From NCBI GenBank assembly GCA_016215465.1, contig JACRJT010000052.1, positions 52,113-84,112 on the forward strand: DNA of 32,000 bases, in the 5' to 3' direction. The position numbers were made by a program, and so were the translations under genes. The notes under the pieces are model-generated. The model ran no database searches, had not been told where the DNA came from, and saw only the letters and a list, made by a program, of their open reading frames with translations. The stretch comes from Nitrososphaerota archaeon (lineage in GTDB: Archaea > Thermoproteota > Nitrososphaeria > Nitrososphaerales > Nitrosopumilaceae). This document shows, piece by piece, positions 1-32,000 of this stretch (positions within the stretch are counted from its first letter, which is position 1; the number at the start of each line of letters is the position of its first letter).

Positions 1-1125
1 CTTCCGAGCGATAATTTTTACCATAACGGCGGAGCGATGACTAACTTTGATGGTCAGGTGTATGCGATAATGGGCGATAATGGTAACTATGGCAGATTAC
101 AGAACAGAGCGACAGATTGGAAAAACGACACTAGTGTTATTTTGAGAATTGATCCACCAGGACAATATTATGCGATGGGAGTTAGGAATAGTTTTGGAAT
201 TACATTTGATCCCAATACTGGAAATCTCTGGGATACCGAAAATGGAGATGATGAATATGATGAGATCAATCTAGTTCCAGAAAATTTCAACAGTGGATGG
301 ATTGAGATAATGGGGCCTGCAAAAAATCAAGAACAGATCGACTCGTTACCAAAATATGGGAATTTTGTTTACAGTGACCCAGAATTCAGTTGGCAAAGAC
401 CAGTTGCCCCAACTGCAATTTCTTTTGTAAAGTCGGACAAGCTAAAGGATTACTCAGACAGCGTATTTGTGGGCGATTGCAATACTGGTAATTTGTACAG
501 ATTCAAACTCGACTCAGATAGAACGGGTTTTGTCTTCGAGTCACCTGAACTAGCAGACAAGGTTCTCAACATTGGCGAATCGGCAGATGAAATTCTATTT
601 GGCACAGACTTTGGATGTGTGACCGATATTGAGGTAGGTCCAGATGGGCTACTATACATCGTATCACTCTCAGAGGAAAAAATCTACAGAATAATTCCGA
701 AGGTAGTGGCTGAGCAATCCAACCAAAAGCCAGATGCCGGCGGAGGATGTCTGATTGCAACTGCAGCGTACGGAACTGAACTATCCACCCAAGTACAGAT
801 GCTTCGAGAATTACGAGACAGTGTCTTGTTCAATACCGAATCTGGGACAACTTTCATGGCAGGGTTTAACCAATTTTACTATTCATTTAGTCCAACCGTA
901 GCAGATTGGGAAAGACAGAGTCCAGTTTTCAAGGAATTTGTAAGAATAGCCATATCCCCAATGCTGTCCACCATGTCCATTCTGAATTACGCCAATATTG
1001 ATTCAGAGCAAGAAATGTTAGGATATGGAATCGGAGTCGTCTTACTAAATTCTGCGATGTATTTTGTCATGCCCATATTGGCCATTGTGAAGATACGACA
1101 GCATTTTAGCAAAAAAAGCAATTAA
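1..1125 (+). CDS. PQQ-dependent sugar (glucose/sorbosone) dehydrogenase-like beta-propeller protein, N-terminus cut by window edge, with C-terminal GGGC-LIATAAYG anchor module
   Basis: Frame 1 is open from nt 1 (LPSDNFYHNGGAMTNFDGQVYAIMGDNG), so the M at nt 37 is internal. Motifs HNGG, GVRNSFGITFDPNTGNLWDTENGDDEYDEINLV and SGW fit soluble GSDH-family propellers. The last ~128 aa are a Cys motif plus hydrophobic segments. Confidence 0.7.
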   Translation, partial: LPSDNFYHNGGAMTNFDGQVYAIMGDNGNYGRLQNRATDWKNDTSVILRIDPPGQYYAMGVRNSFGITFDPNTGNLWDTENGDDEYDEINLVPENFNSGWIEIMGPAKNQEQIDSLPKYGNFVYSDPEFSWQRPVAPTAISFVKSDKLKDYSDSVFVGDCNTGNLYRFKLDSDRTGFVFESPELADKVLNIGESADEILFGTDFGCVTDIEVGPDGLLYIVSLSEEKIYRIIPKVVAEQSNQKPDAGGGCLIATAAYGTELSTQVQMLRELRDSVLFNTESGTTFMAGFNQFYYSFSPTVADWERQSPVFKEFVRIAISPMLSTMSILNYANIDSEQEMLGYGIGVVLLNSAMYFVMPILAIVKIRQHFSKKSN

Positions 1126-1201
1126 TTCAAAATAGTCATTACCAGTCACGTTTAGCACACCAAAACAAAAATTTATCAATGAAATTTTCCCTACACATAA
1201 C

Positions 1202-1408
1202 ATGCGAGACATTAATGACATAATGCCCAAGATCCCAAACATGAAGTGGGGCGCTTTAACTAACAAGTACCCTACAAAAAATAACGTAAAGGAGCTAGAC
1301 CAGCTGCTTCCACACGACAAAAAATGGCACACCGTCTTTGATCTTGAGGACCAAGTCTATGTTGACGATGTACGAGTCTGGAAAAAAGACAAAAAAGATT
1401 GGACTTAG
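1202..1408 (+). CDS. small hypothetical protein (68 aa)
   Basis: ATG ORF with a protein-like charged and Trp-containing composition. TTTATC TATA-like box about 27 nt upstream. Its stop overlaps the stop of the convergent gene in a TTAG tetranucleotide, like four other convergent pairs in this window. Confidence 0.45.
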   Translation: MRDINDIMPKIPNMKWGALTNKYPTKNNVKELDQLLPHDKKWHTVFDLEDQVYVDDVRVWKKDKKDWT

Positions 1409-1797
1409 GAGCCCATCATTCCAGGAATCTTCGGTGGAATTCTGTACGGCTTTGTTACCGAAATTCCGTTATCTGCAGTAACTTTTACTTGGTGCAACGA
1501 GTTTTCAGAGGGTGGAGACAGGATTACCTTTTGTCCAGGAGCCAGAGTACCCAAATTCAACACATGCCCATCACCGTAATTTACAACCACATTAGTTAGC
1601 GGTTTTGCACCAATATTTTGAACCATCACCCGAGCAGTTACAAAAAGATTTTGTGGATCCTTGAACGGGTCTACGTCAATCTCATAGTCTTGTGATGAAA
1701 ATGTTCCCTTGGATAACGAAAAAGCAATGACGCCCCCAATTCCAGCAATTACTGCGATTCCAATTATTATGAAAAATTTGTACGATGAAACCATCAA
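1405..1797 (-). CDS. N-terminally membrane-anchored protein with CARDB/Ig-like beta domain
   Basis: 130-aa ORF. Has an N-terminal hydrophobic helix (FFIIIGIAVIAGIGGVIAF), then a beta-rich pattern (VMVQNIGAKPLTNVVVNYGDG...LAPGQKV...VKVTADNG). Confidence 0.55.
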   Translation of the reverse strand: MMVSSYKFFIIIGIAVIAGIGGVIAFSLSKGTFSSQDYEIDVDPFKDPQNLFVTARVMVQNIGAKPLTNVVVNYGDGHVLNLGTLAPGQKVILSPPSENSLHQVKVTADNGISVTKPYRIPPKIPGMMGS

Positions 1798-1840
1798 ATG
1801 AATAGATGCAAACTAATTTAAAAAATAGATCAACTGGGAA

Positions 1841-2086
1841 TTATTTTCCGCCCTGTTCTGGAATGGTTGAAAGGGTACTTGTCGATATCACGTTTGGAAT
1901 TTTGCGGATTTGTTTGGTTACGATATCAGATACTATTTTGTGGGTTTGTCCCTGGACCTTGATGAAGATATCATACATTCCATATGTACCGTGCGCCTCT
2001 TTTACTCCATCAATTTTGAGAATTTCTCGCATTACATCCATTTCATGGGCCACTTCACATTTTACCAAGACAAACGCAATTTCCAT
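1841..2086 (-). CDS. stand-alone Lrp/AsnC-type ligand-binding (RAM) domain protein
   Basis: 81 aa: AFVLVKCEVAHEMDVMREILKIDGVKEAHGTYGMYDIFIKVQGQT...IRKIPNVISTSTL matches the RAM-domain pattern and has no HTH. Its start lies 1 nt after the purF stop. Confidence 0.7.
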   Translation of the reverse strand: MEIAFVLVKCEVAHEMDVMREILKIDGVKEAHGTYGMYDIFIKVQGQTHKIVSDIVTKQIRKIPNVISTSTLSTIPEQGGK

Positions 2087-2087
2087 T

Positions 2088-3521
2088 TTATTCGCCCTTC
2101 ATTTCCTCTCTTGTCTTGAATACAGGCTTTATTCCTAGCGTAGAGTAATCACCGCTAGTACACGTAAAGCACATGGAGTCAAGCGGTATGCCAACTGCGT
2201 TTGCCAGATTTTCTGCATCATTGTATCCCAAAAAGTCAGCCCCAATGTCTCGGCGTATTTTGTCAATTACTTGTTCATCAGTAACACCGTCACCTATTAT
2301 TCCAGTCGCCAATTCGTCTTGTGATGGAAAGTCGATTCCGGCATAGCAAGGATACTTGATTGGAGGATATGTGATTAGCATGCTGATCTTTCTTGCACCT
2401 GCTCGCCTTAGTGCTTTTATGATTGCCTTTGAGCTCGTACCTCGAACTAAACTGTCATCTATTACAACCACGTGCATTCCAGCAATGATTTCTGTAATTG
2501 GTATAATCCAGCGATTTATTTCGACTCGGTCGCTTTGGTGCGGCTCGATGAAACTTCGCAGTGGTCCCTTTTTGCTGTACCTGTCCTTGAGCAGTCCTTC
2601 ATCAAATTGTATTCCAAGTTCCTGCGCATATCCCAATGCCGCAGGTCTTGCAGAGTCCGGGACCGGGATTACCAAGTCTGCATCCTTGATTGGAAACTTT
2701 CTGGCTAGAAACTGACCGATTCTTTTTCTTGCGACATAGATGTTTGTTCCCTCCATTCTAGATGTTGGGTGTGCAAAATATGTAAATTCAAATGAGCAGT
2801 GTGCGTGCTTTTTTTCTTCTGAGAACATTTCAGATTCCATTCCAGAATTGCTAAACTTTAGTAATTCTCCTGGAAGAACATCACGAACAAGTTTTGCACC
2901 AATTGCAGTTAGTGCAGATGATTCAGAGGCAACAATCGTTACCTGTCCGTCTTCTTTTGAGCCAAGAACCATTGGCCTAAATCCACGCGGATCGCGTGCA
3001 GCATACACTGCATTATCATCAGATACAAAGGTAAAGCAATACGAGCCAGCCATCTCGTTTTTTAGAATAGATAGTGCACTTCCCAGTTTGCCGTTTGTCG
3101 ACATTAATGAGACCAGCCTTTGAGCGGCAACCAGAGTATCGCTTGCATTTTGCGGGGTAAACGTGCATCCCCCAACTAGGTTTGCAAGTTCCGCGACATT
3201 TGCTATCGTTCCATTGTGGGCAATGCACAAATCCTTTACCTTTAGTGGCTGGGCGTTTTCCAGGTTGCTTTTTCCAACAGTAGAATATCTCACATGGCCG
3301 ATTGCTGCAGGCGATGCGTATTCTTCAGTGATTTTTTGATACTCGCCTGATGCGCCAGATACAAGCCCTAGTCTTTTGATGGGTGCTTTTTTTGGGATTG
3401 CGATTCCCCACGCTTCTTGGCCTCGGTGTTGTAATGCACGCAATGCGTCAATTACCATTGGGATTACGTTTGTTCCATCTCTACTGAAAATACCAACCAC
3501 GCCGCAGTTTTCTTTAACCAT
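2088..3521 (-). CDS. purF: amidophosphoribosyltransferase
   Basis: 477 aa. Has a short propeptide then CGVVGI (N-terminal nucleophile Cys), a glutaminase domain, and the PRPP-binding motif VVVIDDSLVRGTS. Confidence 0.95.
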   Translation of the reverse strand: MVKENCGVVGIFSRDGTNVIPMVIDALRALQHRGQEAWGIAIPKKAPIKRLGLVSGASGEYQKITEEYASPAAIGHVRYSTVGKSNLENAQPLKVKDLCIAHNGTIANVAELANLVGGCTFTPQNASDTLVAAQRLVSLMSTNGKLGSALSILKNEMAGSYCFTFVSDDNAVYAARDPRGFRPMVLGSKEDGQVTIVASESSALTAIGAKLVRDVLPGELLKFSNSGMESEMFSEEKKHAHCSFEFTYFAHPTSRMEGTNIYVARKRIGQFLARKFPIKDADLVIPVPDSARPAALGYAQELGIQFDEGLLKDRYSKKGPLRSFIEPHQSDRVEINRWIIPITEIIAGMHVVVIDDSLVRGTSSKAIIKALRRAGARKISMLITYPPIKYPCYAGIDFPSQDELATGIIGDGVTDEQVIDKIRRDIGADFLGYNDAENLANAVGIPLDSMCFTCTSGDYSTLGIKPVFKTREEMKGE

Positions 3522-5679
3522 GCAAAACCAAATCCTTCAGTGAATTAAACCACTTGTCATGTGCCTTATCAACGCTTAGTTTTACAATTACCTTTTTGCT
3601 TTTGGAAAACGTGATGTTTTTTCCCTCAAACTTGCCAATGATGCCAAAGGTTACGTTCTTTGCTCTGAGATAATCCAGCACTGCATCAAGGTTTGATTTT
3701 GATACAGATAACAAGTACCTAGAATGACTCTCAGAAAACAAAATCTTGTCATCGGCTAGTTTTGACGACGGCACGTTGTCAATCGATACAACACATCCAA
3801 TGCCGCTAGTCATAGCAATCTCAGATATCGCAATTGCCAGCCCTCCCTTTGAGCAGTCATGGACGTTTTTTGCCCACTCATTTTCAATTATGTGTAGTAC
3901 TGACTCCATGTTTCGTTTTGATTCGGCAAAGTCAACTACAGGGCATTTTCCGCCAATAAACTCGTGAATGTACTCATAGTATTCAGAGCCGCCGAGCTCG
4001 TCTTTGGTAGATCCAACCAGAATCAGAATGTCGCCTTGCTCTGACTTTTGCGAGTGCAGTGGCTTTTTCTCAATTAGTCCCAGGACACCAATTAATGGGG
4101 TGGGCTTGATTGGTCCTTGCGGGGTTTCGTTGTACAGGCTCACTTTTCCCCCAACGCATGGGATGCCAAAGTGTTTTGAAAATTCAGAGATTCCCTTTAG
4201 CGATTCTAAAAACGTCCAAAAGATTTCTGGGTTTTCAGGATTGCCAAACTGCAGATGATCAACCATCCCAATCGGGGTAGCGCCAGTACACACCACGTTC
4301 CGGCAAGCCTCCTCAAAGCACCCGATTGCTCCGTTTTTTGGATCAATGTAGCATTGCTTTGGGTTTCCGTCAATTTTTGCAGCCAAGTATTTTCCGTTAT
4401 CCAAACGCAGAACCGCAGAATCCATTCCAGGCTTTACCACTGTTCTTATTCCGACTTCGTGGTCATACTGGCCATACACCCAGATTTTGCTTGCGATGTT
4501 TGGGCTAGATAGCAATTTCATGGTAGCTTTAGAAAGATCAGAGACAGATTTTGGTTCCGTCTTTTTTTGCAGTTCTTTGAGATATGTAGGCTCCTTTGAC
4601 GGCCTGTCAAGAAGCGGCGCATTTGCAACAATTTCAGCAGGCATGGATGCAACAATGGCATTGTTGTTTCTGACCTTCATTATTTTGTCAGACGTCACCT
4701 TGCCGATAACAGAACATGTGACTCGGAATTTTTTGCAGATAGATTCTAGTTTTACAAGTTTTTTCTTATCGGTAATGATTAGTATTCGTTCCTGGGATTC
4801 AGATGTCATTATCTCCCTTGGATTCATGTCAGATTCCCTTGTGTGGACGCGGTTCACGTCAAGCTCAATTCCAATTCCAAGAGTGTCTGCAGTTTCTGAA
4901 ATTGCGCACGAAAGCCCGCCTCCGCCCAAGTCCTTTAGCGCCTTGATGCAGCCCTCGTTTCTTGCTTCAAGTGTTGCCTCGATGATCAATTTTTCAATAA
5001 AAGGGTCCGGAATTTGTACCGCCGAGCGGTCTTCGGTCTCAAGGGAATCAGATGCAAACTGAGCGCCCCCGATTCCATCTCGCCCCGTAGAGCCTCCAAG
5101 TAACACCACCATGTCGCCCGCATCAGCGTGATTTTTGATCAGATTTTCTTTTTTGCCAAATCCAATTGACGCAACATCAACTAGCGCATAATTTGTATAA
5201 CATTCATCAAACTCTACTTCACCGCCAATGGTTGGAATGCCAAGACAGTTGCCATAGTCGGCAATTCCAGTTACAGCATTTTTGAACAGCCATCTTGCCT
5301 GGGAATCTTTTTCTATGTTCCCAAAACGAAGCCCGTCAAGAAGCGCAATCGGTCTTGTGCCTGCAGATAAAATATCGCGAATAACCCCACCCACCCCAGT
5401 TGCAGCACCGCCGTACGGCTCAACAGCAGAGGGATGGTTATGACTTTCTATGTGGACAGTTATCACATATCCGTCTCCGACATCTAGCACTCCAGAGTCA
5501 AATCCCTTTTCCCGGATTACACGAGGTCCAGACATTGGAAGCATTTTGAGATGCTTTTTTGAAGACTTGTATGAACAGTGCTCAGACCATTCTGCTGCAA
5601 CAATGTGCATTTCTGTGTCGTTTGGTTTTCTTTTAATTTTTTTTGAAAGATAGTCTAGCTCTTGTGACTGTAGACTCAT
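3514..5679 (-). CDS. purL: phosphoribosylformylglycinamidine synthase subunit II
   Basis: 721 aa with the typical small-PurL signatures (EWSEHCSYKSS, ESHNHPSAVEPYGGAATGVGGVIRD). Its 3' end overlaps the purF start by 8 nt and its start overlaps the purQ stop by 4 nt. Confidence 0.95.
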   Translation of the reverse strand: MSLQSQELDYLSKKIKRKPNDTEMHIVAAEWSEHCSYKSSKKHLKMLPMSGPRVIREKGFDSGVLDVGDGYVITVHIESHNHPSAVEPYGGAATGVGGVIRDILSAGTRPIALLDGLRFGNIEKDSQARWLFKNAVTGIADYGNCLGIPTIGGEVEFDECYTNYALVDVASIGFGKKENLIKNHADAGDMVVLLGGSTGRDGIGGAQFASDSLETEDRSAVQIPDPFIEKLIIEATLEARNEGCIKALKDLGGGGLSCAISETADTLGIGIELDVNRVHTRESDMNPREIMTSESQERILIITDKKKLVKLESICKKFRVTCSVIGKVTSDKIMKVRNNNAIVASMPAEIVANAPLLDRPSKEPTYLKELQKKTEPKSVSDLSKATMKLLSSPNIASKIWVYGQYDHEVGIRTVVKPGMDSAVLRLDNGKYLAAKIDGNPKQCYIDPKNGAIGCFEEACRNVVCTGATPIGMVDHLQFGNPENPEIFWTFLESLKGISEFSKHFGIPCVGGKVSLYNETPQGPIKPTPLIGVLGLIEKKPLHSQKSEQGDILILVGSTKDELGGSEYYEYIHEFIGGKCPVVDFAESKRNMESVLHIIENEWAKNVHDCSKGGLAIAISEIAMTSGIGCVVSIDNVPSSKLADDKILFSESHSRYLLSVSKSNLDAVLDYLRAKNVTFGIIGKFEGKNITFSKSKKVIVKLSVDKAHDKWFNSLKDLVLHG

Positions 5680-6356
5680 TTTCTTGCACCAACGGTAGTA
5701 ATCAAAGACTCAAAAATCACAGATGCAGGTTTGGAATCTTTCGGATTGATTTCAGCCTCAACTGCGCGCTCAGGATGAGGCATCATACCAACCACGTTTC
5801 CCTCCTTGTTGCAGATTCCAGCAATGTCAAAAACAGAGTTGTTTACGGATTCGCCGTACCTAAACACAATCTGGTTGTTTTTCTTTAGCATGGAAAGCGT
5901 GGCCTTGTCGACATAGTATCTTCCCTCGCCGTTTGCAATAGGGATTGGAATTCTCTCCTTGAGTGCAAATTTGTTGGTAAACGGAGTCTTGTTGTTTTCC
6001 ACTATGAGTTCAGTCCATTTGCACATAAAATTAAGCGATGTATTTCTCAGCAACACCCCAGGCAAAAGCTCAGACTCTACCAATATCTGAAATCCGTTAC
6101 ACACCCCAAGTACCGGCATTCCCTTTTCTGCCATCCTTTTTACATCAGATATTATAGGACTGTGCGCTGCAATTACTCCTGCCCTCAGTCTGTCACCATA
6201 AGAAAATCCGCCAGGTAGGACAATAGCGTCTAGATCCTTTGGAAGCTTGTCCTCATGCCAAAAATATTTCACATCTAATTTGAAAACATCAAGTAAAACG
6301 TGGTACATGTCGCGATCGCAATTACTTCCGGGAAATACGACGATGCCGACTTTCAC
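5676..6356 (-). CDS. purQ: phosphoribosylformylglycinamidine synthase subunit I (glutaminase)
   Basis: 226 aa. Class-I glutamine amidotransferase with VLGVCNGFQIL (nucleophile Cys) and MMPHPER motifs. Confidence 0.95.
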   Translation of the reverse strand: MKVGIVVFPGSNCDRDMYHVLLDVFKLDVKYFWHEDKLPKDLDAIVLPGGFSYGDRLRAGVIAAHSPIISDVKRMAEKGMPVLGVCNGFQILVESELLPGVLLRNTSLNFMCKWTELIVENNKTPFTNKFALKERIPIPIANGEGRYYVDKATLSMLKKNNQIVFRYGESVNNSVFDIAGICNKEGNVVGMMPHPERAVEAEINPKDSKPASVIFESLITTVGARK

Positions 6357-6447
6357 ACTGTGATTTGTACGACGCCATTAATTAATTAAATCACAAGATT
6401 TGGCAGTCTGTCCTCAAAAGAACATACGGTAGGAATCACAACAAACC

Positions 6448-6456
6448 TTTTTTATC
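6448..6456 (+). promoter_or_regulatory. TATA-like box (TTTTTTATC) for the CBS-domain gene
   Basis: Centred about 26 nt upstream of the ATG at 6479. This spacing fits an archaeal leaderless transcript. Confidence 0.4.
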
Positions 6457-6478
6457 TTCAAAATTCCCAAAACGAATC

Positions 6479-6898
6479 ATGGGTCAAGTCAGAGACATAA
6501 TGAACAAGCACGTAATCACCATATCAAAGGAAAAAACGTGCTTGGAGGCAGCATCCCTTCTTCAGGAAAAAGACATCAGTTTTCTAGTCGTGGCCGAAGG
6601 CCAAAACCCAGTAGGAATACTAAGCGAGGCAGACTTTGTTAGAAAGATCGTAGTCAAGAACAGGCTTGCATCCGATGTCCCAGTATCTGAGATAATGTCA
6701 CCCAAGTTCAGGTGGGTTGAGCCAACCACTCTAATTGAGGACGCGGTGCAAAAAATGCTAAACAACAACATCCGAAGGCTATTGGTACTTGAAAACGAAA
6801 AACTAGTAGGCGTAATTACGCAGACTGACCTTGCATCATATCTAAGAAGCAAATTACTAATCGACGGGACAATAAAGTCAATCGGGAAAGACGACTAG
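6479..6898 (+). CDS. CBS-domain pair protein
   Basis: 139 aa with two CBS repeats (VRDIMNKHVITIS...ISFLVV...GILSEADFVRK and VSEIMSPKFRWV...IRRLLVLENEKLVGVITQTDL). Confidence 0.85.
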   Translation: MGQVRDIMNKHVITISKEKTCLEAASLLQEKDISFLVVAEGQNPVGILSEADFVRKIVVKNRLASDVPVSEIMSPKFRWVEPTTLIEDAVQKMLNNNIRRLLVLENEKLVGVITQTDLASYLRSKLLIDGTIKSIGKDD

Positions 6899-7149
6899 CT
6901 CACGGTAAACGTGACCTTGCTTACCATCGGATTGTAGATTCTAAGTTCGTTGCAGAGTTTTCGAACTGTTTCTTCTGCTGCTTTTTTGTTGGTTGTGTTT
7001 ATTTGGAATTTTAGCATTTTTGCAGATCGTATCTTTTTGACCGACGAGTAACTTCCCTTTAGCACCAAATCGTTTAGAATTGTAGCGCCTTCAGGATCAC
7101 TGATTCCGGGTTTGTTTTCAATTATAACCTGAACCTCAAACAACGGCAT
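6895..7149 (-). CDS. purS: phosphoribosylformylglycinamidine synthase subunit PurS
   Basis: 84 aa. The pattern FEVQVIIENKPGISDPEGATILNDL...VKKIRSAKMLKF fits PurS. Confidence 0.85.
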   Translation of the reverse strand: MPLFEVQVIIENKPGISDPEGATILNDLVLKGSYSSVKKIRSAKMLKFQINTTNKKAAEETVRKLCNELRIYNPMVSKVTFTVS

Positions 7150-7170
7150 GAGTAGTTTTGCCTTTGCTGT

Positions 7171-7180
7171 AATATAATAA
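7171..7180 (-). promoter_or_regulatory. TATA-like box (TTATTATATT on minus strand) for purS
   Basis: Centred about 26 nt upstream of the purS ATG (7149). Confidence 0.4.
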
Positions 7181-7225
7181 TCTAGGCTCTGCCAATTAAT
7201 TTAATCACATATTTGACATAGCCAA

Positions 7226-7231
7226 TTTATA
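7226..7231 (+). promoter_or_regulatory. TATA-like box (TTTATA) for the 7257 gene
   Basis: Centred about 28 nt upstream of the GTG start at 7257. Confidence 0.4.
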
Positions 7232-7256
7232 GTACGTCAACGACTCAAGAATTGCA

Positions 7257-7727
7257 GTGACTCGCCACAGATACTGGAAGATAACGTCAGATGATATTCA
7301 AAAATATGACTATGATCAAAACAAGGTACTAAACTGGGAAATCAAAGGCGTAAAGGAACCAGAAGAGGATGCAAGGTTTATCGGAGTATTTTTGTACAAA
7401 AGAGGGACGCCGATTGACTACACTCCGACAAAAGGACTAGTACTATACCACAACAACATTTCAAAAAAAGAAGTTGAGGAAGCTACAAAATTCATCAAAG
7501 ACAAATTCGGTGGAGATACAAAAGACAAGGGAACTCGCATATTTTTGGAAGGCTCTAAAGAGATTTACTCAGGAAAAGAAGTAGGCCAGCTTGCAAAGGA
7601 CTTGGAAGCACGGTTTGACCTCAAGTCCACCATCTCAATAGAGTTTGAAAGCCTCACAGAAGAAGAGCGGAAAAAAGCAGGCCTGCCAGACGCAAAACTA
7701 TTGCCAATACCTGGAAATCACAGCTAA
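7257..7727 (+). CDS. hypothetical protein (156 aa), GTG start
   Basis: Long ORF with balanced composition and its own TATA-like box. I recognise no family. Confidence 0.6.
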   Translation: MTRHRYWKITSDDIQKYDYDQNKVLNWEIKGVKEPEEDARFIGVFLYKRGTPIDYTPTKGLVLYHNNISKKEVEEATKFIKDKFGGDTKDKGTRIFLEGSKEIYSGKEVGQLAKDLEARFDLKSTISIEFESLTEEERKKAGLPDAKLLPIPGNHS

Positions 7728-7739
7728 AAATCAGTAACC

Positions 7740-7745
7740 TAAATA
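7740..7745 (+). promoter_or_regulatory. TATA-like box (TAAATA) for tatC
   Basis: Centred about 28 nt upstream of the ATG at 7771. Confidence 0.35.
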
Positions 7746-7770
7746 GACATTTAGCGCATTAAAACATCAA

Positions 7771-8571
7771 ATGTCGGAACTACATGGAATTTTTCAGCAC
7801 GTAGCAGAGCTGCGAAAGAGGGTAACAAGAATAGTAATTGCAGTAGTCGTCATCATCGCAGTAATTCTGACTTTTAGGTTGGAGCACTTTGTTTACAGCG
7901 GAATTACACTTTACTACCCAGTTCCAGAGCCAATCAACAACATTGCAGCACAGATAACAAACCACATGCGTCAAGAACTGGTGCCAAAAAGCGTTCAGCT
8001 AATCCAGACAGCACCAGGTCAGGCGTTTTATGCACAAATGTATGTTGCATCAATTGTAGGAATTGTGCTTTCCATGCCAATCATCATAAGAGAGTTTACC
8101 GCATTTATCAGACCGGCACTGAAGGAGAGTGAAATCAAGGCGACCCGCTCAATAGCAATTCCGGCGTTGGTTCTTTTTGTAGCAGGGGTGGTGTTTTCGT
8201 ATTTCATAGTGATACCATTCATGCTGAATTTTCTGTACCAGTACGGGGAAGCATCCGGTCTTGTTACGTTTTTGAACGTGATTGATTTTGTATCGTTTGT
8301 TTTGCAATTTCTGCTTGCATTCGGAATTGCATTTCAGCTTCCACTGATCATGTATGCTGCAACAGCGTCTGGAATTACGGATGCCAAGTTTTGGCGCAGA
8401 AATATTCGATACGCAATTGTGATTTTAGTAATTGTCGGTGCGGTGGTTACACCAGACGGAAGCGGCGTTACAATGTGGTTTATTTCAGGGCCCATGATTG
8501 CGTTGTATCTTGCAGGCATGACAGTAATAGAGAGACGGGAATTTAGAATTAAAAGACTTCAACAGGGCTAG
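7771..8571 (+). CDS. tatC: twin-arginine translocase subunit TatC
   Basis: 266 aa, about 6 TM segments, N-terminal HVAELRKR motif and TatC-like topology. Confidence 0.9.
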   Translation: MSELHGIFQHVAELRKRVTRIVIAVVVIIAVILTFRLEHFVYSGITLYYPVPEPINNIAAQITNHMRQELVPKSVQLIQTAPGQAFYAQMYVASIVGIVLSMPIIIREFTAFIRPALKESEIKATRSIAIPALVLFVAGVVFSYFIVIPFMLNFLYQYGEASGLVTFLNVIDFVSFVLQFLLAFGIAFQLPLIMYAATASGITDAKFWRRNIRYAIVILVIVGAVVTPDGSGVTMWFISGPMIALYLAGMTVIERREFRIKRLQQG

Positions 8572-8708
8572 ATTCGAGGGAATTTTTTAATTCATCTTGA
8601 ATCGTAGAAAAAATACGATTTTGTCCGTTAATAGTTTTTTGAATCCCACAAGTAGACTTGCCTATTTAGTTTGATTCCATCAGATTTGTAAAGAAAATCA
8701 GGCTTCAC

Positions 8709-8966
8709 CTAATAATTTTTGTAGATTTTTCCTCTATGATCAGTCTCCACGACAAAGATTATCATTTTGCCTTGCTGTAAATCCAAAATTACTCTGTAAT
8801 TGCCCACTCGAAGTCTGTAAAATGGTGAATTTGTTAGTCTAATCACAGTTTGGAATGGATCTTCTACACAGTCCAATATGGAATCATAAATTTTTTGTGC
8901 ATTTTTTGTATCAGTTTTTTCTAACTGCTTGACAGATTTCTCAGACCAAATTACTGTCCAAGTCAT
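8709..8966 (-). CDS. RelE/ParE-family type II toxin
   Basis: 85 aa. W-I-x-S-x-x-x-x-KQLEK..., FYRLRVGNYRVILD and the C-terminal HRGKIY fit RelE/ParE. Its start lies 1 nt after the upstream antitoxin stop. Confidence 0.8.
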   Translation of the reverse strand: MTWTVIWSEKSVKQLEKTDTKNAQKIYDSILDCVEDPFQTVIRLTNSPFYRLRVGNYRVILDLQQGKMIIFVVETDHRGKIYKNY

Positions 8967-8967
8967 C

Positions 8968-9201
8968 CTATTTTAGCCCTAATTTCTTTTTCACTTGTTC
9001 TGACGTATACACACGCCCCGCCTTGATGTCCGCCACACCCTCTTCAATGTTCTTGATTATTGCCTTGCTCAGTACATCATCTTCTTGAGTAATTTTTAAG
9101 AGTCTAGCAATTACGGTTTCATAGGTTTCTCCAGGATGATTCATTTGTTTTCTGAGATCATTTTTGATCTTTTTAGAGAGCTTAATCGTACTTTGTTCCA
9201 T
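8968..9201 (-). CDS. putative antitoxin (77 aa from the ATG at 9201; the ORF track's TTG start at 9213 is less likely)
   Basis: Small ORF directly upstream of and coupled to the toxin. The C-terminal EEGVADIKAGRVYTSEQVKKKLGL is typical of RelB/ParD-like antitoxin tails. A TATA-like TTTTTATATTA lies about 27-32 nt upstream of the ATG at 9201. Confidence 0.65.
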   Translation of the reverse strand: MEQSTIKLSKKIKNDLRKQMNHPGETYETVIARLLKITQEDDVLSKAIIKNIEEGVADIKAGRVYTSEQVKKKLGLK

Positions 9202-9227
9202 AGTATACCACAATATACCATAGTATA
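9198..9227 (-). promoter_or_regulatory. three tandem decamers (plus strand CCATAGTATA CCACAATATA CCATAGTATA) between the TATA box and the antitoxin start codon; candidate autoregulatory operator
   Basis: Read directly from the sequence. Decamers 1 and 3 are identical and decamer 2 differs at 2 positions. Decamer 1 overlaps the ATG (9199-9201). Confidence 0.4.
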
Positions 9228-9440
9228 ATATAAAAAGTACGTGTTATTTTAATTAAAGTTCGTATCGATTCATTTAGAACAGTACGTATTGTAACTAGTT
9301 TTGATTCTCCCGTTTTATTTTCATTTGCCATCGAACCTTGAATAATCATCACAAAAGCCATCACGGAATCAAATTTCAGCAGGTACTGATTCGCTGACCG
9401 GTAAAAGACTTAAATCTCAATCTCACGATACTAGTAAATA

Positions 9441-9641
9441 ATGATATTACAAAATATCACAAACGCCATGCCAGGCGGCTCTGAATGGATTTTCATCATC
9501 ATAGCAGCAGGACTATTGATATTTGGCGCAAAGAAAATCCCAGAACTAGCAAGAACGCTTGGAAAATCCAAGGGTGAGTTTGAAAAGGGAAAAATAGAAG
9601 CAGAAAAAGAACTCAAAGACTTAAAAGAAAAGAAAGACTAA
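9441..9641 (+). CDS. tatA: twin-arginine translocase subunit TatA/E (alternative start ATG at 9468, MPGGSEW)
   Basis: Has a TM helix followed by FGAKKIPELARTLGKSKGEFEKG, the canonical TatA hinge and amphipathic helix. Confidence 0.85.
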   Translation: MILQNITNAMPGGSEWIFIIIAAGLLIFGAKKIPELARTLGKSKGEFEKGKIEAEKELKDLKEKKD

Positions 9642-10066
9642 TTCTCTGCCAGTTTGGTAAATTCATCAATTATTTGGTTAAACTCTGTTTTGATCTTTTT
9701 TCCCGAAAACAAGGATAAAATTCTCAAAAACCCTCCCAGCTTGACATCAGCATCAACTACTAGCTTTGTCACTTCGCCTACCTTCTCGTATTTTTCCATA
9801 ATGTGAGTGCCCTTTGCGTCGCCACCAATTACAAAAACTTCATGCGTTTCAGGGTATTTTGTGACGTGTTTTGTCATCATTATGAATTCCCTATTACCAA
9901 GTCGGAGGTGTTCTTCTACTACTGCGGTGTTTTCCCTAATTGATCTAATTCTAATTGACGGAAAATACTGCGGCATGATGTTTTGAAAGTTTTCAAAGTT
10001 TGCCACAATATCAAAGACATGGTGTCGCTCCGCATTGATCATCCTTTCAATGTGAACTTTGGGCAA
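9638..10066 (-). CDS. SRPBCC (START/polyketide-cyclase-like) family protein
   Basis: 142 aa. The N-terminal I-x-A-x-x-x-x-VFDIVANFENF and overall length fit the SRPBCC fold. The call rests on pattern only. Confidence 0.55.
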   Translation of the reverse strand: MPKVHIERMINAERHHVFDIVANFENFQNIMPQYFPSIRIRSIRENTAVVEEHLRLGNREFIMMTKHVTKYPETHEVFVIGGDAKGTHIMEKYEKVGEVTKLVVDADVKLGGFLRILSLFSGKKIKTEFNQIIDEFTKLAEN

Positions 10067-10072
10067 TACTAC

Positions 10073-10627
10073 CTAAGTTCCCCATCTTTGGTATAAATTA
10101 TGTTCAATGCCAAACTGGTCAAGGCATTTTCCAACAGTGTGATCAATGATTTGCTCAATTGACTTTGGTTTTGTATAGAATCCAGGAACCGGTGGTAATA
10201 TCACGACCCCAAGTCGTGCAAGCTTGAGCATGTTTTCCAAGTTTATGGCAGTAAGAGGTGTTTCCCTTGGTACCAAAACGAGCTTTCGTGACTCCTTTAG
10301 CGTTACTCCGGCTGCTCTGGCCACAAGCGTTTCGTCATAACCGTTTGCTATGCTGGACAGAGTCTTCATGCTACATGGAATCACAATCATTCCGTCTGTT
10401 CTGTATGTGCCACTTGAGATCCCAGACGCCAGATTGGAGTCATCAGAATACTGGGTTGCCAGGTTTTTTACATCATCAAGTTTGTAGTCAGTTTCCATGG
10501 CAAGGCATTTTTTTGCCCATTCCGTGATGACCAGATGTGTTTCAACCCCGCATTCTCTGAGTTCCTCAAGGATTCTCACACCGTAGACTACTCCTGTGCT
10601 TCCCGTAATTCCAATTACAAGCTTCAT
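10073..10627 (-). CDS. ubiX: flavin prenyltransferase UbiX
   Basis: 184 aa: MKLVIGITGSTGVVYGVRILEEL, VIPCSMKTLSSIANGY and LVPRETPL are UbiX/Pad1 signatures. Confidence 0.9.
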   Translation of the reverse strand: MKLVIGITGSTGVVYGVRILEELRECGVETHLVITEWAKKCLAMETDYKLDDVKNLATQYSDDSNLASGISSGTYRTDGMIVIPCSMKTLSSIANGYDETLVARAAGVTLKESRKLVLVPRETPLTAINLENMLKLARLGVVILPPVPGFYTKPKSIEQIIDHTVGKCLDQFGIEHNLYQRWGT

Positions 10628-10766
10628 TGGTATAATTTGGCAGCGTGATTATTTTAAGCTGTAACGAGCAATCTGGCAATCAGTACTAGATTTGTACCTA
10701 GTTTAACTCGGCCTTTAGTCCAAAGAAGTTTAATTATATTACCTAAGATTCGAAGTCAATCTATCC

Positions 10767-11858
10767 ATGATAAGGCCTGCAGAAATTCACAAAATTGCAG
10801 ACAATTATTCTGACTTGAGAATCGGGGTTTTGGGAAGCCATTCTGCGCTAGAGGTAATGGATGGGGCAAAAGACGAGGGGCTAAAAACAGTTGTAATTTG
10901 CCAAAAGGGTAGAGATATCCCATATCGAAGATTCGAAAGAATTGCAGATGAGATAATAGTAGTAAACAATTTCAAAGACATGGCGTCGCAAAAGATGCAA
11001 AAACGCCTAGTTGATACAAACACGATAATTGTTCCACACAGGGCGCTGACAGCATACTTGGGATACGAAACCATAGAAAGCAAGTTCAAGGTCCCGATTT
11101 TTGGAAACCGCTCACTGTTCCAAGCAGAGGAGAGAAGTTACAAGAAAAACCAGTACTATCTGCTTGAAAAATCAAACGTCAGATACCCAAAGCTTTTCAA
11201 AACTCCAAAAGACATCGACAGGCCGGCAATCGTAAAGGTCCAAGAAAAAGGCAGAAAGTTAGAGCGCGCGTTTTTCACGGTGTCATCATATGCAGATTAT
11301 AAAATAAAATCAGAGGATAGGATCAAAAAAGGAATCATAGCAAGAGACGACCTCAAGAAGGCAAGCGTTGAGGAACTGGTGATTGGAACGTACATGAATT
11401 TTAATTATTTCCACACGCCCATTTCAGACCAGGTTGATTTTATCGGAATAGAGCGCAGGCTGCAGACAAACGTGCATGATTATAATGCAATTCCTGCAAA
11501 GCAGCAGCTTGACATCGATATAGACATACAAAACATCGAAGTAGGTCACACACCTGCAAGCATAAGGGAGTCATTATTAGAAAAGGTGCTCAAAATGGGA
11601 GACAAGTTTGTGGCAGGTGTAAAGAAGGTGTATCCTCCAGGAATAATAGGCCCGTTTTCACTACAGAGTGTCATTACAAAAGACTTGGAGCTAGTAGTGT
11701 ACGACGTGTCACTGAGGGTCCCAGGAAACCCAATTGTTGCAACCACCTCACCATATACAAAATACCAGTACGGTGAAACATTTGGCGTTGGAAGAAGGAT
11801 AGCAATGGAAATCAAAAAGGCAAGCCAAGAAGGAAGGCTTGCCGAAATTCTTACCTAG
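10767..11858 (+). CDS. purP: 5-formaminoimidazole-4-carboxamide ribonucleotide (FAICAR) synthetase, archaeal PurP
   Basis: 363 aa ATP-grasp protein. GSHSALEVMDGAKDEGLKTVVICQKGRDIPYRRF, VPHRALTAYLG, FGNR and IRESLLEKVLKMGDKFV...PPGIIGPFSLQS match PurP. Confidence 0.9.
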   Translation: MIRPAEIHKIADNYSDLRIGVLGSHSALEVMDGAKDEGLKTVVICQKGRDIPYRRFERIADEIIVVNNFKDMASQKMQKRLVDTNTIIVPHRALTAYLGYETIESKFKVPIFGNRSLFQAEERSYKKNQYYLLEKSNVRYPKLFKTPKDIDRPAIVKVQEKGRKLERAFFTVSSYADYKIKSEDRIKKGIIARDDLKKASVEELVIGTYMNFNYFHTPISDQVDFIGIERRLQTNVHDYNAIPAKQQLDIDIDIQNIEVGHTPASIRESLLEKVLKMGDKFVAGVKKVYPPGIIGPFSLQSVITKDLELVVYDVSLRVPGNPIVATTSPYTKYQYGETFGVGRRIAMEIKKASQEGRLAEILT

Positions 11859-12280
11859 ACTTCGAGGCTTTTCTTTAGGAGAGTTTTCCTCACAAGAATT
11901 GGAATGTTGTAAAACACTCCCAGTGCAACTGCGTCAGATGCCCTGTAGTTCCTAAGGACGATGTCTTTTTTGCCAGTGAAGTAAAGATTTGCGCGTAAAA
12001 CGTTGCCGCTCTCATAGACTTTGACCTTTACCAAGTACAGCTCATTTTCTTCACAGAGCTGCTCAATCATGTTGTATATGGTTGGAAGGTTGTCGCGTTT
12101 TCCCTCAACAAAACTCTTGATGTGTCTTGCCACCTCGCCAGAAAATGCGCGCATGTGAAATTCTTTCTTGTCGTCAGACTGGAGAATGATTATTCCTTCT
12201 AGCGCATATGGATCAATAAATCCAACATGTGTAATTTTTGCAGTAGAGTAATCTGGCTCTTCTTTTTGATCTATGTCCAA
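11855..12280 (-). CDS. bifunctional nuclease (DUF151) family protein, TTG start
   Basis: 141 aa. PTIYNMIEQL...LRANLYF...ASDAVALGVFYNIPILV fits DUF151. A TATA-like CTTTATAAG lies about 26 nt upstream. Confidence 0.7.
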   Translation of the reverse strand: MDIDQKEEPDYSTAKITHVGFIDPYALEGIIILQSDDKKEFHMRAFSGEVARHIKSFVEGKRDNLPTIYNMIEQLCEENELYLVKVKVYESGNVLRANLYFTGKKDIVLRNYRASDAVALGVFYNIPILVRKTLLKKSLEV

Positions 12281-12366
12281 CTATTCCCATTGAACTTTAT
12301 TTCTTATAAAGATACGACGTATTTCTCAAAAAAATGAACAAGTTATCAGTCCTACGCGGCTCTTAA

Positions 12367-12558
12367 ATGCAGAAAATACAAAATTGGAATATGCAAATCG
12401 ACGTACCACTTCCGTGTCCATCGTGCGGTGGAAAAATGTATTCAGTCGGATATGAGGCAACACTGAAGATATTAAAAAACAGAACTTGGCACGTATGCAA
12501 GGAATGCAAATTCACAAGAAACGTAGAAGAGTTCAAAAAAACACTTTGTTGTGCATGA
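12367..12558 (+). CDS. small zinc-ribbon protein (possible true start at the ATG at 12391)
   Basis: The CPSCGG ... CKECKF pairs form a 4-Cys ribbon. 63 aa. Confidence 0.55.
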   Translation: MQKIQNWNMQIDVPLPCPSCGGKMYSVGYEATLKILKNRTWHVCKECKFTRNVEEFKKTLCCA

Positions 12559-12627
12559 CAGAGTGCTCAAATTTCTTTAGAATTTTAAAAGATACGATTT
12601 AATCACACCGTAAATCAGGCAGTAACA

Positions 12628-13443
12628 ATGTCAAAAGACGACACCCGGCGTGACGGCAGACTTTTGATCACTTTGGGCTTTGCAAGCATAGGAATCTTGT
12701 TTTTAATTTATGCAAGACTTGGCGGAACAGCAGTTACGCCAGATGCAGTATCTGCAATTGAAAGGATCGGACTAGCATTTTACATAATGTTGCTTGTAGC
12801 ACTTGGCGCAATTGCATACGGCATGTATCAGTACCACAAGCAAAAAATTCTCAAAAATGAAGGGGATCTTTTGTTAATTGTTGCGCAAATCACTTGGAAT
12901 TCCAAGTCAAGAAAGATATTTTTGGCGACATTTGTCGCATACGGCGTATTTTTTGCCCTAACATCTGGAATTTTGGTGTACCAGCCAGACGTCATTTTCT
13001 CAAAGCACTATGACGTTGCAGTGCCATCGGTGCACATAACTCCATGTTGTGGAGAGGTAGGCTATGTTCCAAAGATTACAGTATACATCACAGAACAGGT
13101 AGGACTACAAATAATTCCAATAAACCTGATTTTGCAGATAATCGTTTCATATTTGGTTGGACTAAACATGTCAATTGCAGTAAACGCGTTTTCCATTTTA
13201 AAAAAGAACACAGGTATCGGCGGATTAGCTGCGATAACTGGCCTGTTCATCGCATGCCCAACATGTGCAGGAACATTTCTTTCATTGTTTGTTAGCGCAT
13301 CAGGTGCAATTGCGTTTACTCTGGCAATTACGCAGCTTCAAACAATATTTATCGCCGTGTCAATTCCTCTTTTGATAATAACGCCAATAATAATGGCAAG
13401 AAAAATCAGAAACAGCGGATGGAGCTGTAAAATAAAATCCTAA
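12628..13443 (+). CDS. polytopic membrane protein with TPCCGE and ACPTCAG cysteine motifs
   Basis: 271 aa with about 6-7 hydrophobic segments. I recognise no family. Confidence 0.7.
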   Translation: MSKDDTRRDGRLLITLGFASIGILFLIYARLGGTAVTPDAVSAIERIGLAFYIMLLVALGAIAYGMYQYHKQKILKNEGDLLLIVAQITWNSKSRKIFLATFVAYGVFFALTSGILVYQPDVIFSKHYDVAVPSVHITPCCGEVGYVPKITVYITEQVGLQIIPINLILQIIVSYLVGLNMSIAVNAFSILKKNTGIGGLAAITGLFIACPTCAGTFLSLFVSASGAIAFTLAITQLQTIFIAVSIPLLIITPIIMARKIRNSGWSCKIKS

Positions 13444-13703
13444 GTTACAAATTTTTTGACTTCGGGAATTTGCCAGTTTCCAATGTCATATCCATCACGT
13501 CGCAAATACTTGAGCGTGAGCTTGTATATCAGCTCGTCATGATCAACTTGCGCCAGTATGTCAGACCAGAGGATTTTCCCGCTCTGTTCTATTGTTTTTT
13601 TGAATTCAGGGTTTAGGGATTCTGCGATTTGCACACACTGATCAAAGGTCTTGCCGTTTTTGTACGCCCTAGTACGGGTATCACAGCTGTTCACAGGTAT
13701 CAT
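13440..13703 (-). CDS. hypothetical protein (87 aa)
   Basis: ATG ORF with plausible composition. Its stop overlaps the stop of the convergent membrane-protein gene (CTAA). Confidence 0.5.
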   Translation of the reverse strand: MIPVNSCDTRTRAYKNGKTFDQCVQIAESLNPEFKKTIEQSGKILWSDILAQVDHDELIYKLTLKYLRRDGYDIGNWQIPEVKKFVT

Positions 13704-13730
13704 AAAACAACGAAGAATAAAAGCTTAAAC

Positions 13731-14006
13731 TCAGGATAAACTTTTGAGTTTCTCAACCACGATTTTGAAGATCTCGTTGTTATCAAGCAGTATGCATGGC
13801 AGATTGTTCTCTGCACACGCCTGACCACTTTCCGTATCTCGTGTCACTAGGATCATTTGGTTTTCCCGCGCATAGTTAATTATGGAATAGTCAGTGCGGA
13901 GTTTTTTTCCCTCGGTAAGTAGTTTTTTTACAGAATATGCCTCATAGCCAAGGTTACGCAGTTTTTCATCCATTCCGTCGTCCATTTCATCGACAAGTAT
14001 TTTCAT
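13731..14006 (-). CDS. PIN-like (DUF5615 / Mut7-C-like) domain protein
   Basis: 91 aa. MKILVDEM...LRNLGYEA...ILVTRD fits the short PIN-like toxin-type domains. No cognate DUF433-type partner is seen. Confidence 0.55.
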   Translation of the reverse strand: MKILVDEMDDGMDEKLRNLGYEAYSVKKLLTEGKKLRTDYSIINYARENQMILVTRDTESGQACAENNLPCILLDNNEIFKIVVEKLKSLS

Positions 14007-14050
14007 TCCGTTCTTTGGAGTTTATTTTTCCGTATTTATCTTTATGAGAA

Positions 14051-14140
14051 TTACGGGGCCATGGTTCCAAGTACCAATGGCAGAATAACTGACAAACCAA
14101 CTATCCCACCAAGTAGAAGAATTACGTTCTGCATGTCCAT
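14051..14140 (-). CDS. candidate 29-aa hydrophobic micro-protein (MDMQNVILLLGGIVGLSVILPLVLGTMAP)
   Basis: Hand-translated sub-threshold ORF in an otherwise empty 190-nt gap. It has a single TM-like helix and only weak promoter support. Confidence 0.25.
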   Translation of the reverse strand: MDMQNVILLLGGIVGLSVILPLVLGTMAP

Positions 14141-14200
14141 AATACTGCTACGTGCAGGTATATTGTAATGTCAAGGTTGTTTAGAATAAACAGATAATAT

Positions 14201-14608
14201 CTACAGATGCATTGTGATTTTTTTGGCACGGTTAATTATTGCCATTTTTTTAGTCACGCTAAGCTCAGGCTCTAGTGTAAAGTAGACTGTTTTTCTTTTT
14301 GGATAAATCACTATCTGGGTTACCTTTTCTCGCTCAACTTGGACGTACCTTACCTTGCCTAGGCCTTTGTCAAATTCTTGCCTCATTTTTCGCCTTTGGG
14401 CAACCTGAATGCAAAAGTGTTCTTCTTCTTTTTGGGTTTTCAGAGAGGTCTTTCCTTTTTTCATTATTGACTCCAGGATGTTTCCCTTTAGATCTATTAC
14501 TGCAGCAAACCTCATACTTGGATCCATGCTTACCAAGTCCTCTACGATTTCAGTCAGAGTTGCCTTTTTGTACGCATTCAATTTCTTGCAACTAAAAATC
14601 CGCCCCAT
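14201..14608 (-). CDS. hypothetical protein, paralog of the 27166..27618 product
   Basis: 135 aa. An ungapped by-eye alignment with the 27166 ORF gives about 24 identities over about 100 aa with a matching hydrophobic pattern. Possibly a roadblock/LC7-like fold, which is speculative. Confidence 0.55.
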   Translation of the reverse strand: MGRIFSCKKLNAYKKATLTEIVEDLVSMDPSMRFAAVIDLKGNILESIMKKGKTSLKTQKEEEHFCIQVAQRRKMRQEFDKGLGKVRYVQVEREKVTQIVIYPKRKTVYFTLEPELSVTKKMAIINRAKKITMHL

Positions 14609-14738
14609 ATAATTGCTAGAAATGTTGGGAGAGAATTTCTGATCGGTATCATCTTTGCAATAAAAATTAGAAATGTGTTCATTATTACAAAATTTTGCAG
14701 ATCAGCGATAGTTTATGACTCAAATGTGCAAACGGCGT

Positions 14739-16304
14739 TCATTTGAAGATATCCTCATTTGTGATTTTTTTCAGATCAGTTGCTTCTTTTTTTATTCCTT
14801 GTTCCAATTCTTTTTTACGCTTTTTTAATTGCCTTATTTTTTGTGTTTCCAGTTTTTTTGCGTCAGATATGGACGACTTTTGTTCTATGAGTTGTTTTTC
14901 AATCTGGGATTTTTCCTTGCGGATCGAATCTAGTTCAGATTCGGTAGACGCGATTTGTTGCTCCAGTGCTTTTCTTTCCTGGACAATCTTATCTAGCAGT
15001 TCGGTTTCCTGATTTAATTGCGATATGGATAACGCAGTTTTTGCGATTTTTTTCTTTTGTTCTTCAATTTTGTTAGTGAGAAGAGATTGTTTTTCTTTAG
15101 ACGATTCTAGGTGTTTTTCATAGTTTGTGATGTTTTTGAGCAATCGTGCTTGCTGAGATATCTTGGTAGCCTCTTTTCTTACCTGTGCGGCAAGCTCGGT
15201 TTCTTGTGATTTTGTGGCACGCAGAATAGATTCGGATTCGGCACGAATGTTTTCAAGTCGTTCTTTTTCAGATTGGATACGCTGGGCAACTTTTACCTGC
15301 TCTGCAATCCTTTGGCGCTCCGTTTTGACTTCTTGCGCAATTTCTTGCTCTTCTTTTATCATTTCTGAGGAGATTTTCCGGTATTCGCTTTTGACATAGT
15401 TTAGTGTATTTTTTTGGTTTTGCAGATCATTAGATAGTCTGGTTTGTTCTTGCTGTAATTGTAGAACTATTTCGTCTCGATCTTTTTTTGCTTTTTCCAG
15501 CTCAGATTCCTGAGTTTTGATTTGCTCTGCAATCTTTGTTTGCTCCAGTACGCTTTTCCGCTCCAGTTCAATTTGTTTCTCAAGTCGTGCATGTTCGATT
15601 TTGACCTGTTTTTCAAATTCCTGCCTATTCAAAATTATTTGCATTAGCTTTGATTGCTCGATTTTGAGTTTGTCAGACTCTATTTTTTTCTCATCGAGTT
15701 TTTCTTGTTCAGTCTTGATCTGATCTCTGACTTGCTCCAACTCATTTGGTTGCACCGGGGGTTGCCAGCCTTTTGGCATCGTACCTTGTGAGAGCCCTGG
15801 CTTTTCAGGTTGCACATGTGGCTTTGTGTCAAGCTTGGAAATTTTCTCATTTAGGAACGATTCCAGATTTGTTATCTTTTGGTTTGCAAGCATCACTTGG
15901 GATTTTAGGTTTTCAATTGTTTTGCTAGAATCTGGTTTCTGGTGCAAACCTTGTAGATCAATTTTTTCTCCAAGCTTGTTTTCAAGATACGTTTGGTCTG
16001 AGCGATAGAGAGTTTTTCCCTGCTGAATGCTTTCCATGATGAACTGCAGCCTTCCAGTGTCACCATTTCCAGATGCCATCAAGTTCTGCACTTTTGTTAG
16101 GAGATTTTCTTCTACTGGTAGCTTTTGAGCAACACCTATCTCACCGGCAAATTTAGCATCTAGATATTTTTTGTCAGAATCGTAAAGACTTCTTCCATCT
16201 TTTAGCACAGTTAGAATGTGATGTAGTCTTCCATAGTCACCTTTACCAGAAGCTATTAGCTTCTCAACAAAAGATCGGGTCTCGTCTGGCGATAAGATGG
16301 CCAT
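14739..16304 (-). CDS. 521-aa coiled-coil protein with duplicated N-terminal SG-x-GD-x-GRL...LY-x-SD-x-x-YL motif
   Basis: A long E/K/Q-rich heptad-like region covers residues ~190-521. Two ~40-aa N-terminal repeats sit 59 aa apart. Confidence 0.75.
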   Translation of the reverse strand: MAILSPDETRSFVEKLIASGKGDYGRLHHILTVLKDGRSLYDSDKKYLDAKFAGEIGVAQKLPVEENLLTKVQNLMASGNGDTGRLQFIMESIQQGKTLYRSDQTYLENKLGEKIDLQGLHQKPDSSKTIENLKSQVMLANQKITNLESFLNEKISKLDTKPHVQPEKPGLSQGTMPKGWQPPVQPNELEQVRDQIKTEQEKLDEKKIESDKLKIEQSKLMQIILNRQEFEKQVKIEHARLEKQIELERKSVLEQTKIAEQIKTQESELEKAKKDRDEIVLQLQQEQTRLSNDLQNQKNTLNYVKSEYRKISSEMIKEEQEIAQEVKTERQRIAEQVKVAQRIQSEKERLENIRAESESILRATKSQETELAAQVRKEATKISQQARLLKNITNYEKHLESSKEKQSLLTNKIEEQKKKIAKTALSISQLNQETELLDKIVQERKALEQQIASTESELDSIRKEKSQIEKQLIEQKSSISDAKKLETQKIRQLKKRKKELEQGIKKEATDLKKITNEDIFK

Positions 16305-16401
16305 TCTCTTCCGATTTTTTATACAGGACTGGTATTTTAAGAACTCAAAACTTGAATTAATTTAACAAAACATGCACTAGAACATACCTCACAAAATAAT
16401 T

Positions 16402-16890
16402 TCATTTTAGGACTATTCTGTCAATTACTTCCCATTTTTCCACGTTCTTGGAGGATACGACTACGGTGATTTTATCAAACGTTAATTTTGATTTTATTTT
16501 CAAGTCATCTATGATTCCCTGTTTTTGAGAATCGTCCAGTTTTTTGTATATGAGACTGATGTGTGGATTAAATTCGTATTTGGCGTTTAGGGGAATGCCT
16601 TTTTTTATCGTGTTGTGGATTTGCTTTAATTCCTGATTTTTTTCCACATTGATAAACACAGTTTTCCACAGATTGTCAGAAAAGTCCAAATCCATTGTTT
16701 CCACCGTAAATTCTTTCATGTCAGCACAGTTTCTAACGGCAGACTTTGCAGCAGAAACATTTCGTACTCCGCTATACACGGTGATGTGCGGATTAAACGT
16801 TGGGGAATTGTATTTTTTTGCAAGCTTGCGGATTATTTGGATCAAATATTTCGCGTCTTTTGCCGTAGGCTCAACCCAGATAGAATACAT
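16402..16890 (-). CDS. 2H phosphoesterase, cyclic phosphodiesterase (CPDase)-like
   Basis: 162 aa with two H-x-T/S-x motifs (NPHITVYSG and NPHISLIYK). The N-terminal YSIWVEP resembles the CPDase family. Confidence 0.7.
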   Translation of the reverse strand: MYSIWVEPTAKDAKYLIQIIRKLAKKYNSPTFNPHITVYSGVRNVSAAKSAVRNCADMKEFTVETMDLDFSDNLWKTVFINVEKNQELKQIHNTIKKGIPLNAKYEFNPHISLIYKKLDDSQKQGIIDDLKIKSKLTFDKITVVVSSKNVEKWEVIDRIVLK

Positions 16891-17255
16891 CAGACCATCT
16901 TTTGTGTGACAATTGTCCGGTATTCAGAATAATCAGTTGCCGAATAATCTTGCTCAAATTCCTCAGCAAAGACAGAATCAGTGACAGCAGTAATCAAATG
17001 CGGAGTCATTGGCGCTGTTATTATAACAGACGGTGCAGAGTGGATTTGGATTTTTTCTGCGTTTGTTTGAAGATTTTTTTCTCGGTATTCGATAGTTCCA
17101 GATATCAGAATGTGTTTTGATTCAAAATCATGATAATGGCCACCTCGCGAAAATCCTTTTTTTGTTTCTACCAAATTGATCCTTTTGTCACCGTATCTGA
17201 GTACCAGTATTTTTCCACGAATGTCGCTTGATTCTTTTTCAAATTGCAGTTCCAT
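16890..17255 (-). CDS. cupin-fold protein (WxcM/FdtA-like)
   Basis: 121 aa. GFSRGGHYHDFESKHILISGTIEY fits the cupin RG-x-HYH motif. Its stop overlaps the start of the 2H phosphoesterase gene by 1 nt. Confidence 0.5.
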   Translation of the reverse strand: MELQFEKESSDIRGKILVLRYGDKRINLVETKKGFSRGGHYHDFESKHILISGTIEYREKNLQTNAEKIQIHSAPSVIITAPMTPHLITAVTDSVFAEEFEQDYSATDYSEYRTIVTQKMV

Positions 17256-17268
17256 GGTCTTGTAAATT

Positions 17269-17667
17269 CTATGCGGTTTTCCCTACGTTTAATGTCAACG
17301 AAAGTGTCGGGGACAATGCAGAAGGATCATCGATGCTTTCCCAGACAAATATTGTCGCAGTGTATTTTCCAGTCTCGTCTGGAGTCCAGGACAGTGCAGG
17401 GCTAAAGGATTGTGTTGGAACTAGTTTTCCAGTAAGCCAAGACAGGGACACGGTAACGCCGTCCTCATTTTGTATTTGTACGATATAAGCAAAGTCTTGC
17501 TCTATGTCCTGATTGTTTCTTAGGTCTGCAGTTATTTGCACCTGCTTTCCAACCTCGATTGATCTTATATTTTGTTTATCACCAAGTATGATTGGGGATT
17601 CGGCATACGCATGATTCAGAATTGATATGGTCAATAATCCAAATATCACAAAACCATAGTATTTCAT
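17269..17667 (-). CDS. secreted beta-rich protein (signal peptide)
   Basis: 132 aa. The signal-like N-terminus is MKYYGFVIFGLLTISILNHAYA, followed by an Ig/CARDB-like beta pattern. Confidence 0.6.
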   Translation of the reverse strand: MKYYGFVIFGLLTISILNHAYAESPIILGDKQNIRSIEVGKQVQITADLRNNQDIEQDFAYIVQIQNEDGVTVSLSWLTGKLVPTQSFSPALSWTPDETGKYTATIFVWESIDDPSALSPTLSLTLNVGKTA

Positions 17668-17702
17668 ACAGGGGATTGCCCCGGCCCTTTTGATAAGTTA
17701 TT

Positions 17703-17804
17703 CTAATAGGCAGTAGCGTTTTCAGCGTGTTTTACGGCGCATTCAATAGAGCAAAAGCTTGACGCTCGATTTTGGAACTCTTTTCCACAGTTCTTGCACT
17801 TCAC
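17703..17804 (-). CDS. candidate 33-aa zinc-ribbon mini-protein (GTG start): MKCKNCGKEFQNRASSFCSIECAVKHAENATAY
   Basis: Hand-translated sub-threshold ORF with a C-x2-C ... FCS-x-EC motif. An AT-rich TATA-like tract lies about 28 nt upstream. It shares its motif with the 19619 mini-ORF. Confidence 0.35.
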   Translation of the reverse strand: MKCKNCGKEFQNRASSFCSIECAVKHAENATAY

Positions 17805-17939
17805 ATATTTAAAATCTAAAAAATGAAATAATAAATTAACTGTGAAATCCCAAAATTGGAAACAAACCTAAATTCCATGATTTGTCAATTTTTGGGGCTT
17901 TGGAATCAATGATTTTAGATAGGTTATCTCGGAATTGAT

Positions 17940-18050
17940 TCACTCGCGCATTCCCACTAGTTTTTCAATTCTATTCCTTGGCGGAATGGAGTCAGACGTA
18001 CCCGGCACAGACCAGTAAGGCGGCAGAATCATAACAGATTCCAAACTCAT
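17940..18050 (-). CDS. candidate 36-aa ORF (MSLESVMILPPYWSVPGTSDSIPPRNRIEKLVGMRE)
   Basis: Hand-translated ATG ORF in a locally GC-richer part of a 540-nt gap. A TTTTAAG TATA-like box lies about 25 nt upstream. I recognise no family. Confidence 0.25.
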   Translation of the reverse strand: MSLESVMILPPYWSVPGTSDSIPPRNRIEKLVGMRE

Positions 18051-18110
18051 GCACACATGATAGAATTATCGCTTAAAAGAATCACTGATGATTCATCAGT
18101 ATTTTGTGTT

Positions 18111-18155
18111 GATAGATGGGCGGGATGGTCTGGCACGGCATTAATCCCATCTATC
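18111..18155. other. perfect 10-bp stem hairpin (GATAGATGGG - 25 nt - CCCATCTATC)
   Basis: Read directly from the sequence. It lies about 50 nt downstream of the msrA stop on the minus strand, next to a 7-bp palindrome at 18084-18100. Confidence 0.5.
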
Positions 18156-18170
18156 TAAAACAGATAACGT

Positions 18171-18190
18171 ATTTTTGTATAAAAAAGCCG
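18171..18190 (-). terminator. oligo-T tract (minus strand GGCTTTTTTATACAAAAAT) downstream of msrA
   Basis: A T6 run lies 16-25 nt after the msrA stop codon. Archaeal termination typically uses oligo-T. Confidence 0.35.
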
Positions 18191-18205
18191 CGAAGAAATC
18201 ATTCA

Positions 18206-18679
18206 TTATCCAAGGCCGCACTTTGCATAATACTGCTGGTGATATTCCTCTGCCTTGTAAAATTCCTCCAAAGGCTTGATTTCGGTGACTATTTTTTTGT
18301 CAAGCTTGCCGGATTTATCCAAATTTTCCCTTGATTGCCTTGCAATTTTTTCCTGGTCATCATCATGGCAAAATATGACAGAGCGGTACTGCTTTCCAAC
18401 ATCGGGTCCCTGTCGGTCAAGTGATGTAGGATCATGAGATTGCCAAAACACGTCCAATAGTTTTTCATATGATAGTATTAACGGATCAAACTCTACTTGC
18501 ACCACTTCGGCGTGTCCTGTCGTATCTGTGCACACGTCGTGATATGTTGGATTTTTTTGCCATCCTCCGCTGTATCCTACTGCAGTCGATGTGATTCCTT
18601 TTGTTTTTCTAAATATGTCTTCCACGCACCAAAAGCAGCCTGCACCAAATGTTGCTTTCATGTAATGATCATAACCCAC
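18206..18679 (-). CDS. msrA: peptide-methionine (S)-S-oxide reductase
   Basis: 157 aa. The GAGCFWCVE active-site motif and the GYSGG...YHDVC...[12 protein letters not shown] pattern are present. Confidence 0.95.
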
Positions 18680-18704
18680 CTCAATTAAAATTATTATCCA
18701 AGTG

Positions 18705-19484
18705 TCATTTTTCGTACAGGTACACGTCCAGCTTTGTCAATGGAAGTGTCAGAGTATCCGGAATTACGATCAAGAGTCCGGAATTTTTATCAACATCACT
18801 ACATGTACCGCTAAAGCTTACATAGTTTTTCCCAAAGCATCCCACATTTTCATAGTGTTTGAATTTACCATTTTGCTCATCATAGTTTACTTGCTCAGAT
18901 ATCGACTGTATGAAATACACGTCAAAGCCCACCGAATTATCGTTTATTCTCACACTGTAATCAAAGGAGGTGGTATTTTTCGAAGTGCAGATTGGAATGA
19001 ATTGCGAGTAACCGGTTTTTAATTTCTCTTCATGCTCATCGTCACCTTGGCTGCTTTTGATTGGAGCATACAGAGTAATATTCGGGTCTGGGCTCTCTTG
19101 TTTTCCTGCAAGGTATTCTATTTGATGACGTATTACATCTGCACCAAACCTAACATAGTGAGGCTCCCACACGTCATGGCAGTCAGTATTGTCATGTTGA
19201 ATCAAAGTGTATGATTTTCCGTGAACGGATCTTACTTCGTCAACGTTTGTTTCTTTTGTCATTTCCAATCTTGTTTCCGGCATGAGTGCCTGCTCTTCTG
19301 TTTGTGACCAAACATTTGTTATGTCATATACAATGTTCCCAGGGTAGCTCCTCCAGTCCTGAAGCAGGTGGACGTAGACAGACTGTTTGTTGATTGCTTG
19401 TTGCTGCAAAACAAACGTGCTCACCACATAATAGCTAACAATTATTCCGATGATCGCCAGTATCACGACGTAACGAATTCTCAT
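18705..19484 (-). CDS. N-terminally anchored extracytoplasmic protein of unknown function
   Basis: 259 aa. Has a single N-terminal TM segment ([22 protein letters not shown]) and a Cys-containing soluble domain. Confidence 0.65.
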
Positions 19485-19618
19485 TCAATGTTTTTGAATT
19501 TCATAGTCTTTTGAAAGTTGCTATTAACTCTACGTGTGTTTTATTTAGATATGATATCCACTTGTCTGTTTATTTTGAAATTAAATTATGTTATAAGATC
19601 ATCTGACGATACGAGTTC

Positions 19619-19741
19619 ATGAAGAACTGCAAGACGTGCGGAAAAAGCCTAGATGGAATGCCGCCAGATAGCACATATTGTTCTTTGGAGTGCACGTACG
19701 GAATACCCAATTTCGCAGAAGAACAGTCAGTATTTCCATAA
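19619..19741 (+). CDS. candidate 40-aa zinc-ribbon mini-protein: MKNCKTCGKSLDGMPPDSTYCSLECTYGIPNFAEEQSVFP
   Basis: Hand-translated ATG ORF with a C-x2-CGK ... YCS-x-EC motif. A TTATAAG box is centred about 25 nt upstream. Confidence 0.45.
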   Translation: MKNCKTCGKSLDGMPPDSTYCSLECTYGIPNFAEEQSVFP

Positions 19742-19742
19742 A

Positions 19743-19931
19743 TTACGCTGTGTCTTCAGCATTTGATTTTAAATCAAACTCTATATCATTTCCAGTTTCG
19801 TGAAAATACCTATGTTTTATTTCCTCTAATTTTTCCAATATGGTAGGATTATGCGACAGATTACGCTTTTTCAGTTTTAGTGTTAGAGTTTTGTATTTGG
19901 AGACTAGTTTTCTAAGTTCAGATTTTTTCAC
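19743..19931 (-). CDS. small hypothetical protein (62 aa, GTG start)
   Basis: Basic helical ORF. A TTTTTTAAAA tract lies about 29 nt upstream. Confidence 0.4.
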   Translation of the reverse strand: MKKSELRKLVSKYKTLTLKLKKRNLSHNPTILEKLEEIKHRYFHETGNDIEFDLKSNAEDTA

Positions 19932-20389
19932 AGTTATTACATTACATTTTTTGTTTTAAAAAATTTGTTGTAGATGAAATAACTTGTGAGGCAGGAAAAA
20001 AGACAGACCTTTTTCTAAGGTCACTTTTATTTTTTCTTGCTCTTGGATTTAGCAGATGATTTTTTTGCTTTTGCTTTTGTAGCCATACCTGTAAGTTTTT
20101 TGTATGCTATTAAACATGCTGATTTTGGAATTTTGCGATTTAGTTTTGAAAAAATAAAATCAATTACAAAAAAAGATCGTTCAGATGTTGAAAAAAGGTT
20201 TTGCAAAGAATTGGAAAATTTGCGATCTGGTATCGATGATATTGCCAGACGAAGAAATTACAAATGCAGTCAAAATCACATTTTGAGTTTGATTACTTTT
20301 CTGATAGTTCATCATGTGATCGAGTTGTTTTTGTTCTGAAAATGGATCAGGGGTGTTTTTTTAGAGTAAATTCATCGTATTTGATGAGA

Positions 20390-23300
20390 TCAAGACATCG
20401 AATTTTGGATTTTTGATCTATTTTTTATAGCAAAAATAGAAAAAGATGGAATCCCAAGATAGATTCCCGCATTAAGTAGAATTATTCCCATTCCATACCA
20501 CACAAGATCAGATTCAGAGTCAACGTTATTCAAAAGGAATAGCGTGGAAAGCATTGGCGTGATTGTTATTTTTACAATTTCTTTGAAAATTGGGTTTTGT
20601 CTTTCCCAGTCGGCTATTGTCGGACTAAATGAATAATAAAATTGGTTGAATCCAGCCATAAAAGCAGTTCCGGATTTAGTGCCAAACAAGACATCATCGC
20701 GTATTTCTCGCAATTGCTGCACTTGTGGCGATAGTTCAGTGCCATATGCGGCAGTGGCAACAAGACATCCACCACCTTTTGCTGCATCCAATACACAGAC
20801 TCCGCCTTCAAGATGGGTTCCTTCTCCGCATTTTGCTGCATCAGGGATTGATTCTGGCTCTGGAACCTTGAATAACGCATAGATGGTTTGACCTTGGAAG
20901 TTTCCATCAAACCATGCCTTGAATGAAGGTTCGTTTTGGTATAGGTAAATGTAGTAATCAGAGTCCTTGGCAGGGTCTGGAAATCCAGGAATGTGGGTTG
21001 TAACTACCTCCTTTTTGTTAGGATCGACGGCTCCTACCACATCATAGATTGATTCACCTGGAAAGTTTCTGTCAAACCATGCCGTAAATTCAGGCTCGTT
21101 GTTGTATCTGTCCACATAATATTGCTGGTCCCTTGCAGGGTCTGGAAATCCAGGAATGTGGGTTTTTGGCTTTTCTTGCTCTGGCTCCTCAATAGGTGTC
21201 TCGGTTTCCTCTGGAACGGTAGGTGTTGCAGGTTTGGCAGGTTCTGCTACAGTCACAGAGACTTCGTTGGATTGGGTACTCATTCCGGCAGAGTTGATCG
21301 CGTAAACTCTGTAAGAATAGGTGTTTGCCAGCAGTCCAGTATGAGAGTATGAGGTGCCAGTTGCCTTGTTGATCAGAGTCAGGTATGATCCGGAACCAAT
21401 CCTGTATTCTATCTTGTATCCAGTGACAGGTGCACCACCGTCATTTGACGGGGCAGACCATAAAAGATTTGCCAAGTTTGAGACATTGTGAGTTACTGTA
21501 AGTGTTGGTGCGCCAGGAGGATGAGCTAGAACAGCAGATGGTATCGAGGAGGCTTCAGGTGACGGGGAGCTAATCCCAACAGAGTTAATCGCGTAAATCC
21601 TGTACACGTATGTTGCGCCAGTTGTTAATCCAGCATGATAGTATCTCGTAGTAGAGTTTTGAGTGCTTGATGTGAGTGTTTCGAATTGGCTCGTGTTCTT
21701 TTTTACTTCAATTTTGTATCCAGTTATGACAGACCCACCGGTGTTAGACGGAGCAGACCATGACAGGTTGATTTGAGTTGGAGATGCAGACGTTGCGGTA
21801 ATACCTGTTGGTGCGCCAGGAGGATTTACGTTTGACTGGGATTGCAGGGGCGTCGAGGTTGTCAGTGGTGTTGCAGACGCCTCGTTTGAAATTGGGCTAG
21901 CCCCCAAAGTAAAATAAGCTGAAACGACGTAGGTGTGAGCCTTTCCAGTTGTGAGCCCGGTGATGGAATACGTTGTTGCAGTAGAGCCGGTGTTTTCAGA
22001 GATTGTCTGATATGTGTCTGAAGCTATTTTTTCCTCAATCTTGTATCCAGTGATTTTCTGCTGGTATGTTTGTGACGGCGGAACCCAAGACAGAGTAATT
22101 GAGGTTGAAGATACTGCCGTTGCGGCAAGTGCAGGTGCCGTTGTTTCTTTTGGTGTTGCAGATGTGTCACTTGAAGGACCTGTTCCAATTGAATTAATTG
22201 CAGAAACGCGGTAATAGTAGACGGTGCCTTTTGTCAATCCTGTGTGGATAAACGATGTTGCAGTGCTTTGCGTGTTTGCAACCAGCGTTTCGTAAGAGCC
22301 AGAGCTCTTCTTTGCTTCAATTTTGTATCCAGTGATGGCAGAGCCGCCGTTGTTTGACGGGGGGGACCAGGACAGGTTGACCTGAGTTGGCGACGCAGCA
22401 GTTGCAGTCAGACTGGTTGGCGTGCCAGGAATGCTTGATGAGGAGGGAGTAGTAGAAGATTCTGCCGATGCACTTCCAGTTCCAATTGAATTAATTGCAG
22501 AAACGCGGTAAACGTAAGTTTGGCCAGCACTCAATCCCGTATGTGAGTAGGTAGTTACAGTACTGGCAGTGTTTGATACTAGAACCGAATAAGAGCCAGA
22601 ACCAACCCTGTATTCTATCTTGTATCCAGTAACCTGGTAGCCGCCGTTGTTTGACGGGGCAGTCCAGGATAGGTTGTTCTGAGTCGAAGAAGCGCTGGTC
22701 GCAGTCAGAGAGGTAGGTGCGCCCGGAACGGTTGCAGAAGATGAAGATGTTGGGGTTGCAGATACTTCAGATGATACACTTCCAGTTCCGACAGAGTTGA
22801 TGGCAGAAACCTTGTATGTGTAAACAGTTCCAGTTACAAGTCCTGTGTGGGGGTATGCAGTGGATGTGCTGGCAGTGTTTGATACTAGAACCGAATAAGA
22901 GCCAGAGCCAGATTTAGCTTCAATTTTGTATCCAGTTATTGCAGCACCACCGTTATTTGACGGGGCAGTCCAAGACAGGTTGACCTGAGTTGGTGAAACG
23001 GGGGCTGCGGTAAGACCAGTTGGTGCGCTAGGAACTGTCAATGCGGAGGATGATTGAGGTTGCGCTACTGCCTCTGAGGACGGCTGCGTACTTGTTCCAA
23101 ACGAAGTAATTGTGAATACTCGATAAATGTAAACTTGGCCGGTAGTTAGGCCGGTGTGAGAATAAGTTGTTGATGCACTTCCAGTGCTGGACACCAGAGT
23201 TGTATAAGAGCTTGAACCAACCCTGTATTCTATTCGGTACCCGGTAAGTGGATATCCACCGTTATTTGACGGGGCAGCCCAAGACAGGTTGACCTGAGTT

Positions 23301-23725
23301 GGCGATGCAGGAACCGCGATAAGATCAGTAGGGGCACCAGGATTTGCGCCAGATGATGTTGATGTTGGAGTCGCAGACGCTTCAGACGAAGACGCGCTTG
23401 TCCCAATGGAGTTGATCGCATACACGTGGTACGTATAGGTTTGATCAGTTGTCAATCCTGTGTGGGAGTATGCAGTGGATGTGCTGGCAGTGTTTGATAC
23501 TAAAACCGAATAAGAGCCAGAACCAACCCTGTATTCTATCTTGTATCCCGTGATACTTGACTGGCCGTCGTTTGGAGCAGACCAGAAAAGATTGATCTGT
23601 GTTGGCGATACTGCGGTCACTGTCAGTCCGGATGGCGCGTCTGGAACGGTTGCCGCGTTTGCCTCAGCATGAAAAGATACCAAAATAAGAACTGAGGATA
23701 GTAATAATACGGTTAGCAGATTCAC
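20390..23725 (-). CDS. large surface protein: signal peptide, 8 fibronectin type III repeats, 2 x 55-aa THIPGFPDP modules, C-terminal GGGC-LVATAAYG anchor module
   Basis: 1111 aa, GTG start. The signal peptide is MNLLTVLLLSSVLILVSFHAEANA. There are eight ~100-aa units with (P)GAPT-L-x-A...L-SW-x-AP-x-x-x-GG-x-x-ITGYKIE...Y-YRV-AINS-G. Confidence 0.9.
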   Translation of the reverse strand: MNLLTVLLLSSVLILVSFHAEANAATVPDAPSGLTVTAVSPTQINLFWSAPNDGQSSITGYKIEYRVGSGSYSVLVSNTASTSTAYSHTGLTTDQTYTYHVYAINSIGTSASSSEASATPTSTSSGANPGAPTDLIAVPASPTQVNLSWAAPSNNGGYPLTGYRIEYRVGSSSYTTLVSSTGSASTTYSHTGLTTGQVYIYRVFTITSFGTSTQPSSEAVAQPQSSSALTVPSAPTGLTAAPVSPTQVNLSWTAPSNNGGAAITGYKIEAKSGSGSYSVLVSNTASTSTAYPHTGLVTGTVYTYKVSAINSVGTGSVSSEVSATPTSSSSATVPGAPTSLTATSASSTQNNLSWTAPSNNGGYQVTGYKIEYRVGSGSYSVLVSNTASTVTTYSHTGLSAGQTYVYRVSAINSIGTGSASAESSTTPSSSSIPGTPTSLTATAASPTQVNLSWSPPSNNGGSAITGYKIEAKKSSGSYETLVANTQSTATSFIHTGLTKGTVYYYRVSAINSIGTGPSSDTSATPKETTAPALAATAVSSTSITLSWVPPSQTYQQKITGYKIEEKIASDTYQTISENTGSTATTYSITGLTTGKAHTYVVSAYFTLGASPISNEASATPLTTSTPLQSQSNVNPPGAPTGITATSASPTQINLSWSAPSNTGGSVITGYKIEVKKNTSQFETLTSSTQNSTTRYYHAGLTTGATYVYRIYAINSVGISSPSPEASSIPSAVLAHPPGAPTLTVTHNVSNLANLLWSAPSNDGGAPVTGYKIEYRIGSGSYLTLINKATGTSYSHTGLLANTYSYRVYAINSAGMSTQSNEVSVTVAEPAKPATPTVPEETETPIEEPEQEKPKTHIPGFPDPARDQQYYVDRYNNEPEFTAWFDRNFPGESIYDVVGAVDPNKKEVVTTHIPGFPDPAKDSDYYIYLYQNEPSFKAWFDGNFQGQTIYALFKVPEPESIPDAAKCGEGTHLEGGVCVLDAAKGGGCLVATAAYGTELSPQVQQLREIRDDVLFGTKSGTAFMAGFNQFYYSFSPTIADWERQNPIFKEIVKITITPMLSTLFLLNNVDSESDLVWYGMGIILLNAGIYLGIPSFSIFAIKNRSKIQNSMS
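20850..21163 (-). repeat. tandem duplication of a 165-nt (55-aa) THIPGFPDPA-x-D..YY...NEP-F-AWFD-NF-G..IY module
   Basis: A 30-nt identical core sits at 20970-20999 and 21135-21164, exactly 165 nt apart. The lower boundary is approximate. Confidence 0.8.
21245..23650 (-). repeat. array of 8 FN3-coding repeats (~300 nt units), boundaries approximate
   Basis: Periodicity is visible in both protein and DNA. Near-identical tracts include 22841-22906 vs 23456-23521 (2 mismatches in 66 nt, by eye) and 22563-22600 = 22869-22906. Confidence 0.85.
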
Positions 23726-23883
23726 GTTGAATTTGACTTGCCAAAACTGGCTGATAAATACTTGGAATAAATTATTAGTGAATTAGGTAAAAATGGTTTT
23801 GGTTAGTCTAGAACATTCTTCTGTTTTTTGGGTTTTTTCATGAATCCGCAGTATGGTTTTATGGATATGATGTTCACAGAGTA

Positions 23884-24102
23884 ATGATGGAAAGGATACG
23901 AATTGAGTCAAGTGATCTAAAATCAGTCGGATATGACGAACCAACGCAAACGCTGGAAATAGAGTTTCGCCAGGGTGGAATATACCAGTACTTTGGCGTA
24001 CCAAAAAAGATCCACGACGGCTTAATGCAGTATGCGTTATCCCATGACCAATACCACAGCAGATTCATCAAGAACCGCTACAGACATAAGAAGATTCGCT
24101 GA
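23884..24102 (+). CDS. KTSC domain protein
   Basis: 72 aa. IESSDLKSVGYDEPTQTLEIEFRQGGIYQYFGVPKKIHDGLM fits the KTSC domain pattern. Confidence 0.75.
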   Translation: MMERIRIESSDLKSVGYDEPTQTLEIEFRQGGIYQYFGVPKKIHDGLMQYALSHDQYHSRFIKNRYRHKKIR

Positions 24103-24140
24103 CTCAAAACGTTTCATTAGTACGTCACCAGTATTCAGAT

Positions 24141-24374
24141 TCATTTGGAATATTTTTCTAAAACCACAGTCTCACCAAAACTTTGGATTTCCTTTGTCAG
24201 ATCATCTAGAATCTGAAGGCCGTGCAAAATTGGCTCCTTTGCCAGGGTTTTGTTTTCAAGCTTGTGCTTTAGGACCAGTCTCTCATTGTTTACAAAGCTC
24301 AAAAGCCCGATGCTTCCTTGCATGTTAAGCCCGACATAGAATTGCACGTATTCAGATACGGTCTTTATTCCCAT
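24141..24374 (-). CDS. small hypothetical protein (77 aa)
   Basis: ATG ORF with no recognised family. It overlaps a plus-strand ORF of similar size, so the strand choice is uncertain. Confidence 0.35.
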   Translation of the reverse strand: MGIKTVSEYVQFYVGLNMQGSIGLLSFVNNERLVLKHKLENKTLAKEPILHGLQILDDLTKEIQSFGETVVLEKYSK

Positions 24375-24433
24375 AGTACGGATTAGGTTTTTCCAGTATT
24401 TGATTCAGTCTTTTCAAATACTATTTTGGAACG

Positions 24434-24844
24434 TTAATGAGGTATCCTCTGCAAGTTAGGATTGGTATTTGAAAAACTCACCGAGATAGAATTCGGATCG
24501 TCGGCACGTATGAAAAACTCGCTTGTCCTGCAGGCTTTGGACATAATCAATCCGGAGATTTTCAGAGTTATGGATTCTTTGTCTGATTTTAATATCAATT
24601 CAGGGGAATACAGCCTGTCTTTTCCGGCACAGGTTTCAATTGTTACAATATACAAAACTTGAAGGAATCGGGACTGGATTATCTTGGTTATCTTTACGGA
24701 TTTATCTTCAAGCGGTGCTTGGATTTCTTTGAGGTGTTTGAGGTTTTGATTATCTTTGGAAGTGACCTTAGAGTATGCCAGAATTGGGCTTGAAAGTAAG
24801 GACATGGTAATTACAAATACCAGTAATACGATAGTGGTGCGCAA
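24434..24844 (-). CDS. secreted hypothetical protein (TTG start)
   Basis: 136 aa. The signal-like N-terminus is MRTTIVLLVFVITMSLLSSPILAYS. Confidence 0.55.
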   Translation of the reverse strand: MRTTIVLLVFVITMSLLSSPILAYSKVTSKDNQNLKHLKEIQAPLEDKSVKITKIIQSRFLQVLYIVTIETCAGKDRLYSPELILKSDKESITLKISGLIMSKACRTSEFFIRADDPNSISVSFSNTNPNLQRIPH

Positions 24845-24885
24845 TGGGATTAATGATATGATTTAGGATTTAAGAATTTAGAAAA

Positions 24886-25302
24886 TTAAGAAAACTGCTT
24901 TATTTTTTCTAGCGCGGTTTTGATGTTGGAATAATCAGCCATGATGTAGTCATTTCCAGATAGCAAGTCAGAATAGAATTTTTCGTTTTGCGCCCTCTTG
25001 ATGTCAGACTCGTAGCAGTTTAGTGCTTTTTCATATAGAGGTATGTCTGCCTGTAATTCAGACAATGTTTCTGGGCATTCTAGTGCATTTTTTATTTTTG
25101 ATATTGCAGGGTCTATTTGGGGTCCAGTCTTGCTTGCCTCCGAGATGACAAGTGTAGCAAACATCGGTGCATCTTTTAGTTCAGGAGATTTCCCGATTGA
25201 CTTTAGCCTTTTTCTGTAATGGGCCAAGGCCCGCAAAATGATTTCATAGCCTCCCTCTTCTTTTAGATAGATTCCACCTAGCCAAACTTGGGGCATATTC
25301 AC
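24886..25302 (-). CDS. hypothetical alpha-helical protein (138 aa; GTG at 25302 or ATG at 25296)
   Basis: Long ORF with plausible composition. A TATA-like TTTACAAATAATAAA lies about 25-30 nt upstream. Confidence 0.55.
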   Translation of the reverse strand: MNMPQVWLGGIYLKEEGGYEIILRALAHYRKRLKSIGKSPELKDAPMFATLVISEASKTGPQIDPAISKIKNALECPETLSELQADIPLYEKALNCYESDIKRAQNEKFYSDLLSGNDYIMADYSNIKTALEKIKQFS

Positions 25303-25680
25303 TTTGGGTCAGTTTGGTTGTTTATTATTTGTAAACTTGAGAATGGATTAAGACCGTTTTTTAGGATTAGTTGGTAGAATATTCTGTTTACGAGTTTGCA
25401 AATCCGGACAAAAATTGAATCAGGCTCAATTTAATCCTAAAAATTCTTAATTTCAAGTTTAATCTAGTAATGTATGGAACATACTAAGGAATGCACATAT
25501 AGAAATGCTCACGATATGCCTCATGTTAGTTGCGCTTGTATGTGTCACAAAATAATCATGATGGATTCAAAAAAGTAGATTCTAAACTCTTTGTTTTCTT
25601 GAAATATGGCAAATTAGTATGAAATCAACTCGACGTTGCACTACAAAAACTGATAAACCTAAGACTAAAAAGGAAATCAA

Positions 25681-26031
25681 ATGACTGATTTTATTCACGA
25701 GCCCTACAAAGCCATCCATGTTCGAGATGTGATAAAAATGAGTCTCGATGATCTGGTCAACATGATATCAACAATTGAATTTGCTAATGTGTATTGGGTC
25801 GATGGTGTGCTTTTTGTAAGCTTTGCGATGAATGAATCAGAGGAATTAGCAAAAAAAGAGATTCAAGGTGAGACATATCTGGACAAGATCATATTTACAA
25901 AATATGATAGATACACCAAGACGGCAAAATTGTCCACCAACGTTGAAATCAACATCATAAACGTACAAAAAAGTTATCTTTATCGAGATTTGGCATCATG
26001 GTTGAAAAAACAACCCATATGGAATGAGTAA
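25681..26031 (+). CDS. hypothetical protein (116 aa)
   Basis: ATG ORF with no recognised family. Confidence 0.5.
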   Translation: MTDFIHEPYKAIHVRDVIKMSLDDLVNMISTIEFANVYWVDGVLFVSFAMNESEELAKKEIQGETYLDKIIFTKYDRYTKTAKLSTNVEINIINVQKSYLYRDLASWLKKQPIWNE

Positions 26032-26078
26032 TTCATTCTGGGTTCTAAACTCTTTTTGTTTTTCAGAAAAATAAAATG

Positions 26079-26135
26079 ACCGTAGCCTTTGAGAAATTTT
26101 ACATTGTAATGGTTTTGTTTTCCTTTTAATGTCAA
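26079..26135 (-). pseudogene. copy A of the MTLKGK-NHYNVK-LKGYG 5' gene segment (TTG start; only about 19 codons conserved)
   Basis: 26086-26135 matches 29841-29890 at 42 of 50 nt (hand alignment). It translates as (M)TLKGKQNHYNVKFLKGYG, then diverges and runs antisense into the 3' end of 25681..26031 (open to 25980). Confidence 0.5.
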
Positions 26136-26138
26136 AAC

Positions 26139-26798
26139 CTAACAACCAAATTTTTTAGCCCAATCTTCTTTACCAAACTCACTCTTTGAGCAATATTTTT
26201 TCATGATTGAGGCGTGATTTTTGTACAAAAGTTCCGCATTGAGGTTTTTATCAGAACAGTATACTTTCCCCACCAGTCTTTTGAAACTGTCAAAGGGTTG
26301 TTTGTCATCTTGATCTACAATCACAACAGAATCCTTTGGGCACATGGTTTTTGTAAATTTAGTAGCTTCTGCGTATCCTTTTTGGTCTTTTTCAGGAGTA
26401 TTCGTTAGTGATAAACGGACTTTGTAACTATCTATGTATAGAGTATCACCATCAACTACTGACTTGACTTTTCCTTGAATGCACATTGTATTTCCAATAC
26501 ATAATGCAGGACTTGTTTTTTGATGCAGGACTTGTTTTTTGAGAATTATTGGTTCTGTCTTTTGTTGTCTTGATTGAGAATCTTTAGAATATGATATTGG
26601 TTCTCCGGCCTTACAATATTTGTTGTCTTGACATTCGGAACAATATCCTTTATCTCCGCACTCATAGCTTCCAGTATCAGATTGACAGCTGTGTTTACTA
26701 TGGCATCCATCTCTGTGCGCAAATACAAAATTTGTTGTAGATAAGAGCAGAATTGAAATTAAAAATAATGCAAGATATTTCATGACATCATAACTCAA
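26139..26798 (-). CDS. secreted staphylococcal-nuclease (SNase/thermonuclease) family protein with Cys/His-rich N-terminal region
   Basis: 219 aa. Has a signal peptide, then HRDGCHSKHSCQSDTGSYECGDKGYCSECQDNKYC, then the SNase core VVDGDTLYID..VRLSLTNTPE...FKRLVGKVY. Confidence 0.8.
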   Translation of the reverse strand: MSYDVMKYLALFLISILLLSTTNFVFAHRDGCHSKHSCQSDTGSYECGDKGYCSECQDNKYCKAGEPISYSKDSQSRQQKTEPIILKKQVLHQKTSPALCIGNTMCIQGKVKSVVDGDTLYIDSYKVRLSLTNTPEKDQKGYAEATKFTKTMCPKDSVVIVDQDDKQPFDSFKRLVGKVYCSDKNLNAELLYKNHASIMKKYCSKSEFGKEDWAKKFGC

Positions 26799-27015
26799 GT
26801 ATTGATTTTAAAGACTTGCCAACAAATCCTAACCAACGTATTAACGTGAAAAACAGTGATTTTTGTTCTCAAAAAGAGTGATTGCATTTTTAAGATATAA
26901 GAGTAAGAGGGGAACCCCCCACCACGAACAGAATTGTGAGTCCATCCACAAGTTAACTGAGAAGAAGTTGATTTGTTGGAACTTCTTTTTGTAGTAAATA
27001 TAATCAGATTTCGGT

Positions 27016-27110
27016 ATGACGTTGAAGGGAAAACAACCACCACAAGGTTAAATTCCTAAGTGGGTATGGCTTTCAATCAAGGTAAAAGATTCAAAAATTG
27101 TTTTGAAAAA
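27016..27110 (+). pseudogene. copy C of the same 5' gene segment, inverted, with a frameshift and in-frame stops
   Basis: ATG ACG TTG AAG GGA AAA CAA, then a 2-nt gap relative to copies A and B. The corrected reading is MTLKGKQ/NHHKVKFLSGYGFQSR*KIQKLF*. The 3' boundary is approximate. Confidence 0.5.
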
Positions 27111-27165
27111 CTGTAAATTTAATTTTGATTCAAATTGTTTGTTCGTTTAAAACAAACAAAGTATC

Positions 27166-27618
27166 TTGAATAGATCATATTCATATCATCATATGATAGA
27201 TAAAACTAACGATAATATTCAACTTCACACAGCAAAGGAAATTTGTGAACAGATTCTTTATTCTCATTCAAAGATACGATCGACATCAATATGTGAGGAT
27301 AATGGAGTGATCATTTGTTCAGAGGAAAAAATCAACAATGAATCATTACTCTCACGTGAGGAAGGGCATGCATCATTGATTCAAGCAACCGCCAGATTTT
27401 TCAATAGAAAGATTCACGACGATGGATTTGGACAAACCATGTTTAGTTTAACCATGCATGAAAAGATCGCAAGAGTTGCAATTCCATTAACTAGCAAGCA
27501 TGTTATTTTGATGTCGATTGAAAATGATGTAAACCACACTGATCTAATAATGAACGAAATCTACCCAATCATCATTGAAAAAAGATTCAATAACATCATC
27601 TTTTTAAAACAAAACTAA
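27166..27618 (+). CDS. hypothetical protein, paralog of the 14201..14608 product (TTG start listed; first ATG at 27193)
   Basis: 150 aa. See the paralogy note at 14201..14608. Confidence 0.55.
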   Translation: MNRSYSYHHMIDKTNDNIQLHTAKEICEQILYSHSKIRSTSICEDNGVIICSEEKINNESLLSREEGHASLIQATARFFNRKIHDDGFGQTMFSLTMHEKIARVAIPLTSKHVILMSIENDVNHTDLIMNEIYPIIIEKRFNNIIFLKQN

Positions 27619-27734
27619 GCAGAAGCGCTCGTTATCTTTAATCAAATCAGTCTATAATTTCAAATTTGATGTCGGTACACATCATTATCAGAGACAACAC
27701 AAAGTTTTTTGTGATTCTGCCATATCTCCGGCAT

Positions 27735-28385
27735 TTATTCCGATAATTTCATCTTGTAACCATATTTACTCATGATTTCTTGTACTTGAAAATCCTCAAC
27801 CTGGCCAAAATCCCTATAAAATTCCCCAATGGCACCAAAATCGACAGGAACATACAGAACTATGACATCATCTGCAACTTTATTCAGCCTATCAATAGTA
27901 TCTTTTGGCCCTACTGGAACTGCGATAATGAGTTTTTTAGGTTTTTGTTTTTTTACCCAGTAGATAGCCACAAGCATTGTTGCGCCTGTGGCAATTCCAT
28001 CATCGACTAAGACAACCGTCCTTCCTTCAAGGTGGTATTCTTTGCTTCCTCTAAACTTCATCAGTCTGCGGTCTATTTCTTTCATCAGTCTCTTTATTTC
28101 GGAATCAATGTAATTTTGTGGAACGTTTAACATTCTTGTAATGTCTTCATTTGGGAAATAACTTCCATCATGCATCACAGCACCAATTGCAAGTTCCGGA
28201 TTATACGGTGCTACAATTTTTTTTGAAACTACGACATCAAGTTTCACACCAAGTTCAGCAGCTATTACATCACCTGTAACTACACCACCCCTTGGAATGG
28301 CTAAAATTATTGGGTCTTCTTTTTTTAGCCATTCCATTTTTTTTGCTAGCTTGTATGCAGCATCTGTTCTATCCTCGAATATCAT
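27735..28385 (-). CDS. phosphoribosyltransferase-family protein
   Basis: 216 aa. FEDRTDAAYKLA, ILAIPRGGVVTGDVIA and the PRPP loop VVLVDDGIATGATM are present. Confidence 0.85.
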   Translation of the reverse strand: MIFEDRTDAAYKLAKKMEWLKKEDPIILAIPRGGVVTGDVIAAELGVKLDVVVSKKIVAPYNPELAIGAVMHDGSYFPNEDITRMLNVPQNYIDSEIKRLMKEIDRRLMKFRGSKEYHLEGRTVVLVDDGIATGATMLVAIYWVKKQKPKKLIIAVPVGPKDTIDRLNKVADDVIVLYVPVDFGAIGEFYRDFGQVEDFQVQEIMSKYGYKMKLSE

Positions 28386-28392
28386 ATGTTCA

Positions 28393-29289
28393 TTATCCTC
28401 CAGTCCCCTTTTCAGATTTGCCGGTTATTTTCACATTATTTGGCTTAGTAAGATGACTCACAAACCAATTTGCTGCAAATCGCGCAACTTCCTCGAGTGT
28501 TCCAGGTTCCTCAAAGAGATGGGTTGCCCCAGGAATTATTACGAGTTTTTTTTCAATTTTTAGCAATCTCATTGCCTCTTCATTCATTTCTATTACCGGA
28601 ACATCATCTCCGCCAACTATCAGCAGAGTTGGTGCTTTAATATTGGGTAGTGAGGGTCCAGCTAAATCTGGTCGTCCGCCCCTTGAAACAATCGCATTGA
28701 TCGTATCCGGGTGATCGACTGATGCAACTAACGCTGCAGCCGCGCCGGTACTTGCACCAAAGTATCCGATATTGAGATTTTTAGTGTCGGGGTTTTTTAT
28801 TAGCCAGTTAGTGGCACCTGATAATCGTTTTGCCAATAATCCAATATCGAATCTAAGATGTGCGGTATAATCATCGATCTTTTCTTCCTCTTCAGTAAGC
28901 AAATCAATTAACAGCGTGGCAAGACCATTTTTTTGAAGAATTTGAGCAACGTATTTGTTCCTAGGACTGTGTCTACTGCTTCCACTACCATGGGCAAACA
29001 ATACAATTCCCTGGGCATCTTTAGGTATTGCCAGATCCCCATGTAGCTTAACAGAATCGGCCGAAACTAATATAGTGCGTACTTCGGTATTAGGTCCGTG
29101 TTTTTTACTTGTTTGTGCGAATCCAAGAATTCCATCTAAGATCATGGAATGATCTTCCTGCTTACAACATGTGCATTTTATCTTCAGACAACTTCTTGCT
29201 AGGTCGTGATTACATTCCTGACAGGTACATACGGTGTCCCGGGATATCTCATCAGGTGTTTTGTTGCTCGGTTTTACTGGTTTGGTCAA
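28393..29289 (-). CDS. dienelactone hydrolase-family alpha/beta hydrolase with N-terminal Cys-rich extension
   Basis: 298 aa. Has FAHGSGSSRHSPRN, the nucleophile elbow GASTG, GGDD and GATHLFEEPG. The N-terminal extension is CTCQECNHDLARSCLKIKCTCCKQEDH. Confidence 0.85.
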   Translation of the reverse strand: MTKPVKPSNKTPDEISRDTVCTCQECNHDLARSCLKIKCTCCKQEDHSMILDGILGFAQTSKKHGPNTEVRTILVSADSVKLHGDLAIPKDAQGIVLFAHGSGSSRHSPRNKYVAQILQKNGLATLLIDLLTEEEEKIDDYTAHLRFDIGLLAKRLSGATNWLIKNPDTKNLNIGYFGASTGAAAALVASVDHPDTINAIVSRGGRPDLAGPSLPNIKAPTLLIVGGDDVPVIEMNEEAMRLLKIEKKLVIIPGATHLFEEPGTLEEVARFAANWFVSHLTKPNNVKITGKSEKGTGG

Positions 29290-29375
29290 TTTTTCTAATG
29301 TTTTTTAATGTGATTTTGACTATTAGACCCAAGGCAAAATATCAACACTGAAAATCATATTTGACGAATTTTTAA

Positions 29376-29687
29376 TCAATGTGCTTGGATATTGATGATT
29401 TCTACAAGATTCTTGGGATTATGTAGAAAACATACTGATGAAAGTTCCACTGGCGGCACCACATATGGTATGGCGTGCGTAAAAAGTTCCACTGGAAATA
29501 TGGGCATGTTCTGGTATGCATCACATGCTGTCAAAATCAATGATTTCTGCAAGCTCATTACTCTTGATAATTTTTTTTGAGATATTCTTTGGACTCTGCC
29601 TATTTTGCCATTCTCTAATTCCACTTTAATCTCATGGGAGTAAAAATTACTTGAGGTAAGGATTCTCTTGACCGTGCCTTGAATCAA
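29376..29687 (-). pseudogene. ORF that probably continues copy B after a frameshift; N-terminal 35 aa GTVKRILTSSNFYSHEIKVELENGKIGRVQRI
   Basis: It has only a TTG start, which overlaps the stop of 29684..29890. The first 35 aa look domain-like (Cas1 N-terminal-domain-like, or alternatively YwbE-like). The remaining ~65 aa are unrecognisable. Confidence 0.35.
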
Positions 29688-29890
29688 TTCACCCCTACGT
29701 AGCCTTTACCGCTTAGAATAATTTTCTCATAAGGAAGATTTGTGATGAACCATTCTTCTTTTTCCTGTGATTCAGAGAAAGGATTTTTTCCGTTTGTTAG
29801 AACTAGTTTACTGTCTTGCAGTTTTACTGAGAACCCATAACCTTTGAGAAGTTTTACGTTGTAATGATTTTTCTTTCCTTTGAGTGTCAC
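29684..29890 (-). CDS. copy B of the MTLKGK-NHYNVK-LKGYG segment: 68-aa ORF (GTG start), possible truncated Cas1-like N-terminal domain
   Basis: The sequence is MTLKGKKNHYNVKLLKGYGFSVKLQDSKLVLTNGKNPFSESQEKEEWFITNLPYEKIILSGKGYVGVN. The GYG-x-x-h-x-h...L-h-h...GK and h-h-h-x-GK-x-x-h pattern resembles Cas1 N-terminal beta domains. This rests on memory-based pattern matching only. Confidence 0.4.
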   Translation of the reverse strand: MTLKGKKNHYNVKLLKGYGFSVKLQDSKLVLTNGKNPFSESQEKEEWFITNLPYEKIILSGKGYVGVN

Positions 29891-30000
29891 TGTTTCGTAT
29901 TATTGTTGATTATGATCTTAAACAATCTCCAACAAAACATACTTTTGTAAATTCTCTAAACAGCATCTATTTTCCCTCACGAAAGAGGGGCATTCTATTT

Positions 30001-32000
30001 TTACTCTTTATCTATGAACTCGTCAGCTGTTGGAGGCTCTGGACTGAGTCCCTTTCTCTTTCGAATATCTGCAATCAGTGTTGCCTGAATTGATTTTGGA
30101 ATTGGGGACCAGGCCTTAAAGTGAGTGTTCCACATTGCCTTGCCTGCCGTCTGTCCCCTCATAATTTCAGCTAAATCAAATGTCTCAGATGCTGGAACCT
30201 CGCCGGTAACGATGCTCGTCACTCCTTTTTGTTGCATGTCAAGTACCTTGCCTCTTTTTCCAGACAAAACAGATGCAACGTTTCCAATCATGTCCTGTGG
30301 AACCCTGACCTCGATTCCAAGCAGCGGTTCTAGCAGAATAGGACTGGATTTTAGCATAGCACCCATGCATGCACGTCTTGATGCAGGACCTAACTGGGAT
30401 AGGCCTCTGTGCGCAGTGTCCTCGTGAGGTACAAAGTGAGTAAATGTAAATTTGCAGTTTCGCACCTGTTCTTTTGCTAATGGTCCTTCCTTCATCACAT
30501 CCTCAAAGCCAGAAAGAATCGAATCAGATGACTCTTGGATAAACTGGACACCTTTTGTTCCGTTAATCATCACGTTTCCGCGGGAATCAAATCTCATTAT
30601 ATTTTTAGAAACATCAGAATCCCAGCCCTTTGAACGCAGGATGGCAGCTACTTCCTTTTTGTCCTTCATTTCTGACAGCTGGCCGCTTCGTATCATGTCT
30701 GCAATTTCTGGCTCTAGAGGTTCCACTCTCATGAAAATCTTGTTGTGTCTGTTTGGAGACTTTGCCATGACGGCGTCGGTTCCACTCAGTATTGTTTCCC
30801 TATAGTTAATCAAAGGCTGCGATGTCACCACCTGGACTCCAGCATCGGCAATTAGGGATGCCGCAATTTCCAAATGCAAGACACCCATTCCAGCAATTAC
30901 AGTCTCTCCGCTTTCCTCGTTTATTTTAACAACCAGGTTTGGATCCTCTATTGTAATTCTGCGCAATGCCTCGACTAGTTTTGGCAAGTCCTTTGGATGC
31001 TTTGCCTCAACTGCTATCTGAACCACAGGCTCTGACACATACTTGATTCCCTCAAACAATGCGACTTCTTTTGCAGTAGAAAGTGTCTGTCCTGCACGAG
31101 CTTCGGTCAATCCAAGTAAAGCAGGGATGTTTCCTGCGCCAAGCTCACCGACCATCTCTCTCTGGTTTCCCATGAAAAAGTTGACTGACTGGATTTTTCC
31201 CTCCCGTTTAGTGTCAATAAGATTAACAGTTTGTCCATCTCGTAGTGTACCGGCAAACAGTCGTCCGATTGCAACAGGACCTGCTGCAGGATCCATTGCC
31301 ATGTTTACAATCATCATTACTGCAGGACCTGTGTCATCGCAATTCAAAAGCGCTTTACCTATATCGGAATCAAGATCACCTTTCCAAATTTTTGGAATCC
31401 TATATTTTTGTGCAACATGCGGCGGTGGGTGATGCTTTACGACCATTCCCAAGACAGCTTCTGCAAGCGGCGCCTTTTTTGCAAGCTCCTCTACGCTTCC
31501 GCCTTCGGAATATGCAGTGAAAATGTCCTTAAATGAAATTCCTTTCTCCTTCATTATATCGATGTTAAAGCCCCATCTGTCCTTTGCAGAGCCAAACGAT
31601 ACGCTGCCATCTTGGATTGACACCTTCCATTTTTCCTTGTATTCTGGTTCTGCATATGTGTCGATTAATCCGTTAAAAGTGGTAATGATGTTTACGAGCC
31701 ATTCTTGCATTTTTTCGGGAGTGAGTCTTAGCTCTTTTATGAGACGGTCTATCTTGTTGATATACAAAACAGGTCTGACACGTTCTTCCAGTGCTTGTCT
31801 TGTTACGGTTTCAGTCTGAGTCATGATTCCCTCTACTGAATCAGACACCACCACTGCACCGTCGATTGCCCTAAGGCTTCGAGTTACCCTACCTGTAAAG
31901 TCAATGTGTCCTGGAGTATCAATCATGTTTATGACATACTCCTGTCCAGCCTTTTCGTAAAGCAAAGTAACGTTTGCCTGAACAATAGTCATCTGTCTGT
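30001..32000 (-). CDS. fusA: translation elongation factor aEF-2, N-terminus beyond the window edge
   Basis: The ORF is open to nt 32000 and the G1 motif is missing. DTPGHIDF, NKIDR and the diphthamide-region HEDTAHRG motifs are present. The stop codon is at 30001-30003. Confidence 0.95.
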   Translation of the reverse strand, partial: RQMTIVQANVTLLYEKAGQEYVINMIDTPGHIDFTGRVTRSLRAIDGAVVVSDSVEGIMTQTETVTRQALEERVRPVLYINKIDRLIKELRLTPEKMQEWLVNIITTFNGLIDTYAEPEYKEKWKVSIQDGSVSFGSAKDRWGFNIDIMKEKGISFKDIFTAYSEGGSVEELAKKAPLAEAVLGMVVKHHPPPHVAQKYRIPKIWKGDLDSDIGKALLNCDDTGPAVMMIVNMAMDPAAGPVAIGRLFAGTLRDGQTVNLIDTKREGKIQSVNFFMGNQREMVGELGAGNIPALLGLTEARAGQTLSTAKEVALFEGIKYVSEPVVQIAVEAKHPKDLPKLVEALRRITIEDPNLVVKINEESGETVIAGMGVLHLEIAASLIADAGVQVVTSQPLINYRETILSGTDAVMAKSPNRHNKIFMRVEPLEPEIADMIRSGQLSEMKDKKEVAAILRSKGWDSDVSKNIMRFDSRGNVMINGTKGVQFIQESSDSILSGFEDVMKEGPLAKEQVRNCKFTFTHFVPHEDTAHRGLSQLGPASRRACMGAMLKSSPILLEPLLGIEVRVPQDMIGNVASVLSGKRGKVLDMQQKGVTSIVTGEVPASETFDLAEIMRGQTAGKAMWNTHFKAWSPIPKSIQATLIADIRKRKGLSPEPPTADEFIDKE

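Follow-up and report, generated by a model that had tools for sequence, protein, structure and literature searches.

The island between the stop codons of aEF-2 and of the host gene at 25681–26031 (~26035–30002 of the window, the 32,000-nt stretch of DNA analyzed here) is very probably a decayed tandem array of family-1 casposons, transposons driven by Cas1, in an ammonia-oxidizing archaeon. It holds three fragments homologous to the casposase gene cas1 (copies B, A, and C), three terminal inverted repeats (TIRs), an exact 13-nt spacing between two of them, and a conserved target site, and it lacks both the remainder of cas1 and polB (Table 1). Two of the TIRs stand back to back in a TIR–13 nt–TIR junction, one leading toward copy C and the other toward a nuclease gene and copy A; the island consequently preserves an array of relics from at least two elements. 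In agreement with the initial annotation, the 3′ end of aEF-2 is the target of complete thaumarchaeal family-1 casposons (PMC4046053), and tandem family-1 insertions have been described at ef-2 (PMC6563490).

Table 1. Features of the island and of its aEF-2 flank, ordered by distance from aEF-2
Feature	Coordinates	Strand	Description
aEF-2 gene, 3′ part	30001–31992	−	ORF; host gene, targeted by casposons at its 3′ end
TSD1, target site	30003–30015	−	ATAGATAAAGAGT; last aEF-2 codons and T of the stop codon
TIR-1	29891–30002	−	Starts AAAAATAGAATGCCCC, holds the GTTTTGTTGGAGATT motif, leads into cas1 (copy B); nhmmer E 1e-22 (in the profile's training set)
Copy B	29684–29890	−	cas1 (casposase) codons 1 to ~66, then stop; 68-aa ORF
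Truncated DUF2196 (YwbE-like) gene	29376–29699	−	Pfam PF09962, E 5e-11, profile positions 29–61 of 61
Dienelactone-hydrolase-like alpha/beta hydrolase	28393–29289	−	Pfam DLH, E 1e-7; cargo or passenger
Phosphoribosyltransferase	27735–28385	−	Hydrolase partner; Pfam Pribosyltran, E 4e-18
ORF 27166	27166–27618	+	150 aa; directly downstream of copy C, same strand
Copy C	27016–27117 (end approximate)	+	cas1 codons 1 to ~34, frameshifted, inverted orientation
TIR-2	26906–27015	+	Starts AAGAGGGGAACCCCCC, leads into copy C; nhmmer match 26899–27009, E 2e-4 (outside the training set)
TSD2, spacer between TIR-3 and TIR-2	26893–26905	.	AAGATATAAGAGT; degenerate target-site copy; 13-nt spacing
TIR-3	26799–26892	−	Leads into the nuclease gene, then copy A; nhmmer match 26803–26892, E 2e-4 (outside the training set)
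Staphylococcal-nuclease-like (SNase) gene	26139–26798	−	Pfam SNase, E 2e-8; passenger between TIR and cas1
Copy A	26052–26135	−	cas1 codons 1 to ~28; tblastn E 3e-7

Three Copies of the cas1 Start

The three copies of one 5′ gene segment that the initial annotation described were all found where it had placed them, with similarity far above chance expectation (alignment z 8.4–12). When the intact 357-aa casposase of locus L022 was used as a tblastn query against the window, it matched in three places only, namely, copies B, A, and C. Copy B, whose start codon lies 110 nt past the aEF-2 stop (30001–30003), aligned with residues 1–65 of the intact casposase (E 2e-21) and, over 64 codons, shared 88% amino-acid identity with the intact L026 cas1. 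Its proposed identity as an N-terminal Cas1 segment was borne out by 67 database homologues, several of them named Cas1 or carrying PF01867, by a profile of these homologues that matched the M. mazei casposase structure 6OPM alone in the PDB, and by intact 350-aa versions that occupy the position of copy B in other genomes.

Copy A begins 3 nt past the nuclease stop and abuts the 3′ end of the host gene at 25681–26031. It is 84% identical to B over 55 nt (26080–26134 vs. 29835–29889) and 72% identical over ~107 nt (z = 12 against shuffles). A cas1 fragment of L012, which likewise sits between a casposon array and a homologue of host gene 24886, matches copy A at 83% identity over 95 nt. Copy C aligned with B at 64% identity (z = 8.4) and with A at 69% (z = 8.5). 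The 2-nt deletion previously noted near its codon 7 was recovered in the alignment with A and B as a 2-nt gap after codon 6–7, accompanied by one additional 1-nt gap, and the intact casposase matched copy C in two frames (residues 6–19 and 21–34; E 3e-4). The casposon end of L022 matches copy C plus its TIR at 74% identity over 149 nt (E 2e-16).

Why should the start of cas1 recur? In L020, an intact-looking element, the 145-bp inverted repeats, identical at 144 of 145 positions, consist of 89 nt upstream of cas1 plus the first 56 nt of the gene. The cas1 start recurs because the element terminus in this lineage includes it, and the 50-nt core picked out by the initial annotation is the cas1-start part of that terminus. 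The rest of Cas1 and the protein-primed PolB are absent from the window; in agreement with what had been noted before, neither PolB nor an intact Cas1 nor a CRISPR or other tandem array was detected in the region by tblastn and an array search.

Terminal Inverted Repeats and the Target Site

The aEF-2 of the window is 68–91% identical to the aEF-2 of 25 related loci and ~90% identical to that of Nitrosotenuis metagenome-assembled genomes; judged by this gene, the host is Nitrosotenuis-like instead of a Nitrosopumilus, as had been supposed. The initial annotation reported no clear target-site duplication, but our search located TIR-1, TIR-2, TIR-3, TSD1, and the 13-nt spacer, that is, terminal repeats together with a duplicated 13-nt target site. 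TSD1 (ATAGATAAAGAGT) matches the 13-bp target-site duplication ATTGATAAAGAGT, which, with its key positions, has been defined experimentally for N. koreensis (PMC8464041), and it keeps A1, A11, T13, and the ATAA ruler of that site. A T3A change in the N. koreensis target is tolerated in vitro (PMC8464041).

TIRs were sought with an nhmmer profile built from the TIRs of other genomes. TIR-1 is 75–83% identical to the termini of L026, L001, L053, and L055, and the similarity upstream of the start codons of B and C (GTTTTGTTGGAG vs. GATTTGTTGGAA) proved to be real and represents a motif conserved in the terminal repeat of casposons. The comparison loci were chosen for carrying a cas1 start, which biases the following frequencies: of the 25 loci in which the aEF-2 3′ end is present, 24 have a TIR match abutting the stop, the 13-nt target unit flanks TIRs in ~20 loci, the TIR–13 nt–TIR junction of tandem casposons is seen in ~20 related loci, and the cas1 start lies 107–119 nt downstream of the aEF-2 stop in six, like in the window.

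TIR-2 and TIR-3 stand back to back, spaced exactly 13 nt, and TIR-3 is 67% identical to TIR-1 (z = 5.6). Scored with an ungapped position weight matrix, the spacer TSD2 gave −5.7 bits, a value that 6% of random 13-mers reach; because of this decay, its orientation is uncertain, the plus-strand reading, in which AAGAGT adjoins TIR-2, fitting better. The earlier picture of a graveyard of repeated insertions fits both this junction (26799–27015) and the closest relative, L089, which has four TIR–13 nt–TIR junctions as well as cas1 and polB fragments. Comparison with related aEF-2 downstream regions, as initially suggested, yielded a complete element (L022) and an intact-looking one (L020). No empty aEF-2 site was found; a TIR relic is present even in L092 and L093, which are N. 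uzonensis-like.

Genes inside the Island

ORF 29376–29687 had been read as the frameshifted rest of copy B. This assignment is ruled out by its match to DUF2196 (Pfam E 5e-11); the ORF corresponds to residues 33–72 of a 77-aa DUF2196 protein. The truncated gene is joined directly after cas1 codon ~66 of copy B and continues past the domain fragment into an unrelated 68-aa tail. An intact, full-length 77-aa homologue is found in L042 on the opposite relative strand, and in both L042 and L007, DUF2196 is oppositely oriented and belongs to the host flank.

The closest relative of the hydrolase lies in L082 (82% amino-acid identity), where it is paired with the same phosphoribosyltransferase (75% identity) at an ordinary chromosomal location that has neither a TIR nor cas1 nor aEF-2 in its vicinity. 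We infer that the pair was carried in as cargo and not trapped by rearrangement. Part of the interior may, judging from sequence context, be host DNA trapped by inversion or deletion and not cargo, because the hydrolase/transferase pair (L082) and DUF2196 (L042, L007) sit in host contexts elsewhere. ORF 27166 had been called a paralog, but no paralogue occurs within the window at E < 1 and a Pfam search gave no known domain; its weak homologues (27–30% identity) immediately follow a TIR in L089 and are close to casposon relics in L007. The SNase-like gene has an N-terminal signal-like, Cys-rich region, and its homologues adjoin TIRs or cas1 fragments in L016, L023, L027, L058, L059, and L064.

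Alternative Explanations

Could the stretch from TIR-1 to TIR-2 (26906–30002, ~3.1 kb) be one non-autonomous mini-casposon with the hydrolase and transferase as cargo? Such a unit would have two termini, would be flanked on both sides by target-site copies, and could still be mobilized by a casposase from an intact element elsewhere. The TIRs face inward, each with a cas1 start, and the stretch is flanked by TSD1 at one end and by the 13-nt spacer at the other; artificial mini-casposons of 1–4 kb whose TIRs measure only 20 bp are integrated by the N. koreensis casposase, which tolerates varied ends (PMC8464041), and an intact B-lineage cas1 exists in L026 (88% amino-acid identity). However, the termini are strongly diverged (B vs. 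C 64%, with no significant alignment of the non-coding arms), whereas the two ends of the working element L020 match at 144 of 145 positions, and copy C resembles termini from other genomes more closely than it resembles B. Furthermore, no second copy of the unit was found, the nearest hydrolase/transferase pair is without TIRs, and the cas1/DUF2196 fusion resembles a deletion scar. We consider this explanation unlikely. B and C, initially described as an imperfect inverted repeat, are not the matched TIR pair of one recent element: TIR-1 and TIR-2 fail to align pairwise outside the coding part, and the proximal unit is consequently not a recent insertion with matched ends. By their sequences, B and C may derive from different elements.

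It is quite unlikely that copy B and its 67 relatives, all short Cas1 N-terminal ORFs, form a retained functional small-protein family instead of being dead remnants, for example, a shortened casposase that would be expressed from the TIR and interfere with casposase coming in. The 67 database homologues are without exception short (40–119 aa), comparisons of B with other truncated copies give a dN/dS of 0.03–0.2 (dS 0.9–2.7), and B retains an uninterrupted frame of 68 codons behind a TIR that is well conserved. On the other hand, divergence that arose while the genes were intact in mobile elements would be expected to give a low dN/dS, intact 350-aa genes stand at the same position elsewhere, and copies A and C are plainly broken. 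The C-terminal ends are heterogeneous, lying after frameshifts or in-frame stops; because the truncation points of B-like ORFs vary between genomes (codons 58, 64, 66, 70, 83, and others), these ORFs appear to have decayed independently.

Alternatively, instead of marking separate insertions, copies A and C might be products of B, made when the junction next to aEF-2 underwent local segmental duplication and inversion. The three copies lie within 4 kb, the most similar pairs are TIR-1/TIR-3 and B/A, a block with a cas1 fragment at one edge is locally inverted in L089, and the orientation of DUF2196 is unlike that in L042 and L007. This origin is nonetheless very improbable: copy C with TIR-2 comes from a different terminus lineage (74% over 149 nt to L022 vs. 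64% to B), TIR-1 and TIR-2 are not alignable pairwise, the exact 13-nt spacing of TIR-2 and TIR-3 is an integration signature present in ~20 other loci, and the module of TIR, SNase, and cas1 is present independently in L022. Finally, although some sources label the homologues "CRISPR-associated protein Cas1", an origin of the three copies as remnants of a degraded CRISPR-Cas adaptation module is effectively refuted, as the region has no CRISPR or other tandem array, the relatives accompany a protein-primed PolB between TIRs beside aEF-2, and the sole PDB match is a casposase.

Relation to Known Casposons and Proposed History

Among the loci compared, the closest structural parallel to the decayed array is L022, a complete family-1 casposon at aEF-2 in a Nitrosopumilaceae metagenome-assembled genome (CAYYXT010000005.1) with Cas1 (PF01867, E 6e-51) and protein-primed PolB (PF03175, E 1e-19). 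There, aEF-2 and the target site are followed by a TIR leading into cas1 and, further on, by an outward junction of TIR, 13 nt, and TIR leading into SNase and a cas1 fragment, the same module as TIR-3, the nuclease gene, and copy A. The proximal element of L022 is intact (357-aa Cas1, 605-aa PolB), whereas that of the window is not.

NitAR1-C1, the family-1 casposon of Ca. Nitrosopumilus koreensis AR1 (Krupovic et al. 2014; casposase biochemistry in PMC8464041), likewise targets the last aEF-2 codons at a near-identical 13-bp site followed by an A run (the N. koreensis spacer starts AAA and TIR-1 starts AAAAA), and it has a Cas1 without an HTH domain and TIRs at both ends. In contrast, the window has only cas1 codons 1–66, 1–28, and ~1–34, no polB or small conserved genes, a C instead of a T at leader position −1, and a Nitrosotenuis-like host. 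NitNF5-C1 and NitNF5-C2 of Ca. Nitrosopumilus adriaticus NF5 (PMC6563490) share the stacking of more than one element at one ef-2 site, with a target-site copy between back-to-back TIRs; these elements are complete, whereas those of the window are relics with a degenerate TIR-2/TIR-3 spacer and host-like genes in the interior. The decaying adjacent casposon in Methanolobus psychrophilus R15 and the Tn7 arrays at attTn7 (glmS), both treated in PMC4046053, also illustrate a site-specific transposon that reuses a safe site downstream of an essential gene while older copies become inactivated. The transposase families and hosts differ, and in the window the termini are still recognizable while the core genes are gone.

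By analogy with published in vitro work on the enzyme of a different genome, a casposase would recognize the last aEF-2 codons and attach the TIR 3′ ends of the element at both edges of a 13-bp segment, which would thereby be duplicated and leave aEF-2 intact. In the order of events that we infer for this locus, later insertions at the same site would have moved older elements farther from aEF-2, and these would afterwards have lost cas1, polB, and small core genes via deletion. The proximal remnant comprises TSD1, TIR-1, copy B, the truncated DUF2196 gene, the hydrolase/phosphoribosyltransferase pair, ORF 27166, and inverted copy C with TIR-2, and the 13-nt spacer separates it from a distal remnant of TIR-3, the nuclease passenger gene, and copy A, ending at host gene 25681. 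This kind of element is already known, and the window holds a dead member of the family-1 casposons, next to an aEF-2 site that would remain usable.

Homology of the Three Copies to Casposase

The three copies, B, A and C, are related to one another by repeat finding and by pairwise alignment. A and B share 84% identity over 55 nt (26080–26134 versus 29835–29889), and alignments scored against shuffles gave identities of 72% for B and A (z = 12), 64% for B and C (z = 8.4) and 69% for A and C (z = 8.5), with the 2-nt gap that the initial annotation had placed in copy C present in these alignments. When the intact casposase of comparison locus L022 (357 aa) was used as a tblastn query, exactly three matches were obtained in the window, namely, B (residues 1–65, E = 2e-21), A (residues 1–28, E = 3e-7) and C (residues 6–19 and 21–34 in two frames, E = 3e-4); the same query found no match in the window for Cas1 past residue 66, where the catalytic domain lies.

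Homologue collection and profiles were needed to recognize the Cas1 affinity of B, as a Pfam search with B alone returned no Cas1 and a chance-level top match to a protease inhibitor (0.067), and a look-up of the exact B sequence matched no contig. The database contains 67 homologues of B, all from Nitrososphaeria and all merely 40–119 aa long, some of them annotated as Cas1 or carrying PF01867. They have in common MTLKGKKNHYNVKLL...EEWF...PYEKIVISGKGYVST, beyond which the break-off points differ and the tails are unrelated, and their profile gave a single PDB match, the Methanosarcina mazei casposase 6OPM (residues 21–100). Judged by these sequence comparisons, the homology of B, A and C to casposase can be regarded as secure.

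The element in locus L020 carries at both ends a 145-bp inverted repeat (144/145 identical), made up of 89 nt upstream of cas1 and the first 56 nt of the gene, with perfect direct 13-bp duplications (ATAGACAAGGAGT) on both flanks. Since this repeat includes the cas1 start, the 50–55-nt core singled out in the initial annotation belongs to the terminus of the element. Consistent with this, the primary match ended within codons 22–35 in 19 of the 78 comparison loci, which were drawn from a scan across Nitrososphaeria with one genome per species.

Short cas1 starts of 22–35 codons also occur in a second recurrent context, in which a conserved ~130-nt stretch, resembling, in reverse complement, a small Cys-rich ORF, precedes the fragment. 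In L059, two such stretches lie inverted 2.6 kb apart, with an SNase gene between them.

Positions of the features in the window and in the comparison loci
Feature	Locus	Position	Strand	Remarks
cas1 copy B	window	29684–29890	minus	68-aa ORF; starts 110 nt past the aEF-2 stop (30001–30003); ORF map and sequence
cas1 copy A	window	26052–26135	minus	
cas1 copy C	window	27016–27117	plus	
TIR-1	window	29891–30002	minus	
TIR-1 hairpin	window	29974–29989	minus	12 nt past the aEF-2 stop
TIR-2	window	26906–27015	plus	profile match 26899–27009
TIR-3	window	26799–26892	minus	profile match 26803–26892
TSD1	window	30003–30015		
TSD2	window	26893–26905		
DUF2196/YwbE fragment	window	29376–29687		fused just after cas1 codon 66; profile positions 29–61 of 61
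Nuclease gene	window	26139–26798	minus	
19-nt duplication	window	26504–26542		two copies
1111-aa repeat protein	window	20390–23725		
SNase passenger slot	window	26799–26135		
SNase passenger slot	L022	12400–13505		
132-aa ORF in slot	L042	1–840		
257-aa ORF in slot	L055	508–1586		secreted-looking
112-aa ORF in slot	L089	11246–11787		
Second context	L059	471–684; 3076–3307		
Second context	L072	~9870–10066		
Second context	L049	~14450–14584		
Second context	L092	12314–12550		
Terminus at aEF-2	L092	12314–12655		
Terminus at aEF-2	L093	12574–12675		
Terminus at GMP synthase	L001/L043	3458–3600		
Terminus at GMP synthase	L053	9855–9992		
Inverted host region	L089	5100–9200		versus window 23884–25302
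cas1 fragment at block edge	L089	9043–9162		residues 32–72

Termini and Target Site at the aEF-2 3′ End

Complete thaumarchaeal casposons target the 3′-distal region of aEF-2 and leave the gene undisrupted (PMC4046053), just as the initial annotation had it, and in published cases ef-2 carries tandem family-1 insertions (PMC6563490). The N. koreensis casposase has a 13-bp target-site duplication, ATTGATAAAGAGT, in which A1, A11 and T13 are critical and ATAA is the ruler (PMC8464041). In the window, the aEF-2 gene ends in TTC ATA GAT AAA GAG TAA, and the equivalent of ATTGATAAAGAGT is the 13-mer ATAGATAAAGAGT (TSD1), which keeps A1, A11, T13 and the ATAA ruler and is directly followed by AAAAATAGAATGCCCC; with the leader, the site reads GAGTTC/ATAGATAAAGAGT/AAAAA. 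The position of TSD1 is exact, and its sequence agrees with the family consensus; aEF-2 is left intact, and the terminal inverted repeat TIR-1 begins inside its stop codon, as in family-1 insertions.

For a profile of the termini, 19 loci supplied the ~110 nt of non-coding sequence that run from the target site to the start of cas1. The profile matched TIR-1 (E = 1e-22) and also two window copies outside its training set, TIR-2 and TIR-3 (E = 2e-4 each, ~2 Mb searched), and the window thus has three matches to the terminal inverted repeats that belong to the definition of a casposon. Of the 25 fetched loci holding the aEF-2 3′ end, 24 have such a match adjoining the aEF-2 stop, and the shortest stop-to-cas1 spacing among the loci is 107–119 nt, as it is in the window. 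A search of the window for a third copy of the target site, allowing up to 3 mismatches, gave 17 hits compared with 12 expected, which is the chance level. An empty aEF-2 site was sought through homologues of host gene 25681; the informative loci (L089, L092 and L093) keep TIR relics, and a truly empty site was found nowhere among the fetched loci.

In the N. uzonensis-like loci L092 and L093, the terminal repeat at the aEF-2 stop is well preserved (E = 3e-19), with no cas1 or polB near aEF-2 apart from a ~35-codon cas1 start in L092. TIR-1 itself contains a hairpin (CCCTC-TTTCGT-GAGGG) of which the C-run is kept in nearly all termini and the downstream arm is variable; it may be a putative aEF-2 terminator or part of the casposase binding site.

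A Probable Tandem Integration Junction

TIR-1 and TIR-2 face each other and are strongly diverged; outside the coding part, no pairwise alignment of the two is possible. TIR-2 and TIR-3 stand back to back; the T-run of one and the A-run of the other are separated by exactly 13 nt, TSD2 (...GATTGCATTTTT/AAGATATAAGAGT/AAGAGGGGAACCCCCC). This spacer has the right length and place for a target-site copy, but it is degenerate in sequence and ambiguous in orientation. Judged by an ungapped position weight matrix, there is weak evidence that TSD2 is inverted relative to TSD1. TIR-2 is followed by copy C and next by ORF 27166; TIR-3 is followed by the nuclease gene and next by copy A, which is the same module of TIR, SNase and cas1 fragment as in L022.

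The TIR/13 nt/TIR template recurs in ~20 other loci, for example, as TTTTT/ACTCTTTGTCGAT/AAAAATGAG in L012. L089, which is the closest relative judged by its host genes (91% identity for gene 25681), has four such junctions, all with ACTCTTTGTCTAT, as well as cas1 and polB fragments. Such an arrangement is the hallmark of tandem integration at a single site.

Also in L089, the host block 24141-24434-24886 is inverted compared with the window, L012 and L042, and a cas1 fragment lies at the edge of the inverted block. Local inversions around the hotspot may result from recombination among dispersed casposon fragments.

Ages of the Copies and a Possible Inversion

Copy C is 74% identical to the L022 terminus over 149 nt and is closer to termini from other genomes than to B, and B shares 88% amino-acid identity with the intact cas1 of L026. 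Together with the divergence of the termini, these affinities indicate that the copies differ in age and come from at least two terminus lineages. The dN/dS of B versus its relatives is 0.03–0.2, with dS saturated, and the B-like ORFs are truncated at codons 58, 64, 66, 70, 83 and others. Divergence at a time when the genes were functional, followed by independent truncation, fits these values, with which continued use of the fragment would also be compatible.

ORF 29376 had been read in the initial annotation as the remainder of cas1; it proved instead to be a DUF2196 gene reduced to its C-terminal half, short of the full 61-position domain. With the L042 homologue as the reference, residues 1–32 are missing, and they were found nowhere else in the window. 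L042 carries an intact 77-aa DUF2196 gene, which there belongs to the distal host flank and has the reverse relative orientation. It is possible that an inversion of ~26.04–29.69 kb, followed by deletions, shaped the island; this would account for the cas1/DUF2196 fusion, for the flipped DUF2196 and for TIR-1/TIR-3 and B/A being the most similar pairs. The expected reciprocal fragments (the DUF2196 N-terminal half and the cas1 C-terminal part) are absent from the window, which leaves a simple reciprocal inversion behind the fusion unsupported. As for the 13-nt spacer, the support for its orientation is too weak to settle the question of an inversion.

Interior Genes and Passengers

The hydrolase and phosphoribosyltransferase genes form a conserved pair. 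When the pair was sought in other TIR-bounded units, its closest relative, in L082 (82% and 75% amino-acid identity), was found in a plain host context, surrounded by ordinary host genes and away from any TIR, cas1 or aEF-2, and the other contigs were too short. Relic arrays elsewhere carry host-like passengers, such as a histidine kinase and a GYD-domain protein in L089, which makes cargo status of the pair plausible. Gene 25681, a ubiquitous single-copy host gene (379 homologues), forms the array border in L089 and lies 2–3.5 kb past aEF-2 in L055, L092 and L093; with this gene as the border, the whole of ~26035–30002 is an insertion zone. The GC content of the island (0.31–0.39) is lower than that of aEF-2 (0.45), a difference that is not decisive. 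The nuclease gene and the hydrolase/transferase pair probably came in, or were rearranged, by casposon activity. The paralog of ORF 27166 described in the initial annotation was not found in the window.

Many loci have a passenger gene, of differing identity, precisely at the boundary of the non-coding terminal repeat and the cas1 start; 16 loci in which the aEF-2 stop and the cas1 start are 286–991 nt apart fit this pattern. The casposon terminus may be a putative portable promoter and cargo slot. The nuclease gene contains a perfect 19-nt tandem duplication, ATGCAGGACTTGTTTTTTG, in the linker from the signal/Cys-rich part to the SNase domain. The 219-aa ORF is open with both copies, and deletion of one copy puts the halves in different frames; in the L027 homologue, both halves share one frame. 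The duplication looks like a recent compensatory, or possibly switchable, change, suggesting selection on the nuclease gene. Elsewhere in the window, the C-terminal 120 residues of a 1111-aa repeat protein are 66% identical to a paralogous copy (739–1098), and the L092 homologue of the repeat protein is fn3-rich.

A Dead Family-1 Casposon

According to the definition of Krupovic et al. (2014), a casposon is a self-synthesising element that uses Cas1 for integration. Of the casposase, the locus has fragments 1–65, 1–28 and ~6–34 only. The protein-primed PolB of L022 found nothing under E 0.5 in the window by tblastn, and the 77-, 115- and 111-aa ORFs of L022, corresponding to the three or four small family-1 genes upstream of PolB, had no match in the window. 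The termini, the target site and the cargo are kept. The locus is descended from family-1 casposons and works in the same way; its gene content, which lacks catalytic Cas1, PolB and the core small genes, places it outside the active casposons.

It is improbable that the relic is anything but inert, whether as a trans-mobilisable unit, through termini acting as portable promoters or through an inhibitory Cas1 N-terminal ORF. In the first case, the TIR-bounded 3.1-kb unit could be a putative non-autonomous casposon with a host-derived hydrolase/phosphoribosyltransferase pair, served by a related casposase in trans. In the second, the retained termini may be putative portable promoters for the nuclease here and for other genes in L042, L055 and L089; in the third, the open 68-codon ORF may be a putative truncated-transposase inhibitor guarding the aEF-2 site.

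The initial annotation had seen no PolB, intact Cas1 or CRISPR array, and indeed PolB and Cas1 past residue 66 were unmatched in the window. No array was found at 24000–30200, so the locus is not a CRISPR remnant; the neighbouring ORFs (nuclease, phosphoribosyltransferase, hydrolase and DUF2196) likewise include no cas2.

Casposons at the aEF-2 Site across Nitrososphaeria

L022 is a textbook family-1 casposon, with Cas1 (PF01867, E = 6e-51), PolB (PF03175, E = 1e-19), small ORFs and cargo. The rest of cas1 is present in ~33 of the 78 loci, and protein-primed PolB is present in 14. The novelty of the window locus is low, as it is one more dead casposon of an already known sort in a Nitrosotenuis-like host (aEF-2 ~90% identical), and its main use is for annotating the region correctly, the small ORFs being transposon debris. 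The host is represented by a metagenome-assembled genome with proteins tagged HZA84_09835 and HZA84_09865.

Besides aEF-2, phosphoribosylamine-glycine ligase is a casposon target (PMC6563490). Casposon termini of the B lineage adjoin the 3′ end of GMP synthase (PF00958) in L001/L043 and L053, with the junction ...CCACCATAGAACCACAGT/AAAAATGGAATGCCCC and a 13-mer, ATAGAACCACAGT, that retains A1, A11 and T13. From these junctions, the GMP synthase 3′ end looks like an additional protein-gene target beyond those two.

The CRISPR adaptation machinery is presumed to descend from casposons, and, to our knowledge, only about ten thaumarchaeal casposons have been described. For specialists, the by-products of this analysis are the breadth of the relics, the recurrent passengers between the TIR and the cas1 start, and the possible GMP synthase 3′-end target. 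With 78 loci, ~20 of them with tandem junctions, the results suggest a much higher occupancy of the aEF-2 site, and more relics and cargo there, than the few published cases imply.
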